A stretch of 64,000 nt of DNA from an uncultured Gammaproteobacteria bacterium (GTDB lineage Bacteria; Patescibacteriota; Patescibacteriia; Patescibacteriales; Patescibacteriaceae). The notes below the pieces were generated by a model. It ran no database searches and was not told where the DNA came from. It saw only the letters and a list, made by a program, of their open reading frames with translations. Below, one piece after another: positions 1 to 64,000 of this stretch. The stretch lies in the NCBI GenBank assembly GCA_964593745.1, contig CAZQHN010000002.1, forward strand, positions 66,283 through 130,282, in the 5' to 3' direction. Position numbers and translations under genes: made by a program. Within the stretch, counting starts at the first letter, position 1. Each line of letters starts with the position of its first letter.

Positions 1-2
1 CG

Positions 3-290
3 CGCCGTGCGACTGGTAAAACTTTATATATTTTAGATGAACCAACTACTGGCCTACACTTTGATGATATTAAGCGTTTATTAAATATTTTGCATAAATT
101 GGTTGACAAAGGCAATACCGTAATTATTATTGAACATAATTTAGATGTTATAAAATCAGTTGATTGGATAATTGATTTAGGTCCCGAAGGTGGTGATAAG
201 GGCGGAGAAATTGTGGCTCAAGGCACGCCAAAAGAAGTAGCTAAAAATAAAAAAAGCTATACCGGAAAATATCTAGCTAAATTAGTTTAA
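3..290 (+). CDS. uvrA: Excinuclease ABC subunit A, C-terminal part (5' truncated by window edge)
   Basis: Frame from nt 3 reads [23 protein letters not shown]...[26 protein letters not shown], the conserved UvrA C-terminus. Confidence 0.97.
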
Positions 291-301
291 TTTAGAATTA
301 T

Positions 302-332
302 AAAAAGCTCGTTTATTAAGACGAGCTTTTTT
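302..332 (+). terminator. Intrinsic terminator after uvrA
   Basis: AAAAAGCTCGT-loop-ACGAGCTTTTTT. Confidence 0.8.
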
Positions 333-348
333 GCGCTATAATAAAATT

Positions 349-1410
349 ATGATATTTAAATTATTAGGCAATCAATATAATAATAAATCAGCTTTTACCC
401 TAATCGAATTATTAGTCGTCATCGCTATTATCGGAGTTTTATCTACCCTAGCCATAGTGGCCCTAGGTAATCTAAGAGCTAAATCAAGAGATGCTAAAAG
501 AGTGGCTGATATAAAACAAATATCTACGGCCCTAGAACTGTACTATGATGACCAAGGCTATTATCCTACGATTATTACTCCAGGCAATAGTTTAGCTAGC
601 CCAGATAGCACTAAAACCTATTTAGCTATTATTCCTAATAATCCTAGTCCCAGGGATGACAATAATTGTCCTGATAATAATTATAGTTATAACTATTCTA
701 CGGAAACTAATAAATATGCCTTAGGTTTTTGTTTGGGTAATAATGTTAATGATTTAAAGGCAGGAGTTAATTTAGCTACCGTAGATAGTGGTTTGGGCAA
801 TAGTGGTTTAATTGGTTGGTGGAAATTTGATGAAGGCGAAGGAACCACGGTTTATGATTCATTTGGCAATCATGGTACCTGGTCTGGTTTAGGTACTCAT
901 TATGCTACTGGTAAGGTTGGAGCTTATGCTGGCCAATTTAATGGGAGTAATGATTATTTATTAGTTAATAATTTACCAACTAATTTAAGTAGCGGAGCCT
1001 ATAATACAGTAGCTTTTTGGATGAAATGGAGTGGTGTTAATGGTATGGTTTTTAAATGGAATAGCCAGTCTTATGATTTATGGTTACAAGCTGGATGTTT
1101 TGGATTTAATACTTATGAATCAAATGTTTTAGGAGTTAGTAGCTCTGGTTTAGCTAATAACTGGGTTTTTGTAACCGCCATTTTTTATAATGGCGTGCCC
1201 TCGGCTTCTTCCGTGGAACTTTATGTTAATGCCGTTAAACAAAATTTAGGTAATTGTTTGAATTATACTACGCAATCAAGAATTGTTAGCAATGGTTTTT
1301 ATATTTCGCAGCCAGGTTATTATTATAGTGGCTTAGTTGATGATATTAGGGTTTATAACCGAGCATTGTCTGTTTTAGAAATAAAAACTTTGTATGATTC
1401 AACTAAGTAA
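349..1410 (+). CDS. Type IV pilin-like protein (prepilin N-methylation motif) fused to a LamG/ConA-like domain
   Basis: SA|FTLIELLVVIAIIG and RDAKRVADIKQI; C-terminal GLIGWWKFDEG...GLVDDIRVYNRALS. ATG at 349 preferred over TTG at 331. Confidence 0.9.
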   Translation: MIFKLLGNQYNNKSAFTLIELLVVIAIIGVLSTLAIVALGNLRAKSRDAKRVADIKQISTALELYYDDQGYYPTIITPGNSLASPDSTKTYLAIIPNNPSPRDDNNCPDNNYSYNYSTETNKYALGFCLGNNVNDLKAGVNLATVDSGLGNSGLIGWWKFDEGEGTTVYDSFGNHGTWSGLGTHYATGKVGAYAGQFNGSNDYLLVNNLPTNLSSGAYNTVAFWMKWSGVNGMVFKWNSQSYDLWLQAGCFGFNTYESNVLGVSSSGLANNWVFVTAIFYNGVPSASSVELYVNAVKQNLGNCLNYTTQSRIVSNGFYISQPGYYYSGLVDDIRVYNRALSVLEIKTLYDSTK

Positions 1411-1483
1411 TTATTTCTTCGGCTTTAATCATTTCTGGCGTTCCCCGCCCTGTATTCCACACCGCGTAAATTGACGACAAAAA
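1403..1483 (-). pseudogene. Orphan 3' end of a metallophosphoesterase gene
   Basis: Reads FLSSIYAVWNTGRGTPEMIKAEEIIT*, colinear with the C-terminus FMPSTFAAWNLSRPAPELIRTELLNK* of 1885..2373. Confidence 0.75.
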
Positions 1484-1568
1484 TCTTAGACTATTGTTGT
1501 TAGCTTGGTTTTTTGCTATATTTATATTCTTACCCCTCTATTTTATTAATTTTATAATTTAGAGGTTT

Positions 1569-1841
1569 ATGAATAAACAAACAAGTGATATGGAGATCAT
1601 GGAAGCTATTAAAGCTCTGTCCGAGCATGTGGACGAGCGATTTGATAAAATGGAAGATAGTATGAATAAACGTTTTGATCAAGTTTGGGATGAACTTAAT
1701 TTTCATCGCACCTGGCTAGAGCGTATTGAAGCTAATATAGTTACCAAGAGTCAATTTAATTCTTTAGTTAGTATTTTAAGACGTAATAAAACAATATCTG
1801 AATATGACGCAGAACACGCTATTAATTTAAGTGTGTTATAA
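1569..1841 (+). CDS. Hypothetical coiled-coil protein
   Basis: 90-aa ORF with VDERFDKME/MNKRFDQV repeats; upstream TGCTATATT -10-like site. Confidence 0.75.
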   Translation: MNKQTSDMEIMEAIKALSEHVDERFDKMEDSMNKRFDQVWDELNFHRTWLERIEANIVTKSQFNSLVSILRRNKTISEYDAEHAINLSVL

Positions 1842-1884
1842 AAATTATAATAAAAAAATGAGCATCTTGATTAACGCTTATTTT

Positions 1885-2373
1885 TTATTTGTTTAATAAT
1901 TCAGTTCTAATTAGTTCCGGCGCCGGTCGGCTTAGATTCCACGCCGCAAAAGTAGAGGGCATAAAAACTCCGCCTAAAGTTCCGGGATTAACTAACATAA
2001 TTTTATCTTTTATTTCCACCCATGGTTTATGAGTGTGGCCATAAAAAATAATTTCTGGTTTGTCGGCTATTAACTTTTCTATTTTGTAGGGCTCGTGACA
2101 GAGTCCGATTTTTTTACTATCAATTTCAATAATAGCTGATTCGCCTAAATTTATTATGTAAGACGGGACATCATCTGGCGAAAAATTATCAGCATTTCCA
2201 AAAACAAAATAAATTTTTTTAAATTGTTTTTTTGGAATAGTTTCTAAAGTCTCTAAACTGCCAACGTCGCCGCAAATTAAAAGTTCGGTGATTTTTTCTT
2301 TTTTAGCGAGAGCTAAAAAAGCCGTTAAGTACGGCAAGTTATCATGGAGATCAGAGATGATAGCAATTTTCAT
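1885..2373 (-). CDS. YfcE/MJ0936-family metallophosphoesterase
   Basis: MKIAIISDLHDN, CGD, GNAD, GHTH, NPG motifs; start at ATG 2373 (the extension to 2517 runs through a palindromic repeat). Confidence 0.92.
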   Translation of the reverse strand: MKIAIISDLHDNLPYLTAFLALAKKEKITELLICGDVGSLETLETIPKKQFKKIYFVFGNADNFSPDDVPSYIINLGESAIIEIDSKKIGLCHEPYKIEKLIADKPEIIFYGHTHKPWVEIKDKIMLVNPGTLGGVFMPSTFAAWNLSRPAPELIRTELLNK

Positions 2374-2382
2374 GGTTTTTAA

Positions 2383-2485
2383 GACCTCACCCGACTCAAT
2401 CCAGCTAACGCGGAATTTTGTCACCCTCTCCATCTCGCGGAGCGGATGGAGAGGGTGGGCTCGCGTAGCGAGACCGGGTGAGGTC
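2383..2485. repeat. Palindromic intergenic element (GACCTCACCCG...CGGGTGAGGTC) with internal hairpins
   Basis: 11-bp terminal inverted repeat; internal CACCCTCTCCATC/GATGGAGAGGGTG; related copy at 27644..27714. Confidence 0.75.
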
Positions 2486-2491
2486 GGAATT

Positions 2492-5400
2492 TTACGCTGC
2501 CACTCTAAACACTTCATCTAAAGTAGTTTCCCCAGCAAGAGCTTTTAAAATACCATCTTGCGTCATAAGAATTGAGCCTTGTTGCAAAGCTAGTTCTTCA
2601 ATTTCTGTTTCAGTGACAGTTGGCGTTTGAATTAATTTTTGCATTTGAGGTGTCATAGAGACAGCTTCATAAATACCAATTCTACCCTTATAACCAATAT
2701 TACCACAAGCTGAACAGCCCACTGCTTTATAAAGTTCGAATTTTTTTGGAATTTCTACGCCACTATTTGGCTTAATTCGATCTAAAATTTCTTTAATTTT
2801 CTTTTCCATTTCAGGTTTAATTATATCCTTGGCTTTGCATTTAGGGCATAGGCGTCTAACCAATCTTTGACCAATAGAGCACTCAATTGAACTTGATAGT
2901 AAAGGTTTATCAACGCCCAAACCAACAAAGCGAGCAATAGCGCCGGCCGCTGAATTAGCGTGAATGGTTGATAAGACTAAGTGGCCAGTTAAAGCCGCCT
3001 CAATAGACACCTTAGCTGTTTCTTCATCGCGAATTTCTCCCACCATGATAATATTTGGATTTTGGCGCATTAAAGAACGTAGTGCCGCGGCAAAAGTGTA
3101 ACCCTCTTCATTGCTAATTTGGGTTTGAATAATGCCCTCTAAGTTATATTCAATTGGGTCCTCGATGGTAATAATTTTTACACTCGGATCATTTAGTTTA
3201 TTTAATAAACTGTAAAGCGTGGTGGTTTTACCTGAACCAGTTGGACCAGTGGTTAAAATAACGCCTTTAGTTTTTTTAATAGCTTCGTTAACAATTTTTA
3301 AAGATACAGAACTAATGCCTAGTTTTTCCATTTCTAAGCTCTTAGCTTGAGATGACAAGAGACGAATAACAGCGGTTTCACCATAACCACCAATAATAAT
3401 TGATACACGGCAATCAACTTTTTTATTATCAGTAGCATAAATCGTAAAGCGCCCATCATAAGTTGGTTTTTTAATATTAGACGCAAAACCAGCATTGTTT
3501 TTGATAGCTGATAATAATGGAATATAATTTTCTTTTCCTAGGGTAGCTATATCATGTAAGATTCCATCAATACGATAGCGAATCTTTACTCCGTCTTCGG
3601 TTGGATCAATATGAACATCGCCAGCTTCAGCCTGAATAGCTCCAGCCATCACAATATTTATTATTTCATTAGTGTGATAGCCAGCTAATAACTTGCCATT
3701 ATCTTTACCAATTTCTTTAATTATTTCTTGGCCATGGCTCACGTCTTCTTGATTAAGTTTAAAGCCGCGACCAATAGTTTTAGCAACCACAATGTCATAT
3801 AGTTTATCAATATAATCCATTTTACCAGCTACATTATAAACCTCTTCTAAGGAAGTTATGCCTTCAAGTGCTTTAAGTATGCCATCTTGAAGCATGGTTA
3901 CCATGCCATCTTCAATGGCTTGTTCTAAAATTTTAAATTCTGGAGCATTTTGTCCGGTTAAATCTTTAATCGCTTGATTAATCATCATAACTTCATAAAT
4001 ACCAATTCGTCCTTTATAACCAATACTATTACAAGCTTCACAGCCCACCGCTTCATAAACTTTTGGTATTTCTTTAGGCACATCAACCTTAGCCTTGGGG
4101 CTAATCACCGCTAGGATTTTTTTAATTTTTTCAGTTTCTTCAGTCGTTAAAGATTTTTCTTTTTTACATTTTGGGCAAAGTCGCCTAACTAATCTTTGAG
4201 CAACAATGTTATTTAAAGCTGGTGCTAATAAATAAGGCTGGATGCCAAGATCTAATAAACGCGGAATTACACCGGCTGAATCATTGGTATGTAGGGTAGT
4301 TAAAACCAAGTGCCCAGTTAAAGAAGCGCGCACGACAATTTCCGCAGTTTCTAGATCGCGCGTCTCACCAACCATGATAATATCAGGATCTTGTCTTAAA
4401 GCCGAACGTAAACCTGAAGAAAAAGTATAACCCTTACTCTCTTCAACCTGGCTTTGGTTAATACCCTCTAATTCATATTCAACTGGGTCTTCTAGGGTAA
4501 TAATTTTAGTTCCGGGCTTATTTAATAAATTTAAAACAGCATAAATAGTTGTAGTTTTGCCAGAACCTGTTGGTCCAGTTACTAGGATTAAGCCGTTAGG
4601 TTTATCGATTTCATCTTTTAAGACCTCATAAACTCGAGGAGCAAGTCCTAATTCATTTAAAGGTAGTCCAGCAGCACTGGAATGCAAAAGACGCATAACC
4701 ACACTTTCGCCAAAGGCCGTTGGCAAGAATGAAGAGCGGACAGCAATTTTTTCTTTAGTAGTTAAAATATCAAATCGTCCATCTTGTGGTTTATCATCTA
4801 CGTTAATTTTTACTTTAGACAGAGCTTTGAGGCGAGAAATAACTCGATGCCACTTGTCCCTATCAATTGTCGCGGCTTCTTGTAATGTTCCATCCACTCG
4901 CAAGCGAACTACTACGCCTTTTTCTTCAGCTTCAATATGGACATCACTTGATTCAACTTTTAAAGCCGTGGCTACAATTAAAGCAATAACATCAGTCATA
5001 TTAACTTGATTGATTTTTTCTCCTAGGGTTCTAAAATCACTAATTTCTTTTTGAAATTTAGTTAGAGTCTCTTCAGTGATTTCCACGGCTTCAATGACAG
5101 CTTTAATTTTGGGTAAGCTTTTATAAAGCCATAAAGCATGGCTCATGCTATGAGTTGAGACTAGATAGACTTCAATGTTATCAATAAATAATTTATTTTT
5201 TAGTTCGGTAACTTTTTCTTGTACTATCGGTGCTAATGGTTCAAGGGCTGCTAAGCGTATTTTTTTGCCGTCAAAGTAAAAGCAAATAATTGATTTTTTT
5301 TGTGCTTCTACTTCATCAATTAATTCTAAAGCTTCTTGGCTAATAGGAAAGCCAGCTAGATCAATATAGGGTACGCCAGAGCTTTTAGCGCGAGCGCTAG

Positions 5401-5536
5401 TTAGTCTTTCTAAATCACGTAGCTTTATTTCACGCTGTTTTTTATCAAATTTACCAGCCAAAGTATCTTCATCGCCGGGGTCTTGTTGTCTACTAGAGTC
5501 AATTAAATCCTCAATTGATTGTACATTGTCGCTCAT
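2492..5536 (-). CDS. PilB/GspE-family type IV pilus assembly ATPase with two tandem ATPase modules
   Basis: Two complete sets of SDVHI/GDVHI, GPTGSGKTTT, EDP(V/I)EY, RQ(D/N)P.IIMVGE, TGHLVL.T.H.N and RRLCPKC...GC.AC motifs. Confidence 0.93.
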   Translation of the reverse strand: MSDNVQSIEDLIDSSRQQDPGDEDTLAGKFDKKQREIKLRDLERLTSARAKSSGVPYIDLAGFPISQEALELIDEVEAQKKSIICFYFDGKKIRLAALEPLAPIVQEKVTELKNKLFIDNIEVYLVSTHSMSHALWLYKSLPKIKAVIEAVEITEETLTKFQKEISDFRTLGEKINQVNMTDVIALIVATALKVESSDVHIEAEEKGVVVRLRVDGTLQEAATIDRDKWHRVISRLKALSKVKINVDDKPQDGRFDILTTKEKIAVRSSFLPTAFGESVVMRLLHSSAAGLPLNELGLAPRVYEVLKDEIDKPNGLILVTGPTGSGKTTTIYAVLNLLNKPGTKIITLEDPVEYELEGINQSQVEESKGYTFSSGLRSALRQDPDIIMVGETRDLETAEIVVRASLTGHLVLTTLHTNDSAGVIPRLLDLGIQPYLLAPALNNIVAQRLVRRLCPKCKKEKSLTTEETEKIKKILAVISPKAKVDVPKEIPKVYEAVGCEACNSIGYKGRIGIYEVMMINQAIKDLTGQNAPEFKILEQAIEDGMVTMLQDGILKALEGITSLEEVYNVAGKMDYIDKLYDIVVAKTIGRGFKLNQEDVSHGQEIIKEIGKDNGKLLAGYHTNEIINIVMAGAIQAEAGDVHIDPTEDGVKIRYRIDGILHDIATLGKENYIPLLSAIKNNAGFASNIKKPTYDGRFTIYATDNKKVDCRVSIIIGGYGETAVIRLLSSQAKSLEMEKLGISSVSLKIVNEAIKKTKGVILTTGPTGSGKTTTLYSLLNKLNDPSVKIITIEDPIEYNLEGIIQTQISNEEGYTFAAALRSLMRQNPNIIMVGEIRDEETAKVSIEAALTGHLVLSTIHANSAAGAIARFVGLGVDKPLLSSSIECSIGQRLVRRLCPKCKAKDIIKPEMEKKIKEILDRIKPNSGVEIPKKFELYKAVGCSACGNIGYKGRIGIYEAVSMTPQMQKLIQTPTVTETEIEELALQQGSILMTQDGILKALAGETTLDEVFRVAA

Positions 5537-5694
5537 ACAAGAAATAGTTAATTAAAGTTTAATTTAAGTTTAGTTTTCTTTTATTAGTTTACCATGAGAT
5601 AGGCCTTTATTCAATTGTTTTGCTTTTATATTTTATGCTATAATTACTAAAGATTTAAAGCTTTATGGTTTTAAAAAATTTTAGTTTTTAGAGT

Positions 5695-6150
5695 ATGAAA
5701 AAAATGTTTAGTTTACGTCGCAAACAAGATTTGGGGCCAGCGCCGGTGAAACTTAATAATGGTGCCTCTGATAATGAACACCAGTGGCTTAATTTTGGTG
5801 AAGAAGAGGGTCAATTAGCGGTTGATATTTATCAAACCGATGATGATTTAATAATTAAATCAACTATTGCTGGGGCTAATAGTAATGATATAGAAATTTC
5901 TTTAGTGGATGACATGTTAACGATTCGTGGCCAGCGCGAGCTAGACGAACAAATACCTAATGATGCTTATTTATATCGTGAGTGTTATTGGGGTAAGTTT
6001 TCTCGCTCAATTATTTTGCCAGTTGAGGTTAAGGGAGAAAAGGTTGTTGCTTCGCTTCATAATGGAGTTTTAACTATTATTTTACCTAAGATTAAACGCT
6101 CTAAACATACTAAGATAAAAGTTAAAGAATCTTCCAAATATGGAATTTAA
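5695..6150 (+). CDS. Hsp20/alpha-crystallin small heat-shock protein
   Basis: EGQLAVDIYQT...ECYWGKFSRSIILP...NGVLTIILPK. Confidence 0.93.
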   Translation: MKKMFSLRRKQDLGPAPVKLNNGASDNEHQWLNFGEEEGQLAVDIYQTDDDLIIKSTIAGANSNDIEISLVDDMLTIRGQRELDEQIPNDAYLYRECYWGKFSRSIILPVEVKGEKVVASLHNGVLTIILPKIKRSKHTKIKVKESSKYGI

Positions 6151-6337
6151 AACCATAGTGTGTTCTCTTTCAGATGAAATTATTGAACTTGAAACTGAGG
6201 ACCATAAAAAAATTTCTTTAGCTAAGGAGTTCTTGCCCGAGGCTAAAATTAATCAGGTAGTTTATGTTGCCTTGGCTTTAACTGAGGGCCAGGGAGCACG
6301 CGCCCTACTTAATGAATTAATGTCCAGTTATGATTAA
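6140..6337 (+). CDS. Small hypothetical protein
   Basis: 65 aa, overlaps both neighbours in operon fashion. Confidence 0.7.
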   Translation: MEFKTIVCSLSDEIIELETEDHKKISLAKEFLPEAKINQVVYVALALTEGQGARALLNELMSSYD

Positions 6338-8171
6338 CCATCAATTTTATAAAAAGCTTCCTAATTGGCTGCTGATTACGGCGGCTGTTTTTATAACTTT
6401 ATTTTTTATAGCGTTTTTAAGTGCTTGGTTATTATCTTTTAGATATGAAAATTTAATTGCTCCCCGCGTTAAATTAGCTGATTTAAATTTAGGTGGCAAG
6501 TCATTAAATGAAGCGCGCGATATTTTACAGCCTAGGTTTATTCAGTTTGATAGCGGTTTAGAGGTTATATTTCGTGATAAAAAGATTATTCTTGGTCAAG
6601 TAGTATCACCCGAGCTTAGTCTAGTGTTATTTACCCTTAATCCCGAAGCGACTTTAGAAAATTTGTGGTCAATTGGTCACAATGAGTCAGAATTAAAGAA
6701 TATTTATGAGCAGGTTTCAGCTTTAATTTTTGGTCGCCGTTTAGATGCTTCCTTAACCGTTGATCGCGAAGCAATTAAAGCAATTTTGCAAAAAGAATTT
6801 TTTAATTTTGAAATGGCTGCCCAGGATGCTGGGGTTGAATTTAAAGATAATAATTTTACAATTTTAAAAGAAGTATCAGGCTTAGAACTTAATTATGATC
6901 AAGCGGTTGATGAATTAATTAATAATTTAGCTCAATTAAATAATCAACCCATTACTATAAATAGCCAGGTAATTGAACCTAAAATCTATGAAGAAGACAT
7001 TAGAGCTAGGTTAGAAGAGATTAGTAATTTTTTTGATTTTTCTAAAACTAAGTTAGTTTACGAAAAAAAATCATGGGATTTAACACCAGATTTAGCTCGT
7101 CATTGGGTAGGTTTAATAAAAGATGACTCTCAGACTAAAATTGTTTTACGACAGGATAAAATTTCTAAATGGTTAGAGGATAATGTTTCTCAAAAAATTA
7201 ATCAAGAAATGACAGAACCTCGTTTAACTATTTCCGCTGGCAAGGTGTCTGTTTGGCAACCAGGTCAGGATGGTTTAGAGGTTGATTTAATTGCTACCGC
7301 TGAAGCCATAGCTAATTGGCCAACTAGTCAGCCAGATGAAATAGAAGTCAGGATTAAAAAGATTAGTAGTCAAACTGAGGATAAAACAGCAATTGCTATG
7401 GGCTTAAAAGAAATAATAGGTACCGGCATCTCAAATTTTGCCGGCTCGCCAGCTAACCGTCGCCATAATATAAAAGTTGGGGCTAATAGTTTACATGGTT
7501 TACTTATTAAACCAGGTGAAGAGTTTTCTTTATTAAAAGCTTTAGGTGAAATTAGCGGTCGTACTGGTTATTTAACTGAATTAGTTATTAAAGAAAATAA
7601 AACTATTCCCGAATACGGCGGCGGCCTTTGTCAGATTGGCACCACAATGTTTCGTGCGACGTTTAATAGTGGCTTACCTGTGACGCAAAGGCGTAATCAT
7701 TCATATCGCGTAGTGTATTATGAGCCAGCCGGAACTGATGCGACAATTTATGATCCAGCTCCAGATTATCGTTTTATTAATGACACTGGTAATTATGTTT
7801 TAATTCAAGCGCGCATTAATGGCAATGAATTAGCTTTTGATTTTTGGGGGACTAAAGACGGTCGCCAAATAGAATTTACTAAACCCGTTATTTATAATAT
7901 TATCAGACCAGCCGCTACTAAAATAATTGAAACGACTGACTTAAAAGAAGGTGAAAAAAAATGTACGGAAAGCTCTCATAACGGGGCTGATGCTTATTTT
8001 GATTATAAAGTAACCTATCCTAATGGTGAGGTTAAAGAGAAGAGGTTTACTTCTCATTATGTGCCTTGGCAAGCAGTTTGTTTAGTGGGTGTTAAAGAAT
8101 TAACCAACCCCGAAGCACCCTTACCCATTACTGGCACAGTGACACCGTCAGTTAGCCCAGCAACAAATTAA
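6330..8171 (+). CDS. VanW-family protein with N-terminal membrane anchor and peptidoglycan-binding-type repeats
   Basis: NRRHNI, GGGLCQIGTTMFRA, RRNHSYRVVYYEPAGTDATIY. Confidence 0.92.
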   Translation: MINHQFYKKLPNWLLITAAVFITLFFIAFLSAWLLSFRYENLIAPRVKLADLNLGGKSLNEARDILQPRFIQFDSGLEVIFRDKKIILGQVVSPELSLVLFTLNPEATLENLWSIGHNESELKNIYEQVSALIFGRRLDASLTVDREAIKAILQKEFFNFEMAAQDAGVEFKDNNFTILKEVSGLELNYDQAVDELINNLAQLNNQPITINSQVIEPKIYEEDIRARLEEISNFFDFSKTKLVYEKKSWDLTPDLARHWVGLIKDDSQTKIVLRQDKISKWLEDNVSQKINQEMTEPRLTISAGKVSVWQPGQDGLEVDLIATAEAIANWPTSQPDEIEVRIKKISSQTEDKTAIAMGLKEIIGTGISNFAGSPANRRHNIKVGANSLHGLLIKPGEEFSLLKALGEISGRTGYLTELVIKENKTIPEYGGGLCQIGTTMFRATFNSGLPVTQRRNHSYRVVYYEPAGTDATIYDPAPDYRFINDTGNYVLIQARINGNELAFDFWGTKDGRQIEFTKPVIYNIIRPAATKIIETTDLKEGEKKCTESSHNGADAYFDYKVTYPNGEVKEKRFTSHYVPWQAVCLVGVKELTNPEAPLPITGTVTPSVSPATN

Positions 8172-8187
8172 TAATTTTTTATAACAA

Positions 8188-8218
8188 AACCCGCCCGATC
8201 TAAAAGACCGGGCGGGTT
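8188..8218 (-). terminator. Intrinsic terminator, best on the minus strand (may also serve vanW)
   Basis: AACCCGCCCGGTC-TTTTA-GATCGGGCGGGTT followed by TTGTT on the minus strand. Confidence 0.8.
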
Positions 8219-8221
8219 AGT

Positions 8222-8368
8222 CATTCAAACAAAAGTTCGATTGAAGCGGGTAGGCAAGAAATTTTCATCAGAAAAAATCTAGTCGGAACCGGATTGTTTC
8301 TGACGAATAAATCCCCATGCTTGTCGTGCCTAGCCCGCTTCAAGCGACCTTTTTGGTTTTTAAACGTA
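8222..8368 (-). ncRNA. Rod-shaped small RNA, 6S-RNA-like candidate
   Basis: Long closing stem, asymmetric central bubble, apical stem with G-U pairs favouring the minus strand; own promoter and terminator; no credible ORF. Confidence 0.6.
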
Positions 8369-8375
8369 ATAACCG

Positions 8376-8404
8376 ATTTTATCATAGCTTAGTAAAAAAG
8401 TCAA
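8376..8404 (-). promoter_or_regulatory. Sigma70-type promoter of the small RNA
   Basis: TTGACT-17 bp-TAAAAT with extended -10 TG. Confidence 0.75.
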
Positions 8405-8495
8405 GCCCCGTAAAGCTTTAATTTTATATTTTTTGCTAATATTAAATAAAAAAAATCAGTTCATGCACTGATTTTCCCCATGCTTTTCACTGGTT

Positions 8496-9536
8496 TTACA
8501 CAAGAGAATCTATAATAGTATCTAATTTTTTATATAAAGCTAAAGTGTTTTCTTTAGGCCTTGTTTGTAGATTTTTTTTATAAGTAGGTAAATTATTTAT
8601 AAAATCCAAACCTTTTTTGGCAGTTAATTTTTCTGCCCAATCGCCATAACCAAGTTTTTTAATTTGTATGGCATTAAGGATTTGTTCAATTTGGTGCTCA
8701 ACTGGAATAGCTAGGTAAGGTTTTTTTAAATGGAGAGCTTCAGAGATAAGACTTAAGCCCGCCGTGCCAATAATAGCTTTACAGTTTTTTAAATCAGTCG
8801 TATTTTGGTGAGTATAGTCTTTGATAATAATATTATCAATTTTTTTATAACCCGATTGGTTACGGTAAATGACAAAATTTTCTTGCTTGATTTTTCTAAG
8901 TTCATCAATAATATAATCAAAATTTGAATTTTGATAAACGAAAATAAAATTTTTATTAGCTGGTTTTAATTTAGCTATTGGGCCACGCACAATCGGTGGG
9001 AAAAGAAAAGTTTTTGGTTTAGTAATTTTAGTTTTAAAAAAACTAGTAATTAAATAGTAATCGGCTCCCCAGACCATGGTTTTAACAATTAAGGAGTCGG
9101 TTAAAAAATCACGACGATATTTTTTAGGGACATCAATTTTAGTGTGTGTAAGTTGATGTTGGTTATCAAGTGAAATTAAAGGTAATTTTTCTAGATGAGC
9201 TAAGGCCGTGGAGAGTGGCTCGAAATCAGTGATGACCAAATCAGGTTTAAATTTTTTAATACTTTTTATAATTTTAGGATAATTTTTTGATTCAGCCACT
9301 AGGGTTTTAGCATTATCGTAAATTGTGCGCCAGTAAACCACCTTATTATTTTGATAATTTAAGCCTAGTCCAGGAATTTCTAAAACTTTAAAATATTTTT
9401 TTAAAAATTTAGCCCCTTGGTTATAAGTTAAAACCAAAATTTCATGTTTTTGTTTTTTTAAATGGTTGAGAGTTTCAAAACTACGAGCCGCATGACCAAA
9501 ACCTTGTCCAGAAACTCCGTAAATAATTCGTGCCAT
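8496..9536 (-). CDS. GT-B glycosyltransferase (MJ1255/VC2487-like)
   Basis: IIYGVSGQGFGHAAR, PDLVITDFEP, GTAGLSLISEAL, QIEQILNA. Confidence 0.88.
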   Translation of the reverse strand: MARIIYGVSGQGFGHAARSFETLNHLKKQKHEILVLTYNQGAKFLKKYFKVLEIPGLGLNYQNNKVVYWRTIYDNAKTLVAESKNYPKIIKSIKKFKPDLVITDFEPLSTALAHLEKLPLISLDNQHQLTHTKIDVPKKYRRDFLTDSLIVKTMVWGADYYLITSFFKTKITKPKTFLFPPIVRGPIAKLKPANKNFIFVYQNSNFDYIIDELRKIKQENFVIYRNQSGYKKIDNIIIKDYTHQNTTDLKNCKAIIGTAGLSLISEALHLKKPYLAIPVEHQIEQILNAIQIKKLGYGDWAEKLTAKKGLDFINNLPTYKKNLQTRPKENTLALYKKLDTIIDSLV

Positions 9537-9537
9537 A

Positions 9538-10275
9538 TTAAGCAAAGTAAATTTTTAATAGATACATAATTAATAGCCCACTACCTAAAAGTGTTAATTG
9601 TAAGAGTGATTTTTTTAATTTTGTTTCACGATGTAACTCAGGCAAAAGATCAGCCATGGCAATATATAAAAAAGCGCCAGCGGTTAAGGGCATAATTATT
9701 TGGTTAAGTTGTTCAATTTTTTCACCAATAAAAAAGATAGCCATAGCGCCAATCACCGAAGTTAGGGCGCTTAAAAAGTTAAAAGTTAAGGCCTTGGCCT
9801 TACTATAGCCAGCATGTAATAAAACTCCAAAGTCGCCAATTTCTTGAGGGATTTCATGAAGTAAAACCGCTAGAGTTGTAGCTAAACCAACTGGTATGCT
9901 AATTAAAAATGAGCCACCAATTAATAAGCCATCAAAAAAATTATGAAAAATATCGCCCACTAAATTCATAGTACCTAAGGGGTGAGGGTGTTCGCTAGAA
10001 GTTAGTATATGACAATGGCGCCAATGAATAATTTTTTCTAAAATAAAAAATAAAGCAATGCCAATAATTATCCATTTCCAAATTTTTTCACCAGCTAGTT
10101 CAACAGCTTCGGGTAAAAGATGAATAAAAACATCGCCAATCATGGTGCCGGCAGCTAAACCAACTAAATAAAAGGAAATTTTTTTTAGTTTTTCACTTGA
10201 GGCTGATAAGGTGATAATACCTACTAAAGACACCAAGGAGACAGCTAGGGTAGCTAAAATAGCGTATAATAACAT
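9538..10275 (-). CDS. ZIP-family metal transporter
   Basis: HLLPEA, HWRHCH, HNFFDG, HEIPQEIGDF. Confidence 0.95.
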   Translation of the reverse strand: MLLYAILATLAVSLVSLVGIITLSASSEKLKKISFYLVGLAAGTMIGDVFIHLLPEAVELAGEKIWKWIIIGIALFFILEKIIHWRHCHILTSSEHPHPLGTMNLVGDIFHNFFDGLLIGGSFLISIPVGLATTLAVLLHEIPQEIGDFGVLLHAGYSKAKALTFNFLSALTSVIGAMAIFFIGEKIEQLNQIIMPLTAGAFLYIAMADLLPELHRETKLKKSLLQLTLLGSGLLIMYLLKIYFA

Positions 10276-10302
10276 AAAAATTATCTATAACTTAATTATA
10301 CT

Positions 10303-11007
10303 TTATTTTTTCTTAAGATAATATAGACGTTTTTTGGGTGGTAATTTTTCAATGGCATACCTTAGCATGGTACGCGGCATTGTTTTACTGTGTTGGTTTA
10401 AAAAATTATGAAGTTGTGTTGGTGATTTTTTACCCAATTCTCTAAGCATCCAACCAACGGCTTTATGTATTAAATCATGCTGGTCGGTTAAAAGTTTTTT
10501 AGCCAAGCGCAATGTAGGTTGAAAATTATTATTTTTAATATGAGCAAAAGTTGAAATAATAGCAACACGTCTAGCCCATAAATTTTTTGAGTTAGCTAAC
10601 TCGTATAGTTTAGCCGGGCTTTTATCTAATAACCAGGCACCAAGAATTTTATGAGCGGTTAAGTCAACTAAATCCCAGTTGTTAACAGCTTTTAAATTAG
10701 TTAAATAAAATTTTACAATTTTAGCCTTAGTTTTTGTATCGCTTTTAGCAAATTGATCAACTAAAATTAATAAACCCACTAAGCGAACCTCATGAATTTT
10801 TGAAGCTAATAATTTTTTATTTTCATTGAGAGTTAGGTGGTTAAATTTTTTAACTATAGCTCTAGATTGCGGAACCATTAAGCCACAAAAAATATCTCCT
10901 GCGCCATATTGGCCTGGGTCAGTTTTAAAAAAACGCTGTAGTATAACAGCTTGTTTTTTATTGGCTGATTTTTTTATTTGGTTAATAACTAATTTGGCGT
11001 TCGACAT
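10303..11007 (-). CDS. DNA alkylation repair protein (AlkD-like)
   Basis: RFFKTDPGQYGAGD, NNWDLVD, DLIHKAVGWMLRE, MPRTMLRYAIEK. Confidence 0.9.
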   Translation of the reverse strand: MSNAKLVINQIKKSANKKQAVILQRFFKTDPGQYGAGDIFCGLMVPQSRAIVKKFNHLTLNENKKLLASKIHEVRLVGLLILVDQFAKSDTKTKAKIVKFYLTNLKAVNNWDLVDLTAHKILGAWLLDKSPAKLYELANSKNLWARRVAIISTFAHIKNNNFQPTLRLAKKLLTDQHDLIHKAVGWMLRELGKKSPTQLHNFLNQHSKTMPRTMLRYAIEKLPPKKRLYYLKKK

Positions 11008-11008
11008 A

Positions 11009-11557
11009 TTATTGATAGGTCGGTGATTTTTCTGTTTTAGCTTCTTGTTCATTCATATAGCGTGCTAAAGCATAAAGTAAGCTTGATAGACGGTTCATAT
11101 AGGCTAAAGAACCCCCCTTTAGGGGTGAGGCTTGTTGGGCACCAATAATCATGCGTTCAGCGCGCCGAGCGATCGTGCGCGCAATATCAAATAAAGCACT
11201 TGGTTCACTTTCGCCAGGCACAATAAAATTTTTAATTGGTTGAAGATTGTTTTCTAGTTCGTTAATAGTGGTTTCTAGAGCTTTGGTTTTTTCTGGGTTA
11301 ATAGTTAGTTTAGCCCCAGCTAATTCACCTTGAATAATAAATAGATTTTCTTGCGTAGCGTAAATTACTTGATCAATTGTAGGCCAAATTGAAGTCGGGA
11401 TGGTTTTTTGCCCCAATTTAACTCGGCAAAACCCAAGCCAAGTATTTAATTCATCAACCGCTCCCAAAGCTTCAATCGTGACATGATTTTTTGGTACTCT
11501 TTCGTTGGTTTTTAGGGTTTTGGTTGTACCTTTATCACCCTGGCCAGTATAAAGCAT
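11009..11557 (-). CDS. pduO: PduO-type ATP:cob(I)alamin adenosyltransferase
   Basis: MLYTGQGDKGTT, GAVDELN, ARTIARRAER, YMNRLSSLLYALAR; start at ATG 11557. Confidence 0.92.
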   Translation of the reverse strand: MLYTGQGDKGTTKTLKTNERVPKNHVTIEALGAVDELNTWLGFCRVKLGQKTIPTSIWPTIDQVIYATQENLFIIQGELAGAKLTINPEKTKALETTINELENNLQPIKNFIVPGESEPSALFDIARTIARRAERMIIGAQQASPLKGGSLAYMNRLSSLLYALARYMNEQEAKTEKSPTYQ

Positions 11558-11567
11558 ATAGTTAATT

Positions 11568-13820
11568 TTATAGCTCACAGGCGCCAGAGACGCAGGCAAA
11601 TTCTTTGCTACCTGTGGTTGAGTCGCCCATTTCATATTGCATTAGTTTAGAAAAATCTAGTTGGCCAATTTCAGCTTTACGGCGCTCATATTCGGTTTGG
11701 TCAATCGCTTCATAAGGCGCTAATTGATAAACATGATCTGATCTTGGCAAGAAGGAAAGTCCACCCACCCAGTCCCAATTTTGATAAACAAAATTAGCAA
11801 CCTCTAACCATTCATTTGGTCCAACATAAATCGTGGCTGAAGGATTATGCTCTACAAAATGTTGTTTTAGTCTTTTCCATTCAGTTAATAATTCTAGAGC
11901 CGTGACGTCTTCTTTAAAAATAGCTTTGTCTGGCGCTTTAACTGGAAATTCTAAAACAAAAGTCGTGGCTGATTCTACGGCTTGACCAACTTCAGGTAAA
12001 CAAGGCACGCCTTGCTCACGAGCAAATTGTAATAAAGGATCAGTGTGAGAAATTCTTACCCGACGAATAAAATAAGGCGCAAACCAAGGATGCATGCCTG
12101 AGCCAACACCTAAAAGTTGGCCTGAATTGCCATGCGGTTTAACACAGGTAATGGCAGTAGATTGATTAATACTAAGACGTTTAGCATATTCTTGGTTGAT
12201 TTTAATACCTTCTTCGCGTAAGGTGTCTAAGACTTTGTCGTCACGGATAATTTGATTGTCATAGTAGCCAGTTAATGACACGCCCAATAATCTTTCTTCT
12301 TCGCAATTATCTTTCCAGCCTTTAGATAAATAGCCAAAGTTAGTTAGAGTTGATTGGTAAGTTCCTAAAATAGTGGCTAGCTTCATTTTTCTTTTTAGAT
12401 CTTCTAGGCTGTCTTCGGGGCGAATAACAATACTAGTTAAATTACAAAATTGCTTGGAGCGTAAGTAGATTTCGCCACAAGGATTTAAGCCAACTAATTT
12501 TTCATTTTTTAATTTTTCCCAACGGCGAGCTGGTAATTGTGTGGAAAGACTACCGCGATTAAAAATGCCGCGCTCGCCCGATTTTGATTTAACTAGGGCA
12601 GTCCATTCATCTAAAAATTCTTCTGCTGAGGGCTTTTCATTATAGACCGCTGAGTTATTAGCCATGACGCGTTGACCTTCAGTGACATAAAATTGACCCT
12701 TTTTAGCATCGCGCATTTCAATATCATCTAAGTCAGACAAGGAAATTAAAGCACTGCGTCTTACGCCACCAGCCACAACAATTAAGCCAATTTGGCAGAT
12801 AATATCATGTAGGTCAACATTGGTTAAACGGCGGTTTTGACGAGCTAAAACTTTATTGCGAGCAAAACGCATCAAATCAATTAAAGGTTGGGGACCACTT
12901 GCTCTTCCACCGGCGGTTTTTAATCTAGCTCCAGCGGGACGAATACGAGAATAATCAAAATTAATATCCTCGCCTTCGGCCCAGGTTTTCATACCTAAAA
13001 CAAAAGCCTCAGCCCAGCCCTCTTTGCTATCTTCTACTATATGAATCGGTAATTTTTTACCAGTTTGTTTTTTGATTTGCGGAAATCTCTGCACAGCTTC
13101 GGCTTCAACTGAAAAACCAAGACCAGCGCCGCACATTAAGATATACATTATTTCACCCAAGTCTTGAAAACAACTTGGCGCAATATAAGAGCAATTATAA
13201 GCCCAAACATTAGAATTGCGCGCCGCCTCACCCGAGGACCAAAGTAAACGCATGGAAGGACAAACGTCTTGTTGTAAAATACCTTGCTCTAATTCATTAT
13301 ATTCTTCATTAGTTAATTTTTTACCCAGGCTTTCGCGCATAAAATCAATATAACGCCTAACTGTTTCGGTCCAAGTTTCACGACGTTCTAATTCTGGTAG
13401 CCAACGGCTATACATTTGGTAAAAAATAAACTCCGAATAAGAACTTCTAAAATATTTACTACTGTCAGTGACTAATTTTTTTATGCTATCTGGTACGGGG
13501 CGAGTTGTTTTTCTAATTTTAGCTCGTTCTGAACGATAAAGAATAAAAGCTTTAGCGGCTTTAGCAAACCCCTCACGCATTAATTCAACCTCAACAATAT
13601 CTTGAATTTGTTCTACCGTGGGAATGTTGTTGTTAAATTTATTTTTTCTGATTAAAGCTTTTAAATTTTTAGTTACTGTCTTAGCAATCATTTTTGCTTC
13701 TTCTCGTCCGCCTTCTGAGGCTTGCTCTAAGGCTTTGAGCGCCGCATTTTCAATGCGTGATTGATCAAACTCAACTAAATTGCCGTCTCTTTTCTGGACG
13801 TGAGTGAGGGGGTTAAGCAT
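11568..13820 (-). CDS. nrdJ: Class II (adenosylcobalamin-dependent) ribonucleotide reductase with N-terminal ATP-cone
   Basis: VQKRDGNLVEFD ATP-cone; YNCSY, VVAGGVRRSALISL, NPCGEI, TCVKPHG, C-terminal CVSGAC. Confidence 0.93.
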   Translation of the reverse strand: MLNPLTHVQKRDGNLVEFDQSRIENAALKALEQASEGGREEAKMIAKTVTKNLKALIRKNKFNNNIPTVEQIQDIVEVELMREGFAKAAKAFILYRSERAKIRKTTRPVPDSIKKLVTDSSKYFRSSYSEFIFYQMYSRWLPELERRETWTETVRRYIDFMRESLGKKLTNEEYNELEQGILQQDVCPSMRLLWSSGEAARNSNVWAYNCSYIAPSCFQDLGEIMYILMCGAGLGFSVEAEAVQRFPQIKKQTGKKLPIHIVEDSKEGWAEAFVLGMKTWAEGEDINFDYSRIRPAGARLKTAGGRASGPQPLIDLMRFARNKVLARQNRRLTNVDLHDIICQIGLIVVAGGVRRSALISLSDLDDIEMRDAKKGQFYVTEGQRVMANNSAVYNEKPSAEEFLDEWTALVKSKSGERGIFNRGSLSTQLPARRWEKLKNEKLVGLNPCGEIYLRSKQFCNLTSIVIRPEDSLEDLKRKMKLATILGTYQSTLTNFGYLSKGWKDNCEEERLLGVSLTGYYDNQIIRDDKVLDTLREEGIKINQEYAKRLSINQSTAITCVKPHGNSGQLLGVGSGMHPWFAPYFIRRVRISHTDPLLQFAREQGVPCLPEVGQAVESATTFVLEFPVKAPDKAIFKEDVTALELLTEWKRLKQHFVEHNPSATIYVGPNEWLEVANFVYQNWDWVGGLSFLPRSDHVYQLAPYEAIDQTEYERRKAEIGQLDFSKLMQYEMGDSTTGSKEFACVSGACEL

Positions 13821-13898
13821 AGGGGTAAATTATTAATTATAGCTTTTTTAATATAGCACTCCTGAGTCTAAACTAAAAGTGGATAAGTTTACCTGATT

Positions 13899-13947
13899 TA
13901 TCCATATATAGAGGCTAATTAGCTGTTTAATCCACTATATGTAGTGT
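13899..13947. promoter_or_regulatory. Tandem NrdR boxes upstream of nrdJ
   Basis: CCACTATATGTAGTGT (13932-13947, strong) and TATCCATATATAGAGG (13899-13914, weaker), 33 bp apart. Confidence 0.7.
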
Positions 13948-14000
13948 TTGCCTTTAAAGCTTTTAAAATAAATGGTTTGGTCTTAGTTTGGTCCAAATTT

Positions 14001-14030
14001 AAAACCCCGTGCCGTTTAGGCACGGGGTTT
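14001..14030. terminator. Intrinsic terminator
   Basis: AAAACCCCGTGCC-GTTTA-GGCACGGGGTTT. Confidence 0.8.
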
Positions 14031-14042
14031 ATGGAGCGTATT

Positions 14043-14678
14043 TTATAGATCAAACCCAAAACCGCCATCGTCAAATCTAATTGGTAAAGCACTGGCCTTA
14101 GGTTGTAATTTTTCACAGGCCTTTAAATCGGTTTTATAAGTATCCCAAATATTTTTATGAGCTTCTCTTAGTGTTTTGCGGCCATCAAGCATGTCTTTTT
14201 TAAAATTATTAATACAGATGTTATTGGCCTCTTTTTGCTCTTTAATAGTTGTTTTATCTAAAGCTGCTTTTTGACAAATATTACGTTGATCAAGTAAATT
14301 AGCTAAATTACTACTGACGTTTGATAGGGCGTCTTTAATAGCGGTATCTTTTTTATCAATCGCTGTTTTAACACAAGTTGCAGCCTCAGGTGTAATTAAG
14401 GCTTGGCTATCTATTTTTCTAATCCCCCATAAATTATTGCCAATTTTTTTAACCGCTTCAAAATTTTCTAAATCCTGTAAGGAATTTATTTTTTCCATAA
14501 CTCTTTTTCTGATTCCCCAAAGTTCAGTGCCAATTTTTTTAATATTGCCAAAATTTTTAATTTCGGCTGGAGAGCTAATTTTTTCTAAGTTAGAGCCTGT
14601 GGTAGAATTATCGGCCGCTAAAGCCATGGTACCAAAGACCAAAACTAAGGCTATTATTAAAAATAAGATTTTTTTCAT
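14043..14678 (-). CDS. Secreted hypothetical protein with an internal ~28-aa duplication
   Basis: Signal peptide; LEKISSPAEIKNFGNIKKIGTELWGIRK / MEKINSLQDLENFEAVKKIGNNLWGIRK; four Cys in the helical C-terminus. Confidence 0.8.
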   Translation of the reverse strand: MKKILFLIIALVLVFGTMALAADNSTTGSNLEKISSPAEIKNFGNIKKIGTELWGIRKRVMEKINSLQDLENFEAVKKIGNNLWGIRKIDSQALITPEAATCVKTAIDKKDTAIKDALSNVSSNLANLLDQRNICQKAALDKTTIKEQKEANNICINNFKKDMLDGRKTLREAHKNIWDTYKTDLKACEKLQPKASALPIRFDDGGFGFDL

Positions 14679-14802
14679 AAATTTTGATTTAATTACCCCT
14701 AGCAGGGTAGTGGTGTTATTATAGCATAGATCTTATTTTTTCTAATAAAAAAGCTAATTTTATGTAAAAATTAGCTTTAAATAATTTAAGAAAGTCGCCT
14801 CT

Positions 14803-15024
14803 TTAATGATAATCATTTTTAGAGTCTCTTATATTTTCTGCTTGTCGAATAGCTTCTTGGCCAGTAATAATTTTATTGTGGTAGGCTTGAAGAATTGACG
14901 CAAAGGCGCTAGCTTCATAATCATTAGCTCCTCTACGCATTACTTCATCCATAATACCATGGATAATCATTTCTGGGTCAAAATTATTTTCTTCAGCAGT
15001 TGGTTTGATCTTTTCTTTTTCCAT
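14803..15024 (-). CDS. Small hypothetical protein
   Basis: 73-aa ORF with protein-like composition. Confidence 0.7.
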   Translation of the reverse strand: MEKEKIKPTAEENNFDPEMIIHGIMDEVMRRGANDYEASAFASILQAYHNKIITGQEAIRQAENIRDSKNDYH

Positions 15025-15108
15025 GATTTTAATATAAGTTATTTTTAATTTTAAAGCAAATTATTTAAGAGTTTTTTTTAAATTATAATATGAGACAATA
15101 TATAGTAT

Positions 15109-15972
15109 ATGGGTGGTTTATTTGCTATTCTAGCTTTAATATCTTGGGGAGTTGGTGATTTTTTAATCCAAAAAAGCACGCGTAAGCTTGGTGATTGGTT
15201 GTCTTTATTTTATATTACCGGATCAATTTCTATTGTTTTGTTACCATTTATTTATCAAGACTTACCAGCCCTTTTTAATAATTCTTATAGTCTATTAATT
15301 TTAATTTGTGCTGGTCTAGTTAGTACTTTTGCTGCTTTATGTTTGTTTGAGGGCTTAAGAGAAGGAAAAATTTCCATTGTTGAGCCAATTTTTGCTTTAG
15401 AGATAATAGTGACAGCTTTTTTGGCTCAATGGTTTTTACAAGAAAAAATTGCCTTATGGCAATTTAGTTTTATTATTACTTTAATTTTAGGTGTAGTCTT
15501 AGCGTCTATTAAATCATTAGCTCATTTTAAAAATTTTAAATTAGAAGCTGGTGTTTTAATTGCGGTGTTAGCTACAATTGGCATGGGAGCCGAAAATTTT
15601 CTTTATGGTTTGGGTGCTCGCTTAACTAGCCCTTTATTAGTTAATTGGTTTGCTAGTTTAATCGTGGCTTTAATTACTTTAGGTTTTATTATTTATAAAA
15701 AACAAACGCCAAAAATTTTAAGTGAGTTAAAGGCTAGGCCAGGTTTAATTTTTTGGATGAGTTTATTAGATAATGTTTCTTGGATTTTTTATACCTTTAG
15801 TATTATCTATATCCCCATGGCTCTAGCGACCGGTATTAGCGAGGGCTATGTTGCTTTAGCTATTTTATTAGGCTTATGGCTTAATCATGAAAAAATAAAA
15901 CTTCATCAAATTATTGGTTTGGTTTTAACCTTACTATCAGCGGTGGTGCTTTTAGTATCGCTTAATTTTTAA
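15109..15972 (+). CDS. EamA/DMT-family transporter
   Basis: About 10 hydrophobic segments; WGVGDFL, GKISIVEPI, LNHEKI. Confidence 0.88.
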   Translation: MGGLFAILALISWGVGDFLIQKSTRKLGDWLSLFYITGSISIVLLPFIYQDLPALFNNSYSLLILICAGLVSTFAALCLFEGLREGKISIVEPIFALEIIVTAFLAQWFLQEKIALWQFSFIITLILGVVLASIKSLAHFKNFKLEAGVLIAVLATIGMGAENFLYGLGARLTSPLLVNWFASLIVALITLGFIIYKKQTPKILSELKARPGLIFWMSLLDNVSWIFYTFSIIYIPMALATGISEGYVALAILLGLWLNHEKIKLHQIIGLVLTLLSAVVLLVSLNF

Positions 15973-16046
15973 TTATTTATTTTTTAAAACCCCGTTTCAC
16001 TATTTTTTAATGAAGCGGGGCTTGTTATTTTATGTTAAACGACTGA

Positions 16047-16472
16047 TTATTCTTTGCTTAGTTTAATTAAAGCTAATCCACCAACAGAGAGTATGATATA
16101 AAAAATACCCAATGGCATGGCATACCATAAATCAGTTGGCGCCAGAGTAGCGCCTGTCACTGTATTTAAATCAATTATTTTTGGGAGCCAGTTTAAGCTG
16201 ATAAATAATACGCCGTTAATAAACAGTAACCAACCATAATTAGTGAAGTAATTATTTAGCTCATGGTCGCTTACGATAGCTTGTTTATCATTAGCTTTAA
16301 AAAACCAGCTTAAACTAAAGATGGCTAAAATTGACAAGATTATAAAAATGCCAATATATAGCAAATGTGGCCAATTAGTAAAACCTGGGATTCTAAGCTG
16401 TACGAGCCAAGCATAAATGAGGAATAGAGTAGACGATATTTTTGCCACAGCTTTTTTAGATGAATTATTCAC
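16047..16472 (-). CDS. Hypothetical 4-TM membrane protein
   Basis: Four hydrophobic segments; paralog of 16491..16904. Confidence 0.7.
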   Translation of the reverse strand: MNNSSKKAVAKISSTLFLIYAWLVQLRIPGFTNWPHLLYIGIFIILSILAIFSLSWFFKANDKQAIVSDHELNNYFTNYGWLLFINGVLFISLNWLPKIIDLNTVTGATLAPTDLWYAMPLGIFYIILSVGGLALIKLSKE

Positions 16473-16490
16473 TGTCTTTGTGATTGAATT

Positions 16491-16904
16491 TCATTGATGA
16501 TATTTTTGATAAGTTAGGAAAAAAATTAAATCAAAATTATTTTTAGCATTACGATCAAAAAAAATCATTACACCCAGCATGCCAAGAAAAATATAATATA
16601 AACCTAGACCAACTGATAATAAAGTATCCTGGGGGCAAATTTCTTCCTTAATCCAATTAAACCAAAAATAAAGTATCAGGTTTCCGAGTAATATAGTACC
16701 TAGTGTTTTTTGTATTGTTCTTAATGTTTTATAACTCAAAGTATCTTCAATTATCCTAAGATTAATTAGTGCCAAGAATGATAAGATAATAAAAATAATT
16801 ATCATAACATAGTCCGGAAGACTAAATAATGGTTTAACTCTTAGGTGTATCAGCCAGGCGTAGATAGTTGGCAAAAAGATCAAAAAAATTTTTAAAGTTC
16901 TCAT
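16491..16904 (-). CDS. Hypothetical 4-TM membrane protein
   Basis: IYAWLIHLRV vs IYAWLVQLRI in the neighbour; AGGAG upstream. Confidence 0.72.
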   Translation of the reverse strand: MRTLKIFLIFLPTIYAWLIHLRVKPLFSLPDYVMIIIFIILSFLALINLRIIEDTLSYKTLRTIQKTLGTILLGNLILYFWFNWIKEEICPQDTLLSVGLGLYYIFLGMLGVMIFFDRNAKNNFDLIFFLTYQKYHQ

Positions 16905-17036
16905 TTTTTCTCCTGTTTGTTTTTTTATTTTTTATTTTAATATAAAAATCTATCATTTTTGTTAAATAAAGTCAAGGCTTTGACTTTAGTCTATAAATCA
17001 TTTAGGATAAAGCTAATTTAAATTAAGGGAGGTATT

Positions 17037-17486
17037 TTGAACATTAAAAAATCATTGCTTAAATTAATTAAACTAAAGTTTGTTCGTTTTTTATTAGCTG
17101 GTAGCTTAGGGGTGATAGTCTATTATGTTTTTCTTTATGGTTTAACGGAATTTTTTTTAGTACCCTATCTTATTTCTTCAGTGATTGGTTCAATCTTAAA
17201 TAATGTAGTTAATTTTATAACGCAAAAGTTTTGGACTTTTGAAGATAAGGATATTAGAAAAACACCTCAGCAAGCTGTATGGTATTCATGTAAAGTCATT
17301 ATTATTTTAGCTATTAATTCGGCCTTACTTTGGTTATTAGTAGAAAAATTAGGATTTCATTATCTTATTGCACAAACTTTAATTATTCCTTTGATAACTA
17401 TTTTAAGTTTTATTATTTCCAAGTTAATTTTTAAAAATAATAAACCCAAGTTAGTTAAGTCAACTGTTGTCGATTATTATTTGTAA
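17037..17486 (+). CDS. GtrA-family membrane protein
   Basis: KFVRFLLAG, NFITQKFWTF, YLIAQ. Confidence 0.88.
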   Translation: MNIKKSLLKLIKLKFVRFLLAGSLGVIVYYVFLYGLTEFFLVPYLISSVIGSILNNVVNFITQKFWTFEDKDIRKTPQQAVWYSCKVIIILAINSALLWLLVEKLGFHYLIAQTLIIPLITILSFIISKLIFKNNKPKLVKSTVVDYYL

Positions 17487-17528
17487 TGTTATGTAGGTTG
17501 GTTTTTTACCCCCCAATTATTAATTTAG

Positions 17529-18227
17529 TTGGGGTTTTTATTAAAAATGGTTGAAGTCGGTCGCGGAATTAATTCTCAGACAGGACCGCGTGATTATATT
17601 ATCACTCGCTTGTCTCATGATTTAGTCACGACCGAGGTTGGTTTATTAAGTAGTCATAATTACTCCAACTTTGATGAATTTGCTACCTATAAGTATTACT
17701 GGTTAGCAGTTCATCCTAAATATATTTTTGCTGCTGTTGGTAATGAAGTTGACCGTACTTGGGCAATAGTCGGTAGCAAAGATTTGAGTGATTTTGGTAA
17801 CCTTAGTTTTGCCAACCATGATAGAAAGACTCAAGATTTTTGGTTTAGAACGCAATTTGGTTTTGGCCAAGTTAATCAAGGGTTTTTCTGTCTCGACAAC
17901 TACTTGACCGCGGCTAGTTATTTAATAGTGCCGCCCTTCTTCTATAAACACTTTTCACCCGTGTCTACTAAAGGTGATTATGGTTTAAAGTTTGATGGTA
18001 AAAAGGTCGGATCGGTAGAGAAGTACGAATTAGCAATTTCCAAAAAATTCGGAAAATTAGGACAGTTAGCAGTCGGCTATCAAAGACAAGTCCCTTCTAC
18101 TAATGGTGTAACCATTGAATATTACAAGGACGCGTCTTTGGGTCAATTCAACACTTCAGTTGAGTTAAGATATGAATCCATTTATAAGCGTTTGAGTGGC
18201 TTCATCACGGCTAGTTATCAGTTCTAA
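17529..18227 (+). CDS. Hypothetical beta-rich protein (start uncertain)
   Basis: 232-aa open frame, aromatic/Gly-rich, ends ITASYQF; strong terminator follows at 18244-18274. Confidence 0.6.
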   Translation: MGFLLKMVEVGRGINSQTGPRDYIITRLSHDLVTTEVGLLSSHNYSNFDEFATYKYYWLAVHPKYIFAAVGNEVDRTWAIVGSKDLSDFGNLSFANHDRKTQDFWFRTQFGFGQVNQGFFCLDNYLTAASYLIVPPFFYKHFSPVSTKGDYGLKFDGKKVGSVEKYELAISKKFGKLGQLAVGYQRQVPSTNGVTIEYYKDASLGQFNTSVELRYESIYKRLSGFITASYQF

Positions 18228-18338
18228 ATATAGTTCTTTCAAAAATCCCCGTAAGGTTTTCTTACGGGGATTTTAATTTTTAAGACAGTGAATTGAAATG
18301 TTATTAACACGTATATTTTATCTATCTTTTTATGTCTC

Positions 18339-18391
18339 TTGACACTTTATTTAACTAAGTATATAATTTAGTATACCTACCCCCCAGGTAT
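18339..18391 (+). promoter_or_regulatory. Consensus sigma70 promoter with CsoR-type operator
   Basis: TTGACA (18339)-17 bp-TATAAT (18362); ATACCT-ACCCCCC-AGGTAT at 18373-18391. Confidence 0.85.
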
Positions 18392-18408
18392 GTTAATAAC
18401 TTAAATTT

Positions 18409-18687
18409 ATGATTACTCAAGATCAAAAAAAGAAGCTTCATATTGGTTTTAAAAAAGCTTCTAGTTTGTTAGCAAAAATTAATGAGATGATAGAACAAGA
18501 TCATTATTGCATTGATGTGATGCAGCAAAATTTAGCAGTCATCGGGCTTCTAAGGTCAGCTCATGAGTTTTTAATGGAAAATCACCTTAGGACTTGTTTT
18601 AAATCAGCCATGGCTTCTAAAAATGAAAAGAAAAAACAGCAGATGATAGCTGAAATTTTAAAAGTTACTAATCTTTATAATAAATAA
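18409..18687 (+). CDS. csoR: CsoR/RcnR-family metal-sensing repressor
   Basis: MIEQDHYCIDVMQQ and ENHLRTCF supply the Cys-His-Cys ligand set. Confidence 0.9.
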   Translation: MITQDQKKKLHIGFKKASSLLAKINEMIEQDHYCIDVMQQNLAVIGLLRSAHEFLMENHLRTCFKSAMASKNEKKKQQMIAEILKVTNLYNK

Positions 18688-19314
18688 ATGAAAAAACAAA
18701 CTAATAGTTGTTGTTCAACTAAACGAACCAAAGAAAAACAAGGTATTTTATCTGGTATTTTGTTCGGCCTATTGCCTCATTCTTTTTGTCTAGCTTTTAT
18801 CTTGTTGTCTGTTTTTGGTGCAGTCACAGCCACGGCTTTTTTAAAGCAAATTTTAATTATTCCTAATTTTTTAACTTTTCTAATAGCTTTGTCATTAATT
18901 TTAGCGACAGTATCTTCAATAATTTATTTATATAAGAAAAATTGTTTATGCCTAAATGGTATTAAAGAAAAATGGAAATATTTATTAAGCGTTTATTCGG
19001 TTATAATGGTGGTTAATTTATTGATGTTTTTCGTTGTTTTTCCGGTCCTAGCTAATTTTAAAGGTGATAAAAATACAATAGCTTCTACTAGCACTTCTCA
19101 AGATAATTTATCCTCTTTAATAATTAAAACCCAAATACCTTGTTCAGGGCACGCTCCTTTAATTATTGATGAGATAAAGCAAAATAAAGGTATCGTCTCG
19201 GTTAATTTTTCTATGCCTAATGTTTTTAAAGTAGTTTATGATCCTCAAAGAATCACGCCGGAAAAAATTATTTCTTCCCAGGCCCTAAAAACCTATCAAG
19301 CTACTATTAATTAA
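18688..19314 (+). CDS. Membrane protein with C-terminal HMA-like domain
   Basis: N-terminal CC, three TM segments with PHSFC, CLC loop, C-terminal IPCSGH. Confidence 0.75.
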   Translation: MKKQTNSCCSTKRTKEKQGILSGILFGLLPHSFCLAFILLSVFGAVTATAFLKQILIIPNFLTFLIALSLILATVSSIIYLYKKNCLCLNGIKEKWKYLLSVYSVIMVVNLLMFFVVFPVLANFKGDKNTIASTSTSQDNLSSLIIKTQIPCSGHAPLIIDEIKQNKGIVSVNFSMPNVFKVVYDPQRITPEKIISSQALKTYQATIN

Positions 19315-19366
19315 TTTTAAAGGTCGAGACAAGGTAATTTTATAAACTATTATTAAACTCTAAAAT

Positions 19367-19453
19367 ATGAAGAAGAAAAAAATCAACGCCTGCTGTGGTT
19401 GTGAGTGTAAGAATTGTAATTGCGCGACCTGTGACTGTGGGTGCAATAAATAA
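19367..19453 (+). CDS. Metallothionein-like peptide (28 aa, 9 Cys), absent from the ORF track
   Basis: MKKKKINACCGCECKNCNCATCDCGCNK*; last in the csoR unit, directly before a terminator. Confidence 0.8.
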   Translation: MKKKKINACCGCECKNCNCATCDCGCNK

Positions 19454-19456
19454 AGT

Positions 19457-19484
19457 AAAATCGCCGATTACTCGGCGATTTTTT
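19457..19484 (+). terminator. Terminator of the csoR operon
   Basis: AAAATCGCCGA-TTAC-TCGGCGATTTTTT. Confidence 0.85.
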
Positions 19485-19990
19485 CATATTTTTTATACGC
19501 CTGTAACTTAACTTTATTGTCTCAAACCAGAGTCTGATAATTGTTCAATCAAATTTTTACCTTCCATGGTAAAGGTTTGAGTTATACCATAGTTTCCTGT
19601 GTTATCAGGTGCTTCTGTGCAAATACCTGGTTTTAGTGTGTCACAGGAGTAATATGCAATATAAGGTTTTATTGATTCAAAGCCGGTTGCTTTGGTAAAT
19701 TCTTTTTTTATAAAAAAACTTACTTAAACCAAACTTGTTATTTTAAAAATAATACTGGTGTAATAAATAATTCTAATGTTACTAGTCTTAAAGGCATCTT
19801 ATCCAAAGGATATAGAGATAAATTTTTATCAAACTCAGATATATTCAATAGACGAGTAAAAGGTAAATTTATCATTTTAAAGACCTTTTTATATTTAATA
19901 TAATATAAAGAGGTTTTTTTGTTTAAATTTAAACAAAAACATCACCAATCTTAGGGATGTTTTTTCTTGGGCAAGCAATCGAGAAAGTTG

Positions 19991-20010
19991 CCTGCCTGCC
20001 GGTAGGCAGG
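19991..20010. repeat. 20-bp palindromic insertion CCTGCCTGCCGGTAGGCAGG
   Basis: Near-perfect palindrome; related element at 37807-37826. Confidence 0.75.
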
Positions 20011-20076
20011 GAAAACTTTTTTGATGGATTATTTGTCTATGTAATTCAAGGTAGGCTTGCAATGCTTTAACATAGT

Positions 20077-20713
20077 TTATTTGTCATCGAATAAGCTATG
20101 AAAAAACTGATCTACTTCTTTCCAATCTTTAACTCTCGTTACATTTTTTGGTAACTTATCTATTTTGTTCCACGTGTAATCTCCAAATAGCAATCCCTTT
20201 ATGCCCATCGACGCTGCTGATTGAACATGTTTTAGTTGATCATCAATCAAAAAATCCGCATTTATATTCTTGGCCAATTCTCCTTTAGTCATATTAATAC
20301 TTTCCTTGTTGTGTACGTCAAAAAATCCACTGAATATATAATCACTGAAAATTTCTGGATAATATTTATCTAACCATTCTTTTGTTAACTGATTAATTGA
20401 TTCCCGTCTTGTTGTTAGCACTACAAGTGAAAAATGTTGTTTTAATTTTTTTCAAAACATCCAAAGCGCCATCAATAATATCATAAGTGGCGATATGGCC
20501 CGATGCATGATATTCAATTGCCCGACGTTCGGTTTCTTCATATTCAGTTTTCCATATTTCTCCCCAGTGCTCCTGATAGTCGTCAATGGTTAAGTGTGTG
20601 CCGTATTTTTTATTGCTAAACTCCACAAAACCAGCAGCATTAGCTGCTATTACATCATCAATGTCAACTGCAACAATTGGTTTTTCAATATGTTTTTTAT
20701 TTGTGTCAGTCAT
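20077..20713 (-). pseudogene. NT5C-like HAD 5'-nucleotidase split by a +1 frameshift
   Basis: AVDIDDVIA in the 5' frame, LTTR...FLIDD in the 3' frame; removing one A from the A7 run (20446-20452) restores one ORF. Confidence 0.82.
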
Positions 20714-20894
20714 TTAAATATCTAAAGTTTGTGTTCCCTTTAGTGGTCACACATATTCTAACACAAAAACACCCATTTTACAGGTGTGTTTTTGACTTTC
20801 TACTAGGGGTCCAGGTTGGGGTTTGGTTATAAATATTATACAAAATGGGGCGGTAGTGGGAAAGATGGTTGAGAAAATTGCCAAAAAAGTGTAG

Positions 20895-21305
20895 TTATGG
20901 GGTATGTTCAGAACTATATAAATTTTTTAATACTAACATTATATCTTCCAGTTTCTCGTATTCAATAATATAATTAGATATCCCGATTGATGTGTTTTTT
21001 ATAGTAGTACCTTTTTTTATTAAAATTATTATTTTTTTATTTAGCGCATAAGCCATACCAGCTTCTATCGCCCTGCCGCCAGTTGGTATGTCACTCATAT
21101 CTATTAAAAGAATATCTGATTTTTCTATTTCTTTTTTTACTCTACTCATTAGTTCTTTGGGGTCAGTAAAGGTTTTTTGATAATGTTCCACATCTCTAAT
21201 AAAACAAAAATCTTCAAAGCCTGAATCTCGAACAAGCGAGCAAAGATGTTCTATTTCTTTTTTGTTTTTAGATTCTTTAAATGTGGCCGTGATAAATATG
21301 CGCAT
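20895..21305 (-). CDS. Nucleoside 2-deoxyribosyltransferase-like protein
   Basis: IEKSDILLIDMS...GGRAIEAGMAYALNKKII. Confidence 0.8.
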   Translation of the reverse strand: MRIFITATFKESKNKKEIEHLCSLVRDSGFEDFCFIRDVEHYQKTFTDPKELMSRVKKEIEKSDILLIDMSDIPTGGRAIEAGMAYALNKKIIILIKKGTTIKNTSIGISNYIIEYEKLEDIMLVLKNLYSSEHTP

Positions 21306-21332
21306 AAATTATTTTCGTGAGTCTTTGGTGGG

Positions 21333-22136
21333 TTATTTTTTAATTTCAAAGACGACTCTTAGCGATGGCGTTAGTGTGTCGCCCGGAAGGCGCAAAATTC
21401 GAAGTATACAATAAACTGGAAAATATAGTAAAAACAAAATTATTTTAAAACCTTTGCGTGTCCCGCCAAGATTTTTGAATATATCAGCGTAGCGTTCCTC
21501 AAAATATACTACGGTCTTTTGCTTAAATGATTTTAAGTGCGGAGATTTTTTAAATATTTTTCTTAGCGAATAAATGTTTAAGTATTGAGATGGTGGGAAG
21601 CTATACTTTCGGATCATTTTTGTAATTTTGCTGCGCCATTTATCGCTTAAAAGCCAATGAACTAATGGAAGATTATTGTCATGATAATCAAAAGGAAATA
21701 GAAAGTTTGGTGTTTCAATTAAAATATGGCCATTATTTTTGCAAACCCGGATTGCTTCATCAAGAAGTAGTTTCTTTCCTTTTTTAGATAAGACGTGCTC
21801 AAGAACTTGCCACAAAACGATAAAGTCAAAAACATTGTCATCAAAAGGAAGCTTATAGGGATCTTTTTGTAGAGCCATCTCCACGTTATTTATTTGATGT
21901 TTTTTCATTTTCTCCTTAGCTTTTTCTAGTTCTTCTAAAGAAATGTCGCAACCGGTTACTTTGCTATTCGGAACATGAGCCAGTGCAAATAAATTTCTTC
22001 CATAGCCACAGCCTATTTCTAATATTATTGGATCTTTAGTATTTATATATCTTTTTGCAATCGGCAAAAGCTCTTCCAAAGCAAGTTTGTCACCTTCATC
22101 TGATTTGTATAGTTCATTGATTTGGTTTATTTTCAT
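21333..22136 (-). CDS. Class I SAM-dependent methyltransferase
   Basis: ILEIGCGYG, GCDIS, LPFDDNVFDFIVLWQVLEHV. Confidence 0.92.
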   Translation of the reverse strand: MKINQINELYKSDEGDKLALEELLPIAKRYINTKDPIILEIGCGYGRNLFALAHVPNSKVTGCDISLEELEKAKEKMKKHQINNVEMALQKDPYKLPFDDNVFDFIVLWQVLEHVLSKKGKKLLLDEAIRVCKNNGHILIETPNFLFPFDYHDNNLPLVHWLLSDKWRSKITKMIRKYSFPPSQYLNIYSLRKIFKKSPHLKSFKQKTVVYFEERYADIFKNLGGTRKGFKIILFLLYFPVYCILRILRLPGDTLTPSLRVVFEIKK

Positions 22137-22292
22137 AGTATTTTTCTTTAATTAGATTATAGTTTAATTATTTTGATCACGGAAATCTGTTATTAGTTTG
22201 TTCTACCTGCAGATCGGGGTTTGGTTATAAATATTATAGAAAATAAAGTTTCAATTAATAATTTATTTAGTAAGATATTTTTTAATCAAAAA

Positions 22293-23132
22293 TTAACCAA
22301 TTATTTTTAATATATAGTTTCCTAGTAAAAAACTAGCAATATTCATAACTATACTCAGTAAAAGCAATTCTTTATATGCTATAGTCTTTTTCATTGTGAT
22401 AAAGATAAATATCGACTCCACTATTACTATAGTTATCTCTGCAATTGTCGTAAAAATATAATAATTAACATTTATATAGCTTGATGTTAACCATAATAAC
22501 GGTATGGTAATTAGATTTATTAAAAAGATCCAGAGAATAATAATGTTTAAACTGTTGTTGGATGTACTATCGCTATAACTCTTTGTTTTTTTGATTAATA
22601 AATAAATAATTACTATAAGCAGTTCAATGATTATTGTTATTATTAATGACAGGGCAAAGATTGATAGTTTGCTATCGAAAATTGACCCCACTGTTACGCC
22701 CTGTTGCTCGCCGTTATCTAAAGACTCTTCATCATAATGAAAGTTTGCTGTTTTTTCTATTAGGAGACTATTTTTAGAAACCGTGACATTAAAATAAGAA
22801 TCCATCGTCCTTCCAGTGCTAAAAGTATTACTATATAGCATTTTTTTAGAAACCATTGCTCCGACTTGTAAGTAGTTAGTATATCCGTAAGACATTGAGT
22901 AGCAAGATAGTTTTGATCCATACTGACAGGAAATAGTTTGCGGCCCGAAACTTTCCATCTCTTTTTTATTTGTGCAGGCTTGATCAGTACATTCAAATAA
23001 TTTAACAGCCGATATGTTTGATGTTTTCCCTAAGAATTTTAAACTTATGCTTGGTTTAGGTCCAAGATCAGCTAAGGTTATCATTGGTAAAGTCAATAAG
23101 ATTAATGCACTTATTATAAATATTTTTTTCAT
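22293..23132 (-). CDS. Hypothetical protein: signal peptide, Cys-containing extracellular domain, 4-TM C-terminus
   Basis: ADLGPKPS after the signal peptide; TIIIE, INLITIP, AE..., MNIASF membrane motifs. Confidence 0.8.
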   Translation of the reverse strand: MKKIFIISALILLTLPMITLADLGPKPSISLKFLGKTSNISAVKLFECTDQACTNKKEMESFGPQTISCQYGSKLSCYSMSYGYTNYLQVGAMVSKKMLYSNTFSTGRTMDSYFNVTVSKNSLLIEKTANFHYDEESLDNGEQQGVTVGSIFDSKLSIFALSLIITIIIELLIVIIYLLIKKTKSYSDSTSNNSLNIIILWIFLINLITIPLLWLTSSYINVNYYIFTTIAEITIVIVESIFIFITMKKTIAYKELLLLSIVMNIASFLLGNYILKIIG

Positions 23133-23301
23133 ATGTTTTTATACTTATAATTAAATTATATCACCAAACAAAAATAACCCCAATTTGAGGTTATTTTTAT
23201 TAATGGGTCGAGGTTGGGATTTGGTTATAAATTTAGTAACAAATAGAATTCTTATTGGAAGCTTGATTGATAAAATCAAACCTTGAAAATACTTAAGATG
23301 G

Positions 23302-23439
23302 CTAATTAATTTCAAGGTTTTTGGAGTATGGCAAACTTTTTATATATGCTTCTATAAAATCCCAATTAATCTTCCTGTTTTTAAATGGTAGTTTAATTTT
23401 TGTTTCCTTTATTCTGTCTTGATTAAATTTTCTTCCATA
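23302..23439 (-). pseudogene. C-terminal fragment resembling a restriction-modification specificity (S) subunit
   Basis: YGRKFNQDRIKETKIKLPFKNRKINWDFIEAYIKSLPYSKNLEIN*. Confidence 0.6.
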
Positions 23440-23691
23440 TTAATTAATAAAATTATTAAGCAATAGACCGCCTACTATAAAGCTAGTGGCATTCATTGCT
23501 AAGCTCAGTAGCAAGAGCTTTTTCCAGTCTTCTTTTTGTTGGCTAAACCATAATATAAAATAAAATTCAAATATTACTGCAAATATTTCTGACAGTATTA
23601 ATATAGTTGGATAAGGCAGGGTAATTAGAGGTAATATAAACCAGACAATCGGTATAGAAATTATGTTTACTAAAATAACATAGATAAGTAT
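23440..23691 (-). pseudogene. 3' fragment of a paralog of the 22293..23132 membrane protein
   Basis: ILIYVILVNIISIPIVWF...SEIFAVIFE...KKLLLLSLAMNATSFIVG aligns with ILWIFLINLITIPLLW...AEITIVIVE...KELLLLSIVMNIASFLLG. Confidence 0.8.
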
Positions 23692-23968
23692 ATTTTTTTT
23701 CCATATTCAATGAATAATATTTAATCTTTTTTAATTCATCAAACATTGGCTTGTCTTTTAACACAATGACAAAATCAAGATCAGATATATTTTTTTTAAA
23801 ATTACCAGCAGCCACGCTACCTCTTATATAAATACTAAAAATGTTATTACCAAATTCTTTTTTACAAAAAAATAAAACCTCATTCAGAACTAATATAAGT
23901 TTTTTACCAATTTTATTTTTATTACCACTATTGACGAGGAAACCTCTTTTATCAGTGGATATAATCAT
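23692..23968 (-). pseudogene. 5' half of a Pol-beta-family nucleotidyltransferase
   Basis: SIYIRGSVAAG...ISDLDFVIV; the tail of track ORF 23567..23968 is an out-of-frame read of the next fragment. Confidence 0.75.
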
Positions 23969-23973
23969 ATAGA

Positions 23974-24615
23974 CTATTGAATAAATTTTAATTTATTGCC
24001 ATCAATAATAATTACTTCCCCGTCTCTTAGCGGTTTATATGAAATATTATTGTCTTTAAAAAATTGTTGCACTTGATTAACTTTGTCCGATTCAGGGTGA
24101 TTTGATTCAAAATGGGGAAGTATGGAAAAATCAACTAACCCCATGCCATTCCATAAAATTTCTTTATCATAATCTTCAGGTACAATATTTGGATCATCTA
24201 CAAAGTCTATTCCCTTCAATGTTGGCGTAGCTACAATACTCCCTGCGCTGTAGCCTCCGTAAACGAGTGAGTCATTAGCCAAAAATTCACGAATAATTTT
24301 ATCAAAGCCACTTTGATGCATGGCGCGCAGAAGAACAAAGGCATTTCCCCCTCTAACCCAAACTAAACCAGCTTTTGATAGGGTTTCTCTGAGTCCATCT
24401 GCTTTATTAAAATATAACCGTAAGTCAAGCTCTTCTGCATTAAGACCAAGTTCGTTAAATAAAACTATATTTTGGTTAATTCGTTCTTTAGTTGAATCTC
24501 TTGGAAAAAGATCTTGAGCGTTATTTACTATTAAAACCTTCTTATTACTATTCATTAATGACACTAGCTCTTCTGGTTTATTTCCCAGGCCATATGATGA
24601 AAGATAGAGTTTCAT
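23974..24615 (-). CDS. Peptidase E / S51-family protein
   Basis: WVRGGNAF, YGGYSAGS, ILPH. Confidence 0.9.
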   Translation of the reverse strand: MKLYLSSYGLGNKPEELVSLMNSNKKVLIVNNAQDLFPRDSTKERINQNIVLFNELGLNAEELDLRLYFNKADGLRETLSKAGLVWVRGGNAFVLLRAMHQSGFDKIIREFLANDSLVYGGYSAGSIVATPTLKGIDFVDDPNIVPEDYDKEILWNGMGLVDFSILPHFESNHPESDKVNQVQQFFKDNNISYKPLRDGEVIIIDGNKLKFIQ

Positions 24616-24729
24616 ATAAAATAATAAATTATATTTGAATTATATCACCAAACAAAAATAACCCCAATATTAGGGTTATTTTTTGGTGGGGTGAGTTATG
24701 TGATATGTTCAGGACTTTAAGAATAGAAA

Positions 24730-25197
24730 TTAGCGATTTTGGTCAACTAATCCACCAATATATTTAGCTTGATAGACAATTTCATTATTAGATTTAATAA
24801 TTTCTGTGCCATAAAAATTATCTACCTCGCCTTCATAAGAGTTATTATATTCCAAATTATTTTCAGTATATTTTTCTGGTCCACGATAAGGTTTATTTTC
24901 CGGGATTTGTTTTAAGGCATTTTGTAATACTTCGTAAACCTCACCAAAGTTATTATCTTTTTTAACTTGTCCATAATAAACCATTATATAAACGGGTTTA
25001 TTTTGATAAAAAACTACTTCGCGGCCGCCATACGGTTCGCCTCCAAAATAATTATCATGATATTTCCAATCACCCTCTTCAAAATACAAAGAAGTTGAAT
25101 TATCTTTTTCTTTTATTTGTTGAGCTTCGTCGCCTGAAGCGTACGTCGCTTTTTTAGCTTTGGCTAGAAATTTACAAAGCTCGGTTAGATTTATCAT
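24730..25197 (-). CDS. DUF5680-like protein
   Basis: FLAKAKKATYA, YHDNYFGGEPYGGREVV, PYRGP, Y.GG. Confidence 0.78.
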   Translation of the reverse strand: MINLTELCKFLAKAKKATYASGDEAQQIKEKDNSTSLYFEEGDWKYHDNYFGGEPYGGREVVFYQNKPVYIMVYYGQVKKDNNFGEVYEVLQNALKQIPENKPYRGPEKYTENNLEYNNSYEGEVDNFYGTEIIKSNNEIVYQAKYIGGLVDQNR

Positions 25198-25200
25198 AAG

Positions 25201-25274
25201 TGGGTGCCTACTGGGAGTTGAACCCAGACTAACGGGACCACAACCCGCTGTTCTACCGCTAAACTATAGGCACC
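25201..25274 (-). tRNA. tRNA-His(GTG)
   Basis: G-1, acceptor GTGCCTA/TAGGCAC, discriminator C, anticodon loop TTGTGGT, T arm CTGGG-TTCAACT-CCCAG. Confidence 0.95.
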
Positions 25275-25281
25275 ATATTAA

Positions 25282-25367
25282 TAGCAAGTGACAAGTTACA
25301 AGTAACAAGTAGCAAGCGCTGACTAAATTATTTTAATCAAAACTTGCTACTTGTTACTTTTTACTTG
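25282..25367. repeat. Inverted heptamer tandem-repeat element
   Basis: (AGCAAGT/GACAAGT/TACAAGT/AACAAGT)n ... (ACTTGCT/ACTTGTT)n; similar elements at 30080-30140 and 56074-56135. Confidence 0.7.
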
Positions 25368-25379
25368 GGACTGTGCTTG

Positions 25380-25583
25380 TGCCCCCGGTAGGAACCCTCC
25401 TTCGCTCCTTCGGAGCTACGGAAGGGCAAGTCGAACCTACATGACACATGTGCCTCCGGAGGGAATCGAACCCCCATAGCCAACTTAGAAGATTGGCGTC
25501 CTATCCATTGAACGACGGAGACTAATTTATATTATCCATTGCTTGTCCGCCGAAGCTTTAGCGTAGGCGGAAACTACAGGGAC
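25380..25583 (-). pseudogene. Disrupted outer tRNA enclosing tRNA-Arg and two palindromic inserts
   Basis: With inserts removed: GTCCCTGTAGTTCAATGGATA...GTAGGTTCGATTCCTACCGGGGGCA; acceptor and T stems still pair. Confidence 0.75.
25451..25522 (-). tRNA. tRNA-Arg(TCT)
   Basis: GTCTCCG/CGGAGGC acceptor, CCAAT-CTTCTAA-GTTGG anticodon arm, GGGGG-TTCGATT-CCCTC T arm. Confidence 0.95.
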
Positions 25584-25624
25584 TAAACTTTTCTAAAACT
25601 AACAAAAAAATGTCTAATTGTCAA

Positions 25625-26539
25625 TCATTTTTTGCGTCGTTTACCATGAAAAGCTTGATAAACATCGCGTAATTGTTGGTCAGTAATATGAGTATAAACT
25701 TGCGTTGTCGTAATTGAAGCATGACCCAGCATAGCTTGCACACTTCTAATATCGGCGCCGTTCATCAGTAGATCAGTCGCATAGCTATGGCGAAGAGTAT
25801 GAGGCGTTACCTTTTTCATAATACCAGCCAGTCGTGCATAACGCGAAACTAATCTTTCAATTGAACGTGGGGTAATAGGAAATAAAAGCGACTCTGGATC
25901 AGTGCGTAGAGCTAAGTACTTTTTTATCCAGTGGCGAGCTGTGTCTGATAAGAAAACTAAACGCACTTTACTGCCTTTACCACGCACGGTAAATTCTTCC
26001 TTATTTAAATTAATTTCTTCAACTTTTAATTTAGCTAATTCACTAACACGTAAACCAGTAGAAAATAAAGTTTCTAGAAGTGCTTTATCTCGTAATTGTT
26101 GCAATTGACCTTTGGTGTGTTGTAAGGGCATTTCTAAGATACGTTCTAAATCATGGCCTTCTAGAAAATCAACTTGTCTGGGTGCTTGTTTAGCTAGTTC
26201 TATTTTTTCCGGCTCTAGAGTTTTAATATCATTTTTAATTAAATACTTTAAAAAAGTACGTAGAGCAATTAAATGATAATTTTGGGTATTCTTTTTTATA
26301 TTATCGGCCGTGCGCGCTGGTAAGCGATTAAGATGCAGGCGCCATTGATGAACTAAAATTTTAGTAATATTTTCGGGCTTGGTAACGCCGCGCTCTTTAC
26401 TAAATAGCGCAAAGCGTTTTAAGAAAAAATTATAATTTCTTAAAGTTAAGGTTGATAAGCCACGATCAACTTCTAAATACTCAAGAAAATCAATGATAGC
26501 TTGGTCTAATGGTGTTTTTTTAAAATGAGTTTTAGCCAT
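25625..26539 (-). CDS. XerC/XerD-family tyrosine recombinase
   Basis: STGLRVSEL, RGKGSK, HTLRHSYAT, LGHASITTTQVYTH. Confidence 0.95.
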   Translation of the reverse strand: MAKTHFKKTPLDQAIIDFLEYLEVDRGLSTLTLRNYNFFLKRFALFSKERGVTKPENITKILVHQWRLHLNRLPARTADNIKKNTQNYHLIALRTFLKYLIKNDIKTLEPEKIELAKQAPRQVDFLEGHDLERILEMPLQHTKGQLQQLRDKALLETLFSTGLRVSELAKLKVEEINLNKEEFTVRGKGSKVRLVFLSDTARHWIKKYLALRTDPESLLFPITPRSIERLVSRYARLAGIMKKVTPHTLRHSYATDLLMNGADIRSVQAMLGHASITTTQVYTHITDQQLRDVYQAFHGKRRKK

Positions 26540-26592
26540 ATCTTAACATTGTACGACGTCTTGATTTATTTTTCAATTAATGTTATTCTCTA

Positions 26593-26658
26593 TGTGTCAT
26601 TCTCCGCGAAAGCGGGGAATCTAAAGTAGATTACCCGGTCAAGCCGGGCAATGACACA
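26593..26658. repeat. TGTCAT...ATGACA two-arm palindromic (REP-doublet-like) element
   Basis: Two internal hairpins closed by TGTGTCATT/AATGACACA; relatives at 32740, 38378, 58880. Confidence 0.8.
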
Positions 26659-26718
26659 AAAGATTATTATTAATATACCATATCTTGGAAATAGCCTTTG
26701 GCGGACTTTTTCTAGGAC

Positions 26719-27096
26719 ATGGCAAAGAAATCTATGTTGGACAAAAAGGCCAAACAAAGGATAATTAACAAATTTAAGGTGCATGAGACTGATACTGGTT
26801 CGCCTCAGGTGCAAATTGCTATTTTAAGTGAGGAAATCAATCAGTTAACCGATCACCTTAAGATGCATAAGCATGATTATTCATCTCGTCGTGGTTTATT
26901 AAGAAAAGTCGGTGAACGTCGCCGCCTATTAAAATATTTACAGCGTGAAGATGAAAAAGCTTTCATGGATTTAGCACAAAAGCTTAAATTAAAAATCGCT
27001 AAAAAAATGATTGAGGAAGAAGATGAACGCAAAAAGCTAGAAGCTGAATTATTAGCTGAAGATATTGGTGAAGAGCTTGAAGACAAAAATAATTAA
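26719..27096 (+). CDS. rpsO: 30S ribosomal protein S15 with acidic C-terminal extension
   Basis: HETDTGSPQVQIAIL...HKHDYSSRRGLLRKVGERRRLLKYL. Confidence 0.97.
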   Translation: MAKKSMLDKKAKQRIINKFKVHETDTGSPQVQIAILSEEINQLTDHLKMHKHDYSSRRGLLRKVGERRRLLKYLQREDEKAFMDLAQKLKLKIAKKMIEEEDERKKLEAELLAEDIGEELEDKNN

Positions 27097-27140
27097 AACT
27101 ATAACGGAAGCGAGCGTTAAGCTGGCTTCCCTTATTATTT

Positions 27141-27644
27141 ATGACTAAACACAAAAATCAAAGAGTCGCTGTTTTAGTTGATGCAGCTAATATGTATCAC
27201 AGCGCAAAAAATTTATATAAACGTCGGGTTAATTTTAAAGAAATTTTAAAAACAGTTATAGCTGATCGACAATTAATTAGAGCGATCGCTTATGTTATTA
27301 GTGGTTCGCACACTGATGAAGAAAAAAATTTTTGGGAAGCCTTGGATAGCCAGGGTTTTGAAGTAATTATTAAAGATTTGCAAGTTTATTTTGGTGGCGC
27401 TAAAAAAGCCGATTGGGATGTTGGCATTGCGATTGATGCAATTAAATTAGCCGATCATGTGGATGTGATTGTTTTAGTTTCCGGCGACGGTGATTATTTA
27501 CCACTAGTCGAATATTTACAAGTTGCTAAGGGTTGTCGAGTAGAAATTGCTGGTTTTAGACAAACAACCTCTACTAAATTAATTGAATTGGCTAATGAGT
27601 TTGTTAATTTAAGTGAAAGTAAAAAGTTTTTGATCGGAAGATAG
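27141..27644 (+). CDS. NYN/LabA-like PIN-domain protein
   Basis: VLVDAANMY, KADWDVGIAID, VSGDGDY. Confidence 0.92.
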   Translation: MTKHKNQRVAVLVDAANMYHSAKNLYKRRVNFKEILKTVIADRQLIRAIAYVISGSHTDEEKNFWEALDSQGFEVIIKDLQVYFGGAKKADWDVGIAIDAIKLADHVDVIVLVSGDGDYLPLVEYLQVAKGCRVEIAGFRQTTSTKLIELANEFVNLSESKKFLIGR

Positions 27645-27714
27645 ACCTCACCCGGCCCACCGAATCGGCGGGCCACCATCTCCTAGCTTAAGCTAGGAGA
27701 TGGGCTGGGGGTGA
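27644..27714. repeat. Palindromic element related to 2383..2485
   Basis: Starts GACCTCACCCG; CCATCTCCTAGCTTAAGCTAGGAGATGG hairpin; ends GGGGTGA. Confidence 0.7.
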
Positions 27715-27812
27715 ATTAAAAATTTAATAATTAATTAACGTTTTGCTCGTCAAACACACAGCACTGTGGTTAGTTCCATAGTTCTCTAGTTTGCCGGGCA
27801 GACACAAAAAAT

Positions 27813-30074
27813 ATGAATAAAGAACAGGTGTTTACCCAAGAGTGGCAAGGACGCACTCTAACTATTAAAACTGGTCGCTTGGCGCGCCAAGCTGATGCCG
27901 CGGTTATTGTCCAATATGGCGAAACCGTGGTTTTGGGTACGGTCGTCGAAGCTAAAGCAGAGCGCGAAGGCACGGATTTTTTCCCGCTCATGGTTGAATT
28001 TGAAGAAAGATTTTATGCCGCTGGTATTATTAAGGGTTCGCGTTGGATTAAGCGCGAAGGTCGTCCAACTGATGAAGCGGTTTTAACTGGCCGTATGATT
28101 GATCGCTCAATTAGGCCCTTATTTGATCAGGCGTCACGTCGCGATGTACAAGTGGTGTTGACGGTTTTATCAGTTGACCAAGAAAATGATTATGACACTA
28201 TTGCCTTAGTCGCGGCTTCAGCGGCTCTAGCTATTTCTGGTGTTAAATGGCAAGGACCAATTGGTGGTATTAGAGTCGGCCGAGTTAATGGTCAATTAAT
28301 TTTTAATCCAACTTATAAAGAAAGATTAGAAAGTGATTTAGATTTAATGGTGGCCGCCACCAAAGAGCGCGTCATTATGATTGAAGCTGGCGCTGATGAA
28401 GTGACTGAAGAAGATATGTTAGAAGCTATTTTAGCTGGTCAGAAAGCCTTAGAACCAGCTATTAAATTAATTGATAAAATGGTGGTTGATCTAAAGGTTG
28501 TAGAGCATGAAAGAAAAATAAGAAAAGTTGAAGAAACAATTGATGAAGCCAAAGAAGCAGTCTTAAAAGATTCTAAAGCTTGGCTAGAAGATAGTGTTAA
28601 GCATATTTTATTTGATAAGGTTTATTATACTAAGGGTGAACGCAAAGCCGCTGTGACAGCTATTAAAGAAAAGCTTGAAGATTTTTTGATTGAAAAAGGT
28701 TATGACAAAGATTATCGCTATTTTGCGATTAAAGAATTAGTAGAGACGGAAGTTGAGGCTGAGGTGTCGCGCGCTATTTTAGAAGACAAGCGCCGCGTTG
28801 ATGGTCGGGCTTTAAATGAAATTCGGCCTTTAGAAGCTGATGTTAATATTTTACCAAGAAACCATGGAGCTAGTTTATTTTCTCGCGGTGAAACCCAGGT
28901 TATGTCAATTGTTACTTTAGGAGCACCAGGCGATGAACAATCAATTGAAGGCTTAGAAGGCCAAAGCAAGAAGCGCTTTATGCATCATTATAATTTTCCG
29001 GCTTATTCAGTGGGTGAAGCTAAGTCTAGTCGTGGCCCAGGTCGTCGGGAAATCGGTCATGGTGCTTTAGCTGAAAAAGGTTTAGAGCCTATGATTCCAG
29101 AAAAAGCTGATTTCCCTTATACCATTCGCGTGGTGAGCGAAACTTTATCATCTAATGGTTCTTCATCCATGGCTTCAACTTGTGCGGCTTCTTTGGCTTT
29201 ATTTGATGCTGGCGTACCTATTAAAAAGGCCGTAGCAGGAATTGCCATGGGCTTGGCCTCAGTGCCTGATATGAGTTGCTGGGAAGTTTTAACTGATTTA
29301 CAAGATTTAGAAGACGGTGAAGGCGGCATGGATTTTAAAATCACTGGTACTAAAGATGGGATTACGGCCATTCAATTAGACACCAAAACTATTGGTTTGG
29401 ATAAAGCGATTATGGAAAAGACTTTAACTGAAGGTAAAATTGCTCGCTTAAAAATTCTAGAAGTTATGAATCAAGCTTTAGCTGAACCTCGTAAGGAATT
29501 ATCCAAGTATGCTCCACGTATTGTTAGTTTGCAGATTGATCCAGAAAAAATTGGTGAAGTCATTGGGACCGGCGGAAAAGTTATTAATGAAATTATTGAG
29601 GCTTGTGGTGTGTCAATTGATATTGATGATACTGGTTTAGTTATGGTGTGTGGCACAGAAGCCGAAGGTGTTAAAAAGGCAGTGGAATGGGTTAATAACA
29701 TTGTAAGAAAATTTGAAGTGGGTGAAATGTTTACTGGTAAGGTGGTGCGTTTACTTGATTTTGGGGCTTTTGTCGAACTCGTAGCGGGCCGAGATGGCAT
29801 GGTGCATGTTAGTGAAATGGCGCCTTATCGAGTGTCTCGTCCAGCTGACTTTATTAGCGTTGGAGACGTAGTTAATGTTAAAATAAAAGAAATAGATGAG
29901 CAGGGTCGCGTTAATTTAACCATGAGGGGCTTAGCTGAGAATGAATCTTTATGGAAAGATGAAAAGGGTAAACAGGCTGAAGGGGATTTTAATGGTGGTT
30001 TTAGCCGCGGTCCAAGACGAGATTTTAATGGTCCAAGAAAACCATTTGGTAATAAATCAAATTTTAGAAGATAA
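27813..30074 (+). CDS. pnp: Polyribonucleotide nucleotidyltransferase
   Basis: DFFPLMV, RREIGHGALAE, SNGSSSMAS, MDFK, KH and S1 domains. Confidence 0.98.
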   Translation: MNKEQVFTQEWQGRTLTIKTGRLARQADAAVIVQYGETVVLGTVVEAKAEREGTDFFPLMVEFEERFYAAGIIKGSRWIKREGRPTDEAVLTGRMIDRSIRPLFDQASRRDVQVVLTVLSVDQENDYDTIALVAASAALAISGVKWQGPIGGIRVGRVNGQLIFNPTYKERLESDLDLMVAATKERVIMIEAGADEVTEEDMLEAILAGQKALEPAIKLIDKMVVDLKVVEHERKIRKVEETIDEAKEAVLKDSKAWLEDSVKHILFDKVYYTKGERKAAVTAIKEKLEDFLIEKGYDKDYRYFAIKELVETEVEAEVSRAILEDKRRVDGRALNEIRPLEADVNILPRNHGASLFSRGETQVMSIVTLGAPGDEQSIEGLEGQSKKRFMHHYNFPAYSVGEAKSSRGPGRREIGHGALAEKGLEPMIPEKADFPYTIRVVSETLSSNGSSSMASTCAASLALFDAGVPIKKAVAGIAMGLASVPDMSCWEVLTDLQDLEDGEGGMDFKITGTKDGITAIQLDTKTIGLDKAIMEKTLTEGKIARLKILEVMNQALAEPRKELSKYAPRIVSLQIDPEKIGEVIGTGGKVINEIIEACGVSIDIDDTGLVMVCGTEAEGVKKAVEWVNNIVRKFEVGEMFTGKVVRLLDFGAFVELVAGRDGMVHVSEMAPYRVSRPADFISVGDVVNVKIKEIDEQGRVNLTMRGLAENESLWKDEKGKQAEGDFNGGFSRGPRRDFNGPRKPFGNKSNFRR

Positions 30075-30152
30075 ATAATAAGTAGAAAGTTAAAAGTAAA
30101 TAGTAAAATCGTGAAAATAATTTTACTTTCAACTTTTAACTAAAATAAATAT

Positions 30153-31205
30153 ATGTCGCAAGAGCAAGGTTCCATGCGCATTACTCTAACGACTGCCACT
30201 TTGGTAAAAATAATTGTCGTTTTGTTTTGCCTTTATTTTGCCTATTTAATTAGGGATATTTTAGCTATCTTATTTGTTTCAGTTATTTTATCCTCAGCGT
30301 TTGATCCTTGGGTAGATTGGATGCAAAAGAAGGGTTTGCCGCGCGCCCTAGGTATTTCCTTAATTTATATTGCCTTACTATTAATCATCACCTTAACTTT
30401 TTATTTAATGATTCCGCCTATGATTGGTCAATTTAATCAGTTAATGGCTGATCTGCCAATCTACACCGGTCGTTTTAATGAATTTTTGTCTGGTTTAAAA
30501 TCTTATGCCGCGTCTAATAATTGGTTAGATCAGGTTAATAATTCTTTATCAGGGGCTACTAGTAGTTTACAAAATGCGACGAGTGGTTTATTTTCTACGC
30601 TTTATAATATTGTTGGTGGTATTTTTTCTTTGGTAATTATTTTAGTGATTACTTTTTATATGGTAGTGGAACAGGGAGCAATTAAAAAGTTGATTTGGTC
30701 TTTAACACCAGAAAATAAACAAAGTTACGTCATGGATTTATTTAATCGTATGCAGATTAAGATTGGTTTATGGCTAAGAGGTCAGTTAATTTTATGTTTA
30801 GCTATTTTTGCTTTAACTTATGTTGGTTTATTAATGCTAGGGGTTAAATATGCTTTAATTTTAGCTCTAATCGCTGGTTTAACCGAATTTATTCCTTACT
30901 TAGGTCCTTTGTTAGGCGCTGTGCCGGCTGTGTTTATTGCTTTTACACAGTCGCCGGCCTTAGCTTTGTTTGTGATTATTCTTTACATTGTTATTCAACA
31001 GATTGAAAATAATATTTTAGTGCCTAAAATAATGGAAAAAGCCGTAGGCATGAATCCAATAATTAGTATTGCGGTTTTAATCGCTGGTTTTAGTATAGCC
31101 GGTGTCATGGGTGCTTTATTATCTATTCCTGTTGCTACCGCGGCTTTAGTAGTGTTTGATGATTTAATTCATAAAAAAAGAAGTAAAGAAAAAGTGATGG
31201 TCTAG
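30153..31205 (+). CDS. AI-2E family transporter
   Basis: WLRGQ, EFIPYLGP, QQIENNILVPKIM. Confidence 0.93.
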   Translation: MSQEQGSMRITLTTATLVKIIVVLFCLYFAYLIRDILAILFVSVILSSAFDPWVDWMQKKGLPRALGISLIYIALLLIITLTFYLMIPPMIGQFNQLMADLPIYTGRFNEFLSGLKSYAASNNWLDQVNNSLSGATSSLQNATSGLFSTLYNIVGGIFSLVIILVITFYMVVEQGAIKKLIWSLTPENKQSYVMDLFNRMQIKIGLWLRGQLILCLAIFALTYVGLLMLGVKYALILALIAGLTEFIPYLGPLLGAVPAVFIAFTQSPALALFVIILYIVIQQIENNILVPKIMEKAVGMNPIISIAVLIAGFSIAGVMGALLSIPVATAALVVFDDLIHKKRSKEKVMV

Positions 31206-31364
31206 TTAGCAAGGTTTTTAAATATTAAAATAGCGCCCTGATAAAGGCGCTATTTTTTAATTACTTGACATTTTATGATTTTTTCTGTTAATTTAATATA
31301 AATTTAATAAATAGTTATTTAACAATATTTTTAATAAAATTTAATATTAAGGAGGATCTATAAA

Positions 31365-31829
31365 ATGTTAAAGCGAGTAATTTATGTTGTTTTAGCCTGG
31401 CTCTTTGTTATCAGTGGTTGCGGGGACTATATTGAAAGGGAAAATAAATTATTAGAAGAATTAGAAAATAAAGCCTTGGTAACCTATGGTTTTCTCAAAG
31501 AAGATTTTCAAGTTAAGTTAATGCCTAAAACCGACAAAAATAGAAATTTTTTTTGGCAAAATCCTTTGACCAATGAATTTATTGAGTTATCTTTCCCTGT
31601 GTCAAAAATTAAGTTTGTTCCCAGTGATACTGATTTAGTAATAGTTAAGTTTAATTTTTCCGATAGAGCCTTTAAGGATTTAGCTAATGATTGTTTAAGT
31701 CCTAGACTATACCCACAAGTAAGTTATGTGAAAAAAGATATTACCACCGTGTTTAATAACGATGAGCAAGCATTTTTTGATAAATATTTATTATCAGTGA
31801 CCATTAAATGTCATGAAAAATATTGGTAG
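31365..31829 (+). CDS. Putative lipoprotein
   Basis: Lipobox-like ISG|C after a hydrophobic stretch; AAGGAGG upstream. Confidence 0.75.
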   Translation: MLKRVIYVVLAWLFVISGCGDYIERENKLLEELENKALVTYGFLKEDFQVKLMPKTDKNRNFFWQNPLTNEFIELSFPVSKIKFVPSDTDLVIVKFNFSDRAFKDLANDCLSPRLYPQVSYVKKDITTVFNNDEQAFFDKYLLSVTIKCHEKYW

Positions 31830-31882
31830 TTTTTAAAAGCCGTAAGTTTAACTAAACTTACGGCTTTATTGTAAAGTAGTAA

Positions 31883-32140
31883 TTAATTTTCTGCTATATC
31901 CATTAAAGTTAGTAATTGTTTGATGGTTTTAAAATTTTCATGTTCTTTCTGTATTAAAATTTGTAGCTCTTTGATAAGTTTTGTTTTGTTAACTTCTGTA
32001 AGGTCGTCTTTATCAAGCTGGTTTGATATTTCTGAGCAACGCATAGTAATTTGTTCTCTTTCTTCTATAGATTTAGTAAGAGCCTGTTTTATTGTTTCTT
32101 GGTTAGTTTCATTATTCGGCAAATTTATTTTTTCCATCAT
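31883..32140 (-). CDS. Small hypothetical helical protein
   Basis: 85 aa, starts 4 nt after the pth stop. Confidence 0.65.
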   Translation of the reverse strand: MMEKINLPNNETNQETIKQALTKSIEEREQITMRCSEISNQLDKDDLTEVNKTKLIKELQILIQKEHENFKTIKQLLTLMDIAEN

Positions 32141-32144
32141 ACAA

Positions 32145-32690
32145 TTAATTTAAGCCTTTTATTAAATCAGGTAATATTTTTTTAAATAAATTTTTTTCCT
32201 CATCAGAAAATTTTTGTAAAACAAAATTTTCGGCTGGAATTTTGTTTCTTAGTTGAGAGCTAATACCAATGCGTAAACGTTTAAAGTTTTGCGTTTTTAA
32301 ATAATCAATAATTGATTGAACGCCATTATGCCCGGCGCTAGAACTGTTAACTGATAATTTATATTTGCCAAGTGGTAGATCTAATTCATCATGGATAACA
32401 ATTAAATTATCACTTAAGTCACTATTTTTTTTAAGACCAAAAATAGTGCGCGGTAAAAGTTTGTAATAGTTTAAAATCTTCATCACAGCTTCGCCTGATT
32501 TATTCATGTAGGTTTGCGGTTTTACTAAAATAAAATTAGCTCCTTCAGCCATAAGAGCTTTAAATTTTTTACTTTCTTGCCAAGTTAAATTATTTTTTAA
32601 AGCCAAAGTATCAACTACTACAAAGCCGATATTGTGACGAGTTTTATTATATTTTTCGCCTGGGTTACCAAGGCCGACGATTATGGTCAT
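32145..32690 (-). CDS. pth: Peptidyl-tRNA hydrolase
   Basis: IVGLGNPG, TRHNIGF, KPQTYMN, HDELDL, GHNG. Confidence 0.97.
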   Translation of the reverse strand: MTIIVGLGNPGEKYNKTRHNIGFVVVDTLALKNNLTWQESKKFKALMAEGANFILVKPQTYMNKSGEAVMKILNYYKLLPRTIFGLKKNSDLSDNLIVIHDELDLPLGKYKLSVNSSSAGHNGVQSIIDYLKTQNFKRLRIGISSQLRNKIPAENFVLQKFSDEEKNLFKKILPDLIKGLN

Positions 32691-32739
32691 AAGTTAAGTA
32701 TAGGAGAAAAAAGATTAAAAAACAAAAACAAAATTTAAT

Positions 32740-32822
32740 TGTCATACCCCGACTTGTTCGGGGTATCCAGCCCATGAATCATTAACCACGGGCTGGATTC
32801 CCTGCCTACGCAGGGAATGACA
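32740..32822. repeat. TGTCAT...ATGACA two-arm palindromic element
   Basis: GTCATACCCCGACTTGTTCGGGGTATCCAGCCC...GGGCTGGATTCCCTGCCTACGCAGGGAATGAC. Confidence 0.8.
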
Positions 32823-32909
32823 CAAAAATGATAATGTTTTGATTTTTGTTTTTAAGAGTCATGTAGTCCATGCCTAAAATAGTTATTAAGCTATTATTAC
32901 TATAACATA

Positions 32910-33073
32910 TTTATCTTTAAATATCCGTTGACAAAATTTTAGCGAGCTGATCAAAGAACTCATATTCTAGAGGAGAGAGATTTTGCTCCCTTTCCTTGGT
33001 ATACAAGTCAGGGAGCTTAGAATAAAGCTCTCTGGCCTGATCGATTATTTTGTCAACGGGTATTTAAGGATAA
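32910..33073 (+). ncRNA. Candidate structured RNA or MITE
   Basis: 27-bp closing stem and two inner hairpins; mismatches are G-U on the plus strand. Confidence 0.5.
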
Positions 33074-33125
33074 GTAAATTTAGTAGATAGGGAGGTTTTT
33101 AATAGGTTAACCTCCCGAAAACCTT

Positions 33126-33728
33126 TTAGAAAATTTCACTGACGCAACGCTCATCCCAGGTAAAGCCACCCAAGATTTTTTCGCCGTCCCATTTATAATA
33201 ATGGGATGACGGCGAACCATAGAGGCGGCCGCTATAAGACGTGCGAAAAATAACGTCTTTGGGTATTATAGCAACCAATTGGTCGCCACTACCCATTCTT
33301 CCAGCCGTGCCTTGGGCAATTGTTCCGGAGGCAATAATTTCTCCGGGGAAATCTGAAAATATTATATCTCCATTTTCATTTTTTCCAGAGCGATCGCCGG
33401 TATGAGAGTTGCCGCCGCGGAAACCAATTTTTGTTAAAAAAACAACAACAATTTTTTCAGTTTCATCAGTTGTCTCTTTAGCAATTAGTTTTGATTTGCC
33501 AGCTTTGGTTGTGGTAAGATCGGCAAAATTAATTTTTACTATGCCTTTTCCCTGCCACTCTTTATACTGACCATTGCTCAGCTGTACAGGTAGTACTCCG
33601 CGTTGCCGGCCGCGACCGTCTTCCCCGATAATAATTGCCGGAATTTCAATGCCGGCATTTTTAAGAGAAAGTTTTTCAACGCTTGCGCCGTCTGAAACTG
33701 TACCGTTTTCAATTGTGAATATTTTCAT
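33126..33728 (-). CDS. Hypothetical Gly-rich protein
   Basis: 200 aa; AAAGGAGG upstream; followed by hairpin 33090-33116. Confidence 0.8.
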   Translation of the reverse strand: MKIFTIENGTVSDGASVEKLSLKNAGIEIPAIIIGEDGRGRQRGVLPVQLSNGQYKEWQGKGIVKINFADLTTTKAGKSKLIAKETTDETEKIVVVFLTKIGFRGGNSHTGDRSGKNENGDIIFSDFPGEIIASGTIAQGTAGRMGSGDQLVAIIPKDVIFRTSYSGRLYGSPSSHYYKWDGEKILGGFTWDERCVSEIF

Positions 33729-33833
33729 TTTTTTCAGGCCTCCTTTGCCTGTTTTATTTTTTATTTTGAAATAATGCTTTCCGAGACTATTGCTAGCTTA
33801 ATAATCTCTTTAGCATTACTTCAAAATAGGAGT

Positions 33834-33922
33834 TTCTGCTTTCGTCCTATGCCTCGCTAAAGCCACGTAGAACGTGGCGGAGGCGGGACTCATCAGTCCG
33901 GTTGCATAACCAGAGAGCAGAA
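33834..33922 (-). ncRNA. Hammerhead ribozyme (type III)
   Basis: TTCTGC-TC^-TCTGGTT(ATGC)AACCGGA-CTGATGA-GTCC...GGAC-GAAA-GCAGAA; complete catalytic core and three stems. Confidence 0.9.
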
Positions 33923-34333
33923 GGAGAAAGAAAAACCAATTCTTTCTCCGATAACCCTACTCAACCAATCCAGACTATGAATTGGTTTTTGCATGCGGCA
34001 GTGTTTTTATTCTCTGCCTAAGAATTTTTGCCGGTATTTTTATATAAGAATCATGCTGCCTTATAAAAAATTTGGATTTTGTTTTGGCAGATCCTAACCG
34101 GTCGAATAATCTGCCTAGCTATAAGGTTGCAACCCTCTTCGGACTCGGTCCAAAGAAACCGCCCCTACCTTATCACTAAATCCGCGTAGTAATAGGGGAT
34201 GGCTCATGGTTTTTGTTTTGGCTTACAGTTGTTATCCGCGGAGATAACAAGATAAGCCTTGATCGTTTTACCGGTTTCTCCTTTCTTTAGTTTTTTTAAT
34301 TGTAATTTTATTGGCCCGGTAAACCATATAAAA

Positions 34334-35710
34334 TTAGAGCTTTTCAATACCCACCCCACCAGTGGCTTTAGCAAGCTCAGCTAAAGCATGGTTAGAGCAC
34401 TCAACTACAAAGGCATGCAGTTTAGTACCTGCAAAATCCTTGGTGGTTAAATTGATAGTATCATCGCCGTCAGTTATAACGACGAGTTCCGGGCGGTAGG
34501 TTGACCCGGCTGACACTATTTCTTCGATTCTTTTCTGCGCTTCTCTAGCACACGCAGAAATATCTGTTGATCCGCCCGAGTAATTTTTCTCGGTAAAATT
34601 ACGGATCAACTCTTTGGCTTCAGAAGGAGTGGACGCGTGATGCTCCTTCTTAAGCTTTGAATCGAAGAGGCGGACATACAATTCCGCCTCGCCAGCAATT
34701 ACCGCTTTTAAGCGGTTCATGAGGATCCCGCCGGCTTTAAAGATCCTCTTCCCTTCCCCCATCGAGCCGCTGCAGTCAATGATGACATACAGCAGTTGTT
34801 TCCTTTCGATGGTTGTCACTCGTTCCCGGACCGGAATTTTTCCGGAAACGGCCAGATAGTCAAAATAAATCTTTGACTGCTGGCGTATACCCCAATAAGA
34901 TTTTTCAATCCTATTGAGTTCACCCAAGTGACGGATTGGGCGTTTGCGGATTTCGTCCCCAGCAGGATCCGCTTCCTGCTTTTTGCTCTTGCGCACTTGC
35001 ATGCGCGTAAGCTGGTCAAGGTTGCGGGAAATCTGTAACATAATTTCCTTCCCGCCTAACATATCCTCGGCTAGGGACATTTTTTGCAGACCGTCGTCTG
35101 CATCTGATTCTCCTGAACCAGCGTCCTGGTCAGGATTTTTCGGGTCCAGGAGATCTTTTTCATCCTGGGATAAGGAGTCAACCTCATCCATTAGATGATT
35201 TAGATCCTCTCCAATTTTTTCCGAGTTGTCATTCTCGGTAAAAATCGGGAGAGGTTCCTTGCCCTCTCCTCCGCCGCTTCCTCCGCTCTTTTTTGAGAGT
35301 AGCTTAAGCAAGTTCATAGCTTGCTCAAGCGGCGATTGTCCTGGAAATTTATCCAGTTCAATCGTCTGGAGAAAATCGCAGACGTTTTGGTGATAGTTCA
35401 TCGCTACCTCCACGCCGTCTGCTACGGCGGTGCTCCGAGACTTGGTGTACTCGCGACCATTGTCCCGGAGTCTTTTTAGCTTCCATTCTCCGTCTGAATC
35501 CGAGGCTGGAAGCTGGGCCTCGATTTTTTCTTGAATCACCCCGCGATAGCTGGACGGGGGAGCGATATCTCCTCCAGCCGCGAGGTTACACAAGTCGGCC
35601 ACCAAATCCCGACTAAAGGACTTGAGGCCAACTTTATTGGCAGCCTCTCGCATTTCCTCCTGGTTAGGAGGAATATAAATTGCGGGAGCTTTGGTACGGA
35701 AAGTATACAT
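34334..35710 (-). CDS. vWA-domain protein (partner of MoxR/RavA-like ATPase)
   Basis: MIDAS IIDCSGSM, GGSTDI, VVITDGDD; GAAAGGAGG upstream. Confidence 0.9.
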   Translation of the reverse strand: MYTFRTKAPAIYIPPNQEEMREAANKVGLKSFSRDLVADLCNLAAGGDIAPPSSYRGVIQEKIEAQLPASDSDGEWKLKRLRDNGREYTKSRSTAVADGVEVAMNYHQNVCDFLQTIELDKFPGQSPLEQAMNLLKLLSKKSGGSGGGEGKEPLPIFTENDNSEKIGEDLNHLMDEVDSLSQDEKDLLDPKNPDQDAGSGESDADDGLQKMSLAEDMLGGKEIMLQISRNLDQLTRMQVRKSKKQEADPAGDEIRKRPIRHLGELNRIEKSYWGIRQQSKIYFDYLAVSGKIPVRERVTTIERKQLLYVIIDCSGSMGEGKRIFKAGGILMNRLKAVIAGEAELYVRLFDSKLKKEHHASTPSEAKELIRNFTEKNYSGGSTDISACAREAQKRIEEIVSAGSTYRPELVVITDGDDTINLTTKDFAGTKLHAFVVECSNHALAELAKATGGVGIEKL

Positions 35711-35746
35711 ACTTTCCTCCTTTCTCTCCCGCGGCCAATGCGGGAA

Positions 35747-36871
35747 TTATATTTTAATTAATTCTAAAGCCTTGGCCTGGGCTTCGGAACTTTTTTGACT
35801 AATTGTGTCTCGGATTTTTTTACGACGCTCAGAGAGAGCGTCGGTAGCCTTTAGCGATGAAGCTTCATCACTTAACGCCACTAATTTTTTTGCCACTTGC
35901 ATTGCCTTAATTGGAGAAGTGGCACTCTCCAACTCATTGAGAATATTCTGAAACTTATTCTCAACGATGGAAAGATTATTCTCCGCCGCAGCTCTTTCCA
36001 TGGCTGCTTGAAGGTCCTTTTCAATTGTTTCTGCAAGACCTTCCAAACCTGGTAAGAACTTTAGATCTACCAGGTCGCCCTGATCAACATGATCAGAGCC
36101 GCGGAGCGCCGCTGAAGACTGGCACACCTGGTATGCGTGGACTGCTGTTCTCGGCGACACGAAGTTGCCTTCCGCTGTAGCTTTGGCCAAGACTTCGGCC
36201 AAAACTGCCTTGAATCCGTTAAGAATCGGACCCCAAAGGCGAGGGGCGACTTTTTCAAAAAGTTGTAGATAACTTTTTGAAGAGTAGTCTTTCCACTGCA
36301 GGTTTAACTGCAGTGGAAACCGCTCAATCAAAGCATGGGCGGCAGGCCCGAGCTCTGAAATTTCGGACGGCTGCTTGTTAGTCAAGCAGATGATTATCTC
36401 CGTCCTCATTGCGAAACGCTGAGCGCCGTTTCGCAATTCCCGCGATGTTAGCACATCTTTCAGTGCCAACAAGACGCTCGCAGGAGCGTCAAAAAGTTCC
36501 TCAAACACTGCTACCCGTGAATTGAGGAAACTTTTTTCGGGGTAGTACTCAAGGATTTTTTGATCCTCGAGTTTTTTAAAGTTCAGGCCCCCGAAAAGCC
36601 TGGACTCATCCATACCCTCGCCAAAAAATTGGCAGAAGGTTTCGGCTTCTAAGCCGAGGCCCTGGATGGTGGTCTGAATCATTTCAGACTTGGCATGGCC
36701 GCCAGGTCCGAAAATGATTATATTTTTCCCGGCGTTGAAGCCTAACTCCAACAACCGAGAAACCTCGTCAACAAAAATAAATTTGTCTTCGAGAATCTTT
36801 TTTATATTTTTATTCAATTTTTTTGCCCGTATAACGCCACGGTGCCGGGCTTTTGAGTTTGAGCGCTTCAC
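35747..36871 (-). CDS. MoxR/RavA-like AAA+ ATPase (start may be TTG 36817)
   Basis: Walker A GPGGHAKS, Walker B VAVFEELFDA, sensor CLTN, ALIERF, VSPRT. Confidence 0.88.
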   Translation of the reverse strand: MKRSNSKARHRGVIRAKKLNKNIKKILEDKFIFVDEVSRLLELGFNAGKNIIIFGPGGHAKSEMIQTTIQGLGLEAETFCQFFGEGMDESRLFGGLNFKKLEDQKILEYYPEKSFLNSRVAVFEELFDAPASVLLALKDVLTSRELRNGAQRFAMRTEIIICLTNKQPSEISELGPAAHALIERFPLQLNLQWKDYSSKSYLQLFEKVAPRLWGPILNGFKAVLAEVLAKATAEGNFVSPRTAVHAYQVCQSSAALRGSDHVDQGDLVDLKFLPGLEGLAETIEKDLQAAMERAAAENNLSIVENKFQNILNELESATSPIKAMQVAKKLVALSDEASSLKATDALSERRKKIRDTISQKSSEAQAKALELIKI

Positions 36872-37004
36872 CCATTCTTCATTAAGGGAATAGATGAACC
36901 TAGCACTCCTCGCCGTCTTATTGGTGGCGAATAACCCAGGATTCAGTCGTTCCTATCAACGACTGTCCTGAAAAAATTTTCAGAAGTCGGATAGGCGACT
37001 TATT

Positions 37005-37478
37005 TTACCAGGGACATACCGAAGTTTCAGTCCCTGGAATTATTTCTTCCTTTCCCCACACTAAAGCATGTGAGGTCCAGAACTTGCGACTCTTCGGCGT
37101 CGCGTTTTTATCCCAGAGCTCTGGCTCTGGTTTACCGCCGATAAAAGCGGTAACCAGAACATATGTCCCGGGTTGTTCGTCCGCCGTCTTTAGAATAACG
37201 ACAACGGTTGAACAAGGTTCGGCTTGACGGTTCTTTACAAACCGGCTCAGCCCGAACCTTTTGGGCCTTTGAGCAAAAACAATTTGATCGCCTAGCCCTG
37301 TGGCGACGCAGATTGTTTCCCCGATGATTCGGTCAAGATCGACCTCCTCAACGAGGAACTTTCTCCCCTTGCTTTCAATTTTTCCTAATGCCTCGGGGAG
37401 AATGTCGAGGACACTAGAATGAAGATGGCTGTTGTAGCGATCTACAACAGCCTCTCCACTTTTTATTTTATAATTCAT
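37005..37478 (-). CDS. Hypothetical protein
   Basis: 157 aa; AGGAGG upstream; RPKRFGLSRFV, YVLVTAFIG, FWTSHALVW. Confidence 0.8.
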   Translation of the reverse strand: MNYKIKSGEAVVDRYNSHLHSSVLDILPEALGKIESKGRKFLVEEVDLDRIIGETICVATGLGDQIVFAQRPKRFGLSRFVKNRQAEPCSTVVVILKTADEQPGTYVLVTAFIGGKPEPELWDKNATPKSRKFWTSHALVWGKEEIIPGTETSVCPW

Positions 37479-37742
37479 TTTTCTTGCCCCTCCTGTGGCA
37501 AGAATTTTTTTTAGTTTTTAAAATAATGCCCCGAAAGTTTATAAGCATGGGGCTGATAAACTTCCGTTCGCATTATTTTAAACTTTATAACAGGAGAATA
37601 TTATATTATGTATTTTACTTTACATATTTTTATAATTATTTTTTTATCATTAACAAACCAGCGGTTGCTGACGTTGCTGTTTTGGCACCAACGTAAAATC
37701 ACCGTCTAATTTATTAAGTTTATTCTATTGTAAATGTTCAGT

Positions 37743-37909
37743 TTTACTGTTCCGTAGTTCGCCGAAGGCGAACGCAGGACAGCTCTCTCCTCTTTTATTT
37801 ACCATTCCTGACTTACGTCAGGCAGGCCGTAGCCACGTAGAACGTGGCGTAGGTGGGTTTTACCATTCCGTAGCCACGTAGAACGTGGCGTAGGATGGCT
37901 CTCTCCTCT
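37743..37909 (-). repeat. Cluster of three hairpin repeats, one with a nested 20-bp insertion
   Basis: CCATCCTACGCCACGTTCTACGTGGCTACGGAATGGTAAA and two variants. Confidence 0.8.
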
Positions 37910-38216
37910 ATTATGAAAACCTCAATGGTCTTCTGTAGAGTTTTAATAAAGAGGTTTATGAAGGCAAGACGGGTTAAATCTTGTCTTCAACCGATCTCTT
38001 TACTAAGAACGGTTGGCAGGAATGTCGTTGGGGGAGTTTACTCGTCCTTTTTGGACAATTCACTACGCCCTACTGGTACATCGTCCGTAATATTGACCGG
38101 TCGTCTTTTCCGATCCTTATTACAGGCTTGTCTAGTAACTCTCTCCTCGAGATTTATCAGACTCAAATCCTGCGCGACGATTTGACAAATTTAAAGAACT
38201 ATTTTATTACACTGGC

Positions 38217-38245
38217 ATTATAACAGAATATTATAAAAGTGTCAA
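38217..38245 (-). promoter_or_regulatory. Consensus sigma70 promoter of the island operon
   Basis: TTGACA-17 bp-TATAAT with extended -10 TG; boxA-like AGTTCTTTAAAT just downstream. Confidence 0.85.
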
Positions 38246-38341
38246 TAATAATGCTAACAAAATTGACCACTGATTAACAATGACATTGACAGTATTGATT
38301 AATACGCTGATAATTATTGATTAATTTTGTCATTATTTAGG

Positions 38342-38369
38342 TTGACAAATTGTATAGCTATGCTATAAT
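38342..38369 (+). promoter_or_regulatory. Sigma70 promoter of the TrmB-like gene
   Basis: TTGACA-16 bp-TATAAT with extended -10 TG. Confidence 0.75.
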
Positions 38370-38414
38370 TAAAGCAGTGGATCCTAGCTTTCGCTAGGAT
38401 GACAATTGATAAAT

Positions 38415-39164
38415 ATGTATAAAGATATTCTAAATGAGCTTGGTTTAACTAAAACCCAAGCTGAAATAATGGCCTTTTTATTGGAAAACGGATCGGCTAA
38501 GGCTAGTTTTATAGCCCAAAAAACCACTGTTCCCAGAGGTGTGGCTTATAAAGGTCTTGATGAATTGGTTAATTTAGGCCTGGTTGAGAAAAAACAAGCC
38601 GGTAAAATTACGGTTTTTCAGGCCGAGCACCCTATTAAGTTAGAGAAAATCATTGAAAATAAGGAAAAAGAAGCTAATCAAGCTAGGCAAAGACTGACTG
38701 GTTTATTGCCGGAATTGGTTTCTATGTATAACTTAGCCAATCATCGCCCAGGCGTTTATTTTTATGAAGGTAATGAGGGGATTGAGCAGGTTTTAAATGA
38801 TAGTTTAGAAAGCAAAACCGAGATTTATACTTATGCTGATCTTGAGGCCGTGACAGCTGAATTAAAAGAGATTAATGCGCGCTATGCCAAAGAGCGGGAT
38901 AAACGGGGCATAAAAAAGAAAATTATTGTGGCTGACACTGAGTTTAATCATAATTTTTTTATGGATTATGATAAAACCATTACGGAAATAAGATATTTAA
39001 AAAAAGAATTTTATCAGTTTAAAACCGGTATGCAAATTTATGATGGAAAAATTTCTTACCAGGTTATGGACGGCAATAACAAGTTAGGCATTATTATTCA
39101 TGATCAGCATATTTACGAAATGCATAAGTTGTTATTTGAATTTATTTGGAAAAAATTAGAATAG
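38415..39164 (+). CDS. TrmB-family transcriptional regulator
   Basis: LNELGLTKTQAEI...VPRGVAYKGLDELVNLGLV wHTH; PGVYFYEGNEGI. Confidence 0.88.
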   Translation: MYKDILNELGLTKTQAEIMAFLLENGSAKASFIAQKTTVPRGVAYKGLDELVNLGLVEKKQAGKITVFQAEHPIKLEKIIENKEKEANQARQRLTGLLPELVSMYNLANHRPGVYFYEGNEGIEQVLNDSLESKTEIYTYADLEAVTAELKEINARYAKERDKRGIKKKIIVADTEFNHNFFMDYDKTITEIRYLKKEFYQFKTGMQIYDGKISYQVMDGNNKLGIIIHDQHIYEMHKLLFEFIWKKLE

Positions 39165-39291
39165 CTTATTAAAAAACCACCCGCTAAAGCGAGTGGTTTT
39201 GTTTAATGACGTAGTCCGTGAAGCGTTGTTCCCAAGTAATTCTAAACTAAATAATATTTAGCGTAGTAATACGCTTAATACTAATTATTTA

Positions 39292-39474
39292 TTCCACCTT
39301 TTTAGAAAAGGTGGAGCCAAAAGCGCGAGCTCGTAAAAAATTTAATAAATTTATCGCTCGTTCAAGGCGCCTCGCCCAACTCCTCCTCCTCGCTTACGCT
39401 CGGACTCGTCAGACAAGGGCTCGGCTTATGCCTTTCACTTGCTCAAATTTTAATTAAATTTTTTAAGGCTCGCC
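39292..39474. repeat. MITE-like long palindromic element
   Basis: TCCACCTTTTTAGAAAAGGTGGA hairpin then GCGAGC..TAAAAAATTTAAT / ATTAAATTTTTTA..GCTCGC arms around a GC-rich core. Confidence 0.6.
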
Positions 39475-39547
39475 ATAAAGAAATTTAATTTAAATCCCAA
39501 ACCATGTAATGGGCAAAAAAGAAACCGTCAGTTTATTGCTGGTAGTT

Positions 39548-41605
39548 TTAATTTTGTGCTTGATTTTTTTCAAATACCAAATAGCGTATATCATCGGCGC
39601 TTGATTTATCTTGCCAGTAGCGGGTCATAGTATATTTAGTCTCAGTTTTTTCCAGTTGATTAAGATTATCGTCGCATTTAGGTAATAGGGTAGTTAAAAC
39701 TTTTTGGTAACTAGAAAAGTCTTTGGTTAGGTTACATTTTACAACAATAACAGGACGATTTAGGGCTGTTGTTATTTTATTTGGCTCAATTGCAATTCCG
39801 ATTAAAGAATTTGGTTCCAGCTCAGCTTGATTAGTTTTTTCTTCCGGGCGGTAATGGTAAGTTTTATTTTTTTCATTGTCTAGTTTAATAGAAAATAGCG
39901 TTTCTCCGGTATTATGATAATCTTCAATCAGTCCATCAGCCACAAAGCCGACTTTTTCCACATAAGCGCAACCGGCCGGTATTTTAACTGAAGCTGAGGC
40001 TTCTAAAACACTATTCTCGCCTTCTTTAATTAAGGCTTTTTCCATCATGCGGTTACCAATATTTAAGCCCCTTAAATCTTGACTAACATTAAATGAACCA
40101 GCATAAGTGGTATCATGATTAGTCGGTTCAAATCTAACAAACCCAATTATTTTATGATTGTATTTTAATAGATACCACTTTTGTCCATCCATGTTTTCTA
40201 GTGATTTTTTCAGATCATCTATTACTACTTTTGCCATTTTAGAGTTACCGAAAGATTCCCAATTTGCTCTGGCTATGTCAATTATTTCTTGTTTTTTATT
40301 ATCTGTTAAATCATTATAATGCGGTTGTTTAATTGAGAGATTTAGCTTTTTAATATCTTCAAGATTAAGGTCAAAACCTTCTAGCTTGGCCGCTCTTAGT
40401 GTTGCTAATAAAATTTCTTCTTCATTAGAAATATTTTTTAAATAATCTATTAAAAAATCTACATCATCTTCATTTTTTTCTGGGTTATTTATTTTTAAAA
40501 TAATTTTATGAATTAATTTTTCAATTCTTTCTAAAAACTGGCTTTTTATTAGCTGAAAATTAATTTGGTCATCATCATTAAAAATATCATTTTTTAAAAA
40601 AGAAAAATTGTATTGATCAGCTAAATCATAGACTGAGTTTATTTTGGAAAAAATATCTAAAGCTTGATTAGGTGATAATTTTTGACTCAATTCAATAATT
40701 GAATTTGCTGTTGTTTCTTTTTTTTGACAGGCAGCAAATGTTTTTAAACCCTGTGCACCATATTTTTCAGAAAAAGTTGTGAGTTTTTTCTTGTTGTCGC
40801 TTGACTTTTCGCCATATTCTATAATTCTAGTTTGTTCTAGTGTTTTTAAAGAATCAAATCTAATAGATAGGTTTTTAAAATTTTGATAGTATTCATTATA
40901 TTTTTCTGAGAAATTTGTTACTGAATTTTCTTCTAAAATAGTCTGTTTTTTAAAATAATCTTCAATTTTTATTGGTTGTTTGTTAATTATATGGTTTGTT
41001 TTTAAAATATCTTGATCATAATCAATTTCAATTATTTTTGTAAGCTTATTGTCATTGGTAAATATGCCGATAGAGCCGTCATTGTTAATTTTTTTTGCAA
41101 TACAATTATTATAGTTATCATCTTGTAAAACAATTTCTTTTCCATAAAAATCAAAAAAATTTTTTCCCTCCTCATTTTGGTTGTTTACTGTAGTGTTGCC
41201 GTTTATTATTTTTTTATCTTTAAAAATAATATCAGTCATTAAAAAGTGTCTAAAAAAGAACTCTCTTTTTTTATCAAAATCTTTTTTTAGGTATGGGTTA
41301 TTTTTAGCAATAGTTGAAATATTTAGATAAGCATTAAGAGCATTGCGATGACCTTTGTTTTTTAAGCTGTTAATTTTTAATTCATTACCTATTTCAAAGT
41401 CAACATTTGGTAAAAGGGGCATTTTATCTTCAAAAAAATTTTCTACTGTTTCTTTGACTCTTAATTCTAGAGGTGAATTTTTTATTTTTTCTAATTTATT
41501 AAAATCTAAATTAGGATAAATTTCCTCATTTTCTCTAGGGGTTTCTTTTTCTGTGTCGCCTGTTGTTTTTTCTGAAATTTTTTCAAAATTATTAAATTCT
41601 CTCAT
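39548..41605 (-). CDS. Large protein with C-terminal GNAT acetyltransferase-like domain
   Basis: IIGFVRFE, YAGSFNVSQDLRGLNIG, AYVEKVGF; very AT-rich; ATG 41605 avoids overlap with der. Confidence 0.75.
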   Translation of the reverse strand: MREFNNFEKISEKTTGDTEKETPRENEEIYPNLDFNKLEKIKNSPLELRVKETVENFFEDKMPLLPNVDFEIGNELKINSLKNKGHRNALNAYLNISTIAKNNPYLKKDFDKKREFFFRHFLMTDIIFKDKKIINGNTTVNNQNEEGKNFFDFYGKEIVLQDDNYNNCIAKKINNDGSIGIFTNDNKLTKIIEIDYDQDILKTNHIINKQPIKIEDYFKKQTILEENSVTNFSEKYNEYYQNFKNLSIRFDSLKTLEQTRIIEYGEKSSDNKKKLTTFSEKYGAQGLKTFAACQKKETTANSIIELSQKLSPNQALDIFSKINSVYDLADQYNFSFLKNDIFNDDDQINFQLIKSQFLERIEKLIHKIILKINNPEKNEDDVDFLIDYLKNISNEEEILLATLRAAKLEGFDLNLEDIKKLNLSIKQPHYNDLTDNKKQEIIDIARANWESFGNSKMAKVVIDDLKKSLENMDGQKWYLLKYNHKIIGFVRFEPTNHDTTYAGSFNVSQDLRGLNIGNRMMEKALIKEGENSVLEASASVKIPAGCAYVEKVGFVADGLIEDYHNTGETLFSIKLDNEKNKTYHYRPEEKTNQAELEPNSLIGIAIEPNKITTALNRPVIVVKCNLTKDFSSYQKVLTTLLPKCDDNLNQLEKTETKYTMTRYWQDKSSADDIRYLVFEKNQAQN

Positions 41606-41627
41606 ATGACTGTGTTTAAAACAATAA

Positions 41628-43019
41628 TTATGAGTTATGTAGCCCATGCACGTCTCGTCCCTTTTTTACCCACATGGAAATCGGCGTTCCCAAAAAGCCA
41701 TATTTAGCCCTTAATTGATTTTCTAAAAATCTTAGATAAGTCTCAGCTAAGCTTTCGCGCGGTCCGATCTGTACCATAAATTGCGGTGGGTTTACACCGG
41801 TTTGTTTAAATTCATAAATTCTAGGGTATTTTGTGCCCTTACCTTTAGTGGGGCGATGTTTTAAAATAGCAGTTTTTAATAAACGGTTTAAACTAGCGTC
41901 AGGGATTTCCAAATATCTTTGCCTATTAACTTCAATAATTAGATCTAGTAATTGATTAATGCGCACTCGATTTTTAGCTGATAAAAATTGAATTGGTGCA
42001 TGAGTAGCAAAGGGTAATCTGCCTTGAATATAATTAGTATATTTTTTGGGATCACGCTCAAGAGCTAGGTCCCATTTGTTGGCGACTAAAATTAGACTTT
42101 TATGGCGGTCAAAGATTTCTTCAACTAATCTAGCATCTTGTTTAGTTAAGGGTTCAGCAATATCCATAACTAAAATAGTAAGATGTGATTTGTGTACTGA
42201 CGCCAAACTTTTGTCCATGCTAAATTTTTCTAAATTATCTACCTTATGGCCATGCTTAGTAATACCAGCGGTATCAACAAATTCTAAATCATGATTTTTA
42301 TAATTAAAGAATGCGGCCTGTGGTTCTCTAGTAGTATGCGGCACCGGACTAACTATGACGCGAGGATAGCCTAAAATAGCGTTGATTAAACTTGATTTAC
42401 CAACATTTGGTTTACCAATAATTGCCACTTTTATAATTTGTTGATCACTCTTAGCTTTTTTATCCGCCGTAGCTTCAGCGTAGGCGGGAATTTTTTTTAA
42501 AACTATTTCTAATAAATCACCTGTACCAGCGCCAGTTAAAGCAGAAATTGATATAACTTCACCCCAGCCTAAGCGATGAAATTCTCCGGCCGCTGGAGTT
42601 AGATTAAGCTTTTCTACTTTATTGGCGACCAAAATTACTTTTTTCTTATCGGCGATTATTCTTTTAAGAATTAAGGCCATGGTTATATCCTGTGGCAAAA
42701 GTCCATCGCGCGCATCAACTAAAAATAAAATTAAATCAGCCTTTTTTAAATAATCACGCGCTTGTTTTTGCACAAGCTCATCAATGGTTTCCGCTTTAAT
42801 TTTTTTTAATCTTAAAAAATCAAGATTCATAAAACCTCCAGTATCAACTAAATCAAAAATTCTACCTTGCCATTTAACGCTAGCTAGGTTTGAATCGCGC
42901 GTGGTACCAGGAAAATTTGAAACTAAGGCTTGATGCTTTTCAGTTAAGCAATTAAAAAGCGTGGACTTACCAACATTGGTACGACCGAAGATTACGACTA
43001 GAGGTTTACTGAGGGTCAT
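41628..43019 (-). CDS. der: Ribosome biogenesis GTPase Der
   Basis: Two G domains (GRTNVGKS/DTGG/NKVE; GKPNVGKS/DTAG/NKWD) plus KH-like C-terminus. Confidence 0.97.
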   Translation of the reverse strand: MTLSKPLVVIFGRTNVGKSTLFNCLTEKHQALVSNFPGTTRDSNLASVKWQGRIFDLVDTGGFMNLDFLRLKKIKAETIDELVQKQARDYLKKADLILFLVDARDGLLPQDITMALILKRIIADKKKVILVANKVEKLNLTPAAGEFHRLGWGEVISISALTGAGTGDLLEIVLKKIPAYAEATADKKAKSDQQIIKVAIIGKPNVGKSSLINAILGYPRVIVSPVPHTTREPQAAFFNYKNHDLEFVDTAGITKHGHKVDNLEKFSMDKSLASVHKSHLTILVMDIAEPLTKQDARLVEEIFDRHKSLILVANKWDLALERDPKKYTNYIQGRLPFATHAPIQFLSAKNRVRINQLLDLIIEVNRQRYLEIPDASLNRLLKTAILKHRPTKGKGTKYPRIYEFKQTGVNPPQFMVQIGPRESLAETYLRFLENQLRAKYGFLGTPISMWVKKGRDVHGLHNS

Positions 43020-43037
43020 AAATTTTAAATTGTCGAA

Positions 43038-44531
43038 CTAGTTAGTGTTTTCCGTGCCTGATGAATTAATATCAGCGTCAGTGCCTAAAACCAAAATAAA
43101 ATCTGGCTGTTCATGTTGCGCTGAAGCATTTTTATTCATTAAATCCGCTTTTAACCAATCAGGTATTGTAGGAGCAATGTTAGCCTGAGTAGCTTCTTTA
43201 AGAAACTCTAGGTCTTCGCGTTTAGCACCAAAAGTTAAATCATAAATAACTGAGCGTTCAAAATTATGGCGACTAGAATTACCAATCTCAATTACATTAA
43301 TGCCTAGTCTTTCTAGTTCTAGGGCTTTACGACTACCTAGGCCATTAACCCAGGTGCCGTTTAGAATTTCTATTTTTGGCTTGGAGCTAATTTTTTTGTT
43401 ATTTACATTGTTTGAGTTTTTAAGATTAGTTGGTTCTTCAAATAAACTACGAAATAAATATTGAATTTCTGAAAAATCACCACTACGTGGACTTAGAATA
43501 TAAGCTCCATTATCACCTCGTCCGTCAACCAATAAGCCGCTCGGGCTATTATCTAAAACTTTATTGATAATGTTGTCTGAATCTATATTTTTAACTAAGC
43601 TCCAAAGTTTTATAATTTCCCAAACCTTTAAATTGGTTATTATATTATCTTCTAGGGTGCTAATTATTTCCGAAATATTTTTGGGGTTAAGTAGAAAGTT
43701 AGCGGTGAGAACTTTGTTTTTTACAGCTTCCAAGACTTTTTGTTGTCGGCGGGCGCGAGCAAAATCAGAGCCTTCACCATTGACACCGTGGCGAGAACGA
43801 ACAAATTTTAAGGCTAAGGAGCCATCCATGTGTTGCCAACCTTGATCAACGTGCAGGTGCTCAAAGCGACTGTAATAATCAGGATTATCTTCTTGGCCTA
43901 AAATGGGGTAGCTGTAATCATCTAAAGTGTTTTCTACATAAACATCAACTCCACCAATTTGATCAATTATTTTTTCAAAGCCAGCAAAATCAACTCGGAC
44001 ATAATAATCAATAGGAGCTTCTAGTAAGTCACCGATTGCTTGGCTAGTAGCAAAACCGCCGCTACCTGGTTCATTGCTTTCCGCAAAGGCATTGATGTTA
44101 TTAATTTTTCTCCAACCCGAACCCTCAATTGGAACTGATAAATCACGGGGGATTGATAGCATGGCTACTTGATTAGTTGAAGGCTTAAGACTGGCAACAA
44201 TAATAGTATCGGTTAATTGAGCGCCATCATGGCCCTTGCCACCAATCCCTAAAAGTAAAAGATTAATTCTATCTTTATCTTCACCTTTTAACTCTCGATC
44301 AGCGCTCTCGGCTAAATGTTTAACTTGACTAATTAAAGGGATTTTATCTACCCAGGTTTCTGTATGAGTGGGGAAAAAGTAATTTTTAACATAAAAGAAA
44401 GCGTACATTAAACTCAAAATAACGATTAACCAAAATAAAAATTTAACAAAACGCCGACGACGTGGCGCCGGTTTTATAGAATTAGTTTGTAGAGCTTCTA
44501 AATCATGAAGCATTCTATCATTATCGTACAT
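43038..44531 (-). CDS. LCP-family protein with LytR C-terminal domain
   Basis: INLLLLG, LTDTII, SIPRDL, SDFARARRQQ, IEILNGT. Confidence 0.93.
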   Translation of the reverse strand: MYDNDRMLHDLEALQTNSIKPAPRRRRFVKFLFWLIVILSLMYAFFYVKNYFFPTHTETWVDKIPLISQVKHLAESADRELKGEDKDRINLLLLGIGGKGHDGAQLTDTIIVASLKPSTNQVAMLSIPRDLSVPIEGSGWRKINNINAFAESNEPGSGGFATSQAIGDLLEAPIDYYVRVDFAGFEKIIDQIGGVDVYVENTLDDYSYPILGQEDNPDYYSRFEHLHVDQGWQHMDGSLALKFVRSRHGVNGEGSDFARARRQQKVLEAVKNKVLTANFLLNPKNISEIISTLEDNIITNLKVWEIIKLWSLVKNIDSDNIINKVLDNSPSGLLVDGRGDNGAYILSPRSGDFSEIQYLFRSLFEEPTNLKNSNNVNNKKISSKPKIEILNGTWVNGLGSRKALELERLGINVIEIGNSSRHNFERSVIYDLTFGAKREDLEFLKEATQANIAPTIPDWLKADLMNKNASAQHEQPDFILVLGTDADINSSGTENTN

Positions 44532-44697
44532 AGTTTTGTGTTTGGTTGTTGCTTAGCTATTCTTTTATTATACCTTATTAAATTGACTTTATAAATAAAT
44601 CAGAAAATAGAGAAAAAATCAAGTTTTTTTAATTGACAATCAGGTAATTTTAGCGTATATTTAAAAGGTAAAGTTATTAACTTTTAGATATAATTAA

Positions 44698-45345
44698 ATG
44701 CAAATTTCTTGGTATGGCCAGTCAGCTTTTCGCTTGCAAGGTAGGGCCGCGACTGATGTTGTTTCGGTTGTCACTGATCCTTATAGAAGCGAATTTACTG
44801 GTTTAAAAATGCCGCGCCTAGAAGCTGATATTGTAACGATTAGTCATAATCATGAAGATCATAATAATTTAGAGGCTATTAAAGGTGAGCCTTTTGTTGT
44901 TCGTGGTCCTGGTGAATATGAAGTTAAAGGTATTTATATTGATGGGATTAGTGCCTATCATGATGCTGAGCAGGGAGCCAAGCGAGGTGAAAATATTATT
45001 TATCGTTTTGAAATTGAGGATATCTCCATTGCTCATTTGGGTGATTTGGGAGCTGAATTAGATGATAAACAATTAGAGAGACTAGAGGGAACAGATATTT
45101 TATTAGTACCAGTCGGCGGTGTTTATACCTTGGATGCTCAAAAAGCTATTTCGGTTATTAACCAAGTTGAGCCTCGCTTAGTTATCCCTATGCACTATAA
45201 ATTACCTGGTTTAAAATTTGCTCTAGACCCAGTTGATAATTTTTTAAAGGCGATTGCAATTAAGCCGCGCCAAGAAGAAAAGTTAAAAATTACTAAAAAA
45301 GATTTGCCCCAAGAAGATATGGAGGTAATCGTACTTAGTTTTTAA
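44698..45345 (+). CDS. MBL-fold metallo-hydrolase
   Basis: SHNHEDHN, HLGDLG, PVGG, IPMHY. Confidence 0.9.
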   Translation: MQISWYGQSAFRLQGRAATDVVSVVTDPYRSEFTGLKMPRLEADIVTISHNHEDHNNLEAIKGEPFVVRGPGEYEVKGIYIDGISAYHDAEQGAKRGENIIYRFEIEDISIAHLGDLGAELDDKQLERLEGTDILLVPVGGVYTLDAQKAISVINQVEPRLVIPMHYKLPGLKFALDPVDNFLKAIAIKPRQEEKLKITKKDLPQEDMEVIVLSF

Positions 45346-45348
45346 AAT

Positions 45349-45897
45349 ATGCCACGTCGTAAAGTTAGCGAAGTGGCTAGTAAGCTACCAGCTAAAAAGA
45401 AAAAAGTTTCGCGTACTAAGCAGTCTAAAAAATTTTCGCGTTTGACTTCTAGGTCAGATGAGATTTTATTGTCCACTGATTTGTCAGGTACGTCTATAAC
45501 CCATGGTCACCTACCTTATAAAACTTCTTTGGCTAATAAAACGATTAATAAGCACAAAGATCAAACGCAAAAACTAATCATAATGACTGGCGTTAGTTTG
45601 ATTATGGTAATAATTATTGTTGCTTGGGCTTGGAATTTAAAAAACACCATAGATCAAGAGGCTTTTTCTGTGGCAGCAGATGAGCCTCAAACTAGTGTTA
45701 ATTTTGAGCAATTAAAATCTGATTTAAAAAAGACTATTTCTGAAGTTAAGACGGATATAAGTGATTTAGAAAGTTTGTCTAAAGAGCAGATTACATCTAC
45801 GGCGGTGATTTCTGAAACCATAAAACCAGAAGCTGAAGATTTTAAACCAACTACTACAATTAGTAATTCGCAGTCGCCTAATACTTTGCCGAATTAA
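45349..45897 (+). CDS. Hypothetical single-pass membrane protein
   Basis: Basic N-terminus, one TM segment, acidic/Thr-rich tail. Confidence 0.75.
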
Positions 45898-45908
45898 TTT
45901 TTATTTTT

Positions 45909-48428
45909 ATGCCTAAAGGAAAAAAAGCAGCTCCTCAGGAGAAAAAATTTAAATCAGAAGATACTAAGGATACAAAACTTAATCCAATTGGTGCTATTGA
46001 GGCCCAGCCAATTGTTGAAGAAATGCGTCGCTCTTATCTTGATTATGCTATGAGCGTGATTGTGGCGCGGGCTTTGCCTGACGTAAGAGATGGTTTAAAG
46101 CCAGTGCATCGTCGTATTTTGTATGCGATGTGGAATTTAGGTTTAAAGCCCAGTGCTAAGTTTAGAAAATCAGCCACCGTGGTTGGTGAAGTTTTAGGTA
46201 AATATCATCCTCATGGCGATAGTGCAGTGTATGATTCTATGGTGAGAATGGCACAAGATTTTGCAATGCGTTACCCTCTAGTTAGAGGTCAAGGTAATTT
46301 TGGTTCCATGGATGGAGATAATGCGGCCGCCATGCGTTATACGGAGGCCAAACTAGCGTCCATTTCAGAAGAATTACTCTTTGATATTGATAAAAAAACC
46401 GTTGATTTTTTACCTAATTTTGATGGCTCACAGCAAGAGCCAAGGGTCTTACCAGCTCGCTTACCTAATTTGCTATTAAACGGTAGTATGGGCATTGCCG
46501 TTGGTATGGCAACTAATATTCCGCCACATAATTTAAAAGAAGTGGCTGACGCTATTAACTATTTAATTGATAAACCCGAGGCTACGGTTGAAGATTTAAT
46601 GATGTTTGTTAAGGGACCTGATTTTCCCACTGGTGGTATAATTTATGATCGAGCAGAAATTATTCGGGCCTATACCACTGGTAAGGGCGGTATTGTGATG
46701 CGTGGTCGCGCTGAAGTAGTAGAAACTAAGCAAGGCGGTTTTGCTATTATTATCTCTGAAGTACCTTATCAGGTTAATAAAGCTGTCTTAGTAGAAAAAA
46801 TTGCCGAACTAGTTAAAGATAAAAAACTAGATGGTATTAAAGACTTACGTGACGAATCAGATAAGGACGGCGTCAGAGTAGTAGTAGAATTGAAAAAAGA
46901 TGCTTTTCCTAAAAAAGTTTTAAATAGTTTATATAAACAAACTCAACTACAAGAAACTTTTCATCTTAATTTATTAGCTTTGGTTGATGGTATTCAACCT
47001 AAGGTGCTTAATTTGAAATCGGTGTTAGAGGAATATATTAAGCATCGTATTGAAGTTGTCCGACGCCGCACTGAATTTGATTTAGACAAAGCTCGTGAGC
47101 GAGCTCATATTTTAGAAGGCTTGATGATTGCTTTAAAAAATATTGATGCCGTCATTAAAACTATTAAGGCTTCTCGCGATCGCGAGGAGGCTAAAATTAA
47201 TTTAATAAAAAAATTCAAATTATCTGATCGTCAAGCCCTAGCCATTGTGGAAATGAAGCTTGGCTCCCTCGCTAATTTAGAAAGATTAAATATTGAAAAA
47301 GAATTAAAAGACAAGCAAGCCTTAATTAAAGATTTAGAAAGTATACTTAAGTCACGCTCTAAAATTTTATCTATTATTAAAAAGGAAGTTAGTGAATTAA
47401 CTAATAAATTTGGAGATGAGCGTAAAACAGCAATTGTTGATCATGGTGTTAAAGAATTTAGTACTGAAGATTTAGTGCCTAACGAAGAGGTTATGGTTTT
47501 AATGACGCGTGATGGGTATATTAAGCGTTTACCTTTAGATACGTTTAAAGTTCAGGCTCGAGGTGGTAAGGGTGTAATTGGTCTAACCACCAAAGAAGAA
47601 GACATGGTGGAATTTCTTTTAACCACCATGACCCATAATGATATTTTATTCTTTACTACGCGTGGCCGGGTGTTTCAGCTTAAGGCGTATGAGATTCCCA
47701 CAGCGGCTCGCACAGGTAAGGGTCAAGCAATTGTGAATTTTCTACAATTGCCAGCTGATGAAAAAGTGACTTCAGTTTTACCTCTAGATAAACTTACTAA
47801 GAGCGCCTATTTATTTTTTGTGACTGAAAGAGGTTTGGTTAAAAAAGTTCCCTTAGAAGAATTTTCTAAAGTTAGGCGCAGTGGTTTGATTGCTATTAAA
47901 ATTAAGCCTGAAGATAAGTTAATTTGGGCTAAGCCTACTTCTGGCAAAGATGAAATTCAATTAATTACCGCACGTGGTCAAGCCATCCGTTTTAAAGAAA
48001 GTAATGTTAGACCAATGGGCAGAAATGCCTCTGGTGTGCTTGGTATTCGTTTAAAAAAGGGCGATAATGTGGTTGGTATGGGCGTTATTATTAATGACAA
48101 AGATAAATTAAAAAAGACACAAATTTTATCAGTCATGGCTAATGGTTTTGGTAAAAGGACTCCTTTGGGTTTTTATAAAGTTCAGGCTCGAGGTGGCAGT
48201 GGCATTAAGACTGCTAAGGTGACAGATAAAACTGGTCAGCTAACTAACGCTTTTGTTATTAATACTGAAGCCATGGTTAATAAAGATTTAATTATTATTT
48301 CTGCTCAGGGCCAGGTAATTAGATTACCTTTTAAATCAGTTAATCAATTAGGGCGCGATACTCAGGGCGTTCGTTTAATGCGCTTTAAAGAAGAGGGCGA
48401 TAGTGTGGCTTGTGTGACCTGGAGTTAA
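45909..48428 (+). CDS. gyrA: DNA gyrase subunit A
   Basis: [29 protein letters not shown], GyrA-box QARGGKG. Confidence 0.98.
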
Positions 48429-48489
48429 AGTTGACCCTGATTAAGTAATAAAGTATAATTAGAAAAATATTTATTATTAATTTTTATTT

Positions 48490-49533
48490 ATGGAACATGA
48501 AACATCAAATCATCATTTAGCTACCAAGTTAAAGAAAAAACTTGATCATAAATCAAACTTAATGATTGCTCTTGGTGCGGTTATAATTATTTTAATCGTA
48601 GTAGCGATTGTTAGTTTTGGTGGTGATAAATTTAACTTTAGTAAAAATTTAACGCCAGACGAAGCCAAGACTAAAGCTGAAGAATTTATTAATAAAAATT
48701 TAGTGGCTGAAGGAACGTCTGCTAGTATTATTGAAATTAGCGAATATAATAAGGGACTTTATAAATTAAAGGTTAAATATAATGAAAATGATATAGAATC
48801 TTATATTACTAAAGATGGTAAACAGTTTTTTACTAATGCCTATGACATTGATCAGATTAATAATGAAGTGTCAGACGAAGAATCCGACTCTGCGCCAACG
48901 GTCACGCCAGAAAATGTACCTAAAGCTGATAAACCAAAAGTTGAGGTTTTTGTAATGAGTCACTGTCCTTATGGCACGCAGATTGAAAAAGGTTTGGTGC
49001 CAGTTATGGAAACCTTAGGTAATAAAGCTGAGATTGAGATTAAGTTTGTTAATTACGCCATGCATGATCAAATTGAAATTGAAGATAATATTAAACAATA
49101 TTGTATTGGCAAAGAACAGGGAGATAAATATGTTGGTTTCTTGAAATGTTTTCTTAATTCTGGTGATTCTAAAAGTTGTGTAACTTCTAGCGGAGTTAAT
49201 CAGGCAAAATTAGATAGTTGCTATAATGCGACTGATAAAAAATTTAGTTTAATGAAAGATTTTAATGATAAAAATACTTGGAATGGTAGTTTTCCGCCTT
49301 TTTCAATTCATCAAGCCGAGAATGAACAATATGATATCCAGGGTTCGCCAACTTTAGTGATTAATGGTTCTCAGATTGAATCAGGTCGCGATAGTGCTAG
49401 TTTGTTAGCGGCTATTTGCGCTGGCTTTAATGAAGCGCCAGCTGAATGTAGTACTACTCTAGCTAGTGCTAGTCCAGCACCAGGCTTTGGTTCAGGAACA
49501 ACCTCTGACTCAACTGATGCGAGCTGTAATTAA
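48490..49533 (+). CDS. Membrane-anchored thioredoxin/DsbA-like protein
   Basis: FVMSHCPYG and IQGSPTLVING. Confidence 0.75.
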   Translation: MEHETSNHHLATKLKKKLDHKSNLMIALGAVIIILIVVAIVSFGGDKFNFSKNLTPDEAKTKAEEFINKNLVAEGTSASIIEISEYNKGLYKLKVKYNENDIESYITKDGKQFFTNAYDIDQINNEVSDEESDSAPTVTPENVPKADKPKVEVFVMSHCPYGTQIEKGLVPVMETLGNKAEIEIKFVNYAMHDQIEIEDNIKQYCIGKEQGDKYVGFLKCFLNSGDSKSCVTSSGVNQAKLDSCYNATDKKFSLMKDFNDKNTWNGSFPPFSIHQAENEQYDIQGSPTLVINGSQIESGRDSASLLAAICAGFNEAPAECSTTLASASPAPGFGSGTTSDSTDASCN

Positions 49534-49742
49534 GGTTTAAATTTTTAGGCCCCTGAATCCTATGTGGTTTAGGGGCTTTTTTACCCTTGATTTTTTTAAG
49601 CTCTTATGATATAAATAGTGTATTGAAAAAATAACTGAATACCGCTTTTTATTAAACTCTTAGTAAGCGGCTAAGAGACTCAACTTTTAAAGCTATTATT
49701 AGAGGTTTTTATAAAGTATGGGTTAAGTCAGTCTTTTTTTAT

Positions 49743-50927
49743 ATGTCAGATACTAATGCTACTCAACAAATTAGCGAATTTGCTAATTTAATTAAAGAAG
49801 ATGTTTTTAAAATTCCCCAAGTAGGCGATACTGTGACTGGGAATGTTTTAAGCGCTTCTAAAGCTGAAGTTCGCCTTGACATTGGCGGACGTTTAATTGG
49901 TGTAGTTAGGGGTCGTGAGCTTTATTTAGAAGCTGGTGAATATTCTAAATTAAAACCTGGCGATGTTATTGAAGCTACAATTATTGATGTCGAAAATGAA
50001 AATGGGGAATTAGAATTATCTTTTAGGCATGCTGGTGAAGAAAAAACTTGGCAAATATTAGAAGAAGCCTTTGCTAAAAAGACTCCAATTACAGTACGCA
50101 TTAACGCAGCTAATCGTGGAGGTTTATTAGTCAGCTATGCTCAAATTCCAGCCTTCTTGCCGGTTTCACAGTTATCACCAGAAAATTATCCTCGCGTTTC
50201 CGGGGGTGATAAAGCTAAAATTTTAGAAAAATTAAAATCTTTAGTGGGGACTGATTGCGAAGTTAAAATAATTACTTTTGATAAAAAAGATGGTAAGTTG
50301 GTTGTGAGTGAGAAAGATGCTTGGCAGGAAAAACAAAAAGATGTTATTTCTCAGTTTAAAGTTGGTGATACTATTGAGGGAAGAATTATTGCCGTAACTG
50401 GTTTTGGTATTTTTGTTAATTTTGGTGGTAACCTTGAAGGTTTGATTCATATTAGTGAATTAGCCTGGCAACGCATTGAAGATCCCTCTGAGGTTTATAA
50501 GGTGGGCGATATGATTAAGGCCGAAATTATTTCTATTGAGGGTGCTAAAATTTTCTTATCAGCTAAGAAATTAATGGACGATCCTTGGGCTGGTGTAGAA
50601 AAAAAATATGCGGTTAATCAAGTAGTTAAAGGCATAATTCTTAAAGTTAATCCCTTTGGTTTGTTTGTTGAATTAGATAAAGATATCCATGGGCTAGCTC
50701 ATATTAGTCAATTGGGCTTAGGAGCTGGTGAAAAAATCGATGATATTTTTAAAGTTGATCAAGAAATGGATTTTACTATTATTTCTTTAGATGCAGTGGA
50801 GCATCGTTTAGGTTTAGCTATTCCAGGTAAAAATAAAGTTAAAAAAAATGATAAGAAAAAAGAAGAAAGTAAAGAAGCTGAACTAAGGCCCGAGGAAGAT
50901 TCTGTGTCTTCAAAAGAAGAAGCTTAA
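49743..50927 (+). CDS. rpsA: 30S ribosomal protein S1 (four S1 domains)
   Basis: AFLPVSQL, EGLIHISEL, HGLAHISQL. Confidence 0.93.
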   Translation: MSDTNATQQISEFANLIKEDVFKIPQVGDTVTGNVLSASKAEVRLDIGGRLIGVVRGRELYLEAGEYSKLKPGDVIEATIIDVENENGELELSFRHAGEEKTWQILEEAFAKKTPITVRINAANRGGLLVSYAQIPAFLPVSQLSPENYPRVSGGDKAKILEKLKSLVGTDCEVKIITFDKKDGKLVVSEKDAWQEKQKDVISQFKVGDTIEGRIIAVTGFGIFVNFGGNLEGLIHISELAWQRIEDPSEVYKVGDMIKAEIISIEGAKIFLSAKKLMDDPWAGVEKKYAVNQVVKGIILKVNPFGLFVELDKDIHGLAHISQLGLGAGEKIDDIFKVDQEMDFTIISLDAVEHRLGLAIPGKNKVKKNDKKKEESKEAELRPEEDSVSSKEEA

Positions 50928-51033
50928 TAAATAAAATTAGCCCTGCACCGTACGGTGCAGGGCTAATTGTTTGAGCGTTTTAGGTTAAAATGATATAATA
51001 GATTTATAAATTTATTTTTAATTTAATTAATAT

Positions 51034-51246
51034 ATGGCTAATTTATTAGAAATAACACGTCGTAAAATTTCTGAAATACAGCGCTTCTTTATTGTCATTG
51101 GTTCAGCTATGTTGGTTTTGGCAGTGTTAATTGTTTGGACTGATGTGGTTTTAAGGCTGTTTGTTGGTTTGGTAATTTTACTAGTGTCTTACAGTCTATT
51201 TTACGTGGCTTATAAAGTTCACGTTATTAAGAAGATGCTTGACTAG
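51034..51246 (+). CDS. Small two-TM membrane protein
   Basis: 70 aa, two hydrophobic segments. Confidence 0.7.
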   Translation: MANLLEITRRKISEIQRFFIVIGSAMLVLAVLIVWTDVVLRLFVGLVILLVSYSLFYVAYKVHVIKKMLD

Positions 51247-51270
51247 CCAGGGGTTTCATTGTAAACTATT

Positions 51271-53100
51271 TTGACTATGAAACCCTTAGTTAAGAATCTG
51301 TTTATTCTTTTAGTAGCGTTCCTGTTTTTAGGAGCGCTCCTTTCGCTTTGGCAAAGTGATAAAAATTCAGTTGAACAAATTTCTTTAAATCAGTTAGCTA
51401 GTGAGATTAAAGAAGATACGGTAGAAAAAATTGATGTTAAAGAAAATCAGTTAAAGGTTTTTCTTAAAGACGGTAAAGAACAATTAGCCACTAAAGAAGC
51501 AGGCCAGCCTTTGACCGAACTTTTGGCTGGCCTAGGTGTAGATACTGAAAAAATTTCTCAGTTACCGATTAAAATAGAAACTGATTCAGCCCTTAATTCT
51601 TGGTTAGGAATTATTTTGCCTTTTATTATTCCCTTACTTTTGATTGGGGTTTTTATTTATTTTATGTTGCGCTCGGTGCAAGGGGCTAATAATCGTGCTT
51701 TAATGTTTGGTCAATCACAGGCAAGGGAAGCTGACAATAAAAATAAGACCAAAATTACTTTTAAAGATGTGGCGGGTGTTAAAGAAGCTAAAGAAGAATT
51801 AAAAGAAGTGGTTGATTTTTTACGCGAACCGCAAAAATTTACTGCCCTAGGAGCTCGTATTCCGCGCGGCGTCCTTCTCCTTGGTAGTCCAGGCACAGGT
51901 AAAACTCTTTTAGCCCGTGCGGTATCAGGCGAAGCTAATGTACCTTTCTTTAGTATTTCCGGTTCGGAATTTGTAGAAATGTTTGTTGGCGTAGGTGCTT
52001 CTCGCGTACGCGATTTATTTAAGAAAGCAAAAAAGAGCGCGCCTTGTATTATTTTTATTGATGAAATTGATGCTGTCGGACGTAAACGTGGTGCCGGTCT
52101 TGGTGGTTCGCATGATGAACGTGAGCAAACTTTAAACCAGATTTTAGTAGAAATGGATGGGTTTGAAATTAATGATGGCGTGATTGTAATGGCCGCAACT
52201 AATCGACCTGATGTCTTAGATCCAGCTCTATTAAGACCTGGTCGATTTGATCGTCAGGTGGTATTAGATGAACCCGACATTGCTGATCGTGAAGCTATTT
52301 TAGAAATTCATGCGCGCAAAAAACCCTTAACTAAAGATGTGTCTTTAAGAAAAATTGCTGAACGTACACCCGGCTTTTCCGGCGCTGATTTAGCTAATGT
52401 TTTAAATGAAGGCGCAATTTTAGCTGCACGTCATAATAAAAAAATTATTTCCATGGCGGAATTATTTGAAGCGATTGAAAAAGTTATGCTTGGACCAGAA
52501 AGAAAATCTCGAATTTTAAATCCTAAAGAAAAAGAAGTGACAGCCTATCATGAAGCTGGTCATGCGATTGTGGCGCATTTTTCCCCGAACGCTGACCCGG
52601 TTCATAAAATTTCCATTATTTCTCGCGGCGTAGCCGGCGGCTATACTTTAAAAGTCCCAATCGAAGATAGACATATGCATACTAAAGAATATTTTTTGGA
52701 TGAAATTGCCGTTTTGCTTAGCGGCTATATTACTGAGCAATTTATTTTTAATGAAGTGACTACCGGAGCGACGTCTGATTTAAGACGAGCCACAGCTTTA
52801 GCTCGTCGTTTAGTCACTGATTTTGGTATGTCAGATAAATTAGGTCCGCGTACTTTTGGTGAGAAAGAAGAAATGATTTTTTTGGGTCGTGAGATTCATG
52901 AGCAAAGAGATTATAGTGAAAAAGTAGCTGAAGAAATTGATAGGGAAATTAACTATTTTATTAATGAAGGTCGGGTTCGAGCAACTAAAATCATTAAAGA
53001 CCATAAAGCCATATTAGATAAAATTGCTAAGGTTTTATTAGAGAAAGAAACCATTGAACAGGTTGAATTTAATGATTTAGTGAGTGAAAATAATAATTAA
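51271..53100 (+). CDS. ftsH: ATP-dependent zinc metalloprotease FtsH
   Basis: [29 protein letters not shown]. Confidence 0.98.
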
Positions 53101-53211
53101 TTTTTGCAGATTTAAGTAGGGCTCTTTTATGGGCTCTACTTTTTTATTGCCTTATTTAAAGACTATTGGTTTTATGGTATAATAAAGATAATTAATTTTA
53201 ATTAAATTACT

Positions 53212-54216
53212 ATGTCTTTATATCGCTCTATTGTCAGGCAGTCATTTATTGTTGCCTGGAAACATAAATATCTTTGGTTTTTTGGTTTATTTGCCTCAAT
53301 TTTAGTAAGTAATTTTGAGGTTGGCTTAATAAACCATTTTACTAATAAAGGTAGCTCGACAATTTATGATTGGAAGGCCTGGGCTGAGACAGGTATTTTT
53401 AGCCCCCAGGCCTGGTCTAATTTTATTGAGTTAATTAGAATAGATACTTGGTCGTTTATTTCTTTAGTGTTAGTATTTTTGGTTTTATTGGCTTTGCTTT
53501 TAGCTTTATTATGGTTATCGGTTGTTTCCCAAGGTGGTTTAGTTAATAATGTTTCTCGTGCCTTAGCTGAGGGTTCTAAGAGTTTAACTAAAGCAGAAAA
53601 AAAACATGATACGGCAGTTGGTTTTCGTGAAGGCAAAAAAAAGTTTTGGCCCTTACTTTGGCTTAATATTTTAGTTAGAGTAATAGTTTACGTCTTGGCT
53701 TTAATAACGATCGCGCCGATTGTTGTATCAGCTAAGTTAAACCTAACTATGGCTATTACTTATTATATAGTGTTTATTTTATTATTATTAGTTTCTTTAG
53801 TTTTAGCTTTTATAACTAAATATGCTATCACTTATATAATTTTAAAAGATAAATCTTTTGGCCAGTCAATTGTTTCGGCTTGGAGATTATTTAAAGATAA
53901 TTGGCTAGTTAGTTTAGAGATGACTTTAATTTTATTTGCCATCAGTATTGTTTTTAGTTTGGGTTTGATTTTAGCTGTTTTGGTTCTAGCTATACCATTA
54001 ACCATTCTTTATGTGATTAGTGTTTTAGTTGGTTCTTTCCCGATTTTCTTTGCTATTATTATTTTAGGTGTTATTTTATCTTTGGCAATTATTGTTATTG
54101 GTGGGGCATTTTTAACCGTTATTCAAACTACGGCTTGGGTATCATTATTTAATCAATTAACCGTTGGTAAGGGCCCGGAAAGTAAATTAGAAAGAGTGTT
54201 TGGGAAGATTTTGTAG
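53212..54216 (+). CDS. Hypothetical multi-pass membrane protein
   Basis: WKHKYLWFFGLFA and multiple TM segments. Confidence 0.8.
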   Translation: MSLYRSIVRQSFIVAWKHKYLWFFGLFASILVSNFEVGLINHFTNKGSSTIYDWKAWAETGIFSPQAWSNFIELIRIDTWSFISLVLVFLVLLALLLALLWLSVVSQGGLVNNVSRALAEGSKSLTKAEKKHDTAVGFREGKKKFWPLLWLNILVRVIVYVLALITIAPIVVSAKLNLTMAITYYIVFILLLLVSLVLAFITKYAITYIILKDKSFGQSIVSAWRLFKDNWLVSLEMTLILFAISIVFSLGLILAVLVLAIPLTILYVISVLVGSFPIFFAIIILGVILSLAIIVIGGAFLTVIQTTAWVSLFNQLTVGKGPESKLERVFGKIL

Positions 54217-54259
54217 AGTTTAAATTAAAATCCTCCGATCTTTTGATCGGAGGATTTTT

Positions 54260-56074
54260 TTAAACTCTAATAATCACCGGTAAAAATAAGGGGCGACGCT
54301 TAGTTTGTTGAAATAAAAATTTACTTAGTTCAGTTCTGAATTTATTTTTAAGATAATCATCTTCAGTCATACCAGGTTGTGGCATTGGTCGACTTTTAAT
54401 AATTAATTTTATTTTTTGGCGTAGTTTTTGAATAAGATCTTGATTTTCTTTCATGTAAATAAAACCGCGCGAAATTATATCTGGGCTACCAATTAAATCA
54501 CCGGTTTTAGAGTCAATTGTTGCAATGATAACTACCATACCTTCTTCTGACATCATTTTACGATCGCGTAATACCACATTATTATTGGAATCAGTCACGC
54601 CCATCCCATCAACAAAGACATAATTAGCCGGCACTTTTTCTTTACTTAAGTGAGCGCCTTGCTTGGTAAATTCTATGACTGAACCATTATCAGGCACAAA
54701 AACTCTTTTCGGATTAAAGCCAATACTGACGGCTAATTTTTGGGCTTCTTTAAGCATATAATGATTAGCATAAACCGGAATATAATAATCTGGTCTAATA
54801 AGTTTTAGCATATTAGCAATATCATCTTTAGTACCGTGACCAGAAATATGAATGTCCATTAAACTGCCATGAATAACATTATCGCACTGGCGATATAAAT
54901 TATCTTTTAAGCGTTGAATACTTCTTTCATTACCAGGAATAATCGAGGAAGAAAAGACGATAGTGTCATTTTTTTTGATTTTAATATATTTATGATTACC
55001 TTCAGTAATGCGGGTTAAGGCTGAGTTTTCTTCACCTTGTGCTCCAGGGCAGACAATCACTATTTTATTTTCTGGATAATTATGAATTTGCTCAGCTTTA
55101 ATAATGGTATCTTTTTTGCATTTGATATAACCTAATTCCCGAGCAATTTCAATATTAGTTTTCATGCTGTAGCCATCCAACGCAACTTTTTTACCTAAAC
55201 TTTCCGCAATACTAATAATCCAGCCCACTCTTTCAATTTGTGAAGAAAAAGTACCGATAATAATTCGACTAGGTGCTTTATTAATTAAATCATATAGGGT
55301 TTGTTTTAGCTCATCGCCTGTTGGACTTTCTTTAGTAGACACTACACCTAAGCTTTCTAGCATTAAAATAGTTGGGCGAGTTAATTTAGCTAAGTGAGAG
55401 TAGTCTACAACTGGTTTACCATTTTTTCCTTTTTCCATTGTCCAATCGCCGGGGTGAATCACTGTACCGCAAGGCGTAGTAATAATAACTCCCACTGCAT
55501 CCATAATTGAGTGTTCAATTTGGAAAAAGCTAACTTTAAATGAACCTAGGCTAAGTTTGTCATTAATACCTTTAATTAAAATAGTTTTTAATTTTTTAGA
55601 ACTATTAGGTTCATAATCTTCGACGCGGTGCTTGATCATGGCTAAGGTTAAATTGCGGCCAATCACTGGCGGGTTGTTTAGTTTTTTAAGTAAAATTGGT
55701 GCCGCGCCAATGTGGTCCAAGTGACCATGAGAAAAAATAACTCCTTTTATATTTTTTTCTTTGCCTTTGAGGTATTCAACGTTGGGTATAATATAATCAA
55801 TGCCTAGCATGTCTTCTTCAGGAAATTGTAAACCCATGTCTAAAATAATAATGTCATTATTATATTCAAATAAAGTCATGTTGCGTCCGACTTCTTCACA
55901 GCCGCCCAAAGGAATAATCCGTAGTTTACTTTTATCAGATCCACGATTAATCATCGTCGGATGATGTTTTGGTTGGTTAGGTAAACGTCGTTGTCCACTA
56001 GGTCTACTTTTTGGCCCTGTGTGCCTGGTTGGTTTTATATTTTTATATTTTGTAATCATAAAATTTAGTTGCAA
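54260..56074 (-). CDS. rnj: Ribonuclease J
   Basis: PLGGCEEVGRN, HGHLDHIG, IPGNE, HISGHG. Confidence 0.96.
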   Translation of the reverse strand: MQLNFMITKYKNIKPTRHTGPKSRPSGQRRLPNQPKHHPTMINRGSDKSKLRIIPLGGCEEVGRNMTLFEYNNDIIILDMGLQFPEEDMLGIDYIIPNVEYLKGKEKNIKGVIFSHGHLDHIGAAPILLKKLNNPPVIGRNLTLAMIKHRVEDYEPNSSKKLKTILIKGINDKLSLGSFKVSFFQIEHSIMDAVGVIITTPCGTVIHPGDWTMEKGKNGKPVVDYSHLAKLTRPTILMLESLGVVSTKESPTGDELKQTLYDLINKAPSRIIIGTFSSQIERVGWIISIAESLGKKVALDGYSMKTNIEIARELGYIKCKKDTIIKAEQIHNYPENKIVIVCPGAQGEENSALTRITEGNHKYIKIKKNDTIVFSSSIIPGNERSIQRLKDNLYRQCDNVIHGSLMDIHISGHGTKDDIANMLKLIRPDYYIPVYANHYMLKEAQKLAVSIGFNPKRVFVPDNGSVIEFTKQGAHLSKEKVPANYVFVDGMGVTDSNNNVVLRDRKMMSEEGMVVIIATIDSKTGDLIGSPDIISRGFIYMKENQDLIQKLRQKIKLIIKSRPMPQPGMTEDDYLKNKFRTELSKFLFQQTKRRPLFLPVIIRV

Positions 56075-56144
56075 GTAAAAAGTTAAAAGTTAAACGTGTT
56101 TATTAATTTTACTTTTAACTTTTGACTTTTAACTTATTTATTCG

Positions 56145-56230
56145 TGCCGAAGGAGGGAGTTGAACCCTCATCTCGCTAAGCGAGACAGCGCCCTGAACGC
56201 TGCGCGTCTACCAAGTTTCGCCACTTCGGC
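56145..56230 (-). tRNA. tRNA-Leu(CAG)
   Basis: GCCGAAG/CTTCGGC acceptor, CAGCG-TTCAGGG-CGCTG anticodon arm, long variable arm. Confidence 0.95.
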
Positions 56231-56241
56231 TTTTAAAATAA

Positions 56242-58050
56242 TTAATTTTTTATAGCATGATCAGTTTTGCTGTACCAGTAATTAGCTTGGTTAAAACGCT
56301 CTGAAGGGTCTTCTAAGGTTTGTTTATTAAAGCCCTTTATTTTTTTACTTTGTGGATAAACATAAGCTTGCCAGTAAAGCGGTGATGCAGGCACTTCATC
56401 AGCGGCGGCGGCTAAAAAATGATGATAGCGATCAGCGGCTGTAATCTCATCGCTTAAACGAGCTTCTTCTAAGGCTTGGGCAATTTCTGGCTTATTCCAA
56501 CCACTAATATTTTGTGAGCTATCTTTTTGCCATAAAGAATAAGGGTCGCCTTGGTTAATAGTCATGGAATAGAGCAAGGCTTCAAATTGACCAGTATTTA
56601 AAATATCTTTTGTAAAATCATCATTAGTTTTAAGGCTAAGCTCAGTTTTAATCCCTAATTCTTGCCAACTGGCAACAATGTTATCTGCCAAGTTTTTAAA
56701 TTTTTCTGGCGCCACTAAATAAATAATTAAAGCCTTATTGTCTTTAAAATACCATTCACCAACGCCAACTTTAATAATCTCTCCATTAGCCGGTTCTTGT
56801 TTAGCCTGTTCTAAATCTTGTTCGGTAATGGTTTTTTTCTGCCAGCCTGTTTCTGCTAATAAATTTTTGGTTTTTTCAGGGTCAAATTTAAAAAGATTGT
56901 CATTGCCAGGAACAAAAGATGGTAAAAGTGTTTGTGAGGCAATTCCCCAGCGACCAACTGTTTTTTGGGTTAGGAAGTCTTGATCTAGCGCCGCAGCTAA
57001 AGCTTGTCTTATTTTTTTATCATTAATTAAATTCTTACTTTTAAGATTAAAAAACAAAGCGACTAATTCCGGTAAAGCAACTTGATGATAATCTAAGGAA
57101 TTTTTAGTAATAATAGAGCTTGCTCTTTCACTGTCTAAATAAGTTAAGCCAGAAATTTGTCCATTATTAAGTGCAGCGATCATTTCTTCTTTAGTAGGGA
57201 AAAATTTAAAAGTAATTTCATCAAGGTATGATGCAGTGCCGTAATAATTTTTATTACGTTCTATTGTATAAGAACGAATCGTTCCGTTTTTACTTTTGAT
57301 TAAGGACTTAAAGCTAAAGGGGCCTGAACCAATAGGTTTAATATTTAATTCAGTTAAGGTGATTGTTTCTGAAGTAATTGCTTCCCATTCGCTAGCAGGC
57401 ATAATACCGAAATCAAGTAAACGAGGAAATTCTCGGTAGGGTTCCTGAAGATTAAATACAATAGTTTGGTCATCTAATTTAGTTAAGCTAACTCCTGTAT
57501 ATCTATCTTTAAGAGGTGATTTATAATCAGGGTTAATCAGGGTGTTAAAAGTGAAAATTACATCATCGACCGTTACTGGGTTACCATTGTGCCAGTAAGC
57601 TGGGCGAAGTTTTATGGTATAAGCTTTTTTATCATCTGATAAGCTAAAGCTTTCGACTAAGTCTGGTATCATGTGACCAGCTTCATCCTTGGTGAACAGA
57701 CGAGAAAAGATTAATTTTTCCAAATCAGCATCAGCGTCATTCAGTGAGGCATAGAGTGGATTAATATATTGCGGATTACCCACTAAGCCCTCTTCATAAC
57801 TATTGCCCGCTGCAGGTACTAGTTCAACCTTTTGTTTATAAAAAGTAAAGCTTATAAAAGCTAAGGCTCCCAAGCCAACTAATAAACAAAGGTAAACTAT
57901 AATTCTTTCTTTAACCGAAAGAAATTTGCCAAGATATTTGATCTGTCGTGGCCCTGGTATTCTTGATTTAGATAAATGAAGGACCAGTGTTTGATCAAGA
58001 TGATTTTTAGGAGAAGATTTTTTTAAATGCCAACGTTTTAAAAAAGACAT
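56242..58050 (-). CDS. Peptide ABC transporter substrate-binding protein (family 5)
   Basis: PQYINPL, WHNGNPVTVDDVIFT, PIGSGPF, IRQALAAALD. Confidence 0.9.
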   Translation of the reverse strand: MSFLKRWHLKKSSPKNHLDQTLVLHLSKSRIPGPRQIKYLGKFLSVKERIIVYLCLLVGLGALAFISFTFYKQKVELVPAAGNSYEEGLVGNPQYINPLYASLNDADADLEKLIFSRLFTKDEAGHMIPDLVESFSLSDDKKAYTIKLRPAYWHNGNPVTVDDVIFTFNTLINPDYKSPLKDRYTGVSLTKLDDQTIVFNLQEPYREFPRLLDFGIMPASEWEAITSETITLTELNIKPIGSGPFSFKSLIKSKNGTIRSYTIERNKNYYGTASYLDEITFKFFPTKEEMIAALNNGQISGLTYLDSERASSIITKNSLDYHQVALPELVALFFNLKSKNLINDKKIRQALAAALDQDFLTQKTVGRWGIASQTLLPSFVPGNDNLFKFDPEKTKNLLAETGWQKKTITEQDLEQAKQEPANGEIIKVGVGEWYFKDNKALIIYLVAPEKFKNLADNIVASWQELGIKTELSLKTNDDFTKDILNTGQFEALLYSMTINQGDPYSLWQKDSSQNISGWNKPEIAQALEEARLSDEITAADRYHHFLAAAADEVPASPLYWQAYVYPQSKKIKGFNKQTLEDPSERFNQANYWYSKTDHAIKN

Positions 58051-58058
58051 AAGTCAGG

Positions 58059-58874
58059 CTAGGAAGAAAGATTTATTGTTTTTTGTAAGAGTTCAATGTT
58101 AAGACAATATTTAGTTTGAGGATCAATTGTTAAATGGACAGCGTTACACTGTGCTAGCCCCTTGTCAGGTAATTGATGACCCATTTTAACTTGCGTAAGA
58201 AAAGATTGAATAATAGGTTCAGGTAAAACGCCAATTATACCAGCTTGGTAACCTGTCATACCAACGTCAGTTATATAACCAGTGCCTAAATTAGTAATTT
58301 GGGCATCGGCTGTTGGTACATGAGTATGAGTGCCGAGTAGAGCGCTGATTTTTCCATCAAGAAAATGGCGCAAAGCAATTTTCTCTGCTGTAGTTTCAGC
58401 ATGAATATCTATTATTATAGCAGAAAGTTTTTTATCTGTGAATTGGCTAATGATTTTTTCAGCCTCTCTAAAAGGGCAATCAAAATAGCGATTCATTAAT
58501 GAGCGACCAACTAAATTAATTAATAAGATCTTAAATTCTTTATGTTTAATTAAAGCATAACCCTGGCCAGGCGAATCCATTTGGTAATTAGCTGGTCTAA
58601 GAATTGGCCATTGTCCAGAAAAACAATCTTTAACTAAATTAGTTTGATCAAAACAATGGTCACCAGTGGTTAGCCAATCAATCCCAACTTCAAGCATTTC
58701 TTGAATTGTTCTGGGCGTTAAACCCTTGCCATGGGCTAGGTTTTCACCATTAGCTATGACTAAATCGGGTTGATATTGTTTTTTTAATTTGGGCAGCAAT
58801 TGTTTGATTGTTTCTCGACCTAGTCGACCAACAATGTCACCAAAGAATAAGATAGATAGTGGTTTATTAATCAT
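58059..58874 (-). CDS. ymdB: YmdB/TIGR00282 metallophosphoesterase
   Basis: GDIVG, NGEN, RPANY, DIHAETTAEK, GTHTHVPTAD. Confidence 0.93.
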   Translation of the reverse strand: MINKPLSILFFGDIVGRLGRETIKQLLPKLKKQYQPDLVIANGENLAHGKGLTPRTIQEMLEVGIDWLTTGDHCFDQTNLVKDCFSGQWPILRPANYQMDSPGQGYALIKHKEFKILLINLVGRSLMNRYFDCPFREAEKIISQFTDKKLSAIIIDIHAETTAEKIALRHFLDGKISALLGTHTHVPTADAQITNLGTGYITDVGMTGYQAGIIGVLPEPIIQSFLTQVKMGHQLPDKGLAQCNAVHLTIDPQTKYCLNIELLQKTINLSS

Positions 58875-58879
58875 TTTTG

Positions 58880-58958
58880 TGTCATCCTCCCGCTTGGCCG
58901 GAGGATCTAAGGTTGCACGAATTTAGATAAGATTTTCCAGTTAAACCGGGAAATGATA
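58880..58958. repeat. Degenerate TGTCAT...ATGA two-arm palindromic element
   Basis: TGTCATCCTCCCGCTTGGCCGGAGGATCT...AGATTTTCCAGTTAAACCGGGAAATGATA. Confidence 0.65.
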
Positions 58959-58965
58959 AGGATAT

Positions 58966-60480
58966 TTACCTTGCGTATTCAATCACGCGAGTTTCACGTA
59001 AAAGATTAATCTTAATTTCTCCAGGATATTTTAGCTCTTGTTCAATTTTTTGAGCAATATCGCGCGCTAGGTCATGAGCTTTGATATCATTAACTTCACT
59101 GGAATCAACAAAGACTCTAATTTCTCGGCCAGCTTGAATGGCATAGACTTTTTCAATTCCCGAAAAAGACGTGGCGATTTTTTCTAATTCTTCTAAACGT
59201 TGAATATATTGTTCAAAGCTATCGTTTCTAGCCCCAGGGCGAGAAGAAGAAATAGCATCCGCCACTTTAACAATTACCGAAATAATATCACCTGGGTTAT
59301 CTTCATGGTGTTTTTCAATCGGAGCAATAATTTCTTCGCTTAAACCAAATTTGCGGGCAATTTGCGCACCAATTTCTGGGTGAGTACCTTTAACCTCATG
59401 ATCAACAGCCTTACCAATATCATGTAATAAGCCACCCTTTTTTGCTACGCTTACATTAGCGCCTAATTGTTCAGCCAAAAGGCCTGAGAGGTGAGCTACT
59501 TCTACAGCGTGCTTTAAGGCATTTTGGCCATAGCTTGTACGATATTTAAGACGTCCAATGATTTGAGTTAACTTAGGATCAAATCCAGTAACACCTAATT
59601 CATATAAAGCATCTTCACCAGCTTTTTTAATATCAAGCGCTAATTCTTTTTTAGCTTGTTCAACTGCTTCCTCAATTTTAGTAGGATGAATACGGCCATC
59701 TTTAATTAAACTTTCTAGAGCGCGTTTAGCAATATGTCGTCTAATACCAGAAAAGCCAGAAATAGTAATCGCGTTTGGTGTATCATCAACAATAATTTCC
59801 ACACCAGTTAATTGTTCAATGGATTTTATATTACGACCTTCACGGCCAATAATACGACCCTTCATTTCGTCATTAGGCAAATCAAGAGTAGTTGTGGTCA
59901 TTTCAGCAATAAAGCCAGAAGATAATCTCTGTATAGCACTAGAAACTAACTCTCGAGTTTTTTCTTCAATGGCCTCGCTGGTTTCGTCTTCCATTTTTTT
60001 AAGACGTGAAGCTAGTGATTCGGAATTTTCTAGTTGCAGGCGCTCAATTAATTTATCAATTGCTTGTTCACGATTTAAACCAGTGATTTTTTCTAAAACA
60101 GCGGTTTGTTCTTCGTGTATTTTTTTAACTCTTTCTTTGGCTTCTTCAATTTGAGAAATTTTGTCATAAATTATTTGCTGTTTGTCCTGTAATTCTAATA
60201 ATTTTTGAGAAAAGGTACTTTCTCTTTGCTCTAATCTTTTTTGGGTTTCAGAGATTTCGTGTCTTTGTTTGTCAGCGTCTTTTTTGGCCTGATCAATAAT
60301 TTTTAAAGCTTTGTCCTGAGCCTCAATAATAATCTGTTTTTCTTTAGTTTTAGTTTCAGAAATTATTTTTTCCGCTTTTAATTCGGCGCTGTTAGCCCTG
60401 GTTAGAGCTTGTAATTTTTTTAGCCACCAACCACCTAAAAAGGCAATTAGGCCAATGATAATATACAAAAAATACGGCAT
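58966..60480 (-). CDS. rny: Ribonuclease Y
   Basis: TM plus coiled coil, KGRIIGREGRNI, LLHDIGKA, AIQAGREIRV. Confidence 0.97.
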   Translation of the reverse strand: MPYFLYIIIGLIAFLGGWWLKKLQALTRANSAELKAEKIISETKTKEKQIIIEAQDKALKIIDQAKKDADKQRHEISETQKRLEQRESTFSQKLLELQDKQQIIYDKISQIEEAKERVKKIHEEQTAVLEKITGLNREQAIDKLIERLQLENSESLASRLKKMEDETSEAIEEKTRELVSSAIQRLSSGFIAEMTTTTLDLPNDEMKGRIIGREGRNIKSIEQLTGVEIIVDDTPNAITISGFSGIRRHIAKRALESLIKDGRIHPTKIEEAVEQAKKELALDIKKAGEDALYELGVTGFDPKLTQIIGRLKYRTSYGQNALKHAVEVAHLSGLLAEQLGANVSVAKKGGLLHDIGKAVDHEVKGTHPEIGAQIARKFGLSEEIIAPIEKHHEDNPGDIISVIVKVADAISSSRPGARNDSFEQYIQRLEELEKIATSFSGIEKVYAIQAGREIRVFVDSSEVNDIKAHDLARDIAQKIEQELKYPGEIKINLLRETRVIEYAR

Positions 60481-60774
60481 ATAGATTTAAACTTGCCGTT
60501 GTTCAACACCAAATTAGCTAGTTAGGTTATTCAGCTTTAAATAACCGCCTTAAAGTCGGTTTATAAATAGTTGGGAAAACAAAGTATATTTCTGAATTTT
60601 TGCTAACATTAGTCATAAATTGCCAAATCAAACTTGGTGCAGAAAACAGCTAGTAAGAATTTTAATAAATTAATATAAGTAAACTAACCCTATCCTACCA
60701 TGACTTTAGTGGCTTGGCAAGTTGGGCTATTTTTGTCGTGCTTTTTTGAGTTTTATAAGATATAATGATTATAT

Positions 60775-61542
60775 ATGAAAGATAATTTAGCTTTAAATTT
60801 AGGGCTAAATAAGCCCATTGTATTTTTTGACCTAGAAACCACTGGTTTAAGCGTGGTTAATGATCGAATTGTTGAGTTGGCTTATATTAAACATTGGCCT
60901 GATGGAAAAATAGAACAGGAAGATTTAATCCTTAATCCAGAAAGACCAATCCCCGAAGAAGTTTCTAAAATTCATGGGTTGACTGATGAGGATGTAAAAA
61001 ATGCTCCTACTTTTATTTCTCAGGCCGCACGGCTTATTGCTATTTTCCAAAATTCTTATTATAGTGGTTTTAACATTGTGCGTTTTGATTTACCATTTTT
61101 GCGTCAAGAGTTTATGCGCGCTAGTCAGGAATTTAACTTTCGGCCTGAAGATATTATTGACGCTAAATTGGTTTATCATTTTATGGAGCCACGCAATTTA
61201 TCAGCTGCTTACCAATATTATTGTCAAAAAAATCACGAAGAAGCTCATAACGCCTTAGGCGATGTTAAGGTGACGGCGGAAATTATTAAAGAGCAGGTTA
61301 AGCGTTATGGTTATGAAACAATTAAAAGTATTCATGAAGAAAATTGTCGTGATTATGTTGACTTAGAAGGTAAGTTCTATCGTGAAAATGGAGAAATTTA
61401 TTTTGCTTTTTCTAAATTTAAAGATCGTAGTTTAACGTCAGTGGCTGAAACTGATCCTACTTTTTTGCGTTGGATATTACAAGCTGATTTTTCCGAAGAT
61501 ACAAAAAATGTAATTCGTAATTTTTTAAATACTCAATCGTAA
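60775..61542 (+). CDS. DEDDh 3'-5' exonuclease (DnaQ-like)
   Basis: FFDLETTG, GFNIVRFDLPFL, AHNALGD. Confidence 0.92.
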   Translation: MKDNLALNLGLNKPIVFFDLETTGLSVVNDRIVELAYIKHWPDGKIEQEDLILNPERPIPEEVSKIHGLTDEDVKNAPTFISQAARLIAIFQNSYYSGFNIVRFDLPFLRQEFMRASQEFNFRPEDIIDAKLVYHFMEPRNLSAAYQYYCQKNHEEAHNALGDVKVTAEIIKEQVKRYGYETIKSIHEENCRDYVDLEGKFYRENGEIYFAFSKFKDRSLTSVAETDPTFLRWILQADFSEDTKNVIRNFLNTQS

Positions 61543-61550
61543 TCCATTCT

Positions 61551-62018
61551 ATGGATGTTATTTCTCATATTTTATTAACTAATTTGGTGTTTAAATCAGA
61601 GCCAATGGCTAATCGAATGTTAGCCGTCGTGTTTGGTATTTTACCTGATTTTATTAGTTTTGGTGGCATGTTTAATTCCACCTTTTTAAAACGTATATTG
61701 TTTTTTAAAAAACCGCCCAAGGATTTATTCCCAGCTTATGTTATGAAACTATATGACGTTTGCCATAGTTTAATTATTTGGTTAGGGATTTTTATTATTT
61801 TATGGTTAGTGGGTTTTAAGTGGCTAGCGATTGCTTTTTGTGGTTGGGGATTTCATATTTTATTAGATGTTTTTACTCATAGTCGCCAATCTTTCCCGAC
61901 TAAAATTTTGTGGCCGTTATCTAATTTTGCTTTTTCAGGTTTAAGTTGGTCTAGTAAGTGGTTTATGTTATTTAATTATTTATTAATTGCTTTTCTTTAT
62001 TTAGTTTTTTATTTCTAA
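61551..62018 (+). CDS. Membrane-bound metal-dependent hydrolase-like protein
   Basis: [21 protein letters not shown]. Confidence 0.75.
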
Positions 62019-62019
62019 T

Positions 62020-63024
62020 ATGACACGTGTAGTTGATCCACAACTTAATGATAATACTGCTAATGAAGAAACGTTTGATGTTAGTTTAAGGCCCAAGATT
62101 TTAAGTGAATATGTTGGTCAGGATAATATTAAGGCTAATTTAAATATTTTAATTAAAGCCGCTGCTCAACGTGGTGAGCCTATTGATCATGTTTTATTAT
62201 ATGGTTCACCTGGCTTAGGTAAAACCACTTTAGCACATATTATTGCGAATGAACTAAAAGCTAATATTCGTATAACTTCTGGCCCAGCTTTAGAAAAAGC
62301 AGGTGACTTGGCTGCGATTTTAACTAATTTAAATGAAGGCGATATTTTGTTTATTGATGAAATACATCGTTTACCTCGCATTGTAGAAGAGGTTTTATAT
62401 CCCGCCATGGAAGATTTTAGTTTAGATATTGTAGTGGGCAAGGGGCCATCGGCCAAAATGTTAAGAATTGATTTGCCGCGTTTTACTATTATTGGTGCTA
62501 CCACGCGAGTTAGTTTATTGTCTTCGCCTTTGCGTGATCGTTTTGGAGTATCGCATCATCTTGATTTTTATACTCCAGAAGATTTAGAAAAAATTATTCA
62601 TCGTAGTGCTCGTATCTTAAATATTGTTTTGGAGCCACTGTCCGCTAAAGTGATTGCCGAACGTGCACGACGGACGCCGCGGTTAGCTAATCGTTTATTG
62701 CGCCGTGCTCGGGATTATTCTGAAGTTAAAAGTCATGGTCAGTTAACTAGTGCAATATGTCAGCAAGCTTTAGAATTGTTAGAAATTGATGAGCTGGGAC
62801 TTGATCGAATTGATCGTAAAATTTTAGAAATTATTATTGATAAGTTTTCTGGTGGTCCAGTGGGTATTAGTACTTTAGCGGCGGCCACTGGTGAAGACTT
62901 AGCTACCTTAGAAGAAGTTTATGAGCCCTATTTATTACAAATCGGCTTTCTTGACCGAACGCCACGCGGACGTTTGGCTACACCTAGGGCTTGGCAACAC
63001 CTAGGTAAAAAAATTGATTTTTAA
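62020..63024 (+). CDS. ruvB: Holliday junction branch migration helicase RuvB
   Basis: [34 protein letters not shown]. Confidence 0.98.
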
Positions 63025-63032
63025 ATTTTTAT

Positions 63033-63308
63033 ATGACTTTTTCTTTAGTAATATTTTTATATCTTTATTTTGTTTTTCTATTGATTTGGGCAATCTTTAG
63101 TTTAATTGGTTTTTATCATTTATTGCGTTTTGGTGGCCGAATGTTTGGCAGTTTTTTCCTAGGTGTTTTTTATTTAGCCGGCTCAATTGCTCTTTTATAT
63201 TTATCTTATATTTTATTAGGCCAGGTGGAATGGGGAGTAGAGGTTGAAATGTTTAGTGGTTTTAATAATGTAAAAGATATTTTTTCTTCACCTACTATTT
63301 TAAAGTAA
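63033..63308 (+). CDS. Small membrane protein
   Basis: Two TM segments, in operon with ruvB. Confidence 0.7.
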   Translation: MTFSLVIFLYLYFVFLLIWAIFSLIGFYHLLRFGGRMFGSFFLGVFYLAGSIALLYLSYILLGQVEWGVEVEMFSGFNNVKDIFSSPTILK

Positions 63309-63312
63309 TTAT

Positions 63313-63861
63313 ATGTTTCATATTTATCGCTTGCCAGATGCTTTGCCTGATGAAAAAGTAGAATTTGCAGTTCATCGCGATGCTTTTATTGCTGTACGCA
63401 GGGTGATATTTTTTGTTTTACTTTTGGCCTTACCAGTAATTTTATTTTTCATGATTAATATTTTATTTCCTTCATTGGTAGAAAAAGTTTGGGTTTGGCC
63501 TTTACTTTTAACCCTAGGGAGTGCTTATGTTTTATTTGTGTGGCTACTATTTTTCTTTTCTTTGTTAGATTATTTTTTAGATGTCTGGATTATTACTGGT
63601 CATCGTATTATTGATATTAGGCAAAATGGTTTTTTTTCCCGCTCTGTTTCCGAGGTTAGATTAGATAAAGTTCAGGATGTATCTAGTCAGGTTAATGGTT
63701 TTTTTCCGACGGTTTTAAAATACGGTAATGTTATTGTGCAAACCGCTAGTGAAAATAATAATCTTTATTTTGAAGAGGTGTCTCACCCCGAGCACATTCG
63801 TGATTTGTTAGTTAAATTGATTGATAAGCATCATACTAAAGATAAAACCGCCGTGGCATGA
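63313..63861 (+). CDS. Bacterial PH-domain membrane protein
   Basis: DVWIITGHRII, LDKVQDVS, YGNVIVQTA. Confidence 0.85.
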   Translation: MFHIYRLPDALPDEKVEFAVHRDAFIAVRRVIFFVLLLALPVILFFMINILFPSLVEKVWVWPLLLTLGSAYVLFVWLLFFFSLLDYFLDVWIITGHRIIDIRQNGFFSRSVSEVRLDKVQDVSSQVNGFFPTVLKYGNVIVQTASENNNLYFEEVSHPEHIRDLLVKLIDKHHTKDKTAVA

Positions 63862-64000
63862 AGTTAAGTGAATTTAATTATAATTTACCCACTAATTTAA
63901 TTGCTCAGTTTCCGGCTAGGCCGCGCGATGCTGCGCGGCTTTTGGTTGTGTTTAAAAAAACTAAAAATTTTGAACATAAATTATTTAAAGATATTATAGA
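63858..64000 (+). CDS. queA: S-adenosylmethionine:tRNA ribosyltransferase-isomerase, N-terminal part (truncated by window edge)
   Basis: MKLSEFNYNLPTNLIAQFPARPRDAARLLVV. Confidence 0.9.
   Translation, partial: MKLSEFNYNLPTNLIAQFPARPRDAARLLVVFKKTKNFEHKLFKDII

Follow-up and report, generated by a model that had tools for sequence, protein, structure and literature searches.

This locus raises the question of how a row of repeated junctions, separated by small accessory genes, came to lie behind a single tRNA-His gene, and whether its units move as the cassettes of an integron do. In the window, the whole 64,000-nucleotide stretch that was analysed, the row is found behind tRNA-His(GTG) (25202..25273, minus strand). 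The 3' end of this gene, ACCCA (25205-25201), is the insertion point, and it is also the end into which the large serine recombinase (LSR) genes of relatives read. The initial annotation described an integron-like accretion system, where each unit would consist of a core site, a swappable C-terminal tail of an absent recombinase, and a convergent cargo gene with its own promoter. We prefer a different history, to which we give a probability of about 0.7: the array is a stack of LSR insertions in which the older ones were pushed outward, the recombinases were deleted, and 0.5-1.5 kb of cargo was kept.

Junction families and the units between them

The 17-mer GGG(G/A)TTTGGTTATAAAT, which first drew attention to the array, lies exactly at 20818, 22216 and 23216, and each copy opens a plus-strand frame, as had been claimed. 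These are its sole three copies in the 1.04-Mb genome, and allowing up to two mismatches returns the same three sites both in the window and in the whole genome. Shuffled windows give a mean of 0.06 matches, and none of 100 reaches three. At four of the five annotated junctions, a hairpin of -12.6 to -20.7 kcal/mol lies on the side away from the tRNA; the exception is 22216 (-3.5), where the ACCC core is gone as well. The resemblance of the 23203-23222 junction, read on the minus strand, to the tRNA-His 3' end also holds in register. The single layout proposed for all junctions, on the other hand, gives way to three families, A (three junctions), B (two) and D (one), the count including a decayed sixth junction that had been overlooked. 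Across the window the cores are short, 4-5 nt, and at two junctions the core has been lost.

Unit 1, next to the tRNA, carries a DUF5680 protein of 155 aa (24730..25197, minus), whose ATG is 4 nt behind the tRNA end, with neither terminator nor promoter in between. Its homologues in genus g4 are found in ordinary operons without junctions. The unit closes with a type-B arm (24684..24767, plus; core ~24688-24692; tail WWGELCDMFRTL...), followed by a terminator-like hairpin with a TGATATAAT box, a putative promoter (24638..24683, minus). This module shares 31 identical nucleotides with 23154-23184, and the same hairpin stands directly behind tRNA-His in G005.

Unit 2 holds a peptidase S51 of 213 aa (23974..24615, minus) and fragments of three genes, all on the minus strand: the 5' part of a nucleotidyltransferase (23567..23968), the 3' end, 88 aa long and lacking a start, of a membrane protein (23443..23706) with 36% identity to the unit-3 gene (E 2e-11), and the final 45 codons of a restriction-modification gene of the N6-methyltransferase/specificity type, ~800 aa in full (23305..23439). 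The last of these has 82 matches at 61-82% identity, and in 77 of them the motif falls within the last 70 aa. The unit ends in type-A arm A1 (23203..23286, plus; core 23205-23208; tail MGRGWDLVIN...), followed by a second hairpin with a TGATATAAT box (23154..23200, minus). Unit 3 encodes a 279-aa membrane protein without a Pfam family (22293..23132, minus) and ends in arm A2 (22216..22310, plus), the coreless and hairpin-less copy mentioned above.

Unit 4 carries a class I SAM methyltransferase of 267 aa (21333..22136, minus) and a nucleoside 2-deoxyribosyltransferase-like protein of 136 aa just below the Pfam cut-off (20895..21305, minus). It runs into the decayed sixth junction (20889..20923, plus), which is of the 24688 type (B) and abuts the 20807 arm, so that ~80 bp, taken up by arm A3, separate it from the next core. 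A3 itself (20805..20894, plus; core 20807-20810; tail GPGWGLVINIIQNGAVVGKMVEKIAKKV) has counterparts of 84-88% identity in G003, G007 and G008, and is followed by a terminator-like hairpin (20764..20794, minus). Unit 5 consists of an NT5C-type 5'-nucleotidase, frameshifted into two overlapping frames (20077..20713, minus); the frameshifted gene is identical in contigs from another study (run X4). Beyond it lie a type-D arm with a GCCC core and a GC-rich palindrome (19968..20060, plus) and a last hairpin (19931..19966, minus), whose family stands directly behind tRNA-His in G001 and G008. The peptide WASNRESWKTF, obtained at 19968 by removing a 20-bp insert, has to be withdrawn: the tRNA-His array of G007 has the same arm, among other genes, with a palindrome of similar length at that place, and reads RASNQESYLSVFDGENYFDGLF.

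Between species, the breakpoints of gene gain and loss coincide with the junctions, as expected by the annotation. Thus, G004 and G011 have flanks 92-93% identical and, in their assembled parts, share junction modules and no cargo. The three gene fragments of unit 2, including the 45-codon restriction-modification end, mark this unit as a deletion remnant; together with an empty unit at 20811-20888, it partly shows that deletion has shaped the array. The idea of one gene with its own promoter per unit stands in part, and does not fit unit 1, which begins 4 nt behind the tRNA, the hairpin-less unit 4, or the mosaic of unit 2. Convergent cargo, in turn, is not general, as relatives carry 59 cargo genes in sense and 42 in antisense orientation. 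The median unit is 955 bp long (53 units), and 55 of 69 cores have a hairpin of -7 kcal/mol or lower just behind them. A promoter scan gave 44 hits against 31.7 +/- 5.8 in shuffles, an excess so small that the promoters are to be taken as putative. The 9-mer TAGTGGGA is mirror-placed around cores, at -43 and at +44..54, with 12 of its 15 copies near cores.

Serine recombinase elements at tRNA-His and the putative detached tails

The origin of the two main junction types is suggested by elements in related Patescibacteria. In G139, a 504-aa LSR runs into tRNA-His, and its distal arm, 9.4 kb away, is identical at 24 of 25 nt to the 24688 junction. In G499, tRNA-His is likewise occupied by an LSR; the distal arm lies 12.7 kb away and bears TTTATAACCAA in the same -22..-17 register as the A arms of the window, A1 included, the tRNA-proximal arm has the mirror motif TTATAAATT, and a second LSR enters the distal arm with the C-terminus WGPIQTLVIN. 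From these sequence matches, both main junction types appear to be distal arms, the putative attR sites, of LSR elements at tRNA-His. The D arm matched no element found, and no recombinase was assigned to it. Arm matches in 16 tRNA-His loci are co-oriented in 50 of 50 cases, 29 of which served as seeds for the matrices.

The site is used by at least three unrelated LSR clades and, in some relatives, by tyrosine integrases. Among the best ten loci of the clade to which the G499 LSR belongs, seven enter tRNA-His in the frame of the tails, and 11 of the 25 distinct LSR places family-wide run into a tRNA. Intermediate states are shown by G014, a complete element, and by unit 1 of G007, which has both arms and no LSR. 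The LSR of G014 ends short of the site; therefore, not every arm is coding. In G325, which belongs to another family, two cassette-like units come after an LSR element. No LSR remnant was found in the window, and, in line with the absent recombinase of the annotation, no cognate enzyme was found in this genome. Viral contigs gave no match for three patterns, and LSR relatives there are at most 30% identical, so no phage carrier is identified.

The claim that the peptides are recombinase tails is borne out in that their frame is the one in which LSRs enter tRNA-His, and in that an LSR of G499 ends in an A-type sequence; however, a complete A-type tail did not turn up on any full-length LSR. Searched against 1.84 billion representatives (one per 50% cluster), the A-tail profile returned two short ORFs only, and in 301 genomes of the order it matched 12 places, all of them in open frames of 32-54 aa, two of which look like chance. 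When 20 intact LSR C-termini were combined into a profile and G000 was searched with it in all six frames, the tails of the window were not recovered, and none of 121 LSRs matched the profiles of the A and B tails. For the B type, the LSR of L084 retains an intact B-like C-terminal tail (...NDFRTLDW...). The A pattern had eight matches in metagenomes, two of them tRNA-His junctions (L059 and L062) and six due to chance (genes or unrelated DNA), and seven in the genome collection, namely two records of G003 and G008 and five unrelated ones.

In 11 A arms, the distal part has retained a codon structure that none of 2000 column shuffles equals, and that extends past the binding region; the frame is open in 11 of 11 (p 0.006). 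The pN/pS of this part, 0.76-0.92, is near 1, which does not demonstrate present purifying selection on the distal arms.

Probable history of the array and its alternatives

In the preferred history of stacked LSR insertions, an LSR gene would face the tRNA with its last codons overlapping the tRNA 3' end, as is the case in relatives. If attP lay inside the 3' end of this gene, crossover in or beside the ACCC core would fuse the LSR gene to the tRNA antisense at attL, and would leave the genuine C-terminal tail behind at attR, ahead of the DNA that formerly followed the tRNA. Repeated insertions by at least three LSR clades, and by tyrosine integrases in some relatives, would then build the stack, from which recombinase and replication module would be deleted, a step seen in part. 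The cargo blocks may have travelled further mainly as passengers, carried along when an incoming LSR element used an arm of matching type farther from the tRNA for its excision; recombination may also have spread them, with the recurring hairpin-promoter modules as its sites. Several observations count against this explanation: the failure to find a full-length LSR with an A-type tail, the C-terminal profile that missed the window tails, the pN/pS values, the G014 LSR that stops short of the site, and the D arm without an assigned recombinase. Moreover, random deletion accounts neither for the hairpin that, in place of an element-derived arm, opens most units just behind the core, nor for the mirror placement of TAGTGGGA.

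These last two features are better suited to a second, rather improbable reading, where the units are complete non-autonomous mini-cassettes, each moved singly at tRNA-His by a visiting LSR with relaxed site pairing. The small size of the units, their usual hairpin-first order behind the core, the mirror-placed 9-mer, and the same architecture in G325 agree with it. So does unit 3, which in L059 is the first unit behind tRNA-His and here the third, with homology spanning from junction to junction; L059, however, belongs to another species (identity of 77% for xer and 70% for the unit), and the unit may have been inherited. The family of the unit start is associated with the end arm across genomes (p 0.003), but this association is not significant within genomes (p 0.20 and 0.23, the second statistic having been picked post hoc). 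The circle formed by a unit would bear an attR-like site, and canonical serine integrases are not known to insert such a site. The fragment mosaics and lost cores of the window argue against it as well, and neither unit circles nor rearrangements were seen in the contigs of eight public runs. The joints listed for these runs, each seen in a single contig and with 20-31 nt per side, were rejected; among them, one near a junction, joining 24683 to 25256 (side 21, X8), probably comes from another organism.

A more specific version, equally doubtful, would be a capture system of Patescibacteria working with a recombinase on loan. Its cassettes of ~1 kb would be bounded on one side by a terminator-promoter module and on the other by a detached LSR tail arm. 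Passing LSRs would excise them and insert them one at a time at tRNA-His, using a non-canonical pairing of sites, and a truncated resident LSR would regain its C-terminal helix from each landing unit, as in G499. Were this so, growth of the array would regulate the recombinase.

It is very unlikely that the repeats are DNA signals only (displaced tRNA ends, terminators, promoters or tyrosine-integrase arms) and the peptides accidental. Tyrosine integrases do occupy the same tRNA in G004 and G010, G010 and G013 have long cores made of tRNA halves, the C-type arms of relatives conserve no peptide past the first ~9 codons, and the near-neutral pN/pS points the same way. Against this, the short cores of the window are not tRNA halves, LSR genes enter these very arms in the frame of the peptides, and the codon structure continues past the binding region.

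Least credible is an integron integrase acting on a new kind of site in the form of the neighbouring XerC/D-like recombinase (25625..26539, minus), a housekeeping gene outside the array that lies 350 bp from tRNA-His. Xer relatives are present in 38 of 41 genomes, mostly as a single close orthologue, syntenic in the genus, and the protein scores 233 bits on XerC/D and 126 on the integron integrase model, whose cut-off is 265. No RYYYAAC..GTTRRRY pair lies within 200 nt of any of the five junctions, in line with the annotated absence of attC sites. Since the arms of the window map to LSR elements, this reading is already largely refuted. A single integron-like system of clean, independently mobile cassettes is not supported, given the several LSR clades, the lack of a cognate recombinase among the genes found, the unit ends unmatched within genomes, the mixed cargo orientation of relatives and the deletion mosaic of unit 2.

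Relation to known systems and significance

Tandem accretion with recombinase-less remnants is a principle already published for other bacteria; our literature search found no paper on such tRNA-His LSR scar arrays in Patescibacteria. The ssrA islands of Dehalococcoides, with the serine recombinase DsiB, lie in tandem behind one RNA gene; 15 of them have no integration module, and the authors propose accretion. The recombinase of ~540 aa lies on the reverse strand, its 3' end overlapping attL and its stop supplied by neighbouring DNA (PMC3146451). This trait recurs in G139, G499 and other relatives. The islands differ in having a 20-bp repeat in the tmRNA T-loop, whereas here the site sits at the very 3' terminus of tRNA-His, the shared core is ~4-5 nt, and the units are ~1 kb long and involve several unrelated LSR clades and tyrosine integrases.

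A similar accretion occurs in ICESt1-related CIMEs and IMEs, where integration and decay of the recombinase are followed by a newcomer at the same site (PMC5704250). The chimeric internal sites, as in G499, and units devoid of integrase or transfer genes (by LSR remnant search of the window and cargo annotation) recall CIMEs. CIMEs, however, keep attL and attR, while window units have only the distal arm, start with a terminator or a gene, and lack the TTTATAA-bearing proximal arm found in G014, G007 and G499; the definition fits only unit 1 of G007. In the tycheposons and tRNA islands of Prochlorococcus, newcomers displace older elements from the tRNA, old events are marked by remnants, and the islands are often without an intact element (bioRxiv 10.1101/2020.12.28.424599). 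Tycheposons mostly involve tyrosine recombinases and partial-tRNA repeats of ~40 nt, in contrast to the recombinase-gene tails and very short core found here.

The tRNA-His end represents a common landing pad for unrelated recombinases, and a site of accessory gain and loss in an ultra-small reduced genome. The scars make the insertion history readable even where no mobile genes remain, and the array offers natural cases of C-terminal tail swapping. For two uncharacterised LSRs, those of G139 and G499, both the candidate attachment arms and the tRNA that serves as target have now been mapped, which is useful for integrase discovery.

Integrons are built from the integrase IntI, an attI site and attC sites. 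The array resembles them in its apparently one-sided growth, with small accessory genes lined up between junctions of a common orientation, and differs in having no IntI, attC pairs or resident dedicated recombinase, and in the mixed cargo orientation of relatives. In the composite SCC islands, Ccr large serine recombinases stack islands at one gene end. LSRs probably also stacked insertions at one gene end here, and those of G014 and G139 score on the NCBIfam CcrB model with 159 and 72 bits, far under the 900-bit cut-off; moreover, a tRNA is targeted, and there is overlap between the recombinase gene and the site.

Junctions behind the tRNA-His gene

The array behind tRNA-His (c25202-25273, minus strand) is most likely, judging from sequence comparison, a stack of attachment scars of large serine recombinases (LSRs) with the cargo kept, at a tRNA-His hotspot used by several recombinases. 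The 17-mer repeat of the A arms lies at 20818, 22216 and 23216, as the initial annotation had it. The window contains no further match with 2 or fewer mismatches (shuffle mean 0.06), and neither does the rest of the genome, 1.04 Mb in 46 contigs. The peptide tails proposed for the junctions agree with our translations, and hairpins accompany four of the five junctions, on the tRNA-distal side, as described.

Read in the sense of the tRNA, a junction consists of an arm (an attachment-site half with a recombinase-tail frame), a short core matching the tRNA-His 3' end, a hairpin and often a TGATATAAT box, followed by genes. The window holds three arm families: A, with cores at 23205 and 20807 and one arm at 22205 whose core is lost; B, with a core at 24688 and a second, decayed arm at 20889-20923; and D, at 19969. 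The five junctions listed initially all stand, while the decayed B copy had been overlooked. The D junction had been read after repair of an insert; this reading is not supported, since in genome G007 a similar palindrome sits within the same arm.

Between tRNA-His and tRNA-Arg, at 25287-25372, lies an inverted repeat of 41 nt built from AAGTnAC(A)-type units. The genes at 18409-19314, just past the last junction, face the array; one encodes a metal-sensing repressor (PF02583), the other a membrane protein whose C-terminal part bears Cys.

The locus in related genomes

Xer, tRNA-Arg and tRNA-His are syntenic across the genus, and the DNA behind tRNA-His differs in nearly every genome. Twenty stretches were retrieved and 16 loci, including the window, were scanned, leaving out short, tRNA-less and out-of-genus stretches. 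Position matrices gave 50 arm matches of types A, B and an additional type C (29 being the matrices' own seeds), all running along the tRNA and none reversed, and the median of the 53 units between junctions is 955 bp. The hairpin families behind the window's cores are those found directly after tRNA-His in G001, G005 and G008. The array at tRNA-His is a real feature. Long tRNA-half repeats replace such arms in G010 and G013, and a tyrosine integrase points at the tRNA in G004 and G010. The cargo is mostly private: the 101 array ORFs include 14 families that are also present in a second genome, and 59 ORFs lie in sense, 42 in antisense orientation.

In seven of the 53 units the ATG of a cargo gene follows the tRNA-His end or a junction core after just 1-7 nt, which leaves no space for a promoter or a ribosome-binding site (window 25197-25205; loci L031 in G015, L033 in G016, L043 in G002, L032 and L036); these genes may be translated as leaderless messages from the tRNA precursor. 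In G017 (L274, C1, ~14860-14931), an A-type arm with hairpin follows tRNA-Glu(CTC) instead of tRNA-His, at a distance of about 700 bp.

The proposal that junctions coincide with breakpoints of gene gain and loss is supported. Unit 3 aligns over 22216-23208 with locus L059 (70% over 1006 nt), from junction to junction, its counterpart there being the first unit behind the tRNA. L059 belongs to another species (xer 77%), so the match documents gain or loss of material at junctions and leaves independent transfer unproven. G004, whose array is divided between two contigs, and G011 share flanks 92-93% identical on both sides, and between them only junction modules are common.

The same strain recurs in public runs of several studies, with unchanged array sequence; two of the runs (X1, X2) are possibly the source itself. 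No credible junction-to-junction joint appeared in the contigs of 8 of the 20 runs containing the strain. Runs X4 and X5 contain a more abundant relative, with 7 of 411 nt different around the tRNAs, and in their graph a branch point falls on the end of the tRNA, at 25200. The branch is suggestive only, because its loose end could not be linked to that strain.

Candidate recombinases behind the arms

Of the 25 distinct LSR places in the family, 11 run into a tRNA 3' end in antisense, and at L084 the LSR keeps an NDFRTLDW-type tail intact at its end. Homologous LSRs come from Patescibacteria according to their sources, and by inference the organism of the window belongs there as well. In G014, a 542-aa LSR points at tRNA-His, and in its clade seven of the ten best genomic loci enter tRNA-His in frame W-G-G, the frame of the window tails. 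G499 carries an LSR of this clade at tRNA-His and, 12.7 kb off, an arm with TTTATAACCAA at -22..-17 from the core, like the A arms of the window. This distal arm is entered by another LSR, unrelated to the first, which ends in WGPIQTLVIN; the tRNA-side arm bears the mirror motif TTATAAATT. In G139, a 504-aa LSR runs into tRNA-His, and the element's end, 9.4 kb on, is an arm that matches junction B at 24/25 positions and carries the tail WGELCDVFRTIDW. Identity between LSR clades is just 24-29%, which means that at least three clades use the tRNA-His site.

In 11 A arms codon structure is kept over distal codons 11-25, where position 2 varies least; 0 of 2000 column shuffles reached their similarity, and the frame is open in 11/11 (p 0.006), although these arms are related to each other and their pN/pS is 0.76-0.92. 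Against the tail reading, profile searches found no full LSR with an entire A tail, and the window tails went unrecognised by a profile built from intact LSR tails. The initial view of the tails as recombinase C-termini holds for A and B arms. It does not extend to all arms, since the G014 LSR stops short of its site and C arms have no conserved peptide.

The C-terminus of the G014 LSR (L036, 1335-2963) is complete, and a hairpin precedes the site; it differs in this from clade members that run into the tRNA, so that both gene-site layouts occur within one clade. The genome of the window has two LSRs: one of 509 aa that enters tRNA-Gln(TTG) and is backed by replication-like genes (C3:63732-65272; L095, L103), and one of ~440 aa without a tRNA, a class present in several genus members (C1:302865-304127; L083). 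The distal end of the tRNA-Gln element was sought and not found. Surplus tRNAs lie on contigs C1, C5, C9 and C14 (two Trp-CCA, a second Gln-TTG, Leu and Met copies), partly on small contigs, possibly reflecting mobile DNA or bin contamination.

Probable attachment scars, cassettes and known systems

The integron-like system first suggested is not supported: the neighbouring Xer, considered as the array's recombinase, is a housekeeping gene, and attC pairs are absent from the junctions. The array belongs neither to integrons nor to CIMEs in the strict sense; it works, in miniature, like CIME and ssrA-island accretion. PMC5704250 describes decay of elements into CIMEs as well as accretion, and bioRxiv 2020.12.28.424599 the growth of tRNA islands by successive insertion. 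Titles and abstract openings, with subscription literature mostly uncovered, gave no account of such arrays in Patescibacteria.

Decay is visible in the window, where no LSR remnant was found. In unit 2 a peptidase gene is accompanied by a truncated nucleotidyltransferase, a start-less membrane-protein end and, directly ahead of an A arm, the final 45 codons of a restriction-modification gene of ~800 aa; this arm must therefore have been the boundary of a larger element in the past. Another unit has nothing left but its arm, both core and hairpin are missing from one junction, and unit 5 has a frameshift in its NT5C gene. G014 (a whole element), unit 1 of G007 (both arms, no LSR) and G325 (an element with two small units) look like stages of one process.

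That the units are instead cassettes is unlikely, although part of the pattern exceeds simple decay. Hairpins stand behind 55 of 69 cores (tRNA ends counted in), and one hairpin module is repeated exactly over 31 nt ahead of unrelated genes. TAGTGGGA is mirror-placed about the core: its position is -43 in A arms and, behind hairpins, +44..54. Of the 15 copies in 275 kb, 12 lie close to cores (44-54 nt behind them in L032, L035, L036, L037, L038 and L059; window ~20850). The motif might serve as an accessory binding site, or another tail family (LPLL...) might begin with it. These hairpin and motif patterns keep the cassette reading alive; against it, the start and end types of units, associated across genomes (p 0.003), are unmatched within them (p 0.20 and 0.23, not significant).

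The exact 31-nt direct repeat (23154-23184 and 24638-24668) flanks unit 2 and breaks contigs in 4/4 runs examined, so that the order of units 1-3 depends on its resolution; it could also provide a route for recombinational loss of unit 2.

Follow-up and report, generated by a model that had tools for sequence, protein, structure and literature searches.

We propose, at about even odds, that ultrasmall Patescibacteria carry, in the DNA analysed here (a stretch of 64,000 nt, hereafter the window), an accessory operon with an RNA scaffold around interchangeable protein cargo, a transcript that cleaves itself, and damping of expression when a 3′ rod-shaped hairpin pairs with repeats in the leader. 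The scaffold comprises the leader RNA, the leader repeats, boxA-like sites, hammerheads and the 3′ rod; the cargo here is ORF157, a MoxR-vWA pair and ORF200. What the data below establish is the parts themselves, with their strand bias and covariation, the complementarity of rod and leader, and the exchange of cargo. The system is larger than the first-pass annotation of this DNA had it, and the observation made there largely holds.

Organization of the operon

The minus-strand promoter that had been recognized upstream of the operon is a full sigma-70 consensus match with an extended −10 (TG), from which we infer a transcript start close to 38210 (Table 1). A second, divergent 12/12 promoter lies at 38342-38369, and by eye the promoter arrangement is alike in loci L089, L091, L009, G545 and G546. 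The divergent gene, annotated as TrmB-like, does belong to that family; it is present in 31 of the 37 homolog loci having at least 5 kb upstream and likely controls the operon. The inverted repeat over the −35 of its promoter is a candidate operator, and akin repeats occur in L089, L020/L104, G545 and G546.

Table 1. Positions of the operon's features in the window
Feature	Position	Strand	Basis
3′ rod hairpin	32908..33076	-	fold; 48 enclosing pairs
ORF200, genus-level cargo gene	33126..33728	-	distribution across genus
Long pre-gene hairpin before ORF200	33762..33828	-	inverted repeat I9, fold
Type III hammerhead	33834..33922	-	Rfam Hammerhead_3 and core pattern
Hairpin series after vWA	33930..34333	-	one homolog, L009 (E 3.5e-4)
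vWA partner, intact MIDAS	34334..35710	-	Pfam VWA_2
MoxR-type AAA+ ATPase, 356 aa	35747..36817	-	Pfam bpMoxR E 1e-16, AAA_5
Motif A: hairpin, H-type pseudoknot (36906-36936), bulged stem-loop	36855..36970	-	covariation, homolog loci
ORF157, DUF3228-like, predicted RNase A/EndoU-like (BECR) core	37005..37478	-	structure model, fold comparison
Long pre-gene hairpin before ORF157	37515..37582	-	fold
boxA-like site 2, downstream of repeat copy 3	37721..37739	-	boxA-like pattern
Leader repeat, copy 3	37783..37792	-	11-bp duplex with rod apex
Leader repeat, copy 2	37899..37908	-	12-bp duplex with rod apex
Motif L, conserved leader RNA	37944..38015	-	covariation, homolog loci
Leader repeat, copy 1	38139..38148	-	10-bp duplex with rod apex
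boxA-like site 1	38186..38199	-	resembles published boxA consensus
Operon promoter, sigma-70, extended −10	38217..38245	-	12/12 match
TGTCA..TGACA inverted repeat over −35 of TrmB promoter	38325..38349	.	sequence
TrmB-family regulator, divergent	38406..39164	+	Pfam PF01978, E 1e-10

All four operon genes were found as had been claimed; for the ATPase, the most likely start is TTG at 36817 in place of GTG at 36871, which agrees in length with the homologs (355-360 aa). The spacers, described as about 1.5 kb of hairpin-dense non-coding DNA, measure ~732, 187, 36 and 605 nt, a sum of 1566 nt, and fold more stably than shuffles at z −10.2 for the leader, −4.1 for the pre-AAA spacer and −9.5 for the 605-nt block. 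The accompanying statement that core genes lie tens of bases apart does not extend to every gap elsewhere in the window: the median is 132 nt, and a rough ORF call gives seven other gaps of more than 400 nt.

The hairpin after ORF200 (33090-33116), read as a terminator, has no U tract and was not called one; the actual 3′ element of the operon is the 169-nt rod. A convergent structured element (~39270-39480) had also been noted. It is single-copy, with one 29-nt match in the fetched loci, and the gap is ≤30 nt in 25 of 27 GNAT-TrmB pairs; it therefore lies outside the conserved system, as does a REP-like repeat at 32760-32820. One 15-nt hairpin occurs in three local copies, one of them within the hammerhead. 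Such elements are what one would expect of an ordinary MoxR-vWA operon whose spacers have been filled by unrelated repeats and miniature mobile elements, a reading to which we give very little credence: motif A, motif L and the rod each occur once in the genome, keep their position and strand, and covary, and the covariation and strand data largely refute it.

Structured RNAs in the leader and before the ATPase gene

Motif A stands immediately before the AAA start. It was found in 66 of 110 homolog loci, invariably in the sense orientation and no more than ~70 nt from the AAA start, with a covariation score of 0.37 against 0.155 for shuffled alignments; one pair of its pseudoknot is kept in 65/65 with 30 double changes. 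The spacer had been described as a kissing-loop region, but the covarying tertiary element is the H-type pseudoknot instead; the two kiss loops are, by eye, non-complementary in several homologs, and the loop-loop kiss was left out of the covariation count. Motif B also covaries, and it pairs the SD region, invariantly (19/19) for four of five pairs. The two motifs are mutually exclusive, one or the other precedes the ATPase gene in 77 of the 86 close AAA homolog loci, and within the loci examined they were located only there. Motif A is likely a cis-regulator of AAA/vWA translation.

Motif L, in the leader, has an internal loop, a UAACC-type terminal loop and an extra, weakly supported 3-bp pairing. 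It is present in 31/110 homolog loci and in 4 of 151 genomes of the class, this one counted; 91% of cells are paired, and double changes occur at 17 of 22 pairs. Covariation, which the first-pass annotation had proposed to check, is seen in motifs A, B and L, none of which matches Rfam. All three are possibly riboswitches or ribozymes.

The leader repeat GAGGAGAGAG has 94 sense copies in 42/84 loci, and 86 copies lie upstream of AAA; the exact repeat is absent from 11 of 34 full leaders. This genome has 12 matches to the pattern, 4 at this locus. The boxA-like pattern is likewise biased in strand, with 19 occurrences on the operon strand versus 2 on the opposite strand, and the order of repeat and then boxA was seen again by eye in L006, L007, L019, L027, L091, L103 and L123. 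The genome encodes NusB, and its own rRNA leader contains boxA-like words that are only loose. Hairpins like the one before ORF157 stand before cargo genes in G545 and G546; its exact pattern was found in none of the AAA loci.

The 3′ rod and its complementarity to the leader

Near its apex the rod carries CUCUCUCCUCUA (32968-32979), complementary to the leader repeats; this complementarity is reported here as new. The window rod has a z of −9.6 and a seed unpaired at 0.99, and among 7 aligned rods double changes affect 20 of 41 consensus pairs. A seed site was found in 27/49 loci. Of the 21 downstream complement sites, 20 are enclosed by 26 or more pairs, a level reached at 38 of 250 non-coding positions chosen at random. 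The seed is unpaired above 0.7 in just 12 of the 21, and a purine-rich stretch within the rod is able to mask it in the consensus fold. Duplexes with the leader of the same locus averaged 10.7 bp versus 9.7 bp in permutations (p 1e-4) in a test of 24 loci that took in related ones; this advantage was not repeated in 5 new loci, where own duplexes were 9-12 bp (mean 10.2) and cross duplexes ~10.0.

The repeat might instead be a single-stranded protein-binding word, with a rod transcribed from the opposite strand serving as a decoy RNA that displays the same word in its loop. The window rod is stabler on that strand (−66.0 versus −59.7 for sense), where its outer-arm mismatches turn into G-U pairs, and a weak promoter-like site (9/12) is found there at 32852-32880. 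However, the sense strand folds better in 18/21 rods, the seed is more often unpaired on it, and several loci have terminator-like hairpins past the rod on that strand. We consider the decoy improbable.

Hammerhead ribozymes

The hammerhead noticed in the first pass proved to be a complete type III ribozyme with stems of 7, 4 and 7 pairs, a CUGANGA and GAAA core, and a CUC triplet as the NUH site, predicted to be cut after C33915. It scores 25.4 bits against Rfam Hammerhead_3 (RF00008), under the gathering score of 48.5, a shortfall caused by an extra 37-nt hairpin in stem II. It is the sole such fold in the 1.04-Mb genome, and a hairpin stands before it, which is also the case in homologs. 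Among 84 loci, 14 carry hammerheads on the operon strand, 17 in total, and the opposite strand has none; the controls gave 1 in 350 kb of flanks and 0-1 per shuffle. A hammerhead was present in only 8 of the 52 loci with 1.5 kb past vWA. It lies ~150-170 nt ahead of the rod seed in L019, L024, L103, L118 and G545, and nearer to it in G790, G516 and G587. A hammerhead screen independent of AAA yielded 17 validated hammerhead regions, 8 of which also have TrmB, motif L, rod or AAA/vWA. The hairpins of L009 match the series after vWA by eye. In the window, hammerhead and rod are separated by ORF200, which would make the freed piece ~1 kb.

These data bear on another explanation, that rod-leader pairing takes place in cis on a single transcript, forms a loop or scaffold for stability, processing or ligation, and exerts no feedback. 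In a variant, the product would be one large discontinuous RNA from which the genes are looped out. The complementarity data are identical to those behind the feedback reading, many additional conserved hairpin modules were found, and most loci lack hammerheads, so that the rod often remains attached. On the other hand, several leader copies facing one seed suit repeated targeting in trans better, the loop would be cut in the 8 or more loci where a hammerhead immediately precedes the rod, and the data gave no support (p 0.17) to a second long-range pairing via the loop of motif L. Together, the two forms of pairing in cis have perhaps one chance in five.

The protein cargo and its exchange

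ORF157 is a predicted RNase. Its structure model (pLDDT 94.6) resembles the DUF3228-type chains 2PD0 and 4FBD (Z 7.1 and 6.8) and CdiA-CT 5E3E, the latter with a middling score (Z 6.7, rmsd 2.7, 78 aligned); residue equivalence with 5E3E was taken from range ends and conservation, not superposition. The conserved residues are H18 (137/141), H20 (132/141) and T/S110 (135/141). ORF157 resembles DUF3228 in fold and atlas features, does not match Pfam DUF3228 (PF11539) at E 0.1, and matches phrog_23674. Its position is mobile (57 upstream, 15 downstream).

The ATPase has invariant Walker A/B motifs, sensor N147 and R166, and the MIDAS residues of the vWA protein (D312, S314, S316, T382, D414) are kept in 71/71; the proposed pair of MoxR-type AAA and vWA is thus sound, with MoxR-clade motifs intact and the vWA gene next to it in 33/33 full-context loci. 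In the vWA model a helical N-terminal half is followed by the vWA domain, where the model ends without a propeller. The NCBIfam equivalog cut-offs for RavA and ViaA were missed (23.5 versus 681 bits and 13.6 versus 500 bits). Among families common to at least 4 loci, the only conserved neighbours of AAA are ORF157, TrmB and GNAT. ORF200 matched no Pfam, NCBIfam, PHROG or PADLOC family; it is present in 4 of 20 genus genomes, this one counted, each copy within such an operon, and tblastn matched it in 0 of 221 other AAA loci. PADLOC returned no family for the four proteins and only HTH-level matches for TrmB.

Two loci of the same genus, G545 and G798, retain TrmB, motif L, the repeats, the rod and three hammerheads each, and no match to AAA, vWA or ORF157 was found in their fetched regions; the RNA scaffold is therefore constant and the proteins are cargo. 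A third, G546, has TrmB and three hammerheads and is without motif L, the exact repeat and the rod, which indicates that repeats and rod were lost together there. The first-pass annotation had proposed structured RNAs that act with or regulate these four proteins, as an RNP, defence or mobile-element module. The structured RNAs are indeed conserved, but the proteins form no fixed unit with them. The RNase-like fold of ORF157 and its presence beside AAA and vWA in 29/33 full-context loci would suit an RNP that works in defence or in the processing of RNA, as would the confinement of motifs A and B to this AAA in the loci examined and the location of ORF157 relatives in the tRNA regions of two phages viewed. 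We nevertheless think an RNP with these proteins unlikely, since ORF200 is missing from the other AAA loci, ORF157 is mobile and occurs apart from AAA in several genomes, and the scaffold is found with other cargo; moreover, a viral contig carries an AAA-vWA pair of 63% identity with none of motifs A, B and L and no ORF157, and PADLOC recognizes none of the four. A variable operon processed and regulated by its RNAs is the better fit. The claim of an undescribed RNA-rich system stood up to the test proposed with it: the spacers are conserved and covarying, hammerheads recur, and the combination of parts was not found in Rfam or in the literature searched.

Discussion

In the mechanism we favour, a strong promoter would be held down by TrmB until a signal comes, and NusB-type factors loaded at the boxA-like sites would take RNA polymerase across the hairpin-rich leader. 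Hammerheads would cleave ahead of cargo genes or the rod, so that every piece acquires an end and a stability of its own. The rod apex would pair with one of the leader repeats, several of which stand just before a boxA-like site, and the pairing would lead to termination or decay and thereby act as negative feedback, comparable to the phage P4 CI RNA. No Rho was found in this genome, which is 98% complete, so the proposed termination step would proceed without the usual factor. Motif A (or B) would set translation of the AAA-vWA module, and the cargo, in which a predicted RNase joins a remodelling ATPase pair that has relatives in phages, would most likely serve a stress or conflict response. 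More tentatively, and with the chances somewhat against it, the locus could be an RNA-governed cassette platform: a TrmB-gated promoter, captured and partly phage-derived genes, ribozyme-cut single-gene units and rod feedback on the leader, with motifs A, B and L as new regulatory RNA classes. The proposed seed-and-target antisense circuit would operate in minimal genomes reputed poor in regulation, and at least four covarying RNA families here lie outside Rfam 15.

Comparison with known systems

The P1 C4 RNA is grouped with the P4 CI RNA in immunity. In P4 seqA-seqC immunity, the operon's own transcript yields an RNA complementary to leader sites (PMC4825925). The present locus likewise has a segment predicted to pair with leader sites, in an RNA from the same transcript. 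Here, however, that RNA is a rod of 105-200 nt at the far 3′ end, release is predicted to be by hammerhead, one to five target copies are apparent, and the setting is a chromosome island in which no phage or integrase genes were seen. No C4/CI family of Rfam reached gathering in the window or in 19 homolog loci, or E 10 in the region.

As in RavA-ViaA, CoxD-CoxE and the MoxR-vWA ternary conflict systems, a MoxR-type ATPase adjoins a vWA gene with an intact MIDAS. In the ternary systems (Kaur et al. 2020, PMC7159879), the third component is VMAP, iSTAND or FtsH, or else vWA carries a fused beta-propeller. A third linked gene, maybe an effector, is present here too, but none of these components is. 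The pair also falls far under the RavA and ViaA cut-offs and, unlike MoxR-vWA chaperone pairs, has a small DUF3228-like third gene and an RNA scaffold around it. The CdiA-CT of Y. kristensenii (5E3E) is RNase A/EndoU-like (PMC7297114). ORF157 appears to share with it and with 2PD0 and 4FBD an N-terminal histidine pair and a threonine ending the last aligned strand, in a fold match of Z 6.7-7.1, but at 10-13% identity, and no delivery domain or immunity gene was seen. This predicted RNase-like fold may be a first functional lead for DUF3228-type proteins, found in jumbo phages too.

Integron cassette arrays and phage morons carry variable small cargo genes. A single strong promoter, small variable cargo and hairpin elements between genes are common to them and to this operon, whose punctuation, unlike that of integron arrays, consists of ribozymes and RNA folds; no integrase or attC-like repeat was found among families common to at least 4 loci or among the repeats examined. 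Finally, the ribozyme has the full catalytic core, three stems and NUH site of bacterial type III hammerheads (RF00008), and differs from described ones in that up to three occur per operon ahead of cargo genes or the rod, each behind a hairpin. One review (PMC6765202) treats the role of most bacterial genomic self-cleaving ribozymes as open and polycistronic processing by hammerheads as so far merely suggested. With its hammerheads placed before genes, this locus offers a natural, recurring and testable case for such a role.

Genomic setting of the operon and turnover of its cargo

The window belongs to a genome of 1.04 Mb (36% GC, 98% complete) in which the operon block is placed between pth and der. 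These two genes are about 150 bp apart in the same-genus genomes G536 and G543, and about 1.8 kb apart, with the operon absent, in G542 and G537. We conclude from these comparisons that the block is an accessory island. Its GC content (positions 33000-38000) is 42-48% versus about 26-36% in the flanking kilobases on both sides. The MoxR-type ATPase (AAA) was detected in 3 of 401 genomes of the phylum, the window's genome counted; despite this rarity, its identity across distant CPR groups is 50-88%, and the named homologs are mostly Patescibacteria/CPR records, which suggests that the host belongs to this group too.

The cargo gene ORF200 was found in 4 of 20 genomes of the genus. In two of the genus genomes, G545 and G798, the series opens with TrmB and a leader that carries repeats and motif L; unrelated cargo follows, then three hammerheads, then a homolog of ORF200, and the long 3' hairpin (rod) comes last. 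No match to AAA, vWA or ORF157 was found in the regions fetched from them, and the G798 island flanks der on the opposite side. G546 retains TrmB, ORF200 and three hammerheads and lacks motif L, the exact repeat and the rod. Judged from these arrangements, the RNA scaffold outlives its cargo.

Of 222 AAA loci fetched, a non-redundant set of 110 was kept; the locus of the window itself was left out, as were 30 loci of mostly planctomycete origin and 55 distant loci from viruses. Among the 33 loci with full context and at least 45% identity, vWA is present in 33, ORF157 in 29, TrmB in 28 and ORF200 in none. The first-pass annotation had described the four proteins and the intergenic RNAs as one unit; vWA, ORF157, TrmB and the RNAs do recur together, and ORF200 does not. 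ORF157 lies upstream in 57 loci and downstream in 15, and the remaining neighbours are small and variable. One could envision that the RNAs form an RNP with the cargo proteins; the RNAs recur beside AAA and vWA, and also beside unrelated cargo in G545 and G798, and we consider this explanation rather improbable.

A large GNAT-domain gene is convergent with TrmB. Clustering of ORFs gave 27 GNAT-TrmB pairs beside the operon, usually abutting, and the pair also occurs in G545, G546 and G798; the GNAT gene may contribute to control of the island. The long hairpin element between the two genes is probably an unrelated insertion. Several loci carry, after ORF157, a 117-aa member of an uncharacterized protein family (L018:3788-4147, L024:4736-5095), which is fused to ORF157 in L003:199-1068 and is a candidate partner or inhibitor of it. 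A viral contig (L105/L138/L164) encodes an AAA and a vWA 63% and 56% identical to those of the window, with no ORF157 and no RNA motifs, and exchange of the pair between CPR and their viruses is possible.

Features of the operon and its surroundings in the window
Feature	Position	Strand or placement	Remark
REP-like palindrome	32760-32820	upstream of pth	two more genome copies; unrelated to operon
Rod	32908-33076	3' end of operon
15-nt hairpin, one copy	33863-33877	hammerhead stem II
Alternative pairing partner of stem III	33922-33965	before hammerhead
Two hairpins with complementary loops	~34170-34250	post-vWA block	CCGCG/CGCGG
AAA start region	36817-36850	minus	TTG at 36817; no obvious SD
Motif A	36855-36970	sense, next to AAA start	66/110 loci
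15-nt hairpin, two copies	37833-37888	leader
Motif L	37944-38015	leader	31/110 loci; 91% paired; double changes in 17/22 pairs
Long hairpin element	39270-39480	between GNAT and TrmB	z -7.0; one genome copy
GNAT-domain gene	39548-41647	minus

Conserved RNA motifs

The promoter, ORFs, spacer sizes and hammerhead of the first-pass annotation are all real. Its AAA gene is also present, with a start better put at the TTG listed in the table, and its "terminator" lacks a U tract. The structured element that it placed convergent with the operon is outside the conserved system and absent from almost all homolog loci. Covariation of the spacers, by which they could be told from decayed sequence, was found for motif A, in the spacer before AAA, and for motif L, in the leader.

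Motif B occurs in 20 other loci of the 110; the two motifs are never found together and are always sense and adjoining the AAA start, and one or the other is present in 77 of 86 close AAA homologs. For motif A, 65 copies were aligned with MAFFT, unfitted to any structure, after exclusion of one duplicate and one partial copy from 67. Paired cells amounted to 80%, versus 64% in shuffled and 39-46% in slid alignments, and double changes to 444 versus 196 in shuffles; the shuffle control ignores relatedness, and the slide control concurs. In the pseudoknot, pairing reaches 97% in one helix and 94% in the other. The kissing loop that had been proposed for motif A is, by eye, inconsistent. Motif B covaries and pairs with the SD region (19 of 20 copies aligned). 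A 3-bp extra pairing in motif L has just two double-change cells. Outside the window's genome, motif L turned up in 3 of 150 genomes of the class: one has the AAA operon, one carries the motif beside TrmB without an AAA operon, and one has repeats and no TrmB match. A pairing between the motif L loop and a word resembling GGGUUA ahead of hammerheads was rejected (own 6.68 versus 6.51 permuted, p 0.17).

Rfam at gathering thresholds returned nothing but tRNAs from the window and 19 homolog loci, and motifs A, B and L correspond to none of its families. The motifs and the rod are single-copy in the genome, which rules them out as MITE or REP repeats. The motif A pattern had 0 matches in viruses, profiles confirmed none of 20 viral matches to the motif L pattern, and motif profiles had no confirmed match in the AAA loci from viruses (59) or in those of mostly planctomycete origin (32). 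Further conserved post-vWA RNAs, some of which look pseudoknotted, form clusters C4 (14 loci) and C5 (11 loci), with sites of this type at L018:6888-7171, L019:10545-10831, L024:7942-8125, L103:6322-6601 and elsewhere; these and other clusters are in homologs, absent from the window and from Rfam matches. The loop words of the post-vWA block form a possible kissing or dimer contact. Three homolog loci (L009, L089 and L091) retain an SD after the same small hairpin that precedes the window's AAA start, and AAA translation may be weak in the window's genome. At L225 (G000:C4, about 870-1060), the rRNA spacer contains three tandem copies of the 5' portion of a tRNA gene, two of which have a hairpin inserted.

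Hammerhead ribozymes

A pattern search with a stem test was applied to 84 CPR-type loci, including the window, 11 distant or viral loci of 95 having been dropped. It identified 17 type III hammerheads in 14 of the 84 loci, all on the operon strand and none on the other; among the controls, 350 kb of flanking sequence yielded one and each of 20 shuffles yielded 0-1. The ribozymes lie before ORF157, AAA, vWA, cargo genes or the rod, and a hairpin precedes nearly all of them. They are optional, being present in 8 of 52 loci that have 1.5 kb after vWA.

All three copies of a 15-nt hairpin in the window fall within the operon, one of them in stem II; stem II insertions are also seen in G545 and G546. 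A sequence before the window's hammerhead can pair, in the MFE fold, with the 5' strand of stem III as an inactive alternative, which could make cleavage conditional.

A screen of 401 class genomes with the core pattern, for which a reversed control also gave some matches, had matches in 36; 17 of 30 returned loci fold as hammerheads. Of 19 regions picked from this screen for the hammerhead-like look of the match, 17 were validated, and 8 of these also have TrmB, motif L, the rod or AAA/vWA. Since the other 9 have none of them, CPR hammerheads also exist elsewhere. CPR genomes also have arrays without a nearby TrmB, motif L or rod match, at L350 (G735:C1 25148-26550), L349 (G693:C7) and G767; they comprise up to three hammerheads in 1.4 kb, or four dispersed over a genome. 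That bacterial ribozymes process polycistronic RNA is an idea which has been suggested, not defined (PMC6765202).

Leader repeats and the 3' rod

The leader repeat AGGAGAGAG has 94 operon-strand copies in the non-coding parts of 42 of the 84 loci, three of them in the window; 86 lie upstream of AAA. Some 2.6-5 kb downstream comes its complement, at roughly one copy to a locus. When sites were selected by the complement word alone, 20 of 21 lay inside a rod (at least 26 enclosing pairs); the same was true of 38 of 250 non-coding positions drawn at random and of 20 of 88 sites in the leader. In seven rods, picked for similarity, 20 of 41 pairs have double changes and the 15-nt seed is invariant. 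Given this strand bias and covariation, we consider it very unlikely that the spacers are chance repeats.

The repeat-seed duplex within a locus averaged 10.7 bp versus 9.7 bp permuted (p 1e-4, 24 loci), an advantage that was not repeated in five new loci. This lack of repetition counts against the rod or its pairing, and so do three further observations: in the window, the opposite strand gives the more stable rod; a stretch of purines close by in the rod can mask the seed; and exact repeats or the seed are missing from many loci. One alternative, to which the same complementarity lends support, is that rod and leader close a loop in cis, and we regard it as unlikely. Several repeats directly precede boxA-like words, which have a strand bias of 19 to 2 in favor of the operon strand and resemble AUGAUCUUUGAAA and UGCUCUUUAACA as given in two reports (PMC13753749; PMC5725501). 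NusB is present in the window's genome; Rho was looked for in this 98%-complete genome and not found. Another scenario is that the repeat is a protein-binding word and the rod an antisense decoy; the opposite-strand stability of the window's rod speaks for it, and we hold it to be improbable.

Proteins

The vWA MIDAS is retained in 71 of 71 proteins, and the AAA had no match among cultured phages. The predicted structure of ORF157 is a confident fold, whose best structural matches, 4FBD and 2PD0, are level with the RNase A-like CdiA-CT 5E3E at middling Z values; RelE, BrnT and HigB come next, with Z of 4-5. We take 4FBD and 2PD0 to be DUF3228 proteins, and the atlas places ORF157 by a DUF3228 cluster (0.91). 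H18, H20 and T/S110 are conserved; T110 is set at T276 of CdiA-CT by the range ends of the fold match, a gap-free alignment being assumed. An N-terminal His pair and T276 are used in the CdiA-CT/RNase A-like family (PMC7297114). ORF157 is thus a predicted RNase.

Among cultured phages, 20 records, most of them from jumbo phages, contain a homolog of ORF157, which lies near tRNA genes in both phages viewed. Of 301 class genomes, 16 have a homolog, often with no AAA nearby. Phage GAP32 carries an ATPase and a neighboring gene beside its ORF157 homolog, and these show no relationship to the AAA and vWA of the window. No family was matched by ORF200, for which the atlas stayed below 0.8.

Discussion

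We put at about even the chance that the island works as a TrmB-gated, Nus-assisted long transcript. TrmB would gate its start and Nus factors would assist elongation, hammerheads would cut it, and the 3' rod would pair with the leader repeats and limit expression. Matches in three metatranscriptomes of the same study are chance pieces of 18-32 nt and are evidence neither way. We found no description of this system in open-access text; subscription journals, and supplements such as large RNA-motif tables, could hold some of the motifs.

The AAA-vWA pair falls below the cut-offs for RavA and ViaA, and the loci lack the third components that define ternary conflict systems (PMC7159879). The closest parallel that we propose is the P4 CI RNA, a processing product of its own transcript that ends transcription by pairing with seqA and seqC (PMC4825925). 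The rod would work alike, without belonging to that family.

Follow-up and report, generated by a model that had tools for sequence, protein, structure and literature searches.

A type III hammerhead ribozyme motif with a complete core lies on the minus strand of the window (the whole 64,000-nucleotide stretch of DNA that was analyzed), within an array of genes headed by a divergent regulator of the TrmB family. This sequence-intact motif likely cuts the array transcript and frees the message of the downstream cargo gene ORF200, and the dispersed palindromic repeat placed beyond the internal loop of its stem II is predicted to be tolerated. A probability of about 0.6 is assigned to this reading. 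The coordinates of the motif and of the surrounding features are collected in Table 1.

Transcription of the array would start at the promoter at 38217. The ribozyme would cleave between 33915 and 33914, 186 nt ahead of ORF200, and the ORF200 message would thereby part from the genes that precede it, as originally predicted. Cleavage would be aided by a contact between U33908 of loop I and A33848 of loop II, possibly together with a second contact between A33907 and U33849. In the type III layout, stems I and II stay on the downstream message together with the repeat, so the 5'-OH product would start base-paired, directly in stem I, and would carry a structured leader of 186 nt. A base-paired 5' end would slow RNase J. 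The paired start and the leader would thus hinder RNase J, and each cargo gene would be insulated against its neighbors by a protected leader of its own making. The repeat would be a tolerated passenger, inserted in the one part of the ribozyme that can vary freely in length.

Two aspects appear to be new. Near-identical strains retain the hammerhead module and exchange the gene behind it, and stem II has probably acquired a dispersed DNA hairpin repeat in more than one lineage. The latter is a natural parallel to the aptamers that engineers graft onto stem II of hammerheads. The arrays provide a compact test case, as they combine a single promoter and a single regulator with variable cargo in a host that has RNase J.

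Table 1. Features of the hammerhead motif and of the surrounding gene array (window coordinates)
Feature	Position	Strand	Remarks
Type III hammerhead ribozyme motif	33834..33922	minus	predicted cut 33915/33914 after CUC; stem II 4 bp
Stem III arms	5' arm 33922-33917, 3' arm 33839-33834	minus	
Cleavage triplet CUC	33917-33915	minus	
CUGAUGA	33896-33890	minus	
GAAA	33843-33840	minus	
Stem I loop	33908-33903	minus	stem I drawn as 6 bp with this 6-nt loop
Stem II	33889-33886 with 33847-33844	minus	
Stem II extension, 38 nt	33848..33885	minus	C:AUA internal loop, helix IIb and distal 17-mer hairpin
Helix IIb	33884-33880 with 33855-33851	minus	
17-mer inner hairpin	33862..33878	minus	among the genomes searched, a variant peculiar to this one
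Two full palindrome members	37822..37894	minus	same inner 17-mer; variable part of the leader
Spacer before ORF200	33729..33833	minus	long predicted hairpin (33828-33762) and ribosome-binding-like site; one module with the hammerhead in other strains
ORF200	33126..33728	minus	downstream cargo gene; 541 homologs; confident all-beta model
Spacer after the vWA gene, 411 nt	33923..34333	minus	predicted hairpins; z -3.4 for 33940-34340
Weak promoter-like site	34332-34305	minus	9/12; inside the 411-nt spacer
vWA-domain gene	34334..35710	minus	cargo
MoxR-type AAA ATPase gene	35747..36871	minus	cargo
ORF157	37005..37478	minus	cargo; phrog_23674; homolog in the five-hammerhead array of G654
Conserved hairpin module	37508-37583	minus	just upstream of the first cargo gene; 88% identity with G016
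Conserved structured leader RNA	37900..38200	minus	280 nt align with G016 at 81% identity
Sigma-70-type promoter consensus	38217..38245	minus	12/12 with TG; facing the array
TrmB-family regulator gene	38406..39164	plus	divergent, heads the island; back to back with the promoter
Conserved structured RNA module, ~160 nt	32915..33075	minus	3' end of the array; common to G010, G016 and G017

Structure and detection of the hammerhead motif

The original prediction had described a canonical hammerhead at this site, here assigned to type III. Each of its elements was found at its position when the minus strand was checked: the core C3-U-G-A-N-G-A9, G12-A-A, A15.1-U16.1 and H17 is complete and in order, all three stems are present in the sequence, stems I and II are closed and stem III is open. 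For stem I, proposed as 7 bp, a drawing of 6 bp with a 6-nt loop that begins at U33908 is preferred, since in the relatives the seventh pair does not covary and its U is invariant. This pair is formed in 35 of 40 relatives, compared with 35.0 for shuffled partners. The cleavage triplet is CUC rather than GUC, as it is in 14 of the 58 family members; the available text of PMC1636495 contains no data on the CUC triplet.

When the motif was folded in isolation, the hammerhead fold was obtained in both the MFE and the centroid structure (-38.1 kcal/mol, z -3.1), and 2 of 200 shuffled sequences were equally good. The probability of all three stems is 0.52-0.54 for the isolated motif and ranges from 0.000 to 0.52 in 24 sequence contexts. 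A competing fold is predicted there, in which the upstream sequence offers an alternative partner for the 5' arm of stem III. The relatives of the motif do no better when folded in context, with medians of 0.02 for the three-stem probability.

A descriptor with 4-bp stems gave a single match in the whole genome (1,038,896 bases, or 1.04 Mb, both strands; 36% GC) and one match in total over 20 shuffled genomes. With 3-bp stems the descriptor was non-specific (three real matches versus a shuffled mean of 1.5). The Rfam search proposed with the original prediction gave a divided answer. The RF00008 model aligns over its full span, positions 1-54, with 25.4 bits and an E of 0.042, the long loop II being handled as an insertion, but this score falls short of the gathering score of 48.5; at the gathering level only tRNAs and no hammerhead were obtained. 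No other ribozyme family gave an Rfam match at E values up to 10 within 32600-38500.

A model (R1) was built on 32 relatives with the present copy left out. The present copy scored 54.4 bits with this model, compared with 17.4 bits for the runner-up in the window, and no second hammerhead copy was found with it in either the window or the genome. When 150 other genomes of the order were sampled, R1 matched 25; some of them had contributed to the model. Pattern and model searches together provided a family set of 44, later 58, distinct copies. In the alignment of the 32 relatives, changes on both sides are seen at 13 of the 15 pairs. Because the relatives had been selected with a descriptor of pairing, pairs 5 and 6 of stem I, which the filter did not demand, constitute the cleaner test; both are paired in 44 of 44 copies, with shuffled means of 29 and 26, respectively. 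The core is intact in the present copy and in 12 other long-stem copies, which was in part imposed by the search patterns. The next ORF is located on the same strand for 32 of the 36 short- or long-stem hammerheads for which context was available. On sequence grounds, the motif is a member of a family of Patescibacteria hammerheads placed between variable genes in TrmB-adjacent arrays.

Hammerheads with a loop II of 15-19 nt look like a separate subfamily. Repeat likeness was found in 0 of 11 members of this group, 5 of 9 are on the same strand as their neighbors and hence show no strand bias, and its 14 rows were omitted from the tree described below and from the model. Loci L147-L153 contain hammerheads of this kind, which are often single and often antisense to the neighboring genes.

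Cargo genes and reuse of the hammerhead module

In near-identical strains, a different gene stands behind the module formed by the hammerhead and the spacer that follows it. In run X6, which is from another study and 99% alike, a contig of 183 nt covers 33720-33900 at a depth of 25.7, compared with 10.7 for ORF200, and its loose end at 33720 runs into a second gene. Another gene likewise stands behind the leader in X6, at 37507, and the AAA and vWA genes are found at about one-fifth of the depth. Run X7 from the same study agrees with X6 on depth (9.3 versus 5.4); both runs were compared as contigs, in which a genome with two copies looks the same as a mixture of two strains. The X6 junctions are located at the spacer and start codon and not at the cut site. 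A variant contig from run X4 (depth 3.7) has two changes, in stem III and helix IIb, that yield G-U pairs, and another change that breaks a lone predicted pair within the insert. Two RNA runs from a related study contain nothing over 33600-34450 and are uninformative on expression.

The original prediction had placed the ribozyme inside an operon. The genes are co-oriented, as that description implies, but they do not form a fixed operon: ORF200 and the AAA and vWA genes are exchangeable cargo of the TrmB-headed array. No AAA or vWA match was found at nine loci with ORF200 homologs (L013-L021). The ORF200-homolog loci in three genomes of the same genus contain at least three type III hammerheads each, positioned between unrelated genes. 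Among 17 other genomes of the genus, the island is present at the der-pth site in three (G010, G011 and G016) and across der in one (G017), and 13 have no TrmB gene or hammerhead in the stretch examined at that site. Arrays with at least three hammerheads are found at or beside der-pth in G010, G011, G016 and G017, and the cargo is different in each. No prophage genes were seen beside the island. A second type of array exists in the genus at L059-L063 (G015, G007, G016, G001 and G014), with a co-oriented terminal TrmB gene and one or two hammerheads.

The leader and the RNA module at the 3' end of the array are common to G016 and in part to G010 and G017. The leader region (37700-38210) folds with a z of -6.9. 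For the 411-nt spacer, no homolog was found in 315 genomes of the order, where only matches of 21-64 bases were obtained, mostly to A/T-rich parts. In the 3'-end module, 6 of the 42 predicted pairs are compensatory among four sequences, and no Rfam match was obtained at E values up to 10. A hammerhead is located directly before a module of this type in G010 and G016; none is located there in the present genome or in G017.

The best match to ORF200 is from a Falkowbacteria genome, which, together with the genome size of 1.04 Mb and the GC content of 36%, points to a host within the Patescibacteria. The homologs contain many invariant Gly, Arg and His residues. The predicted structure is all-beta with a pLDDT of 94. 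Its nearest structural match is an uncharacterised protein of an archaeal rod-shaped virus (TM 0.47), and no clear match was found in the PDB (best Z 4.4). The family has no Pfam, PHROG or PADLOC assignment, the atlas scores are 0.77 or lower, and no homologs were found in viral contigs.

Gene blocks flanked by ribozymes have been published. In the accessible text of PMC3088659, clustered hammerheads of bacteria and prophages are likewise located between co-oriented, non-constant genes, the processing of gene-sized messages is proposed, and tandem bacterial hammerheads are reported to cleave polycistronic RNAs of ~2 kb in vitro. Relative to that text, the present array differs in being a TrmB-headed chromosomal island of Patescibacteria, in having a palindrome in stem II, and in lacking a conserved pseudoknot. 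Apart from glmS, the purpose that self-cleaving ribozymes serve in bacteria is described as an open question in the available part of PMC6765202. A sub-threshold hammerhead cluster is named in a 2026 preprint on noncoding clusters (10.64898/2026.10.21.760802), the main text of which mentions neither Patescibacteria nor TrmB; the supplements of that preprint may bear on novelty. Literature searches that combined hammerhead with Patescibacteria, or with repetitive extragenic palindromic, returned nothing within a scope outside which subscription papers and bioRxiv supplements lie. The combination with candidate phyla radiation returned only a general review.

The palindrome in stem II and the contact between loops I and II

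The original prediction that a repeat copy lengthens stem II and leaves the core untouched holds. The size of the repeat was understated: the 17-mer is only the inner hairpin of a family member of ~35 nt. From its sequence, the extension is assigned as a degenerate member of a genome-wide dispersed palindrome family that has constant outer arms and a variable inner hairpin. This family is dispersed in the present genome, with 20 matches compared with 3 in a reversed control. The corresponding values are 28 versus 1 in G699, 8 versus 15 in G536, and 2 versus 1 in G010. Nine of the 20 copies are within 300 nt of a tRNA gene, a distance that encompasses 2.8% of the genome, and copies abut genes for tRNA-Leu, tRNA-Gly, tRNA-Arg and tRNA-Gln elsewhere in the genome. 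In the window, members at ~25380-25400 and ~25550-25570 flank a tRNA-Arg gene (25451-25522), and another member is in frame within the der GTPase gene (~42460-42495, minus strand).

Exact copies of the 17-mer appear three times in the window, at 33862, 37832 and 37873, compared with a chance mean of 0.03. There are no exact copies elsewhere in the genome, and a fourth copy with one mismatch is found on contig C1. In 40 other genomes of the family the variant was detected in one, with two mismatches, which equals the control level. Among 12 other stem II extensions of at least 21 nt, four match the repeat family at the floor p of 0.003, two are borderline and six are without likeness. Repeat-family inserts in stem II are thereby found in four other genomes or contigs, and the inner hairpins vary between genomes. 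With the two leader copies set aside, the match of the present copy to the repeat family reaches only p 0.047.

Long and short forms of stem II are found together within single arrays. A single clade of long forms was rejected (AU p 5e-8) with a 31-column scaffold tree, which has few and paired columns and from which the 14 mid-length rows were left out. The present copy falls in a supported clade with L099, L089, L102 and L088, which have repeat-like extensions, and with six short forms. L094 falls in the other clade, so at least two independent gains of the repeat in stem II are likely. The insertion in the present copy may be old and inherited, with an inner hairpin that was rewritten locally later, rather than new. 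No pre-insertion allele was found among the six DNA runs compared, which have no joints. In G010 and G017, ORF200 homologs are preceded by short hammerheads; these have other stems and were rejected as direct precursors.

The REP and REPIN elements (PMC3733652) are likewise short, GC-rich dispersed palindromes that are found between genes and in frame within genes. Compared with the available description of those elements, the present family has ~20 copies, a strong bias to the ends of tRNA genes, and Y1 transposase genes without a flanking strict copy. Of the two Y1_Tnp genes in the genome, neither has a strict palindrome copy within 1.5 kb, and one copy with a single mismatch is located ~1.3 kb past the gene on C10. 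The element is therefore called REP-like and not REP.

The segments TATGC at loop I and GCATA beside stem II had been read as consistent with the tertiary contact of natural hammerheads. Their complementarity is present, but it reuses U33908 as well as G33852 and C33851 of helix IIb; the mean pair probability of this helix is 0.8-1.0, and two of the five pairs of the proposed contact compete with it. In long-stem relatives, the longest complementary run between the loops is no better than with shuffled partners (permutation p 0.15-0.59), positions 3 and 4 are at chance, and a 5-bp Watson–Crick pseudoknot was rejected as a feature of the family. The four or more covarying Watson–Crick pairs between stems I and II that characterize a pseudoknot in the accessible text of PMC3088659 were not found. 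L088 and L094 have runs of 3-4 Watson–Crick pairs between the loops (five with G-U), so a 5-bp pseudoknot may still exist in the present copy alone. When the loops are kept in register, contact position 2 is Watson–Crick in 11 of 21 longer forms, compared with 6.1 expected (p 0.01, as one of 24 tests and with kin that are not independent). A contact of one or two pairs would be the better reading than a helix of 5 bp.

A U-A contact of the type described in PMC2632901, possibly with one additional pair, fits better than the 5-bp contact. With pair 7 of stem I not covarying and its U fixed, the loop has 6 nt and matches the UNmYN form of that source: residues 33908-33903 are U, three bases, C and A, and the first U is found in 56 of the 58 family members. 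Loop 2 ends in A33848, and an A is found at this position in 16 of 16 distinct short-loop pairs; in most long forms it was forced by the search patterns, and these were not counted. Loop 2 starts with C33885 instead of a purine, the relatives having a purine in 29 and a pyrimidine in 15 of 44. The type III hammerheads in the available part of PMC2632901, including the minus strand of CChMVd, share the loop 1 that starts with U, the penultimate pyrimidine and the stem II element that ends in A. The CChMVd minus strand also has an extended stem II with an internal loop, as is the case here, and is a natural hammerhead that works with its internal loop 2. In the present internal loop, a C stands at the 5' base in place of the purine of the RNnA motif given there. 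The present extension is derived, by its likeness, from a DNA repeat family, and the motif is found on a bacterial chromosome and not in a viroid.

Rival readings

The genome contains genes for RNase J and RNase Y, and RNase E/G was not found. In B. subtilis the 5'-OH product of the glmS ribozyme is degraded by RNase J1 (available text of 10.1101/2023.03.12.532304), so protection of the ORF200 message by stem I is something that we only infer. The same facts would fit an active ribozyme that lowers the output of ORF200 by handing 5'-OH RNA to RNase J as for glmS, with less product from the downstream than from the upstream cargo. This is considered unlikely. The predicted product opens with a 6-bp stem that is followed by more strong hairpins, and in the relatives a hammerhead precedes nearly every cargo gene, so uniform processing fits better than repression of a single gene. 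It is also conceivable, though quite unlikely, that the insert slowed or silenced the ribozyme and that the module was kept mainly as a patch of DNA homology and a ribosome-binding spacer for the swapping of cassettes. The 5' pyrimidine of the internal loop, the CUC triplet, the competing upstream pairing, and the junctions at spacer and start codon in other strains speak in its favor. It is opposed by the core that is retained here and in the 12 other long-stem copies, with the search-pattern proviso given above, and by the two X4 changes that yield G-U pairs in stem III and helix IIb, which come from one low-depth contig.

In a more far-reaching reading, stem II of these array hammerheads would be a plug-in socket that has repeatedly received a mobile hairpin with catalysis left intact; a protein that binds the hairpin could switch cleavage, and the ribozyme-spacer module would be the joint for cargo swaps; this is distinctly improbable and, if true, would be the first natural protein-responsive hammerhead. 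A related reading, in which the repeat is a control input and a hairpin-binding protein tunes cleavage as a natural switch coupled to the two leader hairpins, is very improbable. In its favor are the identical 17-mer, three copies of which lie in the island with no exact copy in the rest of the genome, and the recurrence of repeat-family inserts in four other genomes or contigs. The palindromes that abut tRNA genes or are in frame in the GTPase gene look more like tolerated insertion, the inner hairpins vary from one genome to another, and no strict copy flanks either Y1 transposase gene. We know of no protein that binds the palindrome hairpin family. Hardly any credence is given to hammerheads that define linear or circular RNA intermediates for moving cassettes, as in retrozymes. 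Some relatives have genes between two hammerheads, and one reverse transcriptase gene is found on contig C5 of the present genome (G000), but this genome has a single family member, the X6 junctions are at the start codon and not at the cut, and RtcB was searched for without success in G000 (98% complete) and in four of four array carriers of the same genus, although it is present in G699. The reverse transcriptase gene is moreover on another contig with unrelated genes around it. It is located at G000:C5:17059-18456 near tandem 99-nt repeats, and the start of its product presumably resembles group II intron proteins.
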